In this document: one piece after another, positions 1-64,000 of the stretch | How positions within the stretch are numbered: position 1 is the first letter of the stretch | Layout: each line of letters begins with the position of its first letter | Source: Antedon mediterranea | Taxonomy: Eukaryota; Animalia; Echinodermata | NCBI RefSeq assembly: GCF_964355755.1 | Contig: NC_092675.1 | Coordinates: forward strand, 24,958,912 to 25,022,911 | Length of the DNA: 64,000 nucleotides | Direction of reading: 5' to 3' | Translations under genes and position numbers: made by a program | The notes under the pieces: model-generated | Database searches by the model: none | Told to the model about the DNA's origin: nothing | Seen by the model: the letters and a program-made list of their open reading frames with translations, nothing else

Positions 1-660
1 ACCAAATTTAAGTTTCTAAGACCAGTACTTACAGAGATATGAAGATGCCATGATATGTGGGTCAAAGGTCAGAAATGGCATTTCTGATAATTTTTGACTA
101 AAATGTCCCATTAGATTGAATATGAAAGCATGCCTTTTGAACATTTTGAGACTAAAATTGACTTGCTGCGACGAGTGGTTGCCGAGATACAAGTATCTAT
201 TTTTATTTGTTCATATAACCTCTGACCTTGACCCTTTGACCTTTTGTAACATTTTTAAAAATGTGCTACAAATAATAAATATTTATTTCAAACAATTTAA
301 GACCAAATTTAAGTGTCTACGATCAGTAGTTACGGAGATACATACATGCCCTGAGGTGTGGGTCAAAGGTCAGAAATGGCATTTCCGGTCATTTTTGACT
401 AAAATGTCCCATTAGACTGAATATAAATGTATACCTTCTGATCAATTTGAGACCAAAATTACTTCGCTGTGACCACTAGTTGTTGAGATTTAAGGACATA
501 TTGGTGTTTGGTCTTATGACCTTTCACCCTGACCTTTTGACCTTTCGCCACATTTTCAAAATGTGTAACCAAGCCAAAAATGATTGTTTGACCACCCTAA
601 ACCAATTTCTGGAGTCAAATTCTCTGGACCTCAAAGTGCATACGAAAGTTGATCTAGCTA
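1..660. repeat. ~301-bp tandem repeat (2+ units, truncated by window start) rich in GGTCAAAGGTCA/TGACCTTTGACC
   Basis: ACCAAATTTAAGT..CTA.GA.CAGTA.TTAC.GAGATA starts at 1 and again at 302; GTGGGTCAAAGGTCAGAAATGGCATTTC occurs at ~57 and ~358. Resembles satellite-carrying non-autonomous elements of marine invertebrates. ORFs 116-415 and 480-704 are artefacts of it. Confidence 0.8.
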
Positions 661-753
661 CTAGAGTAATAATAAAAGACTTCGTGATTTGTTTAAACAA
701 ATAATATTAACACTGTTATTATATGAAATATAACTACTGCTTTTTAGTTCACG

Positions 754-3011
754 ATGGCTGATTGGTCGAAAGAAAAGATACAGAAGTTCGTATCAAATTT
801 GAAAGATTTACATACGCATGAAAAACTAGGACAATTCTATGATGATTTTGCTCCACAGTACGATAAAGTGAGTTAATGTCAGTTGTACTTTTTACTTAAA
901 TGGTAAATTAAAGGTACATTGAAAAGAGAAATAATAAACATACACTCTAAAATTGTATACAATTATGTAGAGGTGTTATCTACTACTACTTTCAGGTACT
1001 GTAGGTCCAAAATCTTTATAAATTATTTTATGAGTTGTCAAAACCAAATCTGTACACAATTGTATACAATTATGTAGATGTGTTGTCTACTACTTTCAGG
1101 TAGGTCTAAAATCTTTATAAATCATTTTATGAGTTGTCAAAACCAAACTGTACTAAACAATGTTGATGTTTTTAAATGAAATCAAAGTAAAATATATCTT
1201 AATTAGGCAGTGAAATCTTTTGGATACGTCGGTCCTTCTATTGCTGTAAAGTTACTTAACAAATATGTTAAGTCAAAAGATGCGTGGATATTAGATGTCG
1301 CAGCAGGAACGGGCCTTGTAGGCGAATATGTAAGTACTATTTTATTGACCAAATCATTAACATAGCAACAGCAAGTTAATTTCAGATTATACTTACAGAT
1401 AAACAGTTATAATATCTGATTTGATAAGAAGAAAATTGTTCTATTCCAACAATTCATTGACCCATCATCTAAAGTCCAAGCAATTCAATTTAAATTTTTT
1501 TCGCATTTCATTCTTTAAATTTCATTTTCAAACCCCCTCAACCCCCCCCCCCCCCCCCAACAAAATAACAATTTGAAACAAAAAGCAAAACTTACACAAT
1601 TATTTCTATCTCAATACAAACTTATAATCTCAAATAAACACGGTTAAATTAACTTCTGATTGTGTCCTTTATAATTTCAGCTGGTTGATTCTGGTTATAC
1701 CAACATCGATGCAGTTGATGGCAGTGTAGCAAGTACAGAAGTAGCTCGTAAAAAGAACATATACAAACATCTATATGTTCAATGGCTTGGTGGTGACAAC
1801 AAATTGAATACCAACAATGGTAAATAATATAATAATATGTTAATCTCTGAATTGGTGCAAATACAATTTTAAAAAGGAGTATTTAACGAGAAAATTAGAT
1901 TGAATTACCTTGTGGTGTGTTGAATGTTTAAAAAAACAATTCGGTGTATTACAGAGTGTAACGAACATTTCATTTGATTCCGTTTGAGATTTATTTGTTT
2001 AGTCATTCAAAATGAAAAATTAAGGTGATTTTTCATAAGAACGCCAAAAGACGTTCTTATTAATTATTATTATTAATTTAGCGGATAGGCGTAAGTTATT
2101 TGATTTAATTTTTCTTTTTAAGGCTATGAAATCAATTTTTCATGGTAATTTTGAAGTGTACTTTCCTATTTCTGTTCCACAATATCAATTGCGTAATCCT
2201 GCTATATTTTCTATATCAAGAGGGAGGGTAAATATTACTAAAAATGTTATACCACTCACTATGTAAAATTGATGGATCTGTTGATATTTTTTTTTATTCA
2301 CTTGCTTGTTTCCGTCACAAGGTTTTGTCTAATGTCAGTAATATTTAAATGTTGTCTTGTTATCTGTTGATTTTTGCTTGTATATAATATATTATATTTT
2401 ACGACTTTCAACCCTGTTAATGGTGATGTTTGGTCACTGTAGGGTGATGATGTTAAAACTATCTTTATAGTCTATATCAACGTATTCTTTGATTGCCCGT
2501 AATCTTTCTTTCGATTTTTCTTGTTTGGTTCCATTTACCTCATCTAATCTAACTTTTTTTTTCTTGTTGAATTTTATTTCCTGACCTACCTGTATATACT
2601 TTACAGAGGGCTATGATGCATTAGTATGTGTCGGTGGGTTTGCACTCAACCAATTAAAATCGGATGTTTTCCCGGAATTTATTAGAGTTGTAAAACCAGG
2701 TATGTAATTACCGTTAACTATAATTACATAATTCTGGAAAACATTTTACACTAACTACATGAACATTAATTTGGATATAGATACAATTTTGATCTTGTTT
2801 ATTTTTGTAATAAATAGGGGGTTTCATTGTTATCAATATCCGAACAAATTGGTTGGATCGTGAGGCAAGCTACTCGGACGGAAAGTTTGAACGGGACATG
2901 GCGCAAATGGAAACAAATAGAAAATGGAAACTAATTGAGAAATATCTTGATATTCAACAAGAAGAAAGCGTCAATCAGGATTCAGTAACATTTATTCATC
3001 AAGTTTGCTAA
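754..3011 (+). CDS. METTL27: Methyltransferase-like 27 (WBSCR27)-like class I SAM-dependent methyltransferase, 5 exons, 220 aa
   Basis: Exons 754-867, 1207-1329, 1681-1819, 2607-2699 and 2818-3011 (663 nt, all GT-AG, in frame). Motifs: FYDDFAPQYD, ILDVAAGTGLVG (motif I), IDAVDGS, YDALVCVG, EFIRVVKPGGFI. Could be one of several paralogs. Confidence 0.85.
951..1148. repeat. ~95-bp imperfect tandem duplication in METTL27 intron 1
   Basis: AATTGTATACAATTATGTAGA...TTTATGAGTTGTCAAAACCAAA occurs twice (~951-1048 and ~1058-1148). Confidence 0.8.
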
Positions 3012-3654
3012 GAATGTGTTTGGTGTTTGATGTCTAGGGTAATTTTTGTATTAATATTTGAACTTTTTAATCTTTCTCGTTGGTTCTATTGTTGTAAATT
3101 TGTATTTTATTGTTGGATGATTATGTTTTGTTTTGGAGACCCACTTGATAGTTTGGTTTAGTTCACTTTTGGGAATCCTGTCTGTCTATATTGTTTTCTT
3201 TTATATCTGAGAAAAAATAAATAAAATGAAATGAAATGTTTTTATTTTAAAAAGAGCTTTGTGTAAAATGAATTTCCATACCATAGACCAACAATAATTA
3301 TAGTTCATGAAATACTGAAATATTTAATTTGTTATGGCCATTTATATACTAATTATGTGCATTGTAATTTAAATAACGATATAATAATAGACCAGCATGA
3401 CACATTTAATGTGTTATTTTAATTTTATTTACACGAATGTAGTAGTACAGTGTTTCAAACATGTTCATTTTAACAGAAAATGGGATTAAAACTCTTATTT
3501 AAATGGGAAATACGGTACCTATCTTAGTATTTTTTAAACTAGATAGTCAATTCATGTAAATGTGTGGTATTTAGTTCACATTCAAATGTTAATTGAATTA
3601 AAGTTAAAGGTGATTAGATAATTTATAATTACATGTTGCCGTGTGATTCTAAGG

Positions 3655-3835
3655 TTGCAGGTCAACTCAGCCCTAAACCGTCTCGGCCAAAGTCAAGTCG
3701 GCCCCTAGTTAAGTCGGTCCCAAGTCGTGTCGGCCCCACGTCAAGTCGGCCACACGTCAACTCGGCCTCAAAAGTCAACTCGGCCTCACGTCAACTCGCC
3801 CAAAAACTAACTGGTCAACTCGGACCCAATCGATC
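3655..3835. repeat. Degenerate array of GTCAACTCGGCC/GTCAAGTCGGCC units, probably a MITE remnant
   Basis: About 9 copies of the 12-mer core at ~17-20 bp spacing. ORF 3633-3857 is an artefact of it. Confidence 0.7.
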
Positions 3836-4461
3836 GAATTCGATTCTAATTAACTAATTAATGTGAAACGGTTAAATTATTATGACGTATAGTTATTTTA
3901 ACAGACTACTATTTGTATAGAGGATATTGAACATTCACCCTCTTGTTGAAGAATTATCTTTTTACATTCATTAAATTTATCATATATTATATTTGCGTTG
4001 GTTTCTAATTTATGTAAACCTTAAAAATATAAACTTGTTCAATCTATTTTCAAAGTATTTTAAGAAATTTATGCTGCTGCAAATCAATGCCCGTTTTAGA
4101 ATCCTATAATACAATTAGTGATTATGCTAATTAATTTGCATACGACACATGATAGATAGCTTTACGCTATTAGATCAGTCGGTGGTCACCATTACAAGCA
4201 ATACTTGTGTACACAACGTGCTTTTATGAATTGTATTCTTTCAGGAAATTCCACGGATAATTTTATTGAAAATATTATAATGTTCTGTAAAACCCCTTGG
4301 CCATTAGAATGTATATAATTATCAAAAAATATAATATTCGTCATATATTACATTAATTACATGTTTTTGTAAATAAAAAGTAAAACAATATTCTGAACTG
4401 AAGCCGATGTTATATAGGAGGGTTTTTTTTTAATAAACAAGAATATTTTACACAAACCAGA

Positions 4462-7400
4462 TTAAAAACATCCCCCTAATGACTCCATTGCTTTTGTAAA
4501 TCTCAAAATAGTTAATAAATCTTTTATGCCTAGATCCTGTCTGAGGGCAGAATAGAAAAACTCCGGTGCGGTTTGAGAAACTGCATACAGTTGACCCAAC
4601 ATTTCTCCGTCGTAACGTGACAATTTCTTCTTTAGCTGTGCAAGTCCACAGTCTTTCAACCATTTCTGGACATCCTTTTTCGACCACTTCAGAGCCTTTT
4701 CCGGGACAAAACTTTTTCGATTTGTATCTGTTGTAAGCGGGACAGTTTCTTCATGTGATTGGTATGGAGGCGGTTCATTGTCTGCTGCCACCAACGCTAA
4801 ACAATGAGCACCTTCGGGCTCTGCTGGTAATTCTAATACAGTACATTAAAATAAAATAAAAATAAATCAAAATATGTACAAAAACTAGACGTAGTTTAAT
4901 TAAGTATTTACAAGTTTTATATTTGTTGCCTGCTCTAAAATGTTGATTTGAAATATTATTTTAATAGCAAAAATAATAGAAATCCGACTAGTTTAGGTTC
5001 TGTATACTGTGTTTCGACATAATAATAGTAAAAAGATAAATGTTTTGGCATATATGGCGTTTCATATGTATATTAATTTTTTTTTTTCGGGAAACGCCGA
5101 CTGATGGATAACTACAGGGAACCTCCATCAAATAAAAAGACGATATGTTTACCATGTGAACTATGGTCGTCTGTAAAGTCTTCCGCGTCTTGGTCGCCGC
5201 GCGCGTCCTCTTCTTCAGACTCTTCCCTTTGAACACTTCTTTGAGCAACATTTGACATTCTGGGAGAAACACTTTCAATTATGTGCATCACGTCGGGGAG
5301 AAAAGAAGACAGATGTCCTTCGTCTAGATACAGATACATCGGTTCGTTTGTTTCGATTTCTGACAACCAGCCGTCCGGCTCATAGTTTGCTTCCATGATC
5401 AATGGGATGATCGGTTTGTTTAATCTCTTGGCGTAACTTAACTCTGTATTAATAATTGAACAAATAATACTGTTTATATACGTCATGATACATTAATATA
5501 AAATATTACGAGGAAATCTACTGATGGAACACAATAATTGTTGATCGTTTGCTAATATTCAATGACTTTAAATAATATTGCATACTTGTAAATAGTAAGT
5601 CAATTGGCGCAGAAGTTCGCATAGTGAGGTGTGTTTATAAAAACGAAAACATGTATAAATAATAACATTAAAAATATACTAATATTGTGTGTAAAGTGAT
5701 ACATTATGAGATAGAATGAAAATAATTAAAATTATATAGGAGTGGGGAAAAGGAGAAATATATATCTGCCACTGTAAATACTTCACGCGATCTGAAAGCC
5801 ATTAGGTCATTTTAAGAACGAAGCATTATAATATACTGGTGAATGGTTGAGGAATTATTTCCTTACGTCCACAGTTAAATTAGTGTTTACATAATGTACA
5901 ATACAGTGTTTACCTGTTCTGCATCCCAGGCTATTTCTGTAGCTCGAAGACATACCGACGATTACCACTGCCGCATTCTCAACAGCCTGTGACATTGATG
6001 TTATGAGATCACCTCCTAATAACATTTAAATAAAGGAAATAATAGTATAGAAAAAAACGAAGTGTAAAATAAATGCTACGGGATCGACGTTTCAAACGCA
6101 TTCTAAATCATACATACAGTCAGTTATTACTAATTGCATGGCAAATAACATAACAATGGCAAGTTTATGGATGCGAAAAAGGAACCGTATTGTGTGACGA
6201 TATAGAGGGTGAACACTACATATTGTATATGGCTCTAAATGTATGCTCAGAGTCGGATTCAATAAATCGTTGAAATGTGTTAATTTATAATAGATGTTCG
6301 TACTTCCAATGGCGAATTAAAACAAAACCCTTTCTGGATTCAGATCAGACATAAAACATTTGTCGGAATCACAGCCTCTGAACAAACAATGTCATAGAAC
6401 AGTGTTATAGTTATCGTTTTAATAGTTACGTTGCCTTTATATATTAATTTTGTATTATGTATGTGATTAAATGAAATAAAAAAAAAACAAAAAAAAAAAC
6501 AGTGTTATAGTATAATTTATTCAGTTGTTTCTACTTAGTGATTGTTAATATAATATATTTTCACTAACCTGTTTTATCTTCTTCCATCCATACATTGAAT
6601 CCATGTAACTGTATCCTTTCTTTTAATAAGCTCAATGCCATTTTTGAAGAGTCTTCGTAGCTTATCATAACATGTTCAACGATTTTTCTACTAGGTCTGT
6701 TACCACCTGTAGCCCCGCCTTCACCGTCACCTTCTAAGTCTTCTCCTTTGAAAACCTCCCAAAGAACACCGGTGCAGGCCTGCTTTATTTTGACATCTTG
6801 ATTCGTGCTTGCATTTTCTTGTAGTGCTGAAAAAATACAAAGATATATAATTATTTTTTAGTGATCCATAGAGGTAATCCTAATTACGTAACGTGGTCAA
6901 TAACGGAGAGGATCAAAGATTATAATTTTAAATAGTATAGTTCTAAAGTTAAAATATAAATAACAAATAATACAATGATACAATGCCAATAATTTTATGA
7001 AAACTGTTTTGCAACAGCATTATAATTTACATCCTGGGGTGTGCCAAGTAGGTTAATAAGATTGATTTAACAGCGTGGCAATCTTATAACAGGCAAAATG
7101 ATAACACATTGAGGCGTCGTATCGTCGTTTCAAGAAACAATTGTTTATAAATGAATAATATAGAAATTTTGCATCAATAATGTACATTTTGTTTTGAAAT
7201 TCCACGAATTAATCAAATTTTGTTTTTATTTTACAATGGCAAAAGGGCGTATACAGGATGTTCCTAAATAGTGAATCTCCAGTGTTTTACCCTAAAGAAA
7301 TACAAGAAATACAAGCACACAAGAAATAAAGATGTCATTAAAGTGAGCCACTGTTCTTGCGCAACGAGAAGGCTAAATCAATTCACTTTTAAAATTGCTA

Positions 7401-9129
7401 TTTTATTTCTCTGAGGGATAAGAAACTCCCGTCTAAGTCGGAATATGCCAAGGATAGTTCCAAACTGACATTATTTATATTAGTGTTTCCTTATTGAGTC
7501 AATGGAGTCACACATTAATAAATAATGAATTCACACTAAAGGTTATTGTGAGTAAAGCTAAATGTGATTAAATGTATTTCATTACCTGAGAAATGATGAG
7601 TGAATGAAATTAGTACGGTATTTCATTTTGAAACGGTCAATATTAAATATAATAATTATATAGAATATATTGTACTTAACTATGATTGATAACAACGTAA
7701 ACAATGATAATAAATACTAGGCCTTAATTAACTCATAATGACACACGATAGGGAACTGTGGCAAAATAACGACCGCCTGAACCTAGAAACTATCACAATA
7801 CTGTGTCGTGGTCGTGGAGCGAGGAAACACATCTCCAAAAAATCCTCGCATACGCACAATGAATTAACATGACGTGGGTTGTCGATCGACGGACATGTCG
7901 ACATGTAGAGTGTTACATTTACCTAAACGATGTTCTATTTTTGCTATCAAACGAAACTTCCACTTCTAAAACTAATCGTATCATTCATGATTATTACAAT
8001 GTATATAGATAAATTGAAATACTTTACCTTCAACCATTCCTTCAATGTTAAGTATAGCTTCCCTGTTTTCATCAACGAATGCCATGTTCCACATGCATTC
8101 AATAGCAACTACTTGTTCTGTCGTACTATACGAATTCTCCAACATCTTTCGGAATGATGATAGAACTCCTCTATTCGTAAGTCTTGTCTTATTTGAGTCT
8201 TTCGACAACACATGACGGAGTGCATTTATTGTTTCTCCTGCAGTGAAACCATACCGTTTCCTAACATGGTCGGGGTTTTTAAGAGCATCTTCAAGCATGC
8301 GCACTAGAAATTCAAGGCATTGGTCGTGAATTTCTTCTTCGTCGTCTTCTTCAATTATGTATGCCAGTACCAAGTAACACGTGGCTTTGACTATGAGATA
8401 AGTTGAGGAGGTGAAGCAATTGACAAGCTCAACTATGGAGTCATCTCGAAGAAGTTGTCTATTCTCAACTTGCATACGCATACAGTTGTGTAATATTCCA
8501 AGAGTTCCTTTAACAGCATGTCGACGACTTCTGTCTGTCAATTTTGGCACTTGTAATTTTGGATCTTCAAGATCTGTAAGCAATAGTGATAAGGCGCCAC
8601 ACTCTCCAAGCCGTTTACACATCAATGGAGATGCATCGGAGAAATTCATAAAACCAGATTTCATTTTTTTTAAATTCAGCAAAGCATCACGACCATATTC
8701 CTCGTCATAGAGATCGTCTGTGTGTAAAGATTGCCACATACGTGAAAATAACTCTGCGTAGCCCATATCTGCTAGGAAATCACCCAGCACTCGGCGTTCT
8801 TCATCTGGCTTATGTCTGGTCGATGTACCGTGAATTGCCTGCAAGGCCTCAAACGCAAATATAGTTGTAAAATCAGATGTGTCTTTAAGAATATCCAGGT
8901 TCTTTGCTAGCAACGCCTTAGACTCACCAAGAAGGTCTTCTGCAGGAAATATTCCAACGTATTCATCTTCGTCGCGTACTCTACCAATTGTACTCCGGGC
9001 ACCAAGGGCTGTCAGTGACTCATACAGGTTGAGAGTGGGCAAGTCTAGAGTGTTTGGCTTATTATTGTTGGCAAATGGCGCTCTGTCTTCTGGCTCAATG
9101 TTCTGTACTTTGGAGCATTTTCCACCCAT
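4462..9129 (-). CDS. ARM-repeat / TIR / SAM domain protein, 5 coding exons, 707 aa
   Basis: Exons 9129-8028, 6826-6569, 6015-5914, 5443-5153 and 4832-4462 (2124 nt, in frame, GT-AG). N-terminus MGGKCSK. ARM-like helices: GTLGILHNC, ETINALRHV, AIECMWNMAF, ACTGVLWEV. TIR_2-type domain: HVMISY..GFNVWME..SMSQAVENAAVVIVGMSSSYRNSLGCRTELSYAKRLNKPIIPL..YEPDGWL. SAM-like C-terminus: WSKKDVQKWLKDCGL..YDGEMLGQL. An acceptor at 9146-9147 implies an upstream 5'UTR exon. Confidence 0.85.
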
Positions 9130-9942
9130 GATTTCAGAAATTTGTCTGAGAAAAAACCACATACAAATATAATTCAGTGATGAACATTCGGATGTTGCCT
9201 CTGGCTGTTCACAGACAGACAGACAAACAAACATACTTATTGAAAACCTGACCTGCTGGTGAGTGAATGGTAGTCACCACCTCGAGTAGGTATAACCCAG
9301 CAATAAGAATTCAATTTAAAATAAGACTAAATTAAAGTAATTTTATTTAAATCAAGGTTATCCATTTAGGCCTATATTAATGAAAATTGTAAAAGTATTT
9401 AACTTTCAATGAATTAAAATGTATTAAGACATTTCAAAGTAATTTTATTTAAATAATTAATATTCAAGGTTGCTGTAAATATTAATACGTAATTAATGAA
9501 AATAACCTCGAATCAGAGGCAGTTGAATAGGATTGCAAAGAGGTGCATTCTCTTGTCGTCGGGATATGAGTCAAGATGGCCGGATGCTATTTTATACGAT
9601 GTCAAATATCTGACTTTGGCCATGTATTGTTAAAATATACGGGAAAAAAATATCTGTCCAAGTCTATCAATCTTAATTAATATTTTAAGCATATTGAATC
9701 ACTTTACCAATAAATCAATAATTCCTGGATGGTTAATCCTTGATATTTTGAAGAAAAACTCATTTACAATTGCGATAATGTCTTTGAGGGGCACACTTCC
9801 TTTAGGTTTTATATCACAAATTTGAAATATGAATGAAATGTGTATAAAATCCTACTCCAAGATCAAACAATAATCAGTACAGCATTTATACGTTTTAATA
9901 ATTTGATGTGATGTGTATACTGTTGTTACATTTTCCTTTTAA

Positions 9943-10259
9943 AGATGTATTGTCCCCTGAATAAAATAATTCTTAACATTTATTGTTGTTGAATATGCCA
10001 TTTTAATGTCACCTAATAGTTATCCACTTTGACCAAAAAATGGATCGAAAAAAATGTAATTTAAAGCAAAAAATAGTAAAATTGTCTGCCAGCTAATGGA
10101 TTTTTGGTCGAATTTATTTTTTTATTTTATAAGTGAAAACATTTTTTGTCCCGCTTTTTTTCTACGAAAGTGATTAACTTTATTAAACTAAAAAATTATC
10201 TATTCAAAGTCTGATCTTTTTAGTCTTTATTTTTCATGTTTTTGGGGGACAATACATCT
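9943..10259. mobile_element. Non-autonomous DNA transposon, Kolobok-like
   Basis: TIRs AGATGTATTGTCCCC / GGGGACAATACATCT, flanked by TTAA on both sides (9939-9942 and 10260-10263). Confidence 0.75.
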
Positions 10260-10914
10260 TTAAGTGTTTTGTTATTGTTGTCTTGTTCTGCCCTGAATAT
10301 GCTTGGTCCTCCAAGCTGTGACCTGGGATGTTTGTAACATTCTTATGAAGTATTTTATTTAAAATATAGAATGATTTGAGAGGTTTTGTAATGTATTATA
10401 ATGTAATATGATGTAATATTATATAATACAATATAACATAATAAATATAATAATATTACAGTATAATAATATAATAAATATAATGTGCTATTCATTCCCA
10501 GGTCCTTTTTAATGACTAACACTACAGCAAATTCGTAAAACCTTTAATGTTAACCTGACGTCTGCTTATTAGAAGACCTAGATAAGCAAAAACGTATTCC
10601 TGCACGATCCAACAAAGAAATGACTAATATTGCAGGCTGAAACGCAGCAGATTTAATCTTCCTCAAAATACAGCCATTCTGGGCACTTATCCATCACAAA
10701 CATCGATAAATACTGCTAATAATGCTACTTGGCAAAAGTAAAGTAAAATTTGTCTGCTAGCAACAAACTTTCTCAATTTCTTTTAATAATAAACGATGGC
10801 TTGTATCCATATAAGAAATAAATATTTGAAAGTTAGATCAACATTTTGTTTCTATTAATAAGGGAAGAATGATCAAAATATCGTTCATATTATGTGTTTC
10901 GGTATATGAAACAC

Positions 10915-11470
10915 ATGATATAGTTTATCCTACTAACAAACTACCATATTAGACTATATTTTCCTACATAGAACAAAATAAAGCTAAAAAGTTTTCACTC
11001 TAGATGGGATAACCATTTATGCTGCCTTTGATGAAAATATTTTCACGCGTCCAATCAAAATGACGTCATGGTAGTAATATATTAATATATTAATTAATAT
11101 AATAATATTGTAATATATTGTGACGACACAAATATGTTATTGTTCTTATTGATCATCACGTCATTTGATTTATATAAAAAAGGACAGTATGGTTATCCCA
11201 TAGTTCTAGAATAAAAACTTGTTTAGCTTTATTTTGTTCTATGTAGGAAAATATATTCTCAAAAAATTTCATCTGGTTTCAAATGGATATTTAATAAATA
11301 AATGTTAACTTTTTAGTTAAACCAGTTGACAAGTACTTACTTGAAACGTAGCAAGTAAGTACTTATCAACTGGTTTAACTAAAAAGTTAACATTTATTTA
11401 TTAAATAGAAAAATATAGTATAGGCCTAATATTTGATATGGTAATTTTGTTTTATAAGAAAAATGTATGT
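10915..11470. mobile_element. Foldback/MITE with long inverted arms and a nested near-perfect palindrome (11289-11406)
   Basis: 10955-11016 (TATATTTTCCTACATAGAACAAAATAAAGCTAAA..GGGATAACCAT) is the reverse complement of ~11189-11256. 11289-11343 pairs with 11352-11406. Confidence 0.7.
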
Positions 11471-14177
11471 ATTATCTATTTATCGTCGATCGTCCTAGTG
11501 TATAGCAGCTAATTAGCATTTATGCAAATTATTCTAAATTTCTTCTCTGTCGTCAGTTCGTCACATAGATTTCTTAATGAAACGTGGCCTTGATGAGAAC
11601 AAAAATCAAAGTGCAAAAGATCGGAAGTTAGTAATTAGAAATAATTTTAAATTACCTTACAAGAATGATTTACAGTATTTACAATGAAAAAAATAACCTT
11701 CAACTTTAAATTGTAAGATTTAAATCTGGCGTTTAATGTCATTGTTATTATTTGAAAACATTTTGTTGATCAAACAGACCTCCTCTGCCAATTTAATGTA
11801 TCTTAGTATCAGTCGAAAAGAAATAAATTTGGGACGGAAACTATTTTATTGGCGTTTATTTTTCAATTTATGAAACGTTAAATGTAATTTGGAAGCAATT
11901 AAAGGCTTAGGTCAATCATAACATTTGTTGTGTTTTTTATAGCGATAAATCGAACTTTCAAGGAAAGTTAAAACATCTATCAACATCAGTTTTGGATTTT
12001 ACTGCACACATTTTCCACAATATAAGCGACTACTATCGCAATGTAACTTTTGTCTTCCGCTTTTTTGTTCTGTTATTAGTCAGGTAACTGGTGTTTGTGA
12101 TGTTTTATAATGTTTATGATTGTTGTACAGCCTCTGATCTATCTTTTTTTTTCGAATGGCGCTATATAATTATAAATAATTACATCATTATTATTATTAG
12201 AGAAGATATATATCTTCCATGGTTATATATACCGTATTTTCCGTGTTTTACTTGTTCTTACATCCGTTGGTAGGCCAGGGTTGGTTGGCAAGGCTACGTA
12301 TTGGTAGTATCATTTTAGGCCTAATCCTAAAACCTTTCAAGATGCACTGACTTATGAATATTATTTGAAATGATTTTCATGGCAACTGTTTGCCTTCTCC
12401 CACGGGATTCAATTTATGTATCATGCGAATTAAACACTCATTACAGTAACATCCAATACAGGTCATCTAGGGTATATTGCCTTAATCACGACTTATCAAC
12501 TTGACAATGACAGAGATTTTAAATAACTCAATGTAGGCCATTTTCGTGTGATTTTTTTCTTCCAAATAATTTACTATCGAAGCAAAGTGTAGGCCTATAT
12601 GCCTAATAAAGAAGTATTATTTATGAAATGGTTCTTCGTTTGAAAAAGAACCCCTTCTAAACATCACACTGTGATCATAATTTATTAGTTCTTGCAGGTA
12701 GAATCCTAAACAGTCCCCTAGAAGTCTTCCACTGTAAAGGGATTGGCCTGGTGTTAACACATTTTTGCCTGTTTTTAGGCCTGTTTTTCCGTTGAATTTC
12801 TACTCTAAAGAAACGTATTCTGTGTGCCTTCATATTATACTCCATCATCTTAGGCCTATGGTGCAATCCCCAATAACTGTCCAAATGTAAACTTCCCGTG
12901 AATACGGATTTATTTATCAAAAAGATCCAAAATATTCTCTTTTGAAGCTGCATATTGTAACACGTGATCAGCTTCACGTGTCAAGTTATTCAATTCCAAA
13001 CTGGAAAATACTGAGCAGTTTCTTGATTCAAATTGAGATCAAAATCAAAAAGAATATCTATTATAGTGATAAGGTTTTAATTAAGGTTACTTATTATAGA
13101 CTTTTATGTGTATTTCCATCTGATACAATTTTAAATTATCTTTTTTAACGATTGAACAGATGTCCCAGTAGAATATTTTCTAAAGAGTTTTGTTTTCACT
13201 TCAACAATTGGCGATGGTACCGTAAAGATAAACAGTAATACATATTGTTAAATGTGCCTTATATGCCAACGCTATGTAGGCCTACTAGTTCGTTATTTTA
13301 TAATGACATTACATGATATACTGAATATGTACGATAAAATTAAAATTCTGATTCTTATCTCTGTACTCACCACATGGCAAATTATGTATTATAGTCACAT
13401 AGTAGGCTAGCTATCACATGTGTCTGTATTACAGTATGTTGTGGTTGTAGCATAATGCTATTATAGCCAATTCCCTAATGTTGGTTATTGTATGTAGCCT
13501 AAATCGTATAATGTGTTGCCCTAATATTTAAAGTACGGGTGATCGCGCCACATTATGTATCGAGGCATTGGAAGTCCACGTCTGCTTAGATTACGGAATG
13601 ACACGATCTAGAAATATTATCATCCATCGATTATTGATTATTGTAGAATTATGGGGTATTTATGACATTATTAAACTAATTCATTCAATATTCATTTTAT
13701 TTGTTTGGACGCGTTAATGTAATTGGCTACGTACAATTATTCCGAATTTATCACGTGAACAATTGCTAATGGCTTATGAATACAAATGAGGGATTTAAGA
13801 TAATACATTGTATTATTAAAAACGGAAGTCTGCCAATTCATAATCTAAGTCAAGAGATTCCCCGGAAGTGTAGGCCTATAGGTATTAAATTAATTAGGTT
13901 ATTCTTGTGGTACACCCACATACAGTAATTGAAACAGTAATGAAAGATATAGTTTGATTAATTATTAAGACCTTTAAGAATATAGTTCTGTTGACAAATT
14001 ATAACAATAAATGTAATCCGTGCTGTGATCTCTCTTTCATACTCGTTATAACAAATGCCTAATACACCACTGATATCCAGGTCCTCCTTAAAATGACAAA
14101 ATATATAACACTTACCTAATAAAACTACATTTCATTAAAAAATATCTAGGAAAATAAAGAAAATCTTACGTTATAAA

Positions 14178-14335
14178 TCTCTGTCTACACTATCAAACTA
14201 GTTTGATAAATATGGTAGTGATATGCCAAATATGGTAGTGATATGCAAAGTATGGTAGTGATATGACATCATCATAATTATGTTACATACGTTACATTTT
14301 TTTTCACATCAAATTTGATTAGTGTAGACAGAGCT
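14178..14335. mobile_element. MITE family A (CTGTCTACACTATCAAAC...GTTTGATAGTGTAGACAG)
   Basis: TIRs plus internal AAATATGGTAGTGATATG repeats. Further copies at ~25922-26058, ~27290-27402 (partial), ~32893-33054, ~40645-40765 and a fragment at ~57851. Confidence 0.8.
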
Positions 14336-15092
14336 TTAGACAAACCTTTTTTAATGCAATGTAATGCTCCTAGACATTTTTAAATTTAATTAAGACAATA
14401 TTTTATTTCAAAAATAAAAATTCAAACGAATTTATATTACAAAAAAACGGGTATTTAATTAGGCTGTATAAAACAGTTGCCACTATTCTTCATGATGGAA
14501 ATCTACGAAGTATTAGTTCGATATAAGGGGTCTTTAACAAAATATGATATAGTTTAAATATGTCATTGGTATTGATAATCTGTATGATTATCATTATAAT
14601 AATTTTGAGTGATAATTTTCATACGGTAATGACTCATTAATATGTGTAATTAGATGTCTTTTGACACATGCCCTAGGTTAAAACATGTTTCAAAATGAAT
14701 CGAAGTATAAATAATTAAATTAATATAAAAAGGCGTAGTATAATGCCAAGGGATTATCGAATATTATCAGAGCTGTGGCTACAAAATTGATTGACGCGTG
14801 TCAAGAAAATCAACAACATTTACCGATGACAAGTTTTATAATTGTGTTTATGTCCCTCCTAACCACCTCTATAAATGTTTATAATATAATTAGTGTACCC
14901 ATAAGGTGGTTAATATAATTCGTACACGCGCATGTGTCATAGAAATTAACGGTGGCCATCGTACGAACTGATACACACAACTCATGGAGAAATAACAATA
15001 CTGTATACACCCGATGTAGAAAATGGAACTTTCGAAGTTGAATTCAGACAAGAGTGAATCAGTGAAGCATACCTGTAGGCCCTTGCTCTCGT

Positions 15093-15435
15093 ATGCTTGG
15101 TTACCACTAGGACGCAACGCAAGGACGTAGACGCAACGTAAAGCGTGGTTCCCACTAGCGACGCAACGCAAGGACGTAACGCAACGCAAATGAATTGTCC
15201 AATCACAAGCGATGGCTTATTCGCTTGTGATTGCTAACTGTCTATAACTTCGCTTTTCATTGGTTAAAACGCTTGCGTTGTGTTTACGTCCTTGCGTTAC
15301 GTTCTAGTGGGAACCAAGCTTTAGTGAGTTGACCAACCACAAGCGATGGATTATTGGAACTGCCGCTTGTCATTGGTTAATATGCCTGCGTTGAGTTTAC
15401 GTCCTTGCGTTGCGTCCTGGTGAAAACCAAAGCTT
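15093..15435. mobile_element. MITE family B: young copy (~15141-15322) nested inside an older copy of the same family
   Basis: TIR GCGTGGTTCCCACTAGCGACGCAAC / CGTTCTAGTGGGAACCAAGC. The flanks 15093-15140 and 15323-15435 reassemble into a diverged copy. Confidence 0.8.
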
Positions 15436-18029
15436 TCCATATACATAGATCAAGTAGAGAAGTTCACGCCTACTACGCCAAAGTACGGTCACGAGAAGAA
15501 TCTAACTGCAACATGTGTTTTAAAATGTTTTTCGGAAAAAATGAACGGAAGAAAGATTTTCAGATTGTCAACCATGAGAATTGATAGTTTTAGTTTAGCT
15601 CGACGGCCACGGTCACTCTACAAAAGTGAGGTCAGCGTGTCTAAATTACTCAAAGCGGACCAGCCCCGTCGGGCTTGATCCCCAGACATAAGTCATGGTA
15701 TCAATCCTGGGTCAGGGTCAGAAACTTTTAAAAGTGCACTTTTTGTTTCGCTTAACGGCATTTAGCGCGGGATTGGAATTTTAAAATCGAGTAGGATTTA
15801 TTTTATTTCGTAATGCATTACGTTGAAATTGTTTCGAAGGAACGTGAAAACGAAAAAAAAAAATGTTTTTGTAAATATCTGAAAAATTACTGAGAGCACT
15901 GATACTTTGATAAGGTTTCACTTCATGATATTGAAATAAAAGCAGATTGCATTTATGAATAACAATGGAAAAAATTAACTAATTAAGTTAAAATACTTTG
16001 ACATCTGACGTGAGCGTATTTTATTTCACCCCCTTTATTCAATCTGACGCAAGCCACAATGGAAAAAACATGCCATTAGGTATTTCAAGTTTACGTAAGA
16101 CATCACATATTTAACATTCTCCTTTTTTTTTTTGCACAATTGCACAATCCTCATTCAATACACATTACTCTTTAATTATTAACGTTTAAGAATATTGTAT
16201 AAAAACAAAAAAGAAAGTTTGATACTTACAGCAAACTTTGACAACAGTTTCCAGATTGAAAACAACTTTAAATTAGAAAATCAAAGCAGTGTTGTGTACA
16301 GGCCTTAAGCCCCATGCATCGATACGCAGTGAGAACACCTTGGAAACAATTTCAAATCGAAGCAAATTTGTGATGGAACTTTCGTGCAGAAGACTGATCC
16401 AGCATAGCTCACAAGTAGTGACTGTACACTAGTATATATCAGCACAGGAAATGCAAATTAACTTCTCTAGGTGCAATTCGCTACAAGTCATCACTATAAA
16501 GAATACAACACACAACTCAGGAAATGCTACGTCATTTTGACGAACTGTTAATTTCCCGCCAAAATCAAGCCTCTCTCATCACAATAAATGTTCTGAACGT
16601 TCTCATCCTACGAGAAACACAAATACATTTAACGAAATTAAACACACTATAGTAGCATGGTATACATTGTGTACTGAGCAATAGCATGTATAACTACCGA
16701 TGATACAGAGATAGTGAAAACCAGAAAACATAGAGGGTGATTATTTAGCATGTCACTTAGTACGTTCTCAGCCACAAATGGTGGGAAATGATACGAACTT
16801 TATTTACCTTTTTGGGCACTAAACAATTTAGACTTACCAGAGCATGCTTATGTGACCAAAGTTACTGTTTGTAAACAACTCAGTAAGTTACCTTAAATTA
16901 ATTTAAAATACATAATGCAGGCCAAAACAGAACCAAGTGTTGAGTAATAGGCTAACGTTGAGTAAATCTGAGACAAAAATTCAATTAAGTCCTCCAAACA
17001 AGAATGTCAGACAAGTAGCGTTTAGGTTAATTGATCTGAATTAAAGTAAATTGAGCGAAAAGTGAAAATGACACTCGTTGGTAGCCTAATTTAATTACAA
17101 TAAATAAAGCATCACCTCACTGCACAAAATGACATTAAATAAGTAAGTAGAAAAACAGTTTACTCTGCCCCATTATGTCATGTCATGCACTCCTTAGGCC
17201 TACATAATAATTTGATTACAAACTAATGTAAAATTAAAATTCTTTCTTTAGATTCGGAATGTTCCATTTTGAGCGTATTTAACTTAATAGACTTGCTACC
17301 CTGGCCGACCCTGGCGCGGCAGAAATCATAGAAAGTTCTTATTTACTTAACAAGTTTGTTAAGTCATGGTATTCACACCAGAAGCAAACAAATACTGAGA
17401 TCGGGTGAATAATAGGCAGCTGTCTGTGGATCTCCAATCATTTCGGTGTAACTAATACCGTGCCATCAATGTTGTGTAGGCCTAGGCCTCGTGACGGTTG
17501 AGTACCGTATAACGTTTTCCTGTATTTCTCACATTCAAACATCATGACCATGAGGGTAAATATAAGGAATTAGAGTAATTGGGTACTGCTCTGACACAGC
17601 AGGAAGTATATATCATTAATAATGTTTATGAATTGAATTGAGAATGTTTGTCCTTAGTTGATTTACAAATACTTCGTAATGTATAAGCAAAGCAATTAAA
17701 TAAGGACGTATTGCCTACTCTAATTGAACATCCACAACGTGACTACATGCTCATATGTTTGATTCTGTTAGAATTCATCGTCTATGATTTGATATGATCG
17801 GGGAAGATCGTGATCGACTCTTCCTTGGTATTATACTTCTGCACAGTTTATAAGAAAAGCGTTGTGCCCGCGAGATAGTCAAGGAGGCTGGACGGAATCA
17901 TTACAAAACAGTATCAACGAAAAAGATTTAGTATTTAGAAAAAATGGGTTGTAAACTCGAATTGGGCATACGCACACCCCAAATTACCTGGGAGTCGAGA
18001 GGAGAGTCTATGAAAATATATTTTGATTA

Positions 18030-18090
18030 GGCACTTTAGTCACGTGAGATTTTACGTTGGTGGGCTCATGCGCACGAATGTTTAGGCCTA
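18030..18090 (+). promoter_or_regulatory. Probable IPMK promoter region
   Basis: GTCACGTGA E-box (18039-18047) and NRF1-like CATGCGCA (18067-18074) in a CpG-retaining zone upstream of the IPMK 5'UTR acceptor (19833-19834). TSS not determinable. Confidence 0.4.
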
Positions 18091-18788
18091 CTAATTGTTA
18101 AAGAATATGATTGATAATAAATACAATAAAAGCATCATTAATGAAGAAAGAACAATAATTAAAACTGTCAATGAATCGAGCGGCGTTTTTTGTATTCTAC
18201 TTGATGAGAAGTTTCGAAAGTTAGATTTATAAGCACGCCCTCTCGAGTCACAAAGTAACTGCTTAAAAATAAGATTAATCACAAAAACCATCACAACAAT
18301 ACATTACAAAGCAAGAAGGACGACGGGCGTTGACCAGGGTGTATACTTTTTTAGTGTCAACTTAATTAATTGGTAACATAACCATTATTTTCTGAAATCG
18401 TGTTTAGTCAACTGAACAGTATACGTGAATATGGTAACCACTTAGTACAATGTGTTGTGAGCTAACTAAGAATAGAAAATAAGTAGTAAACATTCCTAGG
18501 CCAGCCGGGCTAGGCCTACTGGTAAATATTTTATTGGTGGCTGGCGGTCAGGTATTGCTGTGTAGTTATTTTGGTATTATACATTGTTTACGGCCGCCAA
18601 CGAAGTCGGGCACACCAATTTTTCTGTATTTCTTATTAAATTCCCGTAATCGATTACTCGCTCTCAGTTTCTAAATAGGCGTGCAGAGAGTGCATGACTC
18701 ACCTTTTTTTGCACATGTAATTATAGTATAATTATTATAATATAATTGTAATATAGATAGTAAGGAGAGTATATAGTTAAAATGTATA

Positions 18789-19587
18789 TGTTATGCGCGA
18801 TTTGAACGATTTGCGCAATTTGAAATTGCGCAAAAAAAATCCTTGCGCAATTTGAATTGAAACATGTGTTTCAAATTGCGCAAGCAACGTATTAAATTGC
18901 GCAAGTAATCTGCAAATTGCGCAAGGTTTTTCGACAGATTGTGAAATCATGCACACCCATATTTTTATAGTAATTTCTAAGAATGATTCAAAATTAAACA
19001 TAAATATCGCATTTCCTTATTTTAGTAGTGCAAATATTGTTATAAGTTAGCATACCGTCGAAGAACCGACGAAGGAAAACGAAGCGGTAGTGTTCCACAG
19101 GGCGGGCGCGGCGCGGGCGGCCGGCTATACTACTCTAGCCTAGCTAGGGTCTGGACTACTGATACTGACTAGGTTACATGGCCTAGCTTAAACTAATATT
19201 AAAAACTTAAAAAGTGAGTATTAAACATTATCTTCATTGAAATGGTCTTATTTATATAATAAAATACTAAATTTTAAACTCCTCTGCCTAGGCCTAGCCT
19301 AGCCATGTATGGGAAAATTTACAGTTCGTTTTCAAATTGCGCAAAGGTGTCATATTGCGCAAGAACTATCTTGCGCAATTTACAAATTGTGCAGCGCAAT
19401 TTAAAATTGCGCAAAGATTTTCTTGCGCAATTTGAAATTGCGCAAGTTGATTGCGCAATTTCAAATTGCGCAAAAAAATCCTTGCGCAATTTTAAATTGC
19501 GCAAGAATTCTTTGCGCAATTTCAAATTGCGCAAGGATTTTTTTGCGCAATTTCAAATTGCGCAAATCGTTCAAATCGCGCATAACA
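18789..19587 (+). mobile_element. Non-autonomous TGT..ACA transposon (Ginger-like), copy 1, with TTGCGCAA arrays
   Basis: TIR TGTTATGCGCGATTTGAACGATTTGCGCAATTTGAAATTGCGC at both ends; 4-bp TSD TATA; about 20 TTGCGCAA octamers; GC-rich core ~19100-19126. Confidence 0.85.
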
Positions 19588-19934
19588 TATATTATATTGT
19601 GATAATTATCACTACTACTGTACATTTCGTGAGGCACTTGTTTTTTTATTCAGAATAAATAGTGTACATTGGTCTCTAATTTTTCACATATTTTGAAAAA
19701 CATTGTTTTAAAATCAATAAATAAAATCAAGTGTTATGGTCAGTGTGTACAGTACTATTATTTATATTACATTTGATTAATATTATTACATATATTTTAT
19801 TATTTTAAAAACATTTCTTTCTTTATCTCTATAGACCTCCAGATATATGGGAAGTTTACAACTATGAACCTGTCTTTTTTAAATGCTGGTTTTAAGTGAA
19901 TTTAAGTGTGAAAAGGGCGTGTTAAGAGATAGCC

Positions 19935-22900
19935 ATGCAGTCTCCTGTCCTGCAAAGTGCTGGTGGTGTACAAAAGCAAGAGGAAAATGACATCAAATTG
20001 CCAGACAGCGATTCACAAAGGCCAACAACACCACCGTTGCCCACTGATTGTGAGCCCCTCTCCCACCAAGTTGCTGGCCATGTTCATGGCAAAGGCAAAA
20101 CAAAAATTGGTATGTCATCATGAATTAGCCAAAAATTAAAATTTACTCTTTAAGAAAACTGATATGAATTCAGCAGAGTAAAATTTATGACATAAAAGGT
20201 TAAAATAAAGACTTAAATTTTGTTGCCAATTATAGTCACAATGAGGATAGAAAAAGGCTTCATCCAAAGACCAATTGTCTAATTTATCATATTTTAAATT
20301 AAAATGTTTATTTGAATAAATTAAATTTTTTTTTTTCAATAGGCATGCTTCAGTATAAGGATGGCACAATTCTAAAACCATTTCAACGGCCAAGTCGAGG
20401 GCAGAAGGAGGCTTTATTTTACCAACGTGTCTTCTCTCCGGATCCTACATTACCTTTAAAGGTTCCCATGGAAACACTACAACCATTTATACCTTGTTAT
20501 TATGGAACTGTTGCTTTTAAAGAAGATCCAAATCGTATCCTTGTCTGTGTTATACTCAATTTTTAGTTAAGTTGTGTGAGATTTGAAAATATGCGTGCGT
20601 CATATGGATGTGACCCTCCACAGAGAGGCCCTACATATAGTAATATTGTGTCCACATAGGACTGGTTTACAGGGTCTGTTTCTGCTGCATAATGCAATTT
20701 AACCGATTAGAAATGCTCTTATATATCTGTGAATCTTTTCTATTGCCTGCCATCCTTCCCCATACTTTCTCTTCCCCCCACAACTGAATAACATATCTTG
20801 TGATTTCATTCATCCACATACATGTTCACTTCTTCGTTCGACTGTCAAAACCACGAGGAAAACACACATGGTACGCGACGGTATCTGACCCGGGGTCACA
20901 ACTGTCAATCAAATAACCGTTATTTTGTGTTGCAGCTAACATTCAGTGGCGGTTTCATCGCTGTTGGTTAACAACTGAATAAAATAAAAAATAAAAAGAA
21001 TTGCTCAGCGATAACCGGTTAAACGGCGTTCTAACACCGATTTAAATTGGTGTTTTTAACCGGTGATTTTGCGCTGCCTTTTAACCACAAATTTGTCCTG
21101 TTTCTGCTGCCAAGAAAATGGAGTTAATTTATTCACACCGATTTTAACCGGTTATTTTTATGAAGCAGAAACAGGCCCACAGTTGCCCATTTCAGTTGTT
21201 TTGCTTTCTTTAACTTTGTAACAAAGTGTACTACCTCAAGCTTGAAGATGTGACCAAGAAATATAGAAAACCATGTATTATGGATGTTAAGATTGGATGC
21301 CAAACATACGAAGATAGTGCCACACAGTTCAAGAAAGAAAATGCAAAGATCAAATATCCAAATATGCTAAAAGTGGGCTTCCAGATTTCCGGTATGCGGG
21401 TAAGTTAACAGCGTACAGTTATCTCTACTAAAGATAAAATATGGGGCTTCTATTTGGGCAAGTAAACTGCCACACAATCAACTCACAAAGGTCAAAATCT
21501 TCGGCTCAGGTATGCGGGCAAGTAGAATGCATAAACAATCAACTTGCCAAAGGTTAAAGATCAAAATATAGGGCTTCCATTCGGGCAATTAAACTGCCAC
21601 ACAATCAACTAACCAAAGGTTTAAGATCAAAATATAGGGCTTCCATTCGGGCAATTAAACTGCCACACAATCAACTAACCAAAGGTTAAAGATCAAATAT
21701 GGGGCTTCCATTCGGGCAATTAAACTGCCACACAATCAACTAACCAAAGGTTAAAGATCAAATATGGGGCTTCCAGTATGCGGGCTAGTAAACTTCCTAC
21801 ACAATCAACTCAACTAATGGTTTAAAGATCAAAATATGGGGCTTCCGGTATGCAGACTAGTAAACTGCCTTCACAATCAACTCATCCAGGATTCAATATC
21901 AAAATTCGGCTTCTAGCATACGGTCAAGTAAACAGCCTACAGACAAATATTGACCCAAGATCAAATATACTGAAATTAAGCTTCTATATTTCTATACAAG
22001 ACAATATCCTGCACAGTTATTAAATTACAACAAGTGGGTTTATTATCGATGTTCTACCATACTGGCTCAAACCTACATGTTTGTACATGTTTTATTAATT
22101 TCTTAAATATAAAAACATTTCATTATTTCAACATTGTTTAGTACATGGGCCATCTAAATCCACTAAAAATAAAACAATTTGGTATCAAAACATTACTTTG
22201 CACCTACATGCATACAATTACTATTTAACATCATACAAGCCTTCAATATCAAGGAAATCAATATGCATCACTGAGGCATTTGTAATGCAGGTATTGTCTG
22301 TGTTTGGTGCAGACACAATGTATGCATGCTCAGATTCAATTGTTTGTGATGTGTCTATAAACTGCTGAATATTTTTCTGCATGAGTGCACATAAGGTTTT
22401 GTACAATTGTTGCCTTAATTCAGGGCCACTAACTGCCAGTTTAAGATGGTTCATAAGATCAAATATTAAATAGTGTTTAATCATCACAATAACCTATAAA
22501 TTCGTATGAGTTTTAAATAATAGAATGATTTAAATGGAAAGAATTATTAACAACATGATAAAAGTAAATATAATTCATACTAGAGAGTGAGTGTTGTAAT
22601 ATAAAAATAATTGTACCGTAATATCTTGTAATCCACAAAATTCATGGATAATAGGCTCGTCACAACAAGATGCCCCCCGATCTGCTAAATCGTTTTTTGG
22701 TGTATAGTTCAAATTCATTGGACCTGGTCAACCCATTATACTAAAAAGTGACACAAAAATATCAATTATTTTCAGATCTATTATGCAAATTCAAATAAAT
22801 ATGAATATTATGATAAGTCCTATGGACGTCATTTTGAAGAAGATACAGTCATTGAAGGTAGGATTATATATTTTTTTTAAATCGTTAATCATATTATTAC

Positions 22901-24002
22901 ACCAGACACCAGTCATAAATGGCCGTCATTTGTAATTTACAATCAACACATGCCATGTTTGGCCAGACGGTGTTATTGTACAGTATGTTGACCTTTAGTT
23001 GGAGAGCCACTTTACTGTGCCTTTATATTTTCTATATGTACTATGACTTTTTGATTATCATCAATATTGTCTTAAGAATATATAATTATTTAAATGAATT
23101 CCATACACTTAATTCAGTCATAATAATGTGGAAAGTTAAGTAATTAATTATATCAAAATCAAAGGTTAATGATATTGGCAAACATAAATTTCTTCAATGA
23201 TTTGCATTTTTTATTATATTTATGTATTATATATAGCGTTTAATTATTTTGTTTTTTAGGCCTTAAGAAGTTCTTCCAGTTTGACGAGAACTTTCAGTTT
23301 GAAGCTGTAACAGAAATGCTTTATCTTTTGTATCGGTTAGAAGATTGGTTTGTACATCAAAACATGTTCCATTTTATCTCCAGTTCCATATTATTTGTGT
23401 ACGAGGGAGACAAATCTGATGACAGTGTCTTAAAGGTTAAACCGTGTGATAGTATTCCAAAGTTGGTACCAAAGAATTATACATCCAAAGCTAATGAGGT
23501 ATTTGACAAGGAAGAAGTGACAACTGAGAATGGCATTCAAAACTCTTGGTATGTTGATCACTTCACCGGTAAACCAATAATTAGTGAATCTGTGCTTAGG
23601 CCAAATTGTTTATTATGTGATGACTGTTCTTGCTCATGTGAAGAACAACAATTACCAAATGATAAAATGCACACACAAATGAACAAATGCAATAATGGAT
23701 TTAGTGGGGACATTATCCTTTTAGACAGAATAAAAAACATGAAACCAAATGGTTGTCTAGAAAATAAAACATGCTTCCCAGACAAAATGAGCCTAGCTAA
23801 AAAACTAAATAGCAATTTAGAAAACGAAAAATGTGAGAATGACGAGAAAGAAAATGGTCTGAAATCAAGTAATTTAGTAGACTTGAAAATGATTGATTTT
23901 ACACATGTTATTGAAGGTAATACACGGGATAACAATTATTTATTTGGGTTAAGAAAATTAATCCAAAACTTGGAAGTTCTTAAGGGTACACAAACAAAAT
24001 AA
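19935..24002 (+). CDS. IPMK: Inositol polyphosphate multikinase, 5 coding exons, 454 aa
   Basis: Exons 19935-20109, 20343-20534, 21227-21399, 22776-22857 and 23260-24002 (1365 nt, in frame). Motifs: PLSHQVAGH, YLKLEDVT..KPCIMDVKIG (PxxxDxKxG), SSSILFVYEG, MIDFTH, DNNYLFGL. Confidence 0.93.
20535..21226 (+). other. U12-type (minor spliceosome) GT-AG intron in IPMK
   Basis: 5' splice site GTATCCTTG; branch box TTTCTTTAAC (21205-21214) about 12 nt before the AAG acceptor, with no long polypyrimidine tract. Splicing restores DPNLYYLKLEDVT. Confidence 0.8.
20672..21178. mobile_element. MITE inside the IPMK U12 intron
   Basis: TIR GGGTCTGTTTCTGCTGCATAA versus terminal TTATGAAGCAGAAACAGGCCC (reverse complement, 2 mismatches); internal AACCG/CGGTT subrepeats. 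Confidence 0.65.
21346..21970 (+). repeat. ~65-bp minisatellite in IPMK intron 3, derived from the exon 3 end and donor
   Basis: Unit AAGATCAAAATATRGGGCTTCC(GGTATG/ATT)CGGGCAAKTAAACTGCCACACAATCAACTAACCAAAGGTT, about 8-9 copies. Confidence 0.85.
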
Positions 24003-24189
24003 TCAATTTAAAATAATATGCATAATCATTTTTTTAAATACAATTAATTGATTAAAATATTACATAAAAATACACTTTAATCTAATCTACTTATTACATT
24101 AAAATATATATTATTACTTCCAACACAATTAGTAACGTACGGTAATGTAGGGGCCCTGCAACGCTGGGTAGTTGCATCGGGGCTCATGC

Positions 24190-24280
24190 TCTGGGGCACT
24201 TAAGTTCTGGGGCACTTAAGTTCTGGGGCACTTAAGTTCTGGGGCACTTAGGTTCTGGGGCACTTAGGTTCTGGGGCCCT
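24190..24280. repeat. 16-bp tandem repeat (CTGGGGCACTTARGTT)x5
   Basis: Directly visible in the IPMK 3' region. Confidence 0.9.
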
Positions 24281-25921
24281 GGGTTTAATCGTTACGTCAC
24301 TAGCATTTAGGGTATGGTAAAAATATCATAATATAAAGAAAATATATTTTTGTATACATTACACTTAACTGAATTAATTACTGTATATTAAAATAAATTT
24401 AATATAGATTATAAAAATAACAATGATGTAAGAATTATAATTATGTAAATATAATAATAGAAATGAATAATAATAATGGGTTAGATTTTACATAACCAAA
24501 TTTATGAAAAATATAGTAATAGTTAGAAATTGATCACTATGGATTATTGATTAATGTACTATTGATTATTGATTAATATAAAAGCATGGTCAAAAAAATA
24601 TATTGATTTATTTGTAAAAAAATATTACAATTTATTACTAAATGAGAAACTACCAATATTTTAATTTAGTGAACTCTATTAATGTAAATTGAGATATAAG
24701 GAAATCTCTTTCATTTATCATTTACACAATAAGTGTACAAAAAGTAAATTTTTATTTAAATATATTTTCACAAAACATAGGATAAATACACACAAAAAAA
24801 GTACCAAAAAACAACTTATTTCTGTAATTATCCCACATAAGTTTATCAGTTTGTATATTAATACATATTTTTATTTTTTTAACATTTTTAAAACTTAAAA
24901 AGAAAGTATGTAGTGCCTTAATGTGACCAATTGAATAGAAACATAGAGTAGTAGTCGACTCTATATATATATGCCTGAATTTCTCAATACAATTGTATTA
25001 ATTTAATATTCTTTATCAAATTTGGATTTGGGCAAGAATTTGTTAGGGGAGAGTTGTTAAGTTTAACTACAATAGGTATATGCATGTATATTTATCTTAC
25101 TTTGCCTTCCTGCCACTTACAGGGTACTAATAGTTAGATTTCTTAATATTTTAGTAAGAAACTCTACTTTTTAAGATGTGAAGGGAACTTGCCACATTAA
25201 GGGTAACTGTTACCAAATTTGTAAACAAATGGATAAACGAATACCAAAAATGCTTTATTTTTATTCTTAAACAGAGTGATTTTATACTAATTATATTTTA
25301 GTTGATTGCTACTATTTTATTTATTTCTGTACATTAGATATATACAGTATTTTAATTTTTAAAATACTTATATTAAATTATCATTTTCACCCCCGCAGAT
25401 TGTCTATTTACCATTTCATATTTAATCATTATTTATTGAAAACTGCCAAACATTTCACACTGCGACGCTACTATTTAATAATAACCTCATTAATATTAAT
25501 TAACAACAAAATAAAGACAGGTGGCCGCTGCACACAAGAATAAATAACATGCAATAAATTTCATATTGTAAATGTTTATTTTTACCATGGTATAAAATAC
25601 ATAAAGGCTTGCCTATGGCACTGCAGCAAGCAACGCACTATATGGCTATAGACTCGTTTGAGTTAAATATTGTACTCCATAGATTACTAATTAGTATTTA
25701 CTGTATTCATAGAGATATTATGGTAAATATGTACTATAATATCTCTATGTAGTATTATTTGTTGAGCTACTGATAGAATATTCAACCAGTGAAAGTATAT
25801 ACTGTATATGTTGGTGTCCTTAACAATTTCAGATGACACAATATTGTTTATATTTTACAATACAGTAGAATGGTTTGCATTGAAATAATAGGATTAAATA
25901 CTGATTAAATAATTCTTCTAA

Positions 25922-26058
25922 AGCCCTGTCTACACTATCAAACTAGACAAAAAGGTGCGATGTGCCCAAATATGGTATGGTAATATGGTATCACCATGTC
26001 CATATATGGGCATATCACATTTTTTTATCACATAAAGTTTGATAGTGTAGACAAGGCC
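25922..26058. mobile_element. MITE family A copy
   Basis: CTGTCTACACTATCAAAC...GTTTGATAGTGTAGAC. Confidence 0.75.
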
Positions 26059-26656
26059 TAAAAAATCAATTTTCAATATAATAATTATTCAATATGGTGA
26101 ATTATTTTTCATTTAAGTTTGTACTGTAAGTTTAATGTATGTTCCTAATATAAGTTATAATATTTGAAGTTATGTTTTGCTATGAAGATATTTATTTTAC
26201 TTTATGAAATGTATTCAAAAGCTTTTTGTTTTAACGTCCACAACCAATAACAAGTTTATGTAGTGTCAATAGCTGTGTAATATACTGCTATGAAATGTTA
26301 TTTATAGGGTGCATAAGTACAGTAAGTTTATAAAAACCAGGTAGGCAATCAAAAGATTTAAATAACGCTATGACATATTGCAATCTGGTAATGGTAACAA
26401 CTTTCTAGTATCATTTCATATATTTATAACAATTTTCTTACAAATTTCATATCCTGTATAGCTGTTGAAAAGCAGAATTGTAGGCTTTACACAATAAATT
26501 AATTTTGTTTTTATACACGGATTTGTTTTATCATTTTGTTAGTAAGTGAAATTAGGATACAGTATTTGATAGGGACTTTACGAAAGATGACGGTTAGGGG
26601 AGGATGACGAATATCACGTCTCACTACATTATTTAAATCAGCATAGTGCCTTCCTG

Positions 26657-27729
26657 TCATGAATCTTTAAGATTTCTGTCCTTAGTCTCTCTTGCTTTCC
26701 CTCCTAAACATTTTGGTGAGTTCGAAACAATGGCATCATTATCATTCCACTGTTCTGGTGAAAATGCCTGTATAACAAAATAAAATTTATAACAACTACC
26801 GTATATTCTCGTGTATAATCTCACTAAAAACAGGCATATCTGCAGGTATAGTGCCAGTATTGACTTTTGGTCTAGATGTGGGGCCTCTCTCTAGCCAGTT
26901 CAGATGAGTTATGCTTTAACAATCATTTTTTTCCTGAAACAAGGTTTCTCTGGGTATAGTCTCGCACTTTAAAGTCAGCCCAATTTCGTGTTTTAGGGGG
27001 TGGGATTATACCAGTTGGTATATGGTAGATATTTTGAATTTAAAGCAATGAACTGTATGCTTCTTGTATGTAAATTAGTATGACCCACCTGTATAGACAA
27101 TGCATGAACATGTCCACTTAATTCCTCCTTTAACGTATCATTCACCAAACGATGACACTGCACAAGTTTTTTATCTTTGAATTTCTCTGATACTATAACT
27201 ACTTTGAAATGAGTCTCTGAACCATGGGGTACGTTGTGCATGTAACTTTCATTGGAAACATCCAAAACTGAAGGCTGAGAAAACAAAACAGTGCAAAAGT
27301 GCCCAAATGTGGTACAATAGTGATATTCCAAAATATGATAGTGATATGACATCATCATGTCCATGGGCCCATCACATAAAGTTTGATATTGTAGACAGAG
27401 CTTAAGATCCTATAAATTTAGAGTCAATTTGTTTAAAATCATAACACTGAATACTAATAGTATTATTAAATGCAATGCAATGTATATTTAGAGGGAAAGG
27501 TACTGTATTTTTTGTGTCTAATGCAGTTTTTAGCTTGAGCATTAAAATGTTTGGAATGTAAATAAATAATATTTATAACATTCATAATTTTCACCAGTTA
27601 TTTTTTATTGATTGATACCTGAAGGTGGTGAACAAGTTTGTTGATTATAGTCTTCTCCACCACTCCACTAGCATTGCTAAACTTAGCTGAGTTTGGATTA
27701 AACAGCAACAGTCTTGTTGTTCGTAACAT
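26657..27729 (-). CDS. BOLA1: BolA-like protein 1 (mitochondrial Fe-S/glutaredoxin partner), 3 coding exons, 135 aa
   Basis: Exons 27729-27619, 27274-27089 and 26767-26657. Motifs: NESYMHNVPHGSETHFKVVIVS, HRLVN..L..EL..HVHALSIQA.SPEQW, SPKCLGG. Arg/Leu-rich N-terminus resembles a targeting peptide. Likely 5'UTR exon donor at 29058-29059. Confidence 0.93.
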
Positions 27730-27871
27730 TTCTATATTTAGAGATAAATAATTTTTTTAAATTTATACTTGTATTTATAATGAATTGGATTGTTTGTAAC
27801 ACAACAAGCCTACACTTACAGCACTATCTAGGCCTACCTCAGCTCAGCCAGGCTAGCTTATTCTAAGCCTA

Positions 27872-28649
27872 TGTTATGCGCGATTTGAACGATTTGCGCA
27901 ATTTGAAATTGCGCAAAAAAATCCTTGCGCAATTTGAAATTGCGCAAAGAATTCTTGCGCAATTTAAAATTGCGCAAGGATTTTTTTGCGCAATTTGAAA
28001 TTGCGCAATCAACTTGCGCAATTTCAAATTGCGCAAGAAAATCTTTGCGCAATTTTAAATTGCGCTGCACAATTTGTAAATTGCGCAAGATAGTTCTTGC
28101 GCAATATGACACCTTTGCGCAATTTGAAAACGAACTGTAAATTTTCCCATACATGGCTAGGCTAGGCCTAGGCAGAGGAGTTTAAAATTTAGTATTTTAT
28201 TATATAAATAAGACCATTTCAATGAAGATAATGTTTAATACTCACTTTTTAAGTTTTTAATATTAGTTTAAGCTAGGCCATGTAACCTAGTCAGTATCAG
28301 TAGTCCAGACCCTAGCTAGGCTAGAGTAGTATAGCCGGCCGCCCGCGCCGCGCCCGCCTGGTGGAACACCACCGCTTCGTTTTCCTTCGTCGGTTCTTCG
28401 ACGGTATGCTAACTTATAACAATATTTGCACTACTAAAATAAGGAAATGCGATATTTATCTTTAATTTTGAATCATTCTTAGAAATTACTATAAAAATAT
28501 GGGTGTGCATGATTTCACAATCTGTCGAAAAACCTTGCGCAATTTGCAGATTACTTGCGCAATTTAATACACATGTTTCAATTCAAATTGCGCAAGGATT
28601 TTTTTTGCGCAATTTCAAATTGCGCAAATCGTTCAAATCGCGCATAACA
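27872..28649 (-). mobile_element. Non-autonomous TGT..ACA transposon (Ginger-like), copy 2, inverted relative to copy 1
   Basis: Same TIRs; 4-bp TSD CCTA (27868-27871 and 28650-28653); near-identical to 18789-19587 apart from a ~20-bp indel and a few substitutions. Confidence 0.88.
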
Positions 28650-29059
28650 CCTAGATAGGTGGGTGATGTAGATCAGGAAGGCCAACAGTAGCTAATTAGT
28701 CCAAGGCCTAACTAGCTATCTATTAGGACCTCTCTATCTAGATAGAGAGGAGAAGGCTAGCTATACTAGCCTACCTAGGCCTGGCCCTAGCTAGTAGGCC
28801 TAGCTAAGTAATCCGGCCTAGCTAGGGCCAGGCCCTACTCTACTAGCCTATATAGGCTATAAAAGGCCTATAGGCAGGCCTACTTAACTAGCTAGGCCTA
28901 GCCTAACTAATTACTATGTAGGCTTACTAGGCCTAGGCCCTACTACTAGGCCTAGTAAGAACTAGCACCGTTATTTTATATTAATGACCTGTATTTTATT
29001 ATGTTACAAATAAAACGTTAAATTTATATAAATTTGTTGTAATATAGGCCTAGGCCTAC

Positions 29060-29160
29060 CTTCTTCGCGTACCACACACCGTGTGACCAAAACAAAACGT
29101 AGATAACATAGCGCCCTCTTTAGTCACACGTGCTTTTATTTTTGTTACGTAATCGTCGTA
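29060..29160. promoter_or_regulatory. Compact bidirectional promoter / first exons of BOLA1 (-) and RNLS (+)
   Basis: Minus-strand donor GAAG|GTAGGC at 29059 and plus-strand donor GTC|GTAAGT at 29158, about 100 bp apart. Between them are GCGCCCTCT (29111) and E-box CACGTG (29127). Both genes have acceptors just upstream of their ATGs. Confidence 0.55.
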
Positions 29161-29747
29161 AGTCTATTTTGATTTTCTTACTTCTTAATTTACTTTTTGC
29201 CACTAATACGTTTATTAAATGTATTTAGTTGTTACAATAGGGTCTATCTGAGCTTAAAGAACATGTATGCGTCAGAATCTAGGCTAGCTCAGGCCAGGGA
29301 GTTGTTACAACTGCTAGGCCTAACATTAATTAAAAGCCATCATGTGGGCCTAGCCTATAGCTAGGCTAGGTACGTCCTAGCCTCAGTTAGTAGGCGCGCC
29401 TTCTATGAGATAGGGTAGCTGCTACCTCTAGGCTAGGTAGAGGCTAGCCTACCTAGGCCTCCTACTCTCTAAGTCTTGAAGAAAGGTAGGGATCGCCTGC
29501 TTGGCTAGCCTCTCATGATTAATACCAGTTCAGCAGCAAGCAAGGTCAAAGGAAGTTGAGGTAGAGTGTAAGAGAGCAATTATAGTAGGTCTAAATTAAA
29601 AAAGAAAGTCTTGATTGATAATGTTTTGATAAACTAATTTCGACATTTTAATTTGATTCTTAACCCAAATATTAAAACATGGAGTTATAACATTATGAAT
29701 AAAATGTATCTTTTTTGTATTTAGGTTTAGTATTAGCCTATTTCAAC

Positions 29748-34082
<4,335 letters not shown>

Positions 34083-34882
34083 ATAAATATCTTTTATATT
34101 TATTTAGACATATTAATTAACACAAAAAGAACACAGGCACACAGTTGTTTAAATATTGTATTTTCAATCAGGAAAGCGTGACATTTCACTATTCTCTGGT
34201 TCATTTGATGATTTACTGGTATTTTACAGGCATGTATGTGAAAACAAGTATTTGAAAACGGAGAAAACTTTTTTTTTCTTTATTTTTTGTGATATATTGT
34301 GTGGTTTATAATGATAATAGTAGTTTGATAAGCTCTCTGAAGCAAATCAATACTGTATTAAAACAAAATTAAAATAAAATAAATAACTAATACTAACTTA
34401 ATAGTTTCATTGTGTGTCTTTTAGGTCATAGGGATTTGTTGTGAATCCTATTTAATCGGAAAATTATATTCCAGAGAACACGGACTTATTTGTTATATAA
34501 ACTAGATTGGTAGTACATACATGTCCAGACTGTACATTTTTGTATCAGTCTTACTCTGTGGTAAACCATAATCCTGTATAATTCACTGTAAAGCGTATTA
34601 TAATACAGGAATAGTTCAACGTTTATCAAAGCCACAAATACAGATATAGGTCTACATTAATCGTATTCTCAAATGTTACGTTTAATTCGAGACAAATCAC
34701 CTACAAACTTAATAGGCCTATGGCTAATTGCTTTCTTTCTTCAAATGTATATTTTCAAAAGGGACAATATGTCTAACATGATAATAGTCCTAATTTAAAC
34801 TGTTTATGACGATCTAATTGTTGCAATAATGTGTGAGTGTACGTTTTAACATTCGACATGTCGGCTTATAACTCGATGTAGT

Positions 34883-36216
34883 GGGGAACCTAATGTAATT
34901 CCGTGAGATTTTAATACTCAAATTTAGTTCTAGGCAGTTTTGGAATCCTTAGGACTAGTAGAATTCATTGCAACTCGGGCCCAATTTTTCCCAACCCTAT
35001 TTTGGTCGCCGCATTGGATTTCAAAATGGCCCTCATTTTTACTCAAAACTGATAGTAGCTCCTATTTTAAACCATGTACGAACGTAATTTGTGTGACAAA
35101 TTTTATTTATTTTATTTATTTTATTTTATTCAGTCAAAACCAACAGCGATAAATACCGCCACTAACAGGTTTGAAACATAAAACAATACAACATCAAAAA
35201 CGGTTAACAATAAAATACAGATAAAATATATATATATATATATATATACAGTATATAACATAGATCGGCATGCCATAAACAATTTCAATTAATCAAACAG
35301 GTTATGCAAGCTGTTCAAGAAGTGAACACATAATCGTCCTCTTAAAATAACCAAATCTATCATTAAAAATATCGATATGATTGCTATTTAGATTATTAAA
35401 TGTATAAGCTAGTCTATGAAAAAGTCCCCTCTTAGTACAGTCGACACGGCTAAAAGGAATATGCAATAAATGTCTATTTCGTGTACGACCAGGAACATTT
35501 AAACTAAATAGTGAAATTAATGAACAGTCATATTTAGAATTTAAAATATTATATAGAAAAACCATATCAGATATCGTTCGACGATTGCTGACAGAATCAA
35601 TGGAAAAGGCAAAATTAACACAGTTATAAGACAGGAATCGTACAAACTTCCGTTAAACAGTGTCGATTCGACGGGCCTGACATGGAGAAATTGAATTGAA
35701 AATTACGGAAAAATATTCAAGGTGAGGACGTATAATAGATTTGTATAAAGATAAAAGTGCCCTGCCGTCGTTCATAAACCTACAATTTCTCCATATCAAG
35801 CCCATAAATCTTAGAATATTATGATAAATCAGTCCAATGGTACAATTTATATATGGTAATGGTATGGTATATTTATAATAATAGCATATGGCAGCCATAT
35901 TTTGATGATTAAATACATAAATGCATACATTATATACGTTTTTAATGGCGGTCATATTGGAATCCAATATGGCTGTCATATACTATTATTATAACTTGTA
36001 CCATTGGACTGATTTATCATAATATTGTAAGATTTGTCACACAAATTACGTTTAAAATAGAAGCTACTATCAGTTTTGATTAAAAAATGGAGGCCATTTT
36101 GAAATCCAAGATGGCGGCCAGGATAGGGTCGGGAATTCTACTAGTCCTAAGGATTCCAAAACTGCCAAGAACTCAACTTGAGCATTAAAATCTCACGGAA
36201 TTACATTAGGTTCCCC
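34883..36216. mobile_element. Foldback MITE with ~250-bp inverted arms, interrupted by a LINE
   Basis: GGGGAACCTAATGTAATTCCGTGAGATTTTAAT at 34883 is inverted at 36184-36216. The arms continue inward across the LINE. Confidence 0.8.
35102..35805 (-). mobile_element. 5'-truncated CR1/L2-like LINE (C-terminal ORF2 remnant and AATA-type tail)
   Basis: ALLSLYKSIIRPHLEYFSVIFN..RRIDTV*RKFVRFL and RR..SDMVFLYNILN..LNVPGR are typical post-RT CR1-group motifs; internal stop present; (AATAA)n tail at 35102-35131. Confidence 0.8.
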
Positions 36217-36723
36217 AATAGTCCTGATTTAAAGTGTTTATGACGATCTAATTGTTGCAATAATGTGTACGTTTTAACATTCGACATAATTATGTCGGCT
36301 TATAACGCGATGTCGCCAGGCATGTCTTTTTTTTTTTGCCAAACATCCTTCTTTCACATATCTTTTATCACCAGCCATCCTTTTACAACTCGATGTTGCC
36401 TTCCGATGGTTTGTCACCGACTATTCTTTTTAGTCGCGTACAAACGCGACTCTACAGCTCACTATGTCGGTCGGTTGGTTGGTCGGTCGTTCAATAAACA
36501 CTAACTCAATTTGCGCACGCGACTCAGCGATGTATATGGCCTTGTTAAATTTCACCCAAGTTGTTCCCCCTATTTGTCATCAGCCAGTCGTCTGTCACTC
36601 GTGGTTCCATTATTATTATAATAGATAGGCCTACTATGTTTGTAAAGAATTAACAAGAGAAATCTCTCTTCCTTTACCTCCCTAATGTCATTTTAGTTTT
36701 ATGCTTGTTTTTGTATTATTTTA

Positions 36724-36794
36724 ACTTTAGATCTCATTTCATTCAATTATGGTGTAAAATTTACACCATAATTGAATGAAAGGAGATCTAAAGT
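36724..36794. repeat. 71-bp near-perfect palindrome
   Basis: AACTTTAGATCTCATTTCATTCAATTATGGTGTAAA / TTTACACCATAATTGAATGAAAGGAGATCTAAAGTT, one mismatch. Confidence 0.85.
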
Positions 36795-36816
36795 TGCATA
36801 GTTGTTTGTTCTATTC

Positions 36817-36840
36817 CAGGGAAGAGTTAACTCTTCCCTG
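36817..36840. mobile_element. 24-bp perfect palindrome with 8-bp TSD (minimal hAT-like element)
   Basis: TTCTATTC-[CAGGGAAGAGTTAACTCTTCCCTG]-TTCTATTC. Confidence 0.65.
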
Positions 36841-37689
36841 TTCTATTCAAACGTTTTATCATTCAGCAAAATTGTATTCCATCATGACAGTTAATGCAAT
36901 TGATTACCTTTTGTACAAGATAAAAACATAAGAAAGTCTGATATTTCTAGTATTTTTATATATAAAAAAGTAAATGTGAAACTCATTCGATAGGCCTACC
37001 CTGGAGTTTACTTCTAAAACCCCCGTGCTGATATAATAAAATAGCAATAACGAGAGAAATAGCAGTAAGCGTCTTATCTAGGTCGACTTGATCAAAGGCC
37101 CTGTAGGCCTGTAGCGAAGGCAATGTGTGGTTAGATCGCAAGCCCAGTAGGTGATGTCCCGGAAACCTTGGTTTTAAAGATTTCTCAGCTTATCTGAAAA
37201 TGATTTAACCGTAAATGCAGGTGAGAGAAGTGAAAGGCAGTATTGTCCTACGGTACCTCTGAGATAACAGGTTACTCAATTCAATAAATATACACTCTGA
37301 TTCATTATAATATATTGAAAATGTGTGTGTAAACGATAATACATGTTACATATTAGTTCTATAGTTCATTTAAATAGGTCATAAAAAATATGTGATAGGA
37401 AAAACCATACATCGGGAACAAAGAGAAAATATTGTCAAATCATAAATACAGTAATGCATACACAGATTAAAGAAGTTATTAGTTCAATATATTTATGGAA
37501 TTTGATATATTCTAGTAGTTATTTTGTGGAAAAGTTTACAGATCTGGAAGATTAACAACAATTCCAGTTGAATCAAATAGAAATAAATGTTCATTCTTAC
37601 CTAGCGCTATTACAATGAGTTCCAAAGATAGGTAATTAGGTCTTTTGTATTTTATATTGCTTGATCAGTTGTTAGTTCTGTCATGGAGG

Positions 37690-38250
37690 TTTTTAACAGG
37701 AGTTTGCTTAAATTATAAATGAATCCCCTTTTCAATTCAATACAATGATATCATTCTTTACACTAGACCTTCTATTGATTCAAGAACTCGAAATTTAACA
37801 GGAATCCGTTTGCTTCAGGCTATAGGCCAACTTTAAGACAATTCACCATGGTTCTATGTTGATCATGAATGTAAATTGTATGTGTGTATTGTTTTGTTTG
37901 CGTTTTTCTGCCAAGAAAACAATTATCATTGTACTATATGTATGAATGACTTGAATGAATCTGTATCATCTTCTGAATAGTAATTGGATATCACTTAAAC
38001 AAAAGGTGTCAACATTGTGCAACAGTTGCCTTAGTCCCTTCGTCATCATCGTCTTCAGCAAACGTTTTATGTAGTGAACATATTGTAGCATTGTAGGATT
38101 TTTAACAGGAGTTTGCTTAAATTATAAATGAATCCCCTTTTCAATACAATGATATCATTCTTTACACTAGACCTTCTATTGATTCAAGAACTCGAAATTT
38201 AACAGGAATCCGTTTGCTTCAGGCTATAGGCCAACTTTAAGACAATTCAC
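37690..38250. repeat. ~155-bp direct duplication (37690-37846 and 38098-38250)
   Basis: TTTTTAACAGGAGTTTGCTTAAATT...AAGACAATTCAC occurs twice, nearly identical. Confidence 0.85.
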
Positions 38251-38687
38251 TTTGTGAATACAGTATTGAAGTCCCTTTTCGATCCAAAAGTCTATTTTTT
38301 TGTTTATTCTGATCGTATTCATGTGTGTTTTTGTATATTATTTCAATGATTCAGATCAAAGTTATAGGATGCGCATCTACACGCTGCGAAATCACTTATT
38401 GGGTTTCAAACTGTTCAGTGGGAGGTACAAAATGATGTGGTTATACCTATCCATTTTTTAACTAGGGTTTTATATGCTACATTACAAGTACAATGTTGTC
38501 TGTTACGCGTGTAATCTTTTAACAATGTGTTGTCTGTTGAATAATGACGTCATGTTTTGTAGTAATGTGTTGCCATTACGAGTCCCAATTACACAGTTTC
38601 TTAACATTTAAGTTGTTCGGTACATTATTCCGTTTGTCTAATCGAATACTTTTCGTATTGAATACAGTACTCTGTGGCTTTTATAAT

Positions 38688-38845
38688 GCTTGTTTCCAAC
38701 TAGGTCGCCACGTAAGGACGTAAGCCGCAACACAAGCGAATTGACCAATCACAAGTGATGGATTATCCCAATTGTCGCTGATGATTGGTCGATTCGCTTT
38801 CGTTGCGGCCTACGTCATTGTTGCGTTGTAATGGGAACCAAGCTT
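38688..38845. mobile_element. MITE family B, diverged copy
   Basis: GCTTGTTTCCAACTAG..AAGGACGTAA..TTGACCAATCACAAG..TGGGAACCAAGCTT. Confidence 0.65.
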
Positions 38846-40013
38846 AATAAACATGATATTTAGTTGGCTAAAAACAACACATACTCATGTTTACCACCAG
38901 TGTTTTCTATTGCAACGTTTATTAGCTTTTTTTACATGGTTATAGGCGTACCCGTCCTCCATATTCACGTCACCGTCGTAGCTCTCGAGTAGTATTTCCA
39001 AGATATATTTGAGCACAGTCAATATTGAGGGGTCTCTCATCGTACAAATCGCTATCTGACATTACTGTGGAAATTCACAATTCATGAATATTTATTGCAC
39101 AGTATTTTTGCATAGCTGCAAGTCCACTTTGACATTTATAAAAAGTTTTTTTTTTAAATTATCATTATTATTTTTGACTTCACATGCGATAAGTGCCCAA
39201 ATACACCTAAGATATACTGTATATACATATTCAGATCTTTCTTTCTATACAAATCCTCAATAAATAATTTCAGTTAAGAGCTTAACATAACCGTTCATAA
39301 GCCTTTAAGAATAAAATGAGCTTGTTTACTATTTCTTTTTATGTATAATTTATAAGTTAAATTGTTCATTGTGTGAGCAACAATTGTCCACTGTCCCGGT
39401 ACCTGTCCGGGGCGCCCATTTATCCAAGGTTTATATAAGGTATTATTCGTATATTTTACAAAGTAAATAATAGACTACACGAATTGATTTAATATTTACA
39501 AGCATAGCTATGCACATGGCAAGCTTAAAATAGATTTAATATTTGAATAAATACATTAAAATAACCTACTATTTTGTAGGGAAACTTGAATACTGTCGTT
39601 ATATTATGTACCACAAATATTGTACATTGAATGCAACAAGCCAATGATAAATTTGGATTGAATGACGTAGTAAGGTATTTTGGTCCTGCTTTTAGTATCA
39701 CAATACTAACAACCCAATATGCCATTTTGAGTGTACATGATTTGTAGATAAAAACGATGATGAATACGACATAAATTAAATAAACACCAAAATGGCTTAA
39801 GGTACATTCGATGCGATATATTATAAGATACACTTGACTTCTAGTGGTCTCCTTCAGATTGAAAATAAAGTTCAGCTGCACTACATGATAACATGAGGCT
39901 GATATTGTTAAGATTGATGATGAGTAATTTACTCGTAACGAGAATATCACATCACATTTTGTACAAAACAACAGATAAGTACAGAAACATAATTTGGCGC
40001 CTTGTTAACAAAA

Positions 40014-43000
40014 TCATGGAATAGGAAGATCGTCTGCTGTCTGTGCTTCATCTGAGTCTTGTATTACTGCCGCACTTCCATCACATGTCACACAGCAGAT
40101 TTCTTCGTACCCCTCCAGTCCGCAATACAAATGCCGTAATTTAGGGTTGCACAGCAGAGAGCCTGAGACGGGAACGCATTTTTTGCTTTTTACTTCTACA
40201 GGTAAAAAAAGAAGAAACACGTTTAATTATATTGTCAATATCGAATCCAAAAGTCAGAAAAGCTTAGGTGATTCCAAAAATTGTATTGTGATTTAAAAGT
40301 AATTCCAAAAACTGATTGAACTTGTCAATGTTTATGAGCAAGTAAAATTGGTTTAACTTGGTAAAGTATGTGTGTAATATACCCTTTATCTTTAAGTATT
40401 TCCCAGTTTTTAGCATCATTATTATTATTTTGGGAAATAAAGAAACATAATGTTTATCTGTTTTCAGAATATCCTAAACCAATTGTTCATAAATTTGATG
40501 ATTCTCGTATTGTGGAAATTTAAAAACATTTTTCACGTGTTTTCTGAAAGTGGTGACAAAGAGTATATCCTAGAAGATGACACTTATTTGTAAGTGTCAT
40601 CCCGATTAGATGCAATTGAGTGGTGTGTGGGGCTTCATGTATCATGTCTACACTATCAAAATAGTGTGTCAAAAAAGTGTGATATGCCCAAATATGGTAG
40701 TCATATGACGTCATCGTGTCCATATGTGGGCACACCAAGTAAGGTTTGATAGTGTGGACAGATCTTTACTTTGAACAAACATGCTACATACATGCTACAA
40801 ACTACAACCAATTAACGGTACCTACGCTTGCTAGCACATTCACCCATGTCGCATTCACTGCTACTCTCTGGTTTGGTTTCAGGACATTGGTAATCTGAGC
40901 TTCGCATTGAAGGAATTGAGCAGGTTACAGTTCGTGTCATGACTCCAAGACCACAAGAAACTGAACACTAAAGGTAAAGAGCCATGCTTAGTCACAAACA
41001 TGTGTCGTACTAGTTCTAGACACTGAATTGCACGCATTTATAACACTCTGAAATTCCTAATGTCCATTTAGACTATCGTGCGGTATCATGTATTATAACC
41101 AATTCTTTATTAACTCTCACCGTACGTTACAGTATTGTCATAGAAAACAAATAACAAATGGCACAGAACGAAAACAAACAAAAAATAAAATCAAAAAATA
41201 TATATACGTATATATATACATATAGGCCTATAAACACATTAGGCTTGAAACATAAATATAAATATATATATAACCATGCTACAAGACAGGCTACATCATC
41301 CTATATAAAACGAAGGTACCGTCAGCAGAAACGATTTCTATCATGATCTTAACGTTCCTTTTAAAACTGTATTACTACAAAAATGCAAAAACTTGTTATT
41401 GAATAGGCACTATTGTACTAACCTCACTCCATTCTCCCGTCCTCCATACCAATGGGCACGGGTCGTTGTTGCATGCTTGACTATTTGCTGGCATTGGACC
41501 CGGGCATTTTCTATTGTTTACTGTATTTGCCCTCCCCTTGTCAACCTTTATGCAACGCACGCCACGAATTTGGATACCTCCACTACCACATGTTCGAGTA
41601 CAATGTTCCCATGGATCCGTTTGCCATTCGAATCTGTACAATAAACAGTTTAATTATTTTGTTTGTCAAATTATCGAGAGTCATTCTTTTTCAATAAACA
41701 TACAGTACTTTAAAATTGTGGACAAAAACAGTCAATTCCATCGATTTCAACTTAGAACCAAAACTCTACAAGAGAAGCATGTTTTCGTTTTGAACGGAAT
41801 ACACGAGGACGAATGTTAAATCGACCAACAATGCAGTCCTGATAATGAAACAAATGATACTGGGGTGTATACGCCCATTGCCACGTTTCTCTTTTGTATA
41901 AATTACGTCACAAATAACAAATTCACCAGGCATAGACGAATACATATCTATGTATAAGTACTGTATATTACCGTTTTTGTTTACATGGTTGTGTATTACA
42001 GAGTCTTCTGCTATTTATTGGATCATAATCTGCTTTTCCACAAAGTTCATTACCAACAATTTGATTGTCTGATTGTCGTCTGCATTCAAATGACTGGGTT
42101 TGCCATCCTGAAAAAATGAATCAATGCATTCATTTGATGTATTGGTGCATGCAGTTTTACAATAGTTTACATTTGCAATATTTGTTGGTCAACTTCGTCA
42201 TGATAATAAAATCAAGGCTTAGCCATAATTTCACAACAAAATGTACGCGCGTTCTGGAGACACGTTTCTGGTGATAAAGTCTGAATGGCGGATGTAAAAT
42301 AACGTCATAATTACAGCCGAATCAATAGCACTCCCACTACCAGATTTTGTTTGTTTGTAAGTCTAGACCAGACGGATTAAGAAGTTCAATATTCGTATTA
42401 ATGGGTCAAGAACAAATGTTTTTCCGGTTTAGAAGTAAAAATTAATTGAAAGGGGTTGTTGTATTTCGGTCAATATTATACCTCCCATCACCCCCGTATT
42501 TTGAGAATCATACGCCCCTTTTATTTATACGTAGGCGCATAAATTGCAGTTTGAGAAAAGGAACAAACCACTTACCTCCTCCACATTGTTTATTGCATTT
42601 TGACCATCCTACTTCTTGCCACAAGTATAAATCATCACTCCTTGATACTGCTAGGTCTTCAGACGGTAGCACGTATTTGTAAGTGAAATTAGCTCTTCGT
42701 TGATCTTTTGTACTGAATACCTAGAAGAAAAGTATACATAATATTTAGGCCTAATATCGTTGATACACAGTAGAACGCTTCATTTGGGCCACCCCTATCC
42801 AGGATTCTCGTATGAACGTACGAATGAGGGAAAATATTGTGCTTTGACATTACGATCAATCCCTATTCAGGATACACCCCTACCAATGAAGCACTTTGCT
42901 GGATGTCCCAAAGATGTCCCTCTAATAGGAGTTCCACTACTGCTATCCTATTTCATTGTTTTCACATTCATTTAGGGAAAAAATGTTATACTGGCCAAAT

Positions 43001-46000
43001 ACGTATTATTTCTTTCTTCCTTATTATTTAAACATTTGTTCGACGTCACGTGTTGCGTCTATGCATAACATAACACACGACGAGCAATGGTTCTACGACC
43101 TTACGCATGTCGCCTTATGGTATCATTTTACAATTATGGATTAAAAGATCGAAAACAAATCTTCTGAAATCCCTGATATCCCAGTCGTCCTTAACTCGTC
43201 ATAATTCACTCATTTGCAGTAATGAATTTATAATGAAATTGTCACGTACCATAAGTAACATGGATTGAGATATAGGTCCGTATGTTACGAGTTTCTCTTC
43301 AAAGCCGTCGTTTACATAGACAAAGTGGGATGCAACGTCCACGAATTCTTTTGACTGCGATTGCTTACCCATACCATTCAAAATCCAGCTTGATTTCTCT
43401 GGATTTTTTAAAGCTAAAAGAAATAAACCCATAGTGTTGAATTGTAACATGTATAAATTGAACATTTAATTGTGTTATGCTGTATTAAATTAATCTATTG
43501 TATATAATACTGGTACTATTCATTACTCTATTATATAATACTATTATTTACCGAAGAAATGTTTTGTATTTGTTACTTCAGTAATTTCAATGTGACGGGC
43601 GCCAGCTGGAATAACTACCACTCGCTGGTATTCTATAAAAAAAAAGCATAATTATTCAATTATTATTCTTCGACGACAGGACAATCAACTGTAATGAAAC
43701 ATCGCAAGGTGTGTGTTAATGTTTCCTGTATTAACTGTACTTGGACAGTTCGTAGTTCAATAACCCTAATAAGTAATTAATAGGTGTGTCTCTGGTTACG
43801 AATACAAAAAAGGAGAAATAGTTTATAAAATGTGTTCTTGTTTCATAGGGACTTGGATTTGATGACAAGTTATTAGGTGTGGTTTTCGTGTATCGGTTTT
43901 TATACAGGGAGAACAGAAAACGATACAAAGGCTTAATAGTTTGTAGGCCTAACACGGTCTTGTCTACGTTGCCTGGATATACACAACTATTTTAACCACT
44001 TTTTCAAAATGAAACTTACTCTTCTTTTTAGATTTCACGTAAGATCCCGTGACAGAACGACATTTAGAATTGTCACCCTCACAGATTCCACATAAATCCT
44101 CTGTCTTCCCCGATTCCAATACACTGTCACAACCAATTTCCTGTAATGAAAACAGAAGCGTTAAGACAATTTTATTTTCAATTACAAACAGAAAATCTAA
44201 TTGCATATCAGGAAGAATATACTTGTGATCCTCCCCTTATGGTGTCGCACCTCTACCCCGAGCTGATGAACGTGTTTGCACATATCCTGTCATCATCGTT
44301 ATCTTATATTGAATAGGGGAGTGTCCGAAATGTCCGCTCATCAAATCCAATTACTTGAGTTCATAACCGCAAGGAAAGTACGTTTGTATGATAACAGTTA
44401 TAATAGTTGACCTACATAACACCTGAGGCTCTTATTCAATTTTAAAACATGTATGATTATGCATAATATCAACAATATTAAAACACTCACAAACTAATTT
44501 GCCTATTACTTTGTTTCGTTAATAGCGACCTTTCGTTTTTCACAACGCGCCACTAGACTATCACAAGGCGCATGCTCATAATCATCTAAGAACGGTAGTT
44601 TCGTCGTTTTGCTTGTCACATCGTGAAACTAGAAATCATTATTTTTTTCTTAAAGTGTATGTCTTTTTCATTAAAATGTTAATGTCCTTTTCCTCAATAT
44701 ATTCTTTGAAAATTTATTATGATTTTACTTTAATTTACACTTATATTTCTAATATATCATCCGTATTTTAATCTATCACTTTTGTTTTTGTGTCGTTTTA
44801 AGGTCAGTGGAGGTTATTGCAAAGTAATAGAAAATAATTCATGTTTTTATAAAGTGTATTAAATCAAATAACAGTACCTGACATTTTCCTTGTACGCAAA
44901 TTCCATTAGGGTTGTCATAGGAACATCTGGTACCATCTATGACGTCATATTCTGATACTACAACATCTCCAGTGTTTTTAGACATGCATGTTAGACGACA
45001 TTGCAGAGAGCCTTTAAGACAATACGAAATTGATTAGAAAATGCAAATGTTTTACATTGCCATCTACAGTATTGTTTATGAGCTTTTAGTTTGAAATTAG
45101 GAAATAAATGAGGTATATTACTTTATATAAAAAAATTGTTAACCAGAGTGTTTTATACAGACTAAAAATAGAAATAATAAAACCATTGAACTTACTGTTA
45201 AGGTTTTCCATTGGTGCCCATGAATGCAGACGATCAAGGTAGCGCCAGTTAGACAGTTTATCTTTACATTGTGCTGCTCTTACGTCAGTCTTCTTTCCTA
45301 AGCAAGGCTAGAAATGGAATTAAGAAGCAAACGAATATTAAATAATAATTCCACATTCCACGTTGTTGTGTTATTAGCCAAACTATGGTAATACTGGTTA
45401 GTACTAACCTCAGCATTACACACTTTGAAATCTGTACTGCTACCGATACAGTCGGCACCTCCATCAGCAGGCCTGTGAAATTATCAATGTAAATTTAATA
45501 ATTTAAGTAATTTAACTGTCTTAATTTAACATTTTAAAGTTATTCAAACCATATTAATTTACTTTACCAATATGATGCTATAATAATATATACTATATAG
45601 GAAAGTCTCTTATACGCATGTGTATAAATATAAATACATCCTTTAGATACAAGTAACACATACTTACGCTGGGTTGTTACATTGTCTTGTTCTGATGGCG
45701 ACACCGGTTCCACAGGAGAATGAACATTCGCTAAATTCACTATATTCACTCCAACCCCCATTCACAACTGTAGACGTCACTATAGTTGTCGTCTTGACAT
45801 TTCCATTGTTCTTGGGTTTCTTTACACACTCTCCTTGCATACACCACTGAAAATACAATTATAATTATTAATTAATTATATTTATATTTTAAATGTCTGA
45901 TGTAATTGTTAAGCGTTGTGTGCTGAACTCAATTATTATTATCAGTTGTTTTGAAGCCGGATACAGGACCGGTTCTTTGTAAAGTTACAAAAGTAAAACT

Positions 46001-49000
46001 AAAATTTAGATAAAATATCACTTAATAGCAACATCAAAAAGCGCAACAAAATTACAATAGGTAAATAAATATAAATTTAGGTTCAGTCACATGTAAAAAA
46101 AAAATTAGAAAATACTACAAAGAATTGATCAAAATGGAAGTCAACAAACATTTGCATGAATAATCATAGACTCAAAGAAAACAAATTGTTGTAGAGAACA
46201 GTTCAAGAGAAAGAAAAACCTGCATTCAAAACAAAAATAGTAGGCCTACTGTACAATTTGTAGACCTACTATTTACAACCAATAAACGAATATTTGCAGA
46301 TTCATAGTAAAGTGAGAAACAAAACACTTTTTAGTGACATTTCGTAAAAGAAAAACATCAAATTATTTCAAAATCAATTTCTTAATCAAATATATTATAA
46401 AAATATCATAAAAACAAAGATCACACAAAAAGTATAGAAAAGTAGAAAGTATAAATATTAGGTCATTAAAAGTTAACTGAAGAATTGCTGGCATTGCACA
46501 TGCGCTCAATTATATATTTTTCAAATCAAGCTTTTTTGCACAAATGAAGTATAAGAGAACGAGATACAAAAACGGTTATTATAAATATTTTAAAAACTCT
46601 ACCTTTCAGTGGGCATATCTGCTGCTTTTAAATCTCGTGTACTTAATGTGTGTACGTTATGTTGTTTGTATGTTTGTTTAGATAAGATAGAAAAGTGTGT
46701 ATGTATGTATCTTGATGTTCAATATGTTTTAGTACTATATAGGGTACTGTACAAATATCACCATTGTGATTTTTCACTATTGATAGAGTCTATCTATCAC
46801 TAAAATCATCATCTATTTGCTGTAACTAAATCATCAACATCATCATCATTCATAATCATCACCATCATAAATAATAGGAAAGCAAACTAGCCTTCATTTA
46901 TGTTGTGTATATAATAATTATTATAAGATAAGTGTGTTTGTCTAACTAAACGAAATACCATTTTACAATAATTTATGTTAATTATTGCCATTGTTATAGA
47001 TACAAATCTAATTGCTGTTATTGTTATTAGTGTTGTTAGCAAAATTAACGTCAGACAGAATTATTAGAAAGATTATAGTTAGTAAACTTATAATACATGA
47101 ATTATGTTGGCAGCTTTACATTAAGTTCAACATGTTTTTCACTTCTTACACCATTTAAAAAAGGAATTCAACTAGGATCAAGTCTGGGGTCAGTTTATTC
47201 AATTACGTAATCTTACAACATTTGGCGGCAGCCTTCGTTATTATTTAACACATTAAATATATATAAACATCTGTTACAATTACAATTTATTACAGTTTAC
47301 AGAAGAAAACAAGTTACAAAACTGCCTGATTCATGACCAAAAAACATGCATTACACCTAGTGCTCGCAGTTTGTTTGAATGACGTCAGGAACGGGACGTA
47401 ACAACACTTATTGGCCAGGTAATATTGAGGTGATGTGGAAAACACCAGTTGATTAGGTTAGTATGTAAGTCATATCACTGACTGTTTTTCTTTTTATATA
47501 GATTATAATAACATTGTTCAGTTTTGGCCAACTTTGATGGAAACTTTCAAGTGATTTTGTTTTGTTTTATTTTAATAAAATACTGATTGTCAAAAGTCTG
47601 ATGGAGAGTTAGGAGAAATTTGGCTCGGCACACGGTTTAGAATTTGCTTTTCTTGCTCAATTCTCTCTTGGACTTCTTTACACATTTTCCGGCCATACAC
47701 CACTGGAATTTGGCATGGAATAAATGTAATGTTAGTATGTTAGTAGAGAACAACAATTAGTAATATTAGTTTCTACAAAAGTATGGCATTAATTACATAA
47801 CATCATATATAATAAAAAATACTTGTATATAAGGTAAGTATGTGTAATTTAAACGTTCGTAAATACTGTATTTCCCTAATATGCATTAAAATGTATTAAA
47901 GTATATACATTTCTTAATATATACAGAAAAAAAAACATTTTTAAAACAAATATGTAATAATGAAAACAAAAGTTGTATTGCAATGGATTGGAAAGCATGA
48001 ACTGAAAGTGTCGAATTCCTAAATCCAATAGTAATCCATTTCCACAACTAAACCTCAGATGTAAACACACAGAACTGGATAGATAAATTCATAAAGATCG
48101 CAATTCAAATCTTTGACCTAAATATTAATCTTAACAATTACGTTTGAAAAATAACCGGAAATAACATTCTCTTCCAAGAACAAGATAGTGTACCATACCA
48201 TTTCTTAGTTACATTTTATATAAAAGTTAAACGAAACAACGTGGAAATATATAAATCGCCGGATGTACATTATTCATGTAGCTGATGGAGTGACACAGGT
48301 GAAGTAGAATATCTAGAAAGAAAATGAAAGTCTTCCCAACTGACTATACAAACCACAAAGTCGAGTACCAGCTTATCAGCTAAAAGCAAAGTACTAAATT
48401 GTTTAGTGAATAGTCTTGAGTTTTAAAGGAGCAAGTTTAAACTGCAACGGAAATTATAAATATTGAAAAACTAAAAACAAGTTCACCAGCATGGACCGAC
48501 ACACAGACAAATCAAACTTTTGATAATTTCTTTTCTTAAAATTCTTCTTCTTCTTCTTATACTTCTTATACTTTGAACTAAGCCAATCCAAAGCTAACAT
48601 AATATTTCCTTTTAATTGATAATCATACAATTTAACATGATGGCTACCGACAAACAGTTTACAGAAAAACCGTTCCACTTTTTTTTAAGTTCTAAGCTTA
48701 AAACACTGTAAAATATATTGTTGAATATAGTAGGCAACACTGTCAAATATGGAATACATTTGTTGAACCTTAGAGGTAAAACAGTAAACTTGACTTCAAC
48801 CTCAAACACAACATGTCGTATTCACATGTGGATCTAGATAGCCAGTGGCACTTTGGTTTTCCCATTTATAGAATACATCAATGACGTCAACAACATATTC
48901 GCCTTTTTACCTAGTGATATATATTTAGATCTAGAGTACCTTGTGATGTATTTTAAAATATACGTGAGAGACGTTCAAACCGTGACTTCTTAAGCGTGGT

Positions 49001-52000
49001 TCCCACTAGCGACGCAACACAAGGACGTAACGCAACGCAAGTGAGTTGACCGATCACAAGCGATGGCTTATTCGCTTGTGATTGCTAACTGTCTATAACT
49101 TCGCTTGTCATTGGTTAAAACGCTTGTGTTGCGTTTACGTCCTTGCGTTACGTTCTAGTGGGAACCAAGCTTTAGATAAATGACCTGTTATTTTTAGTTA
49201 AGCTGCAATATATGTTGAACTACTGTATAAAGAAAATCATAGTTTTCTAATATGTGCAACTGCGCAAACGAAAAATGAAATCAAAACAATGTTAAAAATA
49301 GCCACGTAACAGGTATATTCCTGTCGTCAAAAGCTGGTGAATGGTTATACAAAAGTGGACAAACACCAGTCTTACCATCCCAGAGCCACATGAGCTACCC
49401 GGAAGAGCATAACCTAAATAATATCCATACCACGGGCTGGAACTATGTGAACATATCAGCTGGGAACAAACATCAAAATTGCACTGTAAAAAGTAAAGAA
49501 AACTATTACTTAAATGATGTTATGTTTTTCTTACCGACTTCTTGCGGCAAAATGTTCCATCAAGAGCTGGTCCTTTCTTGGTTTTACAAAAGAATGGATT
49601 TGAGGGTTGGGCACACCACAGTTGTCCACAAGGATCCATGGCACCGAACTAAAGAAATCATTTCAATAAACAATAGAAACAAAAATATTAAATCTATAAC
49701 ATAATAATTAAAGGTGGAATTATAATCACGTCTGGTGAACAATTCACAATTATTTGGAAGTTGTACATAAGTACACATATTAATATAACAATACAAGAAA
49801 ATAACAGTTATTTACCGCGGTACAACGTCCGAATTTATCACCGAAGTCAAATCGGCACTGGTCGTCAAGAGAGAATTTTTCGCCTGGTAATCCTGATGGA
49901 GCTTCGTATTCGGTATTACCACTATCATATGGGTTGTCATTCATACAAGTGTAGGAACTGTAATAAAAACATAGTGTTAATAAACTTACAGGCACGATGA
50001 TTCATGTTAAATTGTCAGATATTCCAACCCTCTTCTATTCCCTCCTAAAACAACTTCCATATAAACACGGAAATTACGCAGTTAGCTGGACACAAAAAAA
50101 GTACATTTTAAAGTGTTTATCTATTTTGTTTATTCAATTGTATTGTATATTAAAACAAAGAAAAAACTGCTGTAGTTTATATTATTAGGCCACAAATTTG
50201 TTTAATGCTATTGATAGTTTTTGAACAAAAAATACGGTATGCCTAGTTTACAAGTTCATTTAATCGAATGACAATGCGTTTTACGATATTAGAAGAAACG
50301 TTATGACCTGGTTTTTTATATATTCACAAAACACTATCATTTGATAGAACAAATCAACGTCCCGACGATTCTAATTGATACATTTTCAACTTTATAAAGT
50401 AAGTATTCGTACTTAAATAGACAAATATACTGAGTTGAATTACGATAAAATATTCTCCAGTCGATTTATCTGTTTATGTAATTAAAGAAATTTAATTTAT
50501 TAAAACAGGCATTGGGGAAACCAGGAAATTGTCATTATTTAGCAATTGTAATGTATGTCTATTGGGAAAACTTAAATACCGTACGCTGACAGCAACGTAG
50601 CTTGACAGGTGTAAGTAAACTGAACAAATTTTATATTTGAACTGACAAATTATTTTAATATTTTGAGGTAAAAATTAATTAGGATAATACTATTTTATCA
50701 GTAAGATAGATTTTGAAAAAAACATGTGAGGCGACACTGACACTCCGTGAATCCCAAGTCCATTCACAGCAAGAACAGGAAATTGAATTAAAACTTGAAC
50801 GTCGAGGTCACAAAATGTCAGTTTGCTCGGATTGGACGAATAAGTCGCGATCAACGATTTCACAACAAATAGATTACTTCGAATCTTAATTCAATAATTC
50901 GCTCAGACTGGGAGAGGTAAATATACGCGACAAGTAAAACATCCCTGTAGTATTATGCATCAAATTGTTTAATTATTTCTTTAACTTCAGATCTTTATCG
51001 GCAGTTGAGTAAAAATGCATAGTTTCAATAAACTATCTTTTCATTGCGTTGAGAGGTAACAATTCCCGACAACTAAACACCCTGTAGAATTATACCTAAA
51101 CGTGTTTAATTAGATCTTCAGATATGCATCTCAATTTGGGTAAAGGGCACGTATTGATTAACCTGGGCCAATTTCATACTACGAATTTTCCAAACACACA
51201 GTGCATAATCATCTGATATCATATTGTCTATAATACTTTATCTCTATCCTTATTGGCTTAATCGCAATTAAGTTAAATAGGAGTTGTATATCAAGGTGGG
51301 CTAGCTAACAGGTGAGTTTATCACTAGGTCAAGTCTCCGTAGATTCGAGGTAACAAATAATTCGCCAGCCAATCAGAGACTGTTGTTAAAATGACAAGTA
51401 TTGCATCTTTCCCACACAGATACAGTATAGCATTATGTTATTTCTCGATCTCTTGCTAAATTACACTTTAAGTTTGTTCCCGTTTGCACCTACCATTACA
51501 GCTCAGCTCAACTAGGGCTAGGGTGTCCCGTGGTTCTCATACATGGGTTCCATTGTTTCTATGACTAATTTGACATGTGGCAACCAAATGCATGGTAATG
51601 TACACTTGTCAGATTAAATGCAAAACGTTACAATGGAGTTTAAATGCCTTACGCCTACCGTACTTTAAACATTTAAAATCTCGACAAATCGTAAGATATT
51701 TTACTTTTTTACTTCTCTGTTGTTAATGTTAACTATGAAGGATTAATTTGACAGGACATTTCATCCCAACTATGGTTTCAATTATGTGATATCCCACTTA
51801 CCTAAAATATTGTTAAATATGCCAGTAAGCACCGGTCGTTTGTGCCAACTAGTACTATACTAAAGTCTGACCTTCTCGGGTGAATTAAAAGGAGGTTTTA
51901 ACTAGGATACAAATAATAATCAATTTATGGATTGAATTGAAATACTACAAATAAGACAATTTCAATTAAAACAAGGGTCTGAAAAGATATATGCAATATG

Positions 52001-55000
52001 CTTTTTTATATTAAATTATTAATCGTCATTAAATTCATATTAAAATTCTTTTCATTCGTAAGAATAAATTAAGAATTGCAAAAAAGCTGCCAAGTCATGC
52101 ATGGGCTAGAAGACACGTATTGATTGATTGGATACACATTTGAAAAGTTATCAAAATGATACGAAATGACGGGTCGATTAGATGAACATGACAGTTACCG
52201 TACCAATTGACAAATACAAGTTTTAGTGCATATACTTCTCATTTTCTGTTTGATTTAGTACCGTATCTATTTGCCAATTATTCGTTTTTTAAAAGGAAGA
52301 CTGACTTTCAACTAGGTTGGAAGTCTCCTGCAATGTTCATTTTTAGCAAGAAAACAGCTGATTTACTACAAGTACAAATCAAGCAGAACTCCTGACATTT
52401 GCATTTCGGTCCCATGCAGAATAAACAATAATGTATCGTGCTCATGCTCGGGGGCTTATATGTTTAAGACTTGTAATACCCATGTCCGCGAGTTTTTAAC
52501 GTTTAACAAAGAAAACATGGTATTAATTTGCATAATAATTAGCATTTCATTGGCAATCTGAAAACAATAACGTCACGTTCTATTCTGTAAACCTTATAAT
52601 ATTGTTTTCTCTTAACACCATACTCAAAACTTTACAATATACAAATTACATTAAGCTACAAACTCGAAGAGTATGGCAATACTTTTTTTCAGTTTAATCT
52701 ATTAATTTGGACGGCTCTTAGTATTGTTGAGACCCAATGTACACAGATTAATAATATCATTCACATTTCTTTTGCCAAGTAATAGGTCTACAGAAAATTA
52801 AGTAACCCAACACCTATAACCAACTAAATGACGACTGAACCAAAAAACAAAACGATAACTACTATTTATTTTAAATTACTAATTTTGATGCTTTTTGTTA
52901 ATTGATAGTTTTTAATTTGACGAGAGTTTATATAGTGTATGTTAAAATTAATTCATTTTAGGATATATTAAAGAAAATATTTGTTGCTAAAAATAAAGTT
53001 TACTGTATTTAACCATTTAATATCTCAGACATATCATTTATCAGATTGAAAGTTAAAGTCATTAAATTTTCTTTTCCTGATGTCGTAAATTTCACTTGAA
53101 GTTTGTGGGGCGGCTGGCGATTGAAAAATAAAATTGTGAATGTCAATTGCGATAAATCATTAGTCAATTCTCTTTCCTCCTCAGATTCCTCATTGATCTT
53201 TATAGCAGTATTAGCTTTATACTGATATAGCCAGGGTATGACCAGCCATTAGGGCCAAAATAGTGATGATGAATAATGAAAAAAAATGACGTTACGACAA
53301 TTTGTCTTTTTGTTTTTCTTTATTTTGACCATATTGGCTGCCCATGTTACAACTCTTAGAAATAATACGAAAGTAGACAACTACCAAAAGGGAAATAATA
53401 ATTTGGTTACATTCATTAAACTGATTAGTCTTAATTCGAAAGAGGCTAAAACAGAACGGAAATGAAAGGAAAGAAATAAAACTATATAATTGGGTAACTT
53501 TGTTCAATAATAGCATTACAGAAGTAATTTTGACAGTCTGCAAAAAAGTGTAAAATTCTAATGATGAATGTGTTTGATTTGTATAGGTATGTTGGTGTAA
53601 GGTAACAACTATTTTAATCCATGTCAAATGCCATTTATTATAGGCTACTTTAAAAACACGGTATGTTAATATAAATTAAGAAATTAAAATTAAAAGTACA
53701 TACAATCATGTTTTTCTGTTGGAAAATATTTCAAAATTAAGTCAAATTAAATTCGTATCCTGTTTGTAGTGTGCTATGACAGGTTGGGATTATTAATTTC
53801 GTTATAAAAATATGTTATTCCTGGGCTGAGGTTCCTTAAAGAGGTGTGTCGGCAATGCGAGATTCAAACGTTACTAATAAAATATGATACAGTATGCCTC
53901 CATTGAAAACCCCTTTCTTAAATCTTTTTACTCAACTACAACGTACCGAAACCTGAAAATACGTAGTTTTGTTCCCAAAAATATATGATAGAAATTAAAT
54001 CTGACTGATTGAGAAGTCAATTAACCGTTATCAACGTAACGTAACTACCGTTATCAACGTAACGTAACTACCGTTATCAACGTAACTACCGTCTGTATTA
54101 TAATTCTATTTCTCTAATATTCCAAAGTTTCTATTGTAAAGTCATGGCACATTGGAGGTATTTGGAAATGTTAGATTACCAAATGCGATATCAGAACGAA
54201 AACCGAATGTAATGTGTGTTTAGATTGACTGATAGTATTTAATTTGAAAGTGAAAATAACTTACTTAAGGTTGCTCTCAAGTTCCTTTTTGCTGCACGAT
54301 GACCAGAAGTATTTGTGGTACGTAGCTGTGACAAGAGGGGCCATGATACTACCTTTGTTTGCATCTTTTTTGCAAGCATTGCCCTGTCCGTCGTGGTCCA
54401 TTCCAAGCCTGAGAAACATTAAGTTAATTATGTTAGGGAAAGAGTATATCATATTTCTTCTATTCTAGACACCTCTATACGGTACCTACTTCATGCTATC
54501 GTAAAAAGGTGATATTTGCACACAATATAAACGTATTTAATGTGAACTTTGTTATGCTAGTTAGGCTTATAGCAACAGTTAGTGTAGATTAGTTTAACTT
54601 CACTTTTTTTTCAGGTTAAAATCTCAGAAGAGAACCTGATAAAGGCCAAGAGACAGAAAAGGTAATACAACTTTTTGTAAGTTAAATAAATGTATATAAT
54701 ACTAATCAGTGGCGAATTTGTGTTAACATTTTAACGAACAGTAGCGGTGCCGCGTGCCAAAATAGTTCTCGGAAGCGACGCTGACCAGTTAAGTTGTTGG
54801 GTCATTTTAGGCCGCGAAGCTCCTCATTTGCACCGCAATTGTTTGTGTTTAAATAAACTTACGTGTGTCCAACTTCGTGAACAGTTACAAAGCTTGTGAG
54901 CATACCGTCATCTTTCATCAAGCCACAACTTCTCATTGAGCACATGCTACCCAATGGTGCGTATCCTTAGTGTGCAAGCATGCATTTAAAAGAAGTGCGT

Positions 55001-58000
55001 GATGGGTTAGTATAGTATATTAAAAACCTAAATTGGAACCAGTTTGGTCCCATCAATGTCTATAAATATCATATTAAGTTCGTTAAGAGATTTGTCACAT
55101 AACATCTCTTTCTGTTGGAGAGTGCGGATTACAGATTCTAATACGTTTTACCATACGAATAACCTTTGAGAAGTATTGGCAATAATGCTTCAGGAGATCA
55201 AACGCCTAAATACAATAACTTTATAGAAATCAACACTCCCATAAATCAACAATTATTCTAATATTATGAATTAATAATAATCTGATAAGAGTTGTATTCA
55301 AATTATAATATAATACCAAAGTCATATTGGCGGATTAGTATACTAATTCGTAAACGTCTGAAAATTTTCAAAAAGGTCAATGACAGCAATTATCCGAGTT
55401 AACATTTTAAATTGTTATCGGATTTTTTTTAAAGTTCAAATTATATATCATTACGTTATAGTGAAAGGTAAGTGATCGTAGTGTTTTAATCTGATCATCT
55501 TCGAGATTTGGGTCTGAATTTTTAGGTCATCTTGATTCTAGATTTTTGGGTGACCTTGGTCTTGAGTCTCGCTTTAAGTTATTTGTGGTCTATCGCACTG
55601 TTAGGTAGTGAGTCTTTGGTCATCTGGGTCCATAGCCTAGCCTAAGTTATTTGGTTTATCGTACTGTTAGGTAGTGAGTCTTTGGTCATCTGGGTCCATA
55701 GCCTAGCCTAAGTTATTTGGTTTATCGTACTGTTAGGTAGTGAGTCCTTGGTCACATAGGGTCCAGAGCCTGGCCTAAGTTATTTGGTATATCTTGCTGG
55801 TCTAGATTGTTTGGCCATTTTTGGTATAGAGTCTGGTCTAATGCGTTTTATAAATTTGTATGAAAGTGGTTTGGTTGGGTGTATTGGTAACATTTTAGTT
55901 GTGTCAGGTTGCATTCTAAATAACTACCCGGATGTGTCTGAAAGTAAGCTGAACAAACTTAATTTATAATCGTTAAGAATCTTGATCTTGTCGTCCAGGT
56001 ACTGATTTTTCATTAGAAAACAATGAAACCTATTTATTTTAACGTACGTTAGTGGGCTTTTAACACGGGTCACAACACTGGTCTATACTATAGATTATAT
56101 TATTAGCCTAAGTGGACGATTCGAAGGCATGCTATAACGGAAAGCGCCAGGCAGGTTAGGCAACGTTTGAGTACTTACAGGTGTTCAGATGAACTTTAAT
56201 CGTAAATTTTTGTTAGATCATAAATTGAAGTTGTTGAAAGAAAGATAGACTGGGGCTTAATACGTAAGTGTTAGAGTGCAATGGTGTTAGAGGTTACTTA
56301 ACATTGAGGAAATTAGCAAGGAATTTGATAAACTTTGACAAAGTCCTTCAGGCAAACTTCATATTTTACTGTTAATCACGAAGTTAATAAGCATGGTGTT
56401 GTCTATCTAGCTTTCTTTCGGTGAGTGGGTTAGTAATGGTTGCATGTTTTAAAGGAAATCCCACTTACACATGGCCCACCTCGTGTGAGGCTACAAATGC
56501 CGACAAAAGGCCTTCATCTCGGGTGAGGGCACAACTTCTGGGACTATTACACATACCCCTCACAGGGCCATATCCTGAAAGCATTCAACGTATTTTGTGT
56601 TAAAACTAGATAAAACACAAACTGACACAACGCCGTATGACATGATCTTATCAACCTTCAAATCGAAATATTGCGTTGTCTTACGTCACAGTTAAAATAT
56701 GTGCAATGTTCTCTTACCTGCTGGTCCGAAGCTGTCACGTGTGAAGAAGAGAGCCAGATCATGATGTTCCTTATTGCTATCGTCTGGGTGGTTTGCTTTG
56801 TAAGCCCATGTGCATACTTTTCTCAAACTGGCGGCTGGTGAACCACTGATCATTCCGCTTGACTGTGGAGACAAAACAATTAAGTTTAAATATTTTCTAT
56901 ATAACATAAGTAATACATGTGTTTTTTAACTTGAGATTCATGGATATTTAATATTTGTTAATGAGCTATTTTAAAAAATGTATATATTACCTGTGACTTG
57001 CTGAGCATTACAATTCTGATGACAGCAACTGTGACATCGATGTTCAATGATTTGTGGTGGTATGCTTCATTTACCTAAACAACAATAATGCAATAGTTCT
57101 ATTTAGTTTTAGTTATGCATTATTTAACATAGAATAATTGCGTAATGTATACAGTATACGGACGGCGGTTCAGACGTGTTCCCATCCTTCATTGCTGGTC
57201 GCTTACCGGCAGATCGGTGCTTGTAATACGGACCATCGTTGTTTTAAATACGAATGAATTTAACTTTATGTCATTACTTTGTACTTATTGTTACTTAAGC
57301 GTGGTTCCCACTAGCGACGCAACACAAGGACGTAACGCAACGCAAGTGAATTGACCAATCGCTTATTCGCTTGTGATTGCTAACTGTCTATAACTTCGCT
57401 TGTCATTGGTTAAAGCGCTTGCGTTGCGTTTACGTCCTTGCGTTACGTTCTAGTGGGAACCAAGCTTTACATGATAATTTCAGACGGCGTTATTTTAAAT
57501 ACTGTTAAACACGTTATGTACATCATAATATCAATAAATATCGGTAAAATATACCATTCATATTCATGGCACACGATACAAACGTAAGTGATTCAATATC
57601 ATTACATATTAACGGTAGGCTTATTACTTAATTGAATCTATTTGTGCTTTGTCACGAAATTTGTAAAAGCCTAATAACATACGGAAAGTGAAAACATACT
57701 TATTTAAAATGTTCAAACAAAAGTTATCAAAACAATTAGATTATAGACAAAGGTCAATATTTAGAGACTGTAAAGTTCATCATTAGATAGATGAACTCAA
57801 TATCACAACACGGTACAGTATAATTATCTTCTGTGGGTACATGTTCCTTAAGCTCTGTCTACACTGTCTAACTAACTAACACTACTTATGTCTACATTCC
57901 ATTGTACATTAAGACACTTTCCGTTTCGTTTGAGCTGTTTATTCTTACTCCAGTAAGAAACCAATGTAAATATTGTATGGGTAAAGTACTTACGATGTTC

Positions 58001-58944
58001 ATCATGGTAAGAAGGTAAGTTGGAATGTTTTCTTCACCGTGGAACTCTACCATTGTGTTGTCAACAGCAAGCATTGTCTCAATGAAGTATTTTCCTCCCG
58101 ATCCACGCTTAACTCTTCCAGTTTCCATTGCAACGTCTTTCACCTTTTTTACAACTTCTTCTGCCGAATCTATATAATCAGTTAGGATCAAATTTATGCT
58201 TCGCCTCACACAAATTAACGTGCTCATGATCAAAACATTAATTCATCGTGCATAGTTTGATCATGACCAACTCTGTGCCAACTAATATTCAATTTGGATT
58301 TTTTTTTTTTATGTAAAGATTTTTTTAAATTAAATTTGAGAGTGATATTTTTAATATTTCATTTGTAATCGTAAAAATACACATTAGGTAATAAATTAAA
58401 AATAGTATTTCAAAAAATGGTTTTAGTTATCTTATCTTAACTACTTTACTTATAGAATCCCCACATCCTATATCTATTTGACTTAAAGGTCCCTAAAGAT
58501 CCATCTCAGCATTAACTGATACTTTTATGTGGTTTTCCTTCCTCATATGTTGAATTTTGAATATTAAATTAAACAATTCAACTGGAGGAACCAAAAGAGG
58601 TGGTTGTAAAAATTGTAAATTAGATGTATATTGTATTGAAGAAAATTATACGATTTGATTCCAATTCAGGCGGTCGGTGTTGGAGTTTGTATTTACGTTT
58701 TAAATAAATCTCAGAAAATTAGTATTTCTAGGTTGATATACTCGTCAGTGGTTTTGTATTAAATGTATTACTCGGCTATAGTGATATTATTCTTACCAAA
58801 ATCACCGAATTTTGAGCCGTCTCTCTTGACAAGAGCACTTCTTTCGTACACGATGTGGGTCTTGCCTGCCTCAGGGTTGTTTGATCCAGTCTCAATTGGC
58901 TCAACTATCTTTTCGTTGCCATCCTTATCTTTAAATATACCTTG
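40014..58944 (-). CDS. ADAMTS2/3/14-like (procollagen N-proteinase clade) metalloprotease, 5'-partial; full-length isoform
   Basis: Exons in transcript order: 58944-58797; 58169-57994 (furin site RVKR); 57074-56991; 56862-56718; [56574-56469 or 54965-54863]; 54408-54265 ([10 protein letters not shown], Met-turn SIMAP); 49957-49816; [49648-49535 or 49483-49376]; 45846-45668 (TSR1); 45472-45409; 45307-45196; 45011-44878; 44140-44020; 43632-43552; 43413-43250; 42720-42576; 42107-41972; 41633-41423; 40967-40826; 40195-40014 (PLAC-like, stop). Domain order pro-catalytic-disintegrin-TSR-Cys-rich-spacer-3xTSR-PLAC, plus FGPAG, HDGQGN and CKTKKGP, indicate the ADAMTS2/3/14 clade. Signal peptide and earlier prodomain exons were not located. 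Confidence 0.9.
42763..42942. mobile_element. Tc1/mariner-type MITE remnant in an ADAMTS intron
   Basis: TACACAGTAGAACGC... / ...GGAGTTCCACTACTG imperfect TIRs of the CAGTGGAAC type. Confidence 0.5.
47637..47702 (-). CDS. ADAMTS alternative terminal exon ([21 protein letters not shown])
   Basis: TTCCAG acceptor preceded by TACTAACATACTAAC; phase 0; paralogous to the start of exon 45846 ([12 protein letters not shown]); TAA at 47639-47637; minus-strand AATAAA at 47571-47566. Confidence 0.78.
   Translation of the reverse strand, partial: WCMAGKCVKKSKRELSKKSKF
48992..49173. mobile_element. MITE family B copy
   Basis: Near-identical to 15141-15322 and 57297-57468. Confidence 0.85.
49376..49483 (-). 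CDS. ADAMTS disintegrin-like exon variant 2 ([36 protein letters not shown])
   Basis: TTTTTACAG acceptor, GTAAG donor, 108 nt, phase 0-0; aligns to variant 1 (DxCxQLxC...P...ALxGxxC). Confidence 0.78.
49535..49648 (-). CDS. ADAMTS disintegrin-like exon variant 1 ([38 protein letters not shown])
   Basis: TTTAG acceptor, GTAAG donor, 114 nt, phase 0-0; canonical ADAMTS2/3-like sequence. Confidence 0.88.
54023..54092. repeat. 23-bp tandem repeat (CCGTTATCAACGTAACGTAACTA)x~3
   Basis: Directly visible. Confidence 0.8.
54863..54965 (-). CDS. ADAMTS catalytic exon variant B ([35 protein letters not shown])
   Basis: CTAAG acceptor with TACTAAC ~40 nt upstream, GTAAGT donor, 103 nt, same phases as variant A, open frame. 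Confidence 0.85.
55575..55790. repeat. 66-bp tandem repeat x~3 between ADAMTS catalytic exons A and B
   Basis: Unit TAAGTTATTTGGTTTATCGTACTGTTAGGTAGTGAGTCTTTGGTCATCTGGGTCCATAGCCTAGCC. Confidence 0.85.
56469..56574 (-). CDS. ADAMTS catalytic exon variant A ([36 protein letters not shown])
   Basis: TTTCAG acceptor, GTAAGT donor, 106 nt, phase 1 to phase 2. Confidence 0.88.
57297..57468. mobile_element. MITE family B copy
   Basis: AAGCGTGGTTCCCACTAGCGACGCAAC...TTCTAGTGGGAACCAAGCTT. Confidence 0.85.
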
Positions 58945-61900
58945 CTGAAATAAGAACAATTTAAGGTATTAATTAAATTATTTATATTTTTAAAAGTTTA
59001 TTAGTAATTATGGAGATAAAGTGTAAAAAGTTCTTGTTTTTTTTTGTTTTGATAAAAACTGAATGAGTAAATCTAAAATAAAAATTCTAAAAAACCACAA
59101 ATTGCAATACCACTTACTATAACCGGAACATAAAATGTCCAGTTTCTTTAAATCGTCCACTTTATAGTATGTTTTTGTAACCTGTAATATTTCTTATTAA
59201 CAATCCGGTTACAGTAACAGTTTTTAATACTTCCTTATCCCATCGGATCATCATATAATTCAAATTAAATTGATACTTGGAAGAGTTCGTAACAATGCAT
59301 TTTTAGATTTTATCAGTGGAGTCATTTTATTGAATAATAATATAGATATTTTTGAATGGTGTACTTTATGAGTCACGTGTATTGTTTCCCGTTGCATTCC
59401 CAAGTGTCTATCATCTGACTCAGTGTCGTTCAAGACATGTTTATCTACAGAGGCATATACAACCGAGGAAACGTTCTGTTTTATCGTTTTCATTCAGACC
59501 CTATTCTCTCAACGAGGCTTTTTACTATGGATTGTCCAATCATCGTTACCAACATAAAATCTAGGTCAACATAAATTTTCTTTCAAAGAATTTAATTAAA
59601 AGTTGCACAAAACTATTGTGCTTTCATAATTAAAAGTATGCGTTGTATTGTAGGCCTACTTTTAATCTAGATTTACAGACCTGTACAGTTTCGTATTTAC
59701 ATTTAATAAATGTTTATTTTCTTTTTCTTTAATATTTGGCAATATTTGGAGTTTTTAATCAGGGTACTGGCACTAGGATGTGATTAAAGGTCCTGATCCG
59801 GTTGTAGTAGTTTGTAAAGAAACTTATTTTATATACACTAATGTATTTCGTACTAGGGTTTTTTAATAGTATATATCACATTTGTAAATCAAGTATTTTT
59901 AGTGAAAGAATGGTTCTCTTTGTAAGCCGCTTGCTTGAGAACGACGCGCGCGTATATGTGTACAGTTAATTTTCGGAGATGTAGGCCGCACAGTCATGTA
60001 CGTTTACGATACGTTTACGTGTTTTGCTAAATGCTGCTAAACAGTGCAACTGTCCCTTTAAGTACAAAGTGACGTTGAGGTTGTTGAGGTCAGCTTTTTT
60101 AACCAAGTTATTTCATGAGTAGGACAATGCAAGGTGCTATTCCGTTAATCACAGTAGTCGGTGTGGTGTTGATATAGAACCACTGATTCATACATGAATG
60201 TACAACCTCCCTATAAATTGTGTACAGTCAACAAAGTGCTGTTTTGTTCTATCATTTATCACGAGGCGTAAAATGTGGAAGGTAAACGGATGTGTGGTTA
60301 GCCTCACCGTTTAATAGAATCACCTATTCAAAAATGTGGGACAAGAAAATTATCGTTATCGAAATCCTTTAAATGTCACATGTTGTATAAAACCATTAAT
60401 ACCTTTCATAATTATATAGGCCATGTTTCACTTTGTCTGGCATGGTGGAAATCGCACGCTGTATACAAATACATAAAGTCCGCTAACACAATGACTTCGC
60501 CCCATGGGATGATGTCCGCAAACACCTTACGGACAGATAGAACTTGTTCGCCACAAAACAGTAGCAATTCCCATAGCTAATGCACCCTTCATTGTTCCTT
60601 CCTATTAATGTGTAATTTCCTATGCAATCGATAACGGCTTATAAAGCAATTGAAAAATGTCCATAGAACTGTTTGATGTTTGTAGTCTGGGGATGCAAAC
60701 TTTATATATTACTGTTATTTGGTCCCAGTTGAGTCGATATATTATTAGTCACTCAGCTATCCACGTGACCACTGTTACTATTTAACACGAAGGTCAGGGA
60801 TTTTCTAGCCTTTACTTTTAAATATGAAATATTATTCATTGTGAAACTAAACATTATCATAATACGGAATGTCATAGGTTGTAAATGAATACCATTCACC
60901 TATCACTTGCCCTTTTTAAAACCTCATATAGGCTTTTTAATCACCCTCATTTCCTTTAAATTAATCGTTTTTTGCTGGAAGAATTAATTTAATATTAATT
61001 GATTGGTGATATGATTTGTTGAATTCATGACTAAATAAACAAATTTGTATTTTAAGTAAACGGATTGACCTACTGCCTTAAAGTATTGACTTAATTAATA
61101 CTAGGCCTCTGAAATTGATACCCATGAAATGACCTAGTACAAGGTAGGCCTACTACCAAATAAATATTGTTTATATTAGGTGATAAGCATTGTTATATAT
61201 ATATATGCTGTAATCAATGTATTTATCGTCATATTTACTAACTACTGATGCAGTTCCATATTAATTCAAACACAAATTATTTTTAATAGGTCTAAGCACC
61301 ACTCTAAAAAGTAATACATATTTATAAATTATAGCACATTGATCTGCGTTTTGTGCCAGTAGGAGCCAGAATATGCCACTTTTACATGATGCACAAACGT
61401 GTCTATGTGTAACGGTGGCATGGAACAAACACGATGGTGTTCTTTCTAGTGGAACTTCAAGAATAATTATGTGAATTTGCTTATATAAAAACCATAATAA
61501 TCTTCGCTACTTAACCATTATTCCCGTCAATTTAAAAACGAAGAGGCCTAAATGAGTAGTGTAAAAAAAAAAAAGCTGTTACATTTAACCGAACCGTATC
61601 AGCCGTAACTCATCACGTGATGCATAGCGTTTTGAAACTTATTATTTTCAAGAAATGAAGTGGAACATCTTGTTCGAAAATAGTTGTAGCAATTTATCCA
61701 CGCTAATTAGGTTAATGGTATTATTACCATTGGTTTTCACGCATCATTCCATTGTTGAATCAGTGCGCATGATGATATTTGATTTTTATAACGTTTAGGA
61801 TTGGTTTATGTTTAGTTATTGTTTCCAAATACCATAGTGAAATTATAATAAAAAATGAATTTCTTTTTAAGCTGTGTAGGCCGCAATACTTAAATTAATA

Positions 61901-64000
61901 TTGGCGCTCTTTTTGTAATTTCGGATGTTGTATTCCCAACAAGAGAAACGCATTTCGCGCTATTTAAATCACTTCATTAAACCAATAAATGCATTATCTG
62001 TTTTCGTATTGTTTTTCGTAACATAGCATATTCGACGTTTTTGTTTTGCATAGTTTTGACGCCACTGGACTATTTACCTCACATCCCAGCTCGTATAACC
62101 CTCTGCATTCGTAAATTCGATATTTTCATCAACAGTAGGCTTTCCTAACCATATAACTCCACTGGTACAGTATTAGGTTACGCACGCCAACCGAGCGCCT
62201 AATTTTTTCTGCGAGCACATGCCGAGCGGGAACAAGTCAACGTTCTATTATCCAATTATTAAAGCGGCGGAGACGATGGTGTTATACCGTCACGTTTCTT
62301 CGTGCAAACCTATCACTTTCTTAGCAAGAGCACTATGGGAGATGGGCAACCGTGGAGATAAACATTTTTGCCCAACGACTTGTGAGATTGATCCGTTCAA
62401 AGTTGGTAGCTTTCCGGGTAGCTTTCTCATGAAATTGAAAAGTAGATTCTATGCAAGAAATATACGAGTATACGAGTCGCGCTACTATCGCAGCCAATGG
62501 TACTTATATACAAGGACAACTTTTAGAAGCTATGATTTTTACCTATTTTATCCATTATGTAGCCTATTAAAATAAATAACGTACATTAACGACTTTCTGA
62601 ATGACATTGAATAGTTAATAAGTTCAATTATATTGTAGTTAGCCGGGGGTTTGTTGAAATATCACGATTTAACGCAGACAGAATGATACACAATGTAAAC
62701 TAAATGATGAAATCATAAACTAAAATGCCCGATGATTATTAATAGTAAATAATGTTAACATCCTTCATCGTGATTATATTAACGATAATTTATTCGATTG
62801 GCTTTGCCGATGCAATCGTAAGATAAGTAAGTGATGTAATAGTAAAATCGAGGTTTAGTTGCTTTATATGGACAGATCACAGAAATCAGTGACTAAATTT
62901 CACATTTCTACGTTATCTTTAGTTAACAAAAATCCTTCATTCGTTTTTAATATAACCAGGTCATCATTACATCGATTCAAATTTGAAATGTAGCTATGAA
63001 TACAGTAATCTGTAAAGAGTTTGTTATAATCTAGGGGAGAGTGCGTGTAATAATGCTCTGGAATTCCACTTTCTATATTACACGTGTACATGTCTAGTAT
63101 CTACCACATGAGATCTAAAACAGTATAAACGTAGCATGTTTGTAAAAAGGTGTGGGGGGGGGGGGTGAAATAAGTGGTGACATTTTGATGAAAGGTTGAG
63201 AAGTAGGAGCATTTTATTGGGTAATCTATTAAGATTATCAGAACATATATAATTATTATATTCTTGTTTTCATCCATCACTCATGGATGTTATAAAAATA
63301 AATGCATCGTAAATGTACACATAACTTGATAACTCGATAAGGAGCTAAAAACGATTTGTGTTTTTTTTATAACAGAGAATAAAAAATGAAACGAAACCAT
63401 TAAATTTCTCATTGTTGATAAATGAAATGTGATTCTAAAATGTTTTACTGTGATAGCCTCCCTTGTTCAAGTTGTTACTGTGCTAGCTAGCTACCACACA
63501 GGCTCGTACGATTACCGAACTGGGAGATTTGGCCTCATTTCGGCCGATGACGTCATAAAACGGCTATAATGTAAACTCAATTTGGCATTCCAACTCTTGC
63601 CAGCAAACTATCTTCTCCCCGGGAGAAATCTGTTTTTTTTCTCTTCGTCCCATTTGTCTGCTTCGATTGACACCGTGGGAGGCATTTTTGCACGCATCAG
63701 TTCGAAGCTTTTTATTGAAAATGGTAAACTTTTGTATTACCATTTTCAATTTCCCAACTAAATTTCTTCTATTTTTTTTTAACAGTTTTATACAATTTTA
63801 ACTCTAATTTACACACGCATTAGCTTGTTATCTTTTTATCAAAAAACCTATTTATATTTCTCAAATAAAACTGTTTTTAATCAAATGTCATACTTCTCAT
63901 CTGAAACCTTTTACATTAATGTTTTTATACACTATATCAGTGGGCACATCCTTGCAATTATTGGCCACTTAAAGTGTCAGAAAATATGAAATCTTGTATC

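Follow-up and report, generated by a model that had tools for sequence, protein, structure and literature searches.

Organization of the gene

The window analyzed here, a stretch of 64,000 nucleotides from the crinoid Antedon mediterranea, contains a minus-strand ADAMTS2/3/14-like gene with three duplicated exon pairs. Its exon peptides were located by tblastn with proteins of the crinoid Anneissia japonica, whose orthologue is the nearest relative of the gene product (79% identity, 711 of 901 aligned amino acids). The features are listed below in order of transcription.

56991..58944, minus strand: three upstream exons (end of the prodomain, RVKR furin-type site, start of the catalytic domain), placed by tblastn, reading frame and RNA joints
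56718..56862, minus strand: constitutive exon E of the metalloprotease domain, ending in phase 1, the upstream partner common to A and B
56469..56574, minus strand: active-site exon A (edge strand to second zinc-binding His), 106 nt, phase 1 to 2, of ancestral length, minor in RNA run X1
54863..54965, minus strand: active-site exon B, 103 nt, phase 1 to 2, one residue shorter than A, major in RNA run X1
54265..54408, minus strand: constitutive exon C (third zinc-binding His, Met-turn), Pfam Reprolysin E=0.0026, C-to-D joint depth 14558
49816..49957, minus strand: constitutive exon D (end of the catalytic domain, first two disintegrin-like Cys), Pfam ADAMTS_CR_2 positions 1–23, D-to-V1 joint depth 13335
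49535..49648, minus strand: disintegrin-like exon V1 (V-loop, hypervariable exosite of the basic KTKK type), 114 nt, phase 0 to 0
49484..49534, minus strand: 51-nt spacer from the V1 donor to the V2 acceptor
49376..49483, minus strand: disintegrin-like exon V2, which may substitute for V1 and has an aromatic exosite and one cysteine in a shifted position, 108 nt, phase 0 to 0
47637..47702, minus strand: alternative last exon T (last two disintegrin-like Cys, basic tail, stop), 21 codons plus stop
46485..47636, minus strand: 3' UTR of the short form, with AATAAA at 47291 and 47199 and a weaker extension to about 46485
45668..45846, minus strand: exon N (the same two Cys, linker, first half of TSR1), leading into the long form, Pfam TSP_1 E=5.4e-7
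40014..45472, minus strand: eleven more long-form exons (end of TSR1, Cys-rich region, spacer, three TSRs, C-terminal Cys module)

Contigs of run X1 hold the joints among the three upstream exons and a loose end at 58945, and no earlier exon was found in the window. The N-terminus of the Anneissia orthologue has a hydrophobic stretch. Exon E is identical to its Anneissia counterpart at 44 of 48 residues, and its upstream joint is present in run X1. Together with exon C, A and B alike complete the HExxHxxGxxH motif and Met-turn (M12B), and the orthologue can be aligned with the structures of ADAMTS1, 4, 5 and 13; Pfam Reprolysin matches on single exons fall below the curated cut-off. The AlphaFold prediction for the B isoform of Anneissia, with a mean pLDDT of 53.7 and values near 25 at the active site, was set aside. 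The eleven downstream exons have an open frame and AG/GT at every border, and the long form shows the ADAMTS domain order (disintegrin-like, TSR1, Cys-rich, spacer, further TSRs), whereas the short form lacks all domains after the disintegrin-like one. The 119 non-self protein matches listed of 1104 come from chordates, nearly all of them named ADAMTS14 or ADAMTS3 (50–53% identity), which supports placing the gene in the ADAMTS2/3/14 clade, and no other named echinoderm protein is among those 119. Isoform differences in vertebrates map to the same E–A/B and V–N junctions, i.e., the intron positions are shared.

Two active-site exons, two disintegrin-like exons and a stop-containing copy of the following exon had been proposed by a sequence-only reading of the window. 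All six exons of the three pairs were found, with non-chance scores, AG/GT ends and equal phases in each pair. When 21 exon peptides were compared with the window by tblastn, no fourth pair emerged; the only matches were A/B, N/T, the expected cross-matches among TSRs and some at chance level. An assembly artefact or the remnants of a local gene duplication, suggested by the tandem arrangement alone, can be considered negligible. Only single exons are duplicated, the flanking exons being single, and the copies are 53–80% identical, far below allelic identity (61/102 nucleotides for A/B and 55/103 for V1/V2). Every exon is covered by contigs of three DNA runs, all from one sample that may be the source of the window; V1 and V2 share one contig, and these contigs agree with the RNA joints. 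For A/B, also present in a second species, and for T, this explanation is already refuted.

The RNA evidence consists of contigs from a single run, X1 (tissue not on record), classed as RNA solely by its GT-AG joints; the run labels X1 and X2 are distinct from the Anneissia isoforms X1 and X2. Contig depth cannot rank parts of one gene, and fold differences derived from it are rough. Run X1 contains four GT-AG joints in this part of the gene that are absent from the three DNA runs: B–C (depth 10049), C–D (14558), D–V1 (13335) and V1–T (25000). The last depth, which may be a ceiling, is the highest among the X1 joints listed (15 of 354). By its joints, the main product in this run is B+V1+T. 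The coupled short form B+V2+T, envisaged by the sequence-only reading, is not supported by these joints and was rejected as the main short form.

Alternative active-site exons

Profiles for the exon tests were built from non-crinoid homologues alone, with 30 shuffles of the whole window as the control. The A/B profile gave 57.0 bits for A and 43.0 bits for B, against 11.8 bits for the best shuffle. The two exons share 19–20 of 34 residues, and 15 of 34 positions differ. The same swap is found in the Anneissia ADAMTS3-like orthologue (XP_033127267/8/9, RefSeq automatic models X1–X3), of which X1 and X3 carry A and X2 carries B; the sole difference between X1 and X2 is the A/B segment, at 15 positions. 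Exon A shares 30 of 34 amino acids with the A segment of isoform X1 and exon B 32 of 33 with the B segment of isoform X2, so that the conservation of each equals or exceeds that of most constitutive exons (57–100%). Since the orthologous copies are far more alike than the paralogous ones, the A/B duplication is, judging from the sequences, older than the split of the two crinoid species. No description of the Anneissia swap was found in the literature.

When 32 exon paths were tested for frame, the inclusion of both A and B, or of neither, disrupted it, which locks each mRNA to one of them; all eight single-choice paths (A/B × V1/V2 × T/N) are in frame. In addition to the B–C joint, the letters of the end of exon E were found as a loose contig end at 54967. 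For exon A, an X1 contig begins 27 letters before 56573, as predicted for a branch of a 31-mer graph after an E-to-A splice; from this start we infer the splice, and exon A is very likely used in RNA. The contig has a depth of 26 (about 100 on the exon by estimate, if the intron part is near 13) and continues into the intron, where read-through meets a stop directly after the second His; no A-to-C joint is among the 15 listed of the 354 joints in run X1. A and B are thus mutually exclusive homologous exons: tandem, with the same phases, one per mRNA, and both used, A in this species very likely.

Both exons have an intact zinc motif, and B keeps the catalytic Glu. The A/B segment corresponds to ADAMTS13 195–228, counting from the first zinc-binding His, a range that holds S1, S3 and cleft-floor residues (PMC6706451, PMC5814862). 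A and B carry the same residues opposite Val195 and Asp217 of ADAMTS13, as well as three and four residues ahead of the first His, so that primary specificity may barely change. Exon A has retained the loop length of chordates and resembles their sequences slightly more (19–21 of 34 residues, vs 17 of 34 for B).

The idea that splicing here replaces the diversity of the paralogs ADAMTS2/3/14 fares poorly at the active site. Vertebrate ADAMTS2/3/14 and amphioxus sequences are nearly identical over this segment, so that A and B do not mimic the active sites of the vertebrate trio but exceed their diversity. In a comparison of seven isoform pairs, amphioxus and lamprey show one-residue differences elsewhere, which are not swaps of the A/B type, and vertebrate ADAMTS14 isoforms vary by three residues at the E–A/B junction only. 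A segment that is near-invariant from amphioxus to man coexists as two conserved variants in crinoids.

Alternative endings T and N

The starts of T and N agree at 24 of 30 nucleotides, a score reached in 0 of 500 shuffles; the profile from non-crinoid homologues, too short and too diverged, found neither exon. T encodes eight K/R and one E, and it supplies the last two Cys, giving the short form a complete eight-Cys disintegrin-like domain. The short form spans the same region as the crystallized catalytic-plus-disintegrin fragments of ADAMTS1 (2jih, 300 aa) and ADAMTS4 (2rjp, 316 aa). In run X1, its 3' UTR reaches a depth of 28009 (bin 46804–47467), and an 898-nt contig at 46485–47382 has a depth of 2345, compared with 21–42 in DNA run X2. 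T thus behaves as an alternative last exon, followed by a 3' UTR of its own with AATAAA signals, and would compete with the downstream exon N. One V1 contig stops after exactly the nine letters common to T and N, as would be expected at a T/N branch; a V1–N joint was not directly seen.

The long form is also expressed, as the sequence-only reading had supposed, with depths of 455 at 41529 and 1187 in its 3' UTR at 39824; by contig depth, a rough measure, its exons lie about 20- to 50-fold below the short form, and B+V1+T exceeds A by about two orders of magnitude. These values bear on the possible, though doubtful, reading that the gene runs two programmes, with A/B coupled to the ending: a rare A+V1+N enzyme for procollagen processing and an abundant, derived B+V1+T enzyme with a new job. 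The dominance of B and T, the minor share of A and the long form, and the chordate-like loop of A are in line with it. However, the long-form depth is higher than that of exon A, and the Anneissia models join both A and B to the long form, X2 being B+long.

T and V2 are absent from all three Anneissia models, and a search for shorter proteins yielded no crinoid protein among its 38 matches. Conservation in a related species is thus seen for A/B. With respect to use, the expectation that the duplicated exons are selected and spliced was borne out for B and T by the B–C and V1–T joints, and very probably for A; use of V2 was not seen.

The candidate exon V2

With the V profile, V1 scored 69.5 bits and V2 18.0 bits, the best shuffle reaching 13.0 bits. 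V1 is joined on both its sides in run X1 and is identical to its Anneissia counterpart at 38 of 38 residues, i.e., unchanged since the crinoid split. V2 has lost residues that are invariant in 56 of 56 homologues (W11, C21, KTKK, P27 and T32), and it replaces the basic exosite of the V1 type with aromatic residues. It matches the non-crinoid majority at four sites where V1 departs from it (S13 in 56/56, H14 in 55/56, G37 in 50/56 and F4 in 42/56), is identical to amphioxus at 15 of 35 residues and to V1 at 12 of 38, and keeps eight cysteines, including a CxxC, through a positional swap. Its frame is open and its splice sites are strong; by chance, an open frame occurs in about 7% of intronic windows of 108 nt. 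The ancestral residues, the likeness to amphioxus and the eight cysteines together mark V2, at the level of sequence, as an old copy that has been kept open.

None of the joints D–V2, V2–T and V2–N is among the 15 listed of the 354 in run X1, and contigs lose rare variants. No homologue of V2 was found among 1.84 billion representatives (four matches, all spurious, none an ADAMTS segment), and a comparison with the PDB gave two chance matches only. The absence of V2 from the listed joints and the lack of a homologue among the representatives, along with the lost Trp, Cys and KTKK motif, leave some room for the view that V2 is in decay as a pseudo-exon, or acts as a poison exon giving a misfolded domain, and that the gene has two real switches. 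We regard this as a minority possibility, since the open frame, both splice sites, the even Cys count and the ancestral residues speak against decay, as does the retention of V2 beside an unchanged V1; for a poison exon, there would be no need to preserve the frame.

V1 and V2 are tandem and homologous with equal phases, and the 51-nt spacer between them is predicted to block joint inclusion. A donor-to-branch-point distance under 50 nt is given as an exclusion rule in PMC5740500, and each of the 19 introns of the B/V1/N path measures at least 101 nt; V1+V2 splicing is therefore likely forbidden. V1/V2 is likely a third splice switch, with V2 a candidate not seen among the listed joints. An inverted-repeat search, which had no chance control, found no convincing docking-selector pair; outside a mobile element, only short, imperfect repeats were present.

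Proposed products

We consider it probable that this is a switch gene, choosing A or B, T or N, and likely V1 or V2, in which the abundant B+V1+T product is likely a released protease with targets other than procollagen. Each mRNA would take one zinc-site exon and one ending, with A/B exclusion presumably policed by nonsense-mediated decay, V1/V2 exclusion enforced by the 51-nt spacing, and T acting as an intronic polyadenylation exon. Furin-type cleavage would leave a short form of 302 residues (catalytic domain, eight-Cys disintegrin-like domain and basic tail) or a long form of about 836 residues. Given the intact zinc motif in both, the A/B choice would tune the non-primed side of the cleft instead of turning catalysis on and off, and V2 would put an aromatic exosite in place of the basic one of the disintegrin-like domain. 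B+V1+T would likely be released and act on targets other than procollagen, whose processing is predicted for the long forms. The gene thus likely yields several enzymes with different targets.

That the three switches are all used and chosen independently, with up to eight proteases made in different cell types or at different stages, seems unlikely. The eight in-frame paths, the old and intact V2 with its strong splice sites, and the pairing of A and B each with the long form in Anneissia are compatible with it, whereas V2 is missing from the listed RNA joints and the Anneissia models, and one path dominates run X1. Still less probable is a short form inactive in vivo, serving as a decoy (inhibitor sink or competitor) or down-tuning the long enzyme by early polyadenylation: T restores two closing cysteines that are missing in that spacing from the primate tail described below, B keeps its catalytic Glu and is conserved at 32 of 33 residues, and very high expression would be a costly off-switch. 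Also improbable is the extension of the switch-gene reading to a modular protease family whose cleft, exosite and matrix anchor are each switchable, the very highly expressed anchor-free form being a secreted effector of connective-tissue softening, autotomy or regeneration. A tie to mutable collagenous tissue is speculation; the short form offers a concrete candidate for echinoderm matrix remodelling.

Comparison with known systems

The specificity of ADAMTS enzymes is attributed to gene duplication and ancillary exosites. In the literature, we found no ADAMTS with alternative zinc-site exons; a case from the ADAM or ADAMTS families may figure in the exon tables published with PMC5740500 and PMC7954323. 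Splice variants of ADAMTS4, 6, 7, 9, 13 and 17 alter ancillary domains, secretion and activity (PMC8275829); that review describes spacer deletions, insertions and truncations, and the term "mutually exclusive" is absent from it.

The closest parallel to the short form is in human and chimpanzee ADAMTS2, where 543 residues are followed by 23 from an exon in intron 10; this form is reported to be inactive on procollagen, and its relevance is unexplained (PMC12362006). As in the crinoid gene, the last exon lies in the same intron after the V1 equivalent, and all ancillary domains are lost. However, the primate exon does not duplicate the following exon and fails to restore the closing C-x5-C pair, whereas T is a duplicate, completes the domain and belongs to the major form in run X1. 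A stable, abundant catalytic-plus-disintegrin form thus bears on the human ADAMTS2 short form.

Many-copy exon arrays diversify the specificity region within one gene in the reactive loop of insect serpin-1 and in Dscam1. The crinoid gene differs in having pairs only, in encoding a protease and in the lack of a docking-selector pairing in our search. In PKM, PFKP, CRMP and CG42249, exons duplicated in tandem close to functional sites are kept mutually exclusive by a frame shift or by branch-point proximity, and the mutually exclusive exon survey counts nine events at catalytic sites, with the word "protease" absent from its main text (PMC7954323, PMC5740500). In the crinoid gene, by comparison, the swapped exon contributes two of the zinc ligands as well as the catalytic Glu, and the substrate path includes two further duplicated pairs. 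Catalytic helix, disintegrin exosite and ancillary region swapped inside one gene would provide natural matched pairs for tests of substrate choice.

Gene structure and duplicated exons

The region covers part of a minus-strand ADAMTS gene. Along the path through B, V1 and N, we mapped 20 exons from 58944 to 40014, all with AG/GT borders, which together keep 908 codons open. In the database, exon C comes closest to an ADAMTS3-like protein from the crinoid Anneissia japonica (87%), and the path is identical to this Anneissia orthologue at 711 of 901 positions, so that by homology the DNA is probably that of a crinoid; the non-Anneissia matches listed were chordate ADAMTS14 and ADAMTS3 (50–53% identical). 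The three duplicated exon pairs claimed in the sequence-only reading are all present as described:

56718–56862, minus: exon E
56469–56574, minus: A, active-site (zinc-site) exon, 106 nt, phase 1 to 2
54863–54965, minus: B, alternative to A, 103 nt, phase 1 to 2
54265–54408, minus: exon C
49816–49957, minus: exon D
49535–49648, minus: V1, disintegrin-like exon, 114 nt, phase 0
49376–49483, minus: V2, its copy, 108 nt, phase 0
47637–47702, minus: T, copy of the start of N with a stop codon
45668–45846, minus: N, exon starting TSR1

Profiles from non-crinoid homologues scored 57.0 (A), 43.0 (B), 69.5 (V1) and 18.0 bits (V2), with maxima of 11.8 and 13.0 bits over 30 shuffles. T agrees with N at 24 of 30 nucleotides, matched by 0 of 500 shuffles. 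A search with 21 exon peptides found no further duplicated exons. Every exon is covered by DNA contigs (three runs, one sample), which break at repeats only; three tandem 66-nt repeats in the A–B intron (55586–55783) are one such place.

Active-site exons A and B

Two frame-locked active-site exons are conserved in two crinoids. Paths containing both A and B or neither ran into an early stop (16/16), whereas A alone or B alone kept the frame in the remaining 16/16; mis-spliced products would be removed by decay. Anneissia RefSeq isoforms X1 and X2 differ solely in the A/B segment, at 15 positions. Identity across species is 30/34 for A and 32/33 for B, whereas A and B share 19–20/34. The duplication is thus older than the species split and both copies are constrained, which bears out the earlier claim of selection.

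Both exons retain the catalytic Glu and two His. By alignment, the exon corresponds to ADAMTS13 residues 195–228, counted from the first His, a stretch that, according to excerpts of PMC6706451 and PMC5814862, includes Val195 (S1), Leu198 (possibly S3), Glu212 and Asp217. A and B differ at 196, 198–200, the next loop (one residue shorter in B), 209–219 and 222–223, and agree at 195 and 217. Judged from these residues, the swap would adjust the loop and the cleft's non-primed side without turning the enzyme on or off. Since the segment is nearly invariant among chordate ADAMTS2/3/14 and amphioxus, A and B are no counterpart of the vertebrate paralogues, for which splicing had been proposed to stand in.

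Vertebrate ADAMTS14 isoforms (P0013/P0153, P0089/P0169) show a three-residue difference exactly at the E-to-A/B junction, which is therefore alternatively spliced in vertebrates too. Protein P0222 carries RDEG in its active-site segment, as in exon A, versus HEDG in chordates, hinting that A is nearer the ancestral state.

Disintegrin-like exons V1 and V2

V1 and V2 are both symmetric and cannot be separated by frame. The gap between them is 51 nt, versus at least 101 nt for the other 19 introns, so any branch point would lie <50 nt from the V1 donor, a steric criterion in an excerpt of PMC5740500; the two exons would exclude each other sterically. In ADAMTS13 the disintegrin exosite is formed by the V-loop and hypervariable region (PMC4885070, PMC6706451, both in part), the stretch that this exon encodes. 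The KTKK motif, invariant in 56/56 homologous segments, is replaced in V2 by a Tyr-rich stretch. V2 has also lost one invariant Cys and gained another at the exon start, keeping the total at eight; the gained Cys makes up a CxxC together with the final Cys of exon D. V1 is identical in both crinoids. At 4 sites V2, unlike V1, matches the outgroup residue; it is also closer to amphioxus (15/35) than to V1 (12/38), which marks it as an old duplicate kept open. Its age and open frame favour use, and V2 is probably spliced into messages.

Transcripts in run X1

Run X1, a sequencing run presumed to be RNA, is a single library with no recorded tissue, from a different study than the DNA runs. GT-AG joints missing from the DNA runs connect B–C (10049), C–D (14558), D–V1 (13335) and V1–T (25000), contig depths that serve as orders of magnitude only and cannot rank parts of a gene; two further upstream joints are likewise missing from the DNA. 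The loose end at the B acceptor has the letters of E's end. The main X1 message is therefore E-B-C-D-V1-T, and the alternative last exon T is dominant in this library. The long form is also expressed, its exons reaching depths of 455 (at 41529) and 1187 (3′ UTR), whereas listed intron contigs and sites lie at 4–34. A V1 contig stops past the 9 letters common to T and N, probably branching to both. Exon A lies in an 880-nt contig (depth 26) that extends into the intron. Its start, 27 letters ahead of 56573 (26 E letters plus the first G), is where a 31-mer branch following E-to-A splicing is expected. Among the 15 of 354 X1 joints listed, none involved V2 and none joined A to C, a joint that contigs cannot exclude.

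Short and long endings

The final two of the eight cysteines in the disintegrin-like domain come from T, leaving the short form with a full set; beyond them lie a basic tail and a 3′ UTR containing AATAAA signals. The predicted mature short protein (302 residues) has the span of the crystallised ADAMTS1 and ADAMTS4 fragments. It would not be a procollagen N-proteinase and may be an enzyme with other substrates, either released or bound to polyanions; the forms would differ in substrates and localisation. T is in none of the three Anneissia models. Separately, the last TSR exon can be read through into the intron (40967–40813, minus) to a short basic end and stop; this matches the end of Anneissia isoform X3, making it likely that a further conserved variant of the C-terminus omits the last exon.

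Neighbouring elements and genes

A MITE-like element of ~190 bp with terminal inverted repeats occurs at 48988–49176, 200 nt downstream of V2, and at about 57297–57467, and DNA and RNA runs alike cover both copies at very high depth. BolA-like exons (27409–26660) and membralin exons (33178–32912) lie on the minus strand, downstream of the ADAMTS gene. A multi-exon gene at 9273–4465 (minus; 430-codon frame) ends in a SAM domain (Pfam 3.5e-5); its middle exons have no Pfam match and look TIR-like by eye.

Comparison with known systems

Among the literature titles listed, none described an ADAMTS whose zinc-site exons alternate; in the Anneissia RefSeq models the A/B swap is already present, without comment. 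A review on the echinoderm matrix tallies ADAMTS genes, 14 of them in Anneissia, and in the portion available is silent on isoforms (PMC10381214). The duplicated exon pairs are real; the kinds of event are known: splice variants affecting ADAMTS ancillary domains (PMC8275829, in part), and homologous exons close to functional sites that are used in a mutually exclusive way, of which a survey, seen in extract, counts 9 at catalytic sites, its main text lacking the word protease (PMC7954323).

Follow-up and report, generated by a model that had tools for sequence, protein, structure and literature searches.

Tandem homologous exons 51 nt apart in the disintegrin-like module of a crinoid ADAMTS3-like gene: candidate mutually exclusive alternatives

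When two homologous exons encode the same part of one protein module and only 51 nt lie between them, are both of them used and, if so, what would keep them apart? This question is raised by an ADAMTS3-like metalloprotease gene on the minus strand of a 64,000-nt stretch of the Antedon mediterranea genome (hereafter, the window). An earlier note on this DNA had described the two exons as duplicates with a relocated cysteine, and it had proposed that the short spacer makes them mutually exclusive. The coordinates and sequences that it gave for the two exons, here called V1 and V2, and for the spacer are all correct.

The gene and its tandem exon pair

The closest named protein to the gene is the ADAMTS 3-like protein of the crinoid Anneissia japonica (P0005), to which its exons are 64–100% identical, exon by exon. 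The arthropod-style setting implied by the earlier note is thus not borne out. In the ESM Atlas, Arthropoda and Mollusca were commonest for the clusters matching the catalytic-domain frame, a reading superseded by the crinoid match. The zinc motif HExxHxxGxxHD is present, as HEVGHV or HEVGHT closes the two copies of the active-site exon and LGMDHDG opens the exon that follows. On the single exon 54464-54261, the Pfam Reprolysin score is 20.2 bits, just short of the 20.8 cut-off, and the A. japonica orthologue P0005 has PF01421. Membership of the ADAMTS family is further indicated by a disintegrin-like module with eight cysteines (Pfam PF17771, ADAMTS_CR_2) after the catalytic domain and by a central TSP1 repeat directly after this module (Pfam TSP_1, 30.5 bits on the long-form exon, 45846-45667). 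No Rfam family was found in 47000-50200, and the 141-aa plus-strand frame that spans V1 and V2 had no Pfam match. The features around the pair are as follows.

49816..49957, minus strand: upstream constitutive exon, 142 nt, ending in phase 0; start of the module with cysteines 1 and 2, on Pfam PF17771 positions 1-23
49649..49815, minus strand: intron between the upstream exon and V1, 167 nt, gtaaat...ctttag; joint 49648>49816, with CT..AC ends on the plus strand
49535..49648, minus strand: V1, canonical form of the exon for the middle of the module, phase 0-0, 114 nt (38 aa), with cysteines 3, 4, 5 and 6
49484..49534, minus strand: spacer between V1 and V2, 51 nt, gtaaga...tttttacag, with an in-frame TAA, a pyrimidine tract and the cag acceptor of V2; GC 0.216
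49376..49483, minus strand: V2, the diverged copy, phase 0-0, 108 nt (36 aa), with cysteines 3, 4 and 6 kept; donor gtaaga
47637..47702, minus strand: coding part of an alternative terminal exon, with cysteines 7 and 8 and a stop; joint 49535>47702 in the RNA-like run
45668..45846, minus strand: long-form exon (WCMQGECV...), with cysteines 7 and 8, then the beginning of the first TSP1 repeat; boundaries placed against P0005

V1 and V2 both start and stop on codon boundaries, and each has a length (114 and 108 nt) divisible by three, so that, as previously claimed, reading frame cannot enforce a choice between them. BLASTP aligned the two with 12 identities in 30 positions (E=1e-5, for a single comparison). 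Their alignment score of 39, against 10.8 ± 5.1 for shuffled sequences, was reached by 4 of 20000 shuffles and by none of 1043 further 36-aa segments free of stops in the 64 kb (best, 21). On Pfam PF17771, V1 occupied positions 27-60 of 69 with 31.2 bits (cut-off, 27.3), and V2 occupied positions 28-61 with 16.7 bits (E=0.01), below that cut-off. V1 aligned in the PDB to chains of ADAMTS-5, -4 and -1, while a PDB search with V2 alone returned no ADAMTS chain. A tblastn search of the whole window recovered no third copy. V1 and V2 are neighbors, homologous, similar in length and identical in phase; judged from their sequences, they are paralogous duplicates filling the same part of the disintegrin-like module, in agreement with the duplication proposed in the earlier note. 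Since they fall on the same PF17771 positions, both cannot sit in one module.

We also looked for the pair among relatives of the gene. The upstream exon is 66% identical to P0005 residues 423-469, V1 is identical to P0005 at 38 of 38 residues, and all three annotated A. japonica isoforms (P0005-P0007) have V1. A metagenome scan that used the long-form exon as its query yielded 26 loci; when these were searched by tblastn with the upstream exon, V1, V2 and the short terminal exon, V1-like segments appeared only in L001 and L003/L004, and none of the 26 held a second copy of a V1-like exon. L001, a distant homologue, has the same exon boundaries, with a single 38-aa exon to which V1 is identical at 24 of 38 residues, followed by a 292-nt intron without a second copy. 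These results indicate that a single 38-aa, phase 0-0 exon is the ancestral state at this place, as far as the compared sequences tell.

No relative carrying V2 was recovered. An exhaustive search of 1.84 billion representative proteins found no V2-like ADAMTS; its four V2 matches (P0001-P0004) were repetitive proteins and were rejected, P0001 on the basis of its 37 matched stretches. A word-index search of a set of 5.8 billion proteins gave one candidate for V2, which did not score, and the same type of search with the upstream exon as query returned nothing. Finally, a metagenome scan with the V2-containing frame produced 596 pattern matches and no relatives.

Transcripts and the age of V2

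Transcript evidence comes from the contigs of the sole RNA-like run, X1, which we took to be spliced RNA, a guess based on its being alone in having GT..AG joints; run X2 is DNA-like. Joint 49816>49648 was present in three X1 contigs, and X1 contigs also join 49535>47702 with GT..AG ends (CT..AC on the plus strand), leaping V2 and the spacer. Neither joint occurs in X2. In X1, V1 is thus spliced on both sides and V2 is skipped. A further RNA-like contig, 49841-49957, covers part of the upstream exon, and the long form is represented by an X1 contig with pieces 45667-45846 and 45195-45307. The depth of X1 contigs lies in the tens of thousands for the short form, at 196 for the long form and at about 33 for the intron, values that give no basis for ranking the forms.

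V2 is covered in X1 only by an unspliced contig, 49135-49484, which runs through the V2 donor into the intron. The end of this contig at the V2 acceptor was considered as a sign of acceptor use and dropped, since it rests on assembler guesses and both the spacer and the 167-nt intron are uncovered. The junctions by which the earlier note had hoped to see V2 (49816>49483, and 49376>47702 or 49376>45846) did not appear: no X1 contig is spliced at either end of V2, in a single RNA-like run whose contigs drop rare forms. The X1 contigs also contained no 49535>49483 joint, as the earlier note expected, and neither 49816>47702 nor 49816>45846 was among the 15 joints listed out of 53, although contigs of this kind cannot show absence. 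By this weak test of one run of contigs, V1 was found in mature transcripts and V2 was not.

Skipping of V2 in the spliced X1 contigs, the missing V2 junctions, the absence of a V2-like protein from both protein collections and the use of V1 by all three A. japonica isoforms are what would be seen if V2 were an unused relic of the exon duplication, open and exon-like by history or chance, always skipped and without a protein product. The subthreshold Pfam score of V2 and its failure to match an ADAMTS chain in the PDB agree with this, and stop-free stretches of its size are common, with 202 frames of at least 40 aa in 24 kb of the window. We nonetheless regard a relic as less likely than the explanation favored below, to which it is the main rival, because of what V2 has kept. 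Identity between V1 and V2 at the first, second and third codon positions is 0.50/0.50/0.36, so that third positions are near saturation, yet the V2 frame is open, the two places where V2 and V1 differ in length involve a single complete codon each, cysteines 3, 4 and 6 are retained and the cysteine count is even. Its GC content of 0.444 is like that of exons (0.44–0.47), compared with 0.216 in the spacer and 0.222 in the intron (flank range, 0.22–0.32), and its acceptor, ttttctttactttttacag, and its donor, gtaaga, are on par with the other splice sites of the gene. A neutral stretch of 108 nt in an intron of 22–32% GC would be expected to have decayed.

The residues that V2 shares with L001 bear on its age. 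V1 and the L001 exon differ at 14 sites; among these, V2 has the L001 residue at five and the V1 residue at two, and agreement at five sites was reached by 32 of 100000 shuffles. V2 would thus hold five ancestral residues that V1 lost. Because V1 is unchanged at all 38 residues in A. japonica, the V1-specific changes, and with them the duplication, probably predate the split of the two crinoids. The other exons of the gene are only 64–66% identical between these two species; V2 would therefore have survived a span long enough for a third of the residues in neighboring coding exons to change, which counts further against a relic. Were V2 a relic all the same, it would be an ordinary trace of exon duplication.

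The explanation that we favor, while holding it tentatively, is that V2 is a long-conserved, mutually exclusive alternative to V1, used rarely or in particular tissues, with an exclusivity that is predicted to be steric. V1 would then win in the sampled tissue, with V2 selected in some other tissue, stage or condition.

The moved cysteine and a putative substrate-binding loop

Each variant contains four cysteines; V2 lacks the cysteine of FFCKTKK and gains one as its first residue, exactly the relocation that the earlier note had described. The missing cysteine is the fifth of the eight in the module, and a module built with V2 would still have eight cysteines, one of them moved. The second cysteine is encoded by the constitutive exon upstream (GRC-TA); three residues after it comes the new cysteine of V2 (C-T-A-C). 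The loop that carries cysteine 5 in V1 is basic, C(5)KTKKGP, and its counterpart in V2 reads WYGYYLGY; the V2 loop is also rich in Tyr and Gly and of low complexity.

To place these residues, we compared the module with that of ADAMTS13. With V1, the spacings between successive cysteines are 11, 9, 5, 9, 13, 6 and 5, and those of ADAMTS13, calculated from the residue numbers in the accessible text of PMC6706451, are 11, 10, 5, 10, 13, 6 and 5. The same text gives the ADAMTS13 disulfides as 1-4, 2-5, 3-7 and 6-8 (Cys311-337, 322-347, 332-366 and 360-371), with the disintegrin-like exosite residues Arg349/Leu350 after Cys347 (PMC6706451; PDB 6QIG, 3GHM). Both modules thus have eight cysteines at closely matching spacings, and the Arg349/Leu350 site corresponds to the KTKK loop of V1. 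This mapping is by cysteine order and spacing, ADAMTS13 being absent from the PDB sequence matches of V1 (ADAMTS-5, -4 and -1).

By analogy with ADAMTS13, the Cys2-Cys5 bond, which links loop L1 to loop L2 with its exosite, would be lost with V2. As Cys2 is encoded by the constitutive exon, it cannot be dropped from a V2 form; the orphaned Cys2 may instead pair with the new cysteine three residues on. The paired loss and gain in V2 keeps the cysteine count even and makes such a local pair possible. Replacement of the basic KTKK loop by the aromatic YGYYLGY would be expected to change substrate recognition at a putative exosite beside the active site. The rewired disulfide and exosite switch suggested in the earlier note are thus strengthened on two points, the pairing of the lost Cys5 with Cys2 in ADAMTS13 and the position of the loop at the exosite site, but not on a third, as no V2 transcript or protein was seen. 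Our searches found no ADAMTS with a cysteine at Cys2+3 in place of Cys5.

V2 would be one of several alternative exons in the gene. A pair of active-site exons lies 1.5 kb apart in the window (56574-56469 and 54965-54863), and at 106 and 103 nt, the choice between them is enforced by frame; in A. japonica, isoforms X1/X3 and X2 of the ADAMTS 3-like protein differ by this either/or exon. Further downstream, the terminal exon at 47637..47702 completes the disintegrin-like module and terminates the protein upstream of the TSP1 repeats; over its first 19 residues it shares 53% identity with the beginning of the long-form exon. Both V2 and this short terminal exon are missing from the three A. japonica proteins, and exons such as these are easily missed in annotation.

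Taken together, these elements might make the gene a combinatorial protease, in which an either/or exon for the active-site helix, an either/or exon for the exosite loop (across the 51-nt spacer) and a short or long form would give up to eight enzymes of differing substrate recognition. In such a scheme, which we consider speculative, the Cys2-Cys5 disulfide would move to a local C-x-x-C, since Cys2 sits in the shared exon. If V2 is used, this would be the first case turned up by our searches in which alternative splicing exchanges the exosite loop in the disintegrin-like module of an ADAMTS. It would also illustrate how exon structure constrains protein evolution: with the partner of the lost cysteine in a shared exon, the alternative exon had to supply a substitute itself.

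Spacer length and known systems of exclusive splicing

The earlier note had called the spacer shorter than the constitutive introns, and it is indeed half the length of the shortest (101 nt) of the 12 introns that we reconstructed by comparison with the A. japonica orthologue (627, 919, 128, 1752, 454, 4307, 167, 3688, 195, 101, 184 and 737 nt); three of their junctions are also visible in RNA-like contigs as joints or adjoining pieces. With 51 nt in all, every possible branch point in the spacer lies less than 50 nt from the V1 donor. A donor-to-branch-point limit of ~50 nt is quoted for vertebrate spliceosomes in the accessible portions of PMC7969005 and PMC5740500. By arithmetic, then, any branch point in the spacer would place the pair in the steric class under this vertebrate limit, as the earlier note had argued. 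Candidate branch points can be read by eye at A29 (in guaau) and A41 (in uuuac).

Under our preferred explanation, U1 on the V1 donor and U2 on a branch point in the spacer would be unable to assemble side by side. The V1 donor would reach only the acceptors at 47702 or 45846, and the V2 acceptor would join only the donor at 49816. V2 would not be joined with V1, because the spacer, at 51 nt, is predicted to be below the length that can be removed as an intron.

Could the spacer nevertheless be an ordinary very short intron, with V2 a cassette exon that follows V1 and doubles the middle of the module? Its ends fit the GT..AG consensus, a pyrimidine tract is present, and co-inclusion would preserve both the frame and an even number of cysteines. 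According to the accessible text of 10.1101/784868, human introns down to 56 nt are spliced, as are very short introns of about the size of the spacer in some animals. Against these points stand the lack of a 49535>49483 joint in X1, the shared Pfam positions, by which co-inclusion would break the eight-cysteine module, and the lengths of the 12 other introns, none of which is shorter than 101 nt. Furthermore, no doubled middle segment was found in the homologues L001 and P0005-P0007. We therefore consider a cassette exon highly improbable.

A different possibility is that V2 is real and exclusive with V1, with the choice made by something other than spacer length. The V1 and V2 acceptors might compete for the 49816 donor under a tissue-specific repressor acting on the V2 pyrimidine tract, or misfolded or aberrant double-inclusion products might be lost. 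The signs of constraint on V2 apply equally here, and the ~50-nt limit, being a vertebrate one, may not be that of an echinoderm. The V2 acceptor tract also contains UCUU-type pyrimidine runs, which we take to resemble PTB-type repressor sites. The active-site pair, at 1.5 kb, is spliced as alternatives independently of any short spacer, but its frame enforcement is impossible for V1 and V2. Moreover, a spacer half as long as the next-shortest intron is hard to explain unless its shortness matters, and RNA structure offers no evident substitute: the spacer fold is ordinary (MFE -8 kcal/mol, z=-0.49), and the 12 pairs of inverted repeats around V1 and V2 are AT-rich, weak and of chance quality. 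A non-steric choice thus appears unlikely, and we retain steric exclusion as the predicted basis of the V1/V2 choice.

Within the same gene, the active-site pair is the nearest parallel, since it also arose by tandem duplication and also offers an either/or choice inside a functional site of the protease. It differs in being 1.5 kb apart and frame-enforced, whereas V1 and V2 are 51 nt apart and divisible by three; in addition, both active-site versions occur in annotated proteins, and V2 occurs in none that we found. In the literature that we searched, there was no ADAMTS exon pair of the V1/V2 kind. Outside the family, the exon 6 clusters of beetle Dscam1 are likewise built from duplicated alternative exons that lie very close together; in the accessible text of PMC8042237, over 45% of the intervals between variable exons are <50 bp. 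As described there, these clusters are large arrays under docking-site/selector RNA pairing, in contrast to the two exons of the present pair, around which there is no convincing pairing. Among human mutually exclusive clusters, 57 (9%) have a donor-to-branch-point distance of <50 bp (Hatje et al. 2017, PMC5740500, as far as its main text goes). They resemble V1/V2 in this criterion and in their origin by tandem exon duplication and, unlike V1/V2, are validated by RNA-seq; ADAMTS occurs 0 times in that main text.

The closest mechanistic counterparts are two vertebrate pairs. Exons 2 and 3 of alpha-tropomyosin were reportedly recognized by Smith and Nadal-Ginard in 1989 as sterically enforced mutually exclusive exons, and exons 4a and 4b of OGDH are of the same type in the accessible text of PMC7969005. 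Like V1 and V2, these are adjacent homologous exons in which the second branch point lies within ~50 nt of the first donor. In both, however, a longer intron has its branch point displaced towards the donor, whereas in V1/V2, the whole spacer is only 51 nt; and their branch points and both isoforms have been shown by experiment in vertebrates, whereas the echinoderm pair is known from its sequence and from V1 contigs. Consisting of just two exons and a 51-nt spacer, and free of any frame constraint, V1/V2 could serve as a compact model for the steric exclusivity rule outside vertebrates and insects. Sterically exclusive tandem exons are thus already known, and V1/V2 may be a further example, in an ADAMTS gene.

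Gene layout and a duplicated disintegrin-like exon

Judged from stop-to-stop frames and Pfam matches, the minus-strand gene is one encoding an ADAMTS-type zinc metalloprotease, in a window with 33% GC. A word search using V1, the first of two adjacent disintegrin-like exons, returned one protein, P0005, a 1057-aa ADAMTS 3-like protein of the crinoid Anneissia japonica. By tblastn of P0005 against the window, the whole gene spans about 58929 to 40023 with an exon-by-exon identity of 64-100%, a match that points to another crinoid as the probable source of the window, and twelve other introns rebuilt against this protein measure 101-4307 nt.

Features of the gene (the first four from stop-to-stop frames and Pfam)
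Minus strand: propeptide end (RVKR)
Minus strand: reprolysin catalytic domain, HEVGH.LGMDHDG
Minus strand: disintegrin-like module, PF17771
Minus strand: TSP1 repeat, then cysteine-rich part and later repeats
49648-49535, minus strand: exon V1, 114 nt
49534-49484, minus strand: spacer between V1 and V2, 51 nt, with gtaaga start, in-frame TAA and ttttctttactttttacag end
49483-49376, minus strand: exon V2, 108 nt

On re-check, the sequences, lengths and phases that the earlier note had ascribed to V1 and V2 agreed exactly, and the spacer is indeed shorter than the constitutive introns, its 51 nt being half the shortest of the twelve rebuilt (101 nt). That the exons are duplicates was likewise borne out: BLASTP gave 12/30 identities (E=1e-5), the alignment score of 39 lay above shuffles (10.8 ± 5.1, score reached in 4/20000), and both exons matched the same part of PF17771. 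V1 occupies profile positions 27-60 at 31.2 bits, over the 27.3 cut-off, and V2 positions 28-61 at 16.7 bits, under it; positions 1-23 come from the upstream exon (49957-49816). None of the 1043 other stop-free 36-aa windows in the 64 kb reached a score of 39, and on these alignments the likeness clearly exceeds chance. An antisense stop-free frame of 141 aa (49279-49704, plus strand) spans V2, spacer and V1 and has no Pfam match; it probably arises as a side effect of coding on the other strand.

Transcript joints and alternative 3' ends

None of the sequencing runs found is on record as RNA, and one, X1, was guessed to be RNA. Four runs contain the whole stretch including introns, and transcript evidence consists of Logan contigs, which show presence only, not absence. 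In X1 contigs we found GT..AG joints (donor>acceptor) 49816>49648, in three contigs, and 49535>47702; neither occurs in the DNA-like run X2. V1 is spliced at both ends in these joints and V2 is skipped, which establishes V1 use, V2 skipping and a terminal-exon partner:

47637-47702, minus strand: alternative terminal exon, 3' UTR continuing downstream, reached by X1 joint 49535>47702

This exon terminates the protein directly after the disintegrin-like module, and the short-form protease comprises just the catalytic and disintegrin-like parts and has no TSP1 repeats. Its start is paralogous to the long-form exon start (53% over 19 aa). Short-form contigs have by far the highest X1 depth figures, depth being a poor measure, and the long-form exons 45846-45668 and onwards lie in a separate X1 contig. 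At 40764-40967 (minus strand), read-through past the donor after ...CDMGECAS leads to KRRYR-stop. The short C-terminus of A. japonica isoform X3 looks similar, and the gene may have a third 3' end here.

Over 49180-50200, the sole joint in X1 contigs connects 49648 and 49816, with none into the V2 acceptor, out of the V2 donor or from V1 to V2. The joint 49535>49483, whose absence the earlier note had named as a check, did not appear in these contigs, and neither did the joints it had proposed for V2, 49816>49483 and 49376>47702 or 45846. Since contigs show presence and not absence, V2 may nonetheless be used. V2 is covered solely by an unspliced X1 contig (49135-49484), which extends from within the downstream intron and ends precisely at the V2 acceptor; the end might mark an assembly-graph branch there. 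The 51-nt spacer and the 167-nt intron upstream of V1 are without X1 cover, and the long intron further downstream is covered. Also within the intron that leads from V2 to exon 47702 is a high-copy repeat (48990-49175), at which Rfam gave no family; in the DNA-like run, its contig depths add up to millions, and rearranged contigs and loose ends number in the dozens there.

Evidence bearing on V2 as a used exon

A V2-like segment was absent from the protein collections searched, and no relative of V2 turned up in the metagenome scans. This lack of V2-like proteins counts against V2, as does the presence of V1 in all three A. japonica isoforms in the P0005 cluster. The V2 sequence itself speaks for long constraint. 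V1/V2 identity at codon positions 1/2/3 is 0.50/0.50/0.36, the last value placing silent sites near saturation; the V2 frame is kept, with both length differences from V1 being whole codons; three of its four cysteines are at homologous places; its acceptor is strong and its donor consensus; and its GC of 0.444 is like that of the gene's exons, with 0.216 in the adjoining spacer and 0.222 in the intron.

In L001, a distant homologue on a metagenome contig, this 38-aa 0-0 exon is present once, and the 292-nt intron behind it contains no second copy, so a single exon is the ancestral state. V1 and the L001 exon differ at 14 sites; of these, V2 shares the L001 residue at five (F4, S13, H14, G35, G37) and the V1 residue at two, and five agreements with L001 were reached by 32/100000 shuffles. 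V1 is the gene's most conserved exon, since it is identical to A. japonica at 38/38 residues and the flanking exons at 66% and 64%. The V1-specific changes, and with them the duplication, would therefore be older than the split of the two species, and V2 intactness over that span would not be expected of an unconstrained exon.

The gene carries a second pair, around the zinc-binding helix, its copies 1.5 kb apart:

56574-56469, minus strand: active-site exon copy 1, 106 nt
54965-54863, minus strand: active-site exon copy 2, 103 nt

Because the copies are 106 and 103 nt, this choice is frame-enforced, and it is annotated as either/or in A. japonica, where the copies correspond to isoforms X1/X3 and X2 (names distinct from the runs). 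The annotated pair makes use of V2 more likely a priori, and the locus is a small centre of exon duplication. Overall, V2 is more probably than not a used exon. The observation on V1/V2 is confirmed and its interpretation partly supported.

Proposed exclusivity, predicted protein consequences and known parallels

Frame cannot block co-inclusion of V1 and V2, as the earlier note had reasoned: with 114 and 108 nt and the phases it gave, co-inclusion is frame-compatible. A module with both exons is implausible, since they match one and the same stretch of the profile. The steric limit given for U1 and U2 assembling at the same time is a donor-to-branch-point distance of ~50 nt, a vertebrate-derived value (PMC7969005 and PMC5740500), and a V2 branch point is under this limit because any such point falls inside the 51-nt spacer; by eye, candidates are guaAu at +29 and uuuAc at +41. 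Under this vertebrate-derived rule, V1 could splice onward only to 47702 or 45846, and V2 could be entered only from 49816. Neither the inverted repeats around the exon pair nor the spacer fold gives a conspicuous RNA pairing.

The cysteines of the module are spaced 11, 9, 5, 9, 13, 6, 5 in the V1 form and 11, 10, 5, 10, 13, 6, 5 in ADAMTS13, where the pairs are 311-337, 322-347, 332-366 and 360-371 (PMC6706451). By homology, the cysteine lost in V2 would be the module's fifth and its partner the second. The second sits in the upstream exon, common to both forms, and the new first-residue Cys of V2 lies three residues past it (C-T-A-C). The Cys2-Cys5 bond links loop L1 with loop L2. In ADAMTS13 the exosite residues Arg349/Leu350 lie two and three residues past Cys347 (PMC6706451), a place that corresponds to KTKK in V1 and to GYYL in V2. 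A rewired disulfide and an exosite switch are thus reasonable predictions for the V2 form. In two metagenome contigs (L003 and L004, about 640-980), a homologue seems to be without both Cys2 and Cys5 (QCKTSFGSTST... and DVCGKMYCTLPHFLLAQTEPLQGTRC), which, with putative exon limits, suggests that this pair may be dispensable.

No ADAMTS case of such an exon pair was found among the papers listed by full-text searches. Either/or exons that arose by tandem duplication, and exclusion by steric means, are already known as kinds: alpha-tropomyosin and OGDH follow the same exclusion logic, to which the V1/V2 geometry would give an even simpler form, and very short gaps between variants are likewise known from beetle Dscam1 (PMC8042237).

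Follow-up and report, generated by a model that had tools for sequence, protein, structure and literature searches.

Two exons of an ADAMTS3-like gene in the crinoid Antedon mediterranea, here termed A and B, are probably a conserved pair of homologous alternative exons, of which each transcript likely receives only one; the two resulting enzymes would differ in 16 of 36 residues around the catalytic zinc site. Homologous mutually exclusive exons derived from tandem duplication include PKM exons 9/10, FGFR2 IIIb/IIIc, CaV1.2 exons 8/8a and those of tropomyosin. In general, the members of such pairs are adjacent, of near-equal length and of equal phase, and only one enters each transcript, with the frame being shifted in the 3n+1 cases if both are included; the swap alters a functional surface and keeps the fold. 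What sets the crinoid cassette apart from these pairs is that the catalytic Glu of a metzincin and two of its zinc His lie within it. A search of the literature returned no description of the A/B pair, of any catalytic-core cassette swap in an ADAMTS, or of a metzincin case. Alternative splicing has been reported for ADAMTS2, 4, 6, 7, 9, 13 and 17, and affects the spacer in two described cases, ADAMTS4 and ADAMTS17; the term "mutually exclusive" has no occurrence in the available part of the same ADAMTS review (PMC8275829). In contrast to the ancillary (spacer) splicing described in that part (PMC8275829), the piece exchanged in the crinoid gene is the active-site core, with the zinc ligands kept.

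In the window, i.e., the whole 64-kb stretch of DNA that was analysed, minus-strand open reading frames match the Pfam families Reprolysin (PF01421), ADAMTS_CR_2, TSP1, CR_3 and spacer in order along that strand, and the gene is an ADAMTS with a Reprolysin catalytic domain, a disintegrin-like domain, a central TSP1, a Cys-rich region and a spacer in that order. Three Anneissia japonica RefSeq isoforms of an ADAMTS3-like gene (X1, XP_033127267; X2, XP_033127268; X3, XP_033127269) are the nearest proteins; they are automatic RefSeq models, on which no publication was found, and two of them score 59.0 and 60.7 bits for Reprolysin (cut-off, 20.8). Most of the named homologue hits are ADAMTS3 or ADAMTS3-like and a few are ADAMTS14; the Protein Atlas contributes generic reprolysin clusters only. 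The best full-length matches are the vertebrate procollagen N-proteinases ADAMTS2/3/14 (35–42% identity), which have an equal domain order and no large gaps in the cassette region, and, judged by its closest relatives, the crinoid gene appears to belong with this subfamily. The cassette stretch is nearly invariant in vertebrate ADAMTS3, with no second version among the sequences listed.

The RNA evidence consists of spliced contigs from one sequencing run (X1) of A. mediterranea, of unknown tissue, and such contigs show presence, not absence. In them, 11 boundaries predicted for the gene are crossed by exon-exon joints with GT..AG, among them 56862>56991 (side 73) at the upstream exon, which is 92% identical to A. 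japonica, 49957>54265 at the downstream exon, and, in the long form, 42106>42575 (side 135), 40967>41423 (side 142), 41633>41972 and 40195>40826, at contig depths of 373–553. The exon preceding 58945 is absent from the window, so the 5' end of the gene lies beyond base 64000. The features are collected in Table 1.

Table 1. Features of the ADAMTS3-like gene around the A/B cassette (positions in the window).
Feature	Position	Length	Strand	Remarks
Upstream exon, constitutive	56718..56862	145 nt	minus	3' end, FGPA plus first base of Gly codon
Intron, upstream exon to exon A	56575..56717	143 nt	minus	GT..AG ends
Exon A	56574..56469	106 nt	minus	Cassette copy 1; 36 residues including split codons; contains HEVGH
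Intron, exon A to exon B	54966..56468	1503 nt	minus	Contig depth 13–26 in run X1
Exon B	54965..54863	103 nt	minus	Cassette copy 2; 35 residues including split codons; contains HEVGH
Intron, exon B to downstream exon	54409..54862	454 nt	minus	GT..AG; removed in RNA contig
Downstream exon, constitutive	54265..54408	144 nt	minus	Begins LGMDHD (third zinc His); Met-turn region; Pfam Reprolysin match
Disintegrin-like domain exon	49535..49648		minus	Branch point of short and long isoforms; 38/38 residues identical to A. japonica
Alternative terminal exon, coding part	47637..47702		minus	21 codons plus stop
Long-form exons	40020..45846		minus	Central TSP1, Cys-rich, spacer, three TSP1 repeats, C-terminal Cys tail (Pfam, tblastn)

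A first-pass annotation of this DNA had described the exon pair, and its coordinates, splice sites and translations proved exact to the base when rechecked. Exon A has the acceptor ..tttcag/G and exon B the acceptor ..actaag/G, both with the donor /GTAAGT. The two occupy the same slot 1503 nt apart with no exon in between, and they share 20 of 36 residues and 61 of 107 aligned nucleotides (57% at the DNA level); in addition, tblastn with the A-form query protein matches exon B at E 6.5e-08. Exon B is one residue shorter than exon A and is Met-rich (4 Met vs. 1 in A). Both exons, as annotated previously, are entered in phase 1 and left in phase 2, either of them fits the flanking exons and completes the HExxHxxGxxHD motif, and the translations of both keep the two Cys and the His-Glu-x-x-His; an Asp/Gly turn before the active-site helix is also common to A and B. 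The resemblance between the copies is far more than chance, both recurring in a second species in the same slot, and the pair is the product of a tandem exon duplication. The intron that separates them holds three tandem 66-nt repeats at 55586-55783.

The cassette had been assigned to the edge strand and the active-site helix of the protease, and this agrees with an AF2 model of the B isoform, built on an 86-sequence alignment, in which the cassette covers the cleft-rim bridge, the strand after it and the active-site helix; pLDDT is 86–95 across the cassette, and DSSP assigns a bridge to residues 340-341, a strand to 353-357 and a helix to 363-374. The model superposes on the ADAMTS1/4/5 crystal structures with TM 0.81–0.85 and rmsd 2.4–3.9 A, and the ADAMTS13 structure was also matched; the underlying alignment is made up mostly of A-like sequences, so that a distortion specific to B would not show. 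An earlier AF2 model on a 26-sequence alignment was unusable (mean pLDDT 53.9, catalytic domain below 50). The swap would extend from the end of the cleft-rim strand through the Cys loop and the following strand into the first three turns of the active-site helix, leaving the zinc ligands and the catalytic Glu untouched, and would be likely to alter the shape of the subsites or the fit of inhibitors and not catalysis itself.

Reading of the frame bears out the proposal that joint inclusion or joint skipping breaks it and that A alone or B alone keeps it open. In the A+B transcript, the reading frame closes 6 codons into exon B, with further exon junctions still to come; in the transcript from which both are skipped, the stop falls in the second exon downstream (49957-49816), before later exon junctions. 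The position of these stops suggests that both kinds of transcript would be removed by nonsense-mediated decay. Among the mechanisms that could enforce exclusion, steric hindrance is ruled out by the 1503-nt A-B intron, and U12/U2 incompatibility by the four sites, all GT-AG with GTAAGT donors. The best inverted repeat pair flanking exon A (56611-56631 with 55898-55918) spans 21 nt at 81% with a 10-bp perfect core, of which about 0.5 would be expected by chance, by an estimate on the DNA of one species; a competing RNA pairing, steric or U12 mechanism is not evident at the A/B locus.

The second crinoid has the same gene with the same slot. The A. japonica isoforms X1 (A-like) and X2 (B-like) differ in the cassette columns and nowhere else, and isoform X3 also uses the A-like cassette, with a different C-terminal end. 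Between A. mediterranea and A. japonica, 32 of 36 residues are identical in A (vs. X1) and 34 of 35 in B (vs. X2), as compared with 59 of 91 kept between the two crinoids in the gene's two least conserved exons; at the latter rate, the binomial chance of matching the conservation of the cassette is 1e-3 for A and 5e-6 for B. These comparisons argue for purifying selection on both copies. Neutral decay of exon B, which had been named as an outcome that would speak against two functional copies, is not what was found, B being the better conserved of the two and present in spliced RNA. Run X1 has 12 intronic letter changes and 3 indels in about 2100 intron bases; A and B have none, but with only 1.2 expected there (P = 0.30) the comparison is uninformative.

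Among 94 outgroup segments, 71 are nearer to A than to B in shared residues, A being the copy closer to the ADAMTS2/3/14 of other animals, and none of the 94 is B-like (best, 21 identities vs. 34 for the A. japonica B). B would accordingly be read as the derived copy, one that may have changed fast after the duplication and since been nearly frozen. In a tree of the 36-residue segment, the echinoderm sequences group together (support 72) and B sits on a long branch of unresolved position (38–62), for which reason the duplication is not datable from it.

Of the four splice junctions by which the first-pass annotation proposed to follow the two forms, three have a counterpart in the contigs. Exon B is joined to the downstream exon by 54407>54862, GT..AG on the minus strand, with side 20 and depth 10,049 (the 54863>54408 junction), and two records stop at the exon B acceptor and carry 12 loose letters identical to the 3' end of the upstream exon (56718>54965). 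The remaining one, 56718>56574, is found in an 880-nt contig, in which the upstream exon is joined to exon A (56573>56717, side 27, depth 25.9) and which continues into the A-B intron. The fourth, 56469>54408, is not among the listed joints: at a threshold of 10 in 100, and among the joints listed (15 of 39, so that a rare one could be missed), the exon A donor is joined neither to the downstream exon nor to exon B. The key joints, with sides of 20, 27 and 12 letters, fall short of the 31 letters required for a bridge to be counted, yet chance is unlikely given their exact GT..AG boundaries. Over exon B the summed contig depth is 28,500, vs. 6.6–25.9 over exon A, a weak indicator, as the depths of contigs do not serve to rank the parts of a gene. 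No mature A-only mRNA appears among the RNA contigs of A. mediterranea, the sole A-containing contig being partly unspliced. The form present in the spliced contigs is B, not A, a point overlooked in the first-pass annotation.

These RNA data also bear on the view that B is effectively constitutive in A. mediterranea and that A is a little-used exon or a relic, spliced for the most part unproductively (with the intron retained or as A+B), so that there is one working enzyme and not two. The depth in the thousands of the contigs carrying exon B, joined on both sides, is consistent with it, as is the retention of the A-B intron, at the intron-like depth of 25.9, in the only exon A contig of run X1. 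On the other hand, absence cannot be concluded from a single RNA run of unknown tissue, and a relic would hardly be expected to have intact splice sites, an open frame and 32 of 36 residues conserved vs. 59 of 91 in the least-constrained exons; moreover, A is the copy nearer to the enzymes of all other animals and is used by the A. japonica RefSeq isoforms X1 and X3. A single working enzyme is, on balance, improbable. The alternative pair remains the preferred reading, in which the spliceosome may select A or B for each transcript according to tissue or stage, with B as the putative default in the sampled material.

Still less probable, and by a clear step, is a role in dosage rather than in protein diversity, whereby transcripts with A or with A+B would be sent to decay or held back in the nucleus, which would tune the amount of B enzyme. 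The stop that A+B meets within exon B and the downstream intron kept by the A-containing contig fit such a role, yet a poison exon requires no conserved catalytic residues, whereas in A the two Cys, the two His and the Glu are all present and 32 of 36 residues are conserved across species, which points to selection on the protein. An artefact, either a duplication in the assembly or a chance intronic open frame, for which no favourable point was found, is refuted by the 57% DNA identity of the copies, too low for a collapsed or duplicated haplotype, by the agreement of three DNA runs with the window over the whole stretch except for one intronic letter in run X5, and by the recurrence of both copies in A. 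japonica.

If both forms are made, the alternative A and B exons would let one gene produce two proteases with different clefts, a natural experiment on which rim-strand and active-site-helix residues set the substrate and inhibitor specificity of metzincins. Two further echinoderm isoform pairs in RefSeq, known from proteins alone, resemble the crinoid pair in that one homologous block of about 40–50 residues differs in the protease or disintegrin-like module; the exons concerned differ from those of the crinoid. In a holothurian-type ADAMTS3-like pair (P0276/P0275) the exon swapped is the one that directly precedes the HExxH exon, with the FGPAG rim included, and in a pair from Amphiura filiformis (P0123/P0074) it is the disintegrin-like exon, in a possible paralogue. 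Echinoderms have collagenous tissue that is quickly stiffened or softened and many TIMP genes, as stated in the accessible portion of a published account (PMC10381214). It is conceivable, as a tentative and rather doubtful extension, that echinoderm ADAMTS3-like genes repeatedly evolved swappable cleft pieces (the HExxH exon in the crinoid, the preceding exon in the holothurian type and the disintegrin-like exon in the brittle star) and that these, together with the choice in the crinoid between a short and a full form (see below), make up a splicing-coded protease set with different substrate and TIMP fits, by which mutable connective tissue could be remodelled rapidly in the face of an expanded TIMP repertoire. 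A splicing-coded choice of cleft in three classes at three exons would be a testable link between splicing and matrix control.

The gene has a second, unannotated splicing choice, missed in the first-pass annotation, in which an alternative terminal exon yields a short protease that ends after the disintegrin-like domain. In contrast to Antedon, no such short isoform is among the three of A. japonica, and a search for shorter homologues gave 1 protein among 49 candidates, at 45% identity, which is uninformative. The disintegrin-like exon has the RNA joints 49648>49816 and 47702>49535; the latter, which leads to the terminal exon, is GT..AG, with side 21 and a contig depth of 25,000. The terminal exon duplicates in part the beginning of exon 45846-45670 and provides the last two Cys of the disintegrin-like domain, and a contig over 46485-47382 (depth 2,344) is likely the 3' UTR of the short isoform. 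The predicted product would be a natural minimal catalytic-plus-disintegrin enzyme.

The window consists of AT-rich eukaryotic DNA (G+C content ~27-39%), and its minus strand carries an ADAMTS gene extending from ~58.9 kb to ~40.0 kb. In stop-to-stop ORFs, of which 150 of the 369 on the minus strand were scanned (those between 63.8 kb and 39.2 kb), Pfam domains follow one another in the order Reprolysin, ADAMTS_CR_2 (disintegrin-like), TSP1, ADAMTS_CR_3, ADAMTS spacer and three TSP1_ADAMTS repeats. No exon preceding 58945-58798 (minus strand) was found in the window, and the 5' exons of the gene, encoding about the first 160 codons, lie beyond base 64000. The crinoid proteins give no match to the Pfam propeptide (PF01562), which their relatives possess.

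In this ADAMTS3-like gene the exon encoding the HEVGH active site occurs in two copies, A and B, whose sequence is exactly as the first-pass annotation had described it, and which quite probably represent a conserved pair of homologous alternative exons. The two agree at 20 of 36 peptide positions (61 of 107 aligned nucleotides) and have in common two Cys, the His-Glu-x-x-His signature and the Asp/Gly turn ahead of the helix; the 16 differences comprise 15 substitutions and one deletion, and B contains four Met residues versus one in A. Of the criteria for homologous mutually exclusive exons, the pair shows homology, phase and conservation.

Exons of the active-site cassette and of the short isoform (window coordinates)
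Feature	Position	Strand	Remarks
Upstream exon	56862-56718	minus	ends with FGPA + one base of a Gly codon
Exon A	56574-56469	minus	106 nt; acceptor cag|G; donor GTAAGT
Exon B	54965-54863	minus	103 nt; acceptor aag|G, weaker than that of A; donor GTAAGT
Downstream exon	54408-54265	minus	starts with LGMDHD
Alternative terminal exon, unannotated	47637-47702	minus	21 codons, then stop; likely 3' UTR down to ~46485

The frame is open with either exon alone, and the earlier claim that joint inclusion or joint skipping breaks it holds, with a stop six codons into exon B in the first case and in exon 49957-49816 in the second. In the proposed mechanism one exon, A or B, would be chosen per transcript, the 3n+1 lengths making any other combination unreadable, and transcripts with both exons or neither would be putative substrates of nonsense-mediated decay, judging from the positions of the stops. 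The support for exactly one exon per transcript comes from the annotated isoforms of the crinoid Anneissia japonica and from B-only junctions in Antedon. As to how exclusion might be imposed, splice-site-type incompatibility does not fit, all sites being GT-AG, and nor does a steric block, given an A-B intron of 1503 nt. An inverted repeat (56611-56631 with 55898-55918; 21 nt, 81% complementary, with a 10-bp perfect core) brackets exon A, and its pairing in the pre-mRNA would loop this exon out; no other complementary match of note flanks the exon, and on its own this one is no better than chance, so RNA pairing does not fit either. The acceptors of A and B are both weak, a common property of regulated exons. 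Within the A-B intron, at 55586-55783, a 66-nt unit is repeated three times in tandem (identity to the reference copy 100%, 97% and 67%).

When the downstream exon was used as a query, one long protein was matched, the ADAMTS3-like isoform X2 of the feather star A. japonica (87% identical over the exon), whose 90% cluster holds three RefSeq isoforms. Isoforms X1 and X2 are identical outside the cassette columns of the alignment, the cassette being A-like in the former and B-like, one residue shorter, in the latter; isoform X3 has an A-like cassette and a different C-terminal end. Since isoforms X1 and X2 carry A-like and B-like cassettes, the pair is, on sequence grounds, older than the split of the two crinoid species. 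Between Antedon and A. japonica the cassettes are identical at 32 of 36 (A) and 34 of 35 (B) positions; within the gene, conservation is lowest in two exons with 28 of 44 and 31 of 47. At the pooled rate of these two exons, the probability of such conservation arising by chance is 1e-3 in the case of A and 5e-6 in that of B; because the reference exons also code for protein, the test errs on the conservative side. Neutral decay of exon B, which had been named as a possible refutation, is contradicted by this conservation, B being the better conserved copy.

Evidence at the RNA level comes from run X1, a sequencing run of the same organism. No run came up as RNA in the run search, but X1 is RNA-like in that its contigs skip GT..AG introns at 11 predicted exon boundaries of the gene, some joints having long sides (73, 135 and 142 letters). 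Two of the four junctions listed in the first-pass annotation were recovered as joints: 54863>54408, linking the exon B donor to the downstream exon (one contig, side 20), and 56718>56574, linking the upstream exon to A in an 880-nt contig (side 27), which continues through the exon A donor into the A-B intron as far as 55717. A third, 56718>54965, appears as loose ends, two records stopping at the exon B acceptor with 12 loose letters identical to the last bases of the upstream exon. The fourth, 56469>54408, is not among the run X1 joints listed, nor is any other joint from the exon A donor; such contigs show presence, not absence. The sides of the key joints are below the 31-letter bridge rule, and their exact canonical boundaries make chance improbable. 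The partly spliced 880-nt contig shows that the exon A acceptor is recognized. Summed contig depth (28,500 for exon B, 6.6-25.9 for exon A and introns), which cannot rank parts of a gene, hints that B is the main form in this sample. Three DNA runs equal the window across the stretch, save one intronic letter in run X5; run X1 differs from it by 12 intronic letter changes and three intronic indels, with none in A or B, where only 1.2 changes would be expected, too few for their absence to be telling.

The position of the cassette in the enzyme was derived from an AlphaFold model of the A. japonica B isoform (86-sequence alignment), in which it spans residues 340-374 with pLDDT values of 86-95. 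According to DSSP, a two-residue bridge (340-341) directly after the constitutive FGPA is followed by a loop with the first Cys and a strand (353-357) whose first residue is the second Cys; beyond a turn comes a helix (363-374) that holds His369, Glu370 and His373. The catalytic and disintegrin-like part superposes on the crystal structures of ADAMTS1, ADAMTS4 and ADAMTS5 with TM 0.81-0.85 and rmsd 2.4-3.9 A, and the A- and B-type A. japonica isoforms pass the Pfam Reprolysin cut-off with near-equal scores. Both forms are expected to fold with their catalytic machinery intact. In the sequence alignment to ADAMTS5, the first residues of the cassette lie opposite the stretch following TLG, the cleft-rim strand that binds inhibitors. 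Positions that differ between A and B are found on the rim, in the loop and the strand, on those helix turns that precede the first His, and immediately behind the second His. According to passages of PMC4885070, substrates of M12B enzymes bind along the cleft as a beta-sheet-like extension, and in ADAMTS4 a mobile disulfide-bearing loop adjoins this region. It is plausible that A and B would yield two enzymes with different clefts, with a putative change in specificity or TIMP binding.

As to the polarity of the duplication, the B isoform was searched against 1.84 billion representatives. Among the best 148 other than the query, 94 contain the HExxHxxGxxH motif, of which 71 are closer to A, 15 closer to B (all distant, with at most 20 identities) and eight tied, as counted on shared residues. 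No B-like sequence outside A. japonica was present among the segments compared, the best being a Diadema protein with 21 identities with B versus 24 with A; A. japonica B has 34. HEVGH is common to A and B; in the relatives from other echinoderms, hemichordates and vertebrates the motif reads HE[T/S/A]GH. The A/B peptide phylogeny proposed for dating the duplication recovered, for the 36-residue segment, a grouping of the echinoderm sequences (support 72), with a B branch several times longer than that of A; it did not resolve the placement of B within this group. We infer that the duplication occurred in the crinoid lineage or shortly before, and that B diverged fast thereafter and has been nearly frozen since.

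Homologous mutually exclusive exons formed by tandem duplication are a well-known kind. The A. japonica ADAMTS3-like gene, with its A-like and B-like isoforms, resembles the Antedon gene; these isoforms are already in RefSeq, and the pair adds to the known class of homologous alternative exons. In the parts consulted, PMC8275829 reports alternative splicing for ADAMTS2, 4, 6, 7, 9, 13 and 17, with changes of the spacer in ADAMTS4 and ADAMTS17; the term "mutually exclusive" is absent from this review of ADAMTS regulation. Full-text literature searches, judged by listings and abstracts, revealed no account of the crinoid gene itself or of any ADAMTS with a catalytic-core cassette.

Other swaps are seen at the protein level, from automatic models, in two further echinoderm groups. 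In a pair of holothurian-type ADAMTS3-like isoforms X1/X2 (P0276 versus P0275), the homologous swap concerns the exon just before the HExxH exon, equivalent to 56862-56718, and takes in the rim of the cleft at FGPAG; PIK-numbered members, whose accession prefix is that of Apostichopus japonicus, mark the cluster as holothurian. In the Amphiura filiformis ADAMTS3-like isoforms X1/X2 (P0123 versus P0074) it lies in the disintegrin-like domain, in the equivalent of exon 49648-49535, which is identical between the two crinoids at 38 of 38 positions. These sequences suggest a recurrent theme, with three different blocks swapped in ADAMTS3-like genes of three echinoderm classes. Echinoderms have large TIMP repertoires, and metalloproteases a role in mutable connective tissue, according to passages of PMC10381214.

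A second variation concerns the end of the protein. In run X1 the disintegrin-like exon 49648-49535 is joined to the alternative terminal exon (47702>49535; GT..AG, side 21, contig depth 25,000), and at the more distal joints of the long form the contig depths are 373-553. In sequence the terminal exon partially duplicates the beginning of 45846-45670, the exon that comes next in the long form, and it provides the two final Cys of the disintegrin-like domain. The predicted short product would be a bare catalytic-plus-disintegrin protease with no thrombospondin repeat; PMC4885070 describes the catalytic and disintegrin-like domains as a stable functional unit. Very high-depth run X1 contigs also link ~49059-49176, 57297-57874 and 40670-40680 (intronic) with non-canonical ends; these places, at which the depth bins are inflated, resemble copies of an interspersed repeat family that is plentiful in this RNA run. 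Finally, read-through from exon 40967-40826 (minus strand) into the intron past 40826 would add a few residues before a stop, an end resembling the short alternative C-terminus of isoform X3 in A. japonica, and the normal joint 40195>40826 is seen in run X1.
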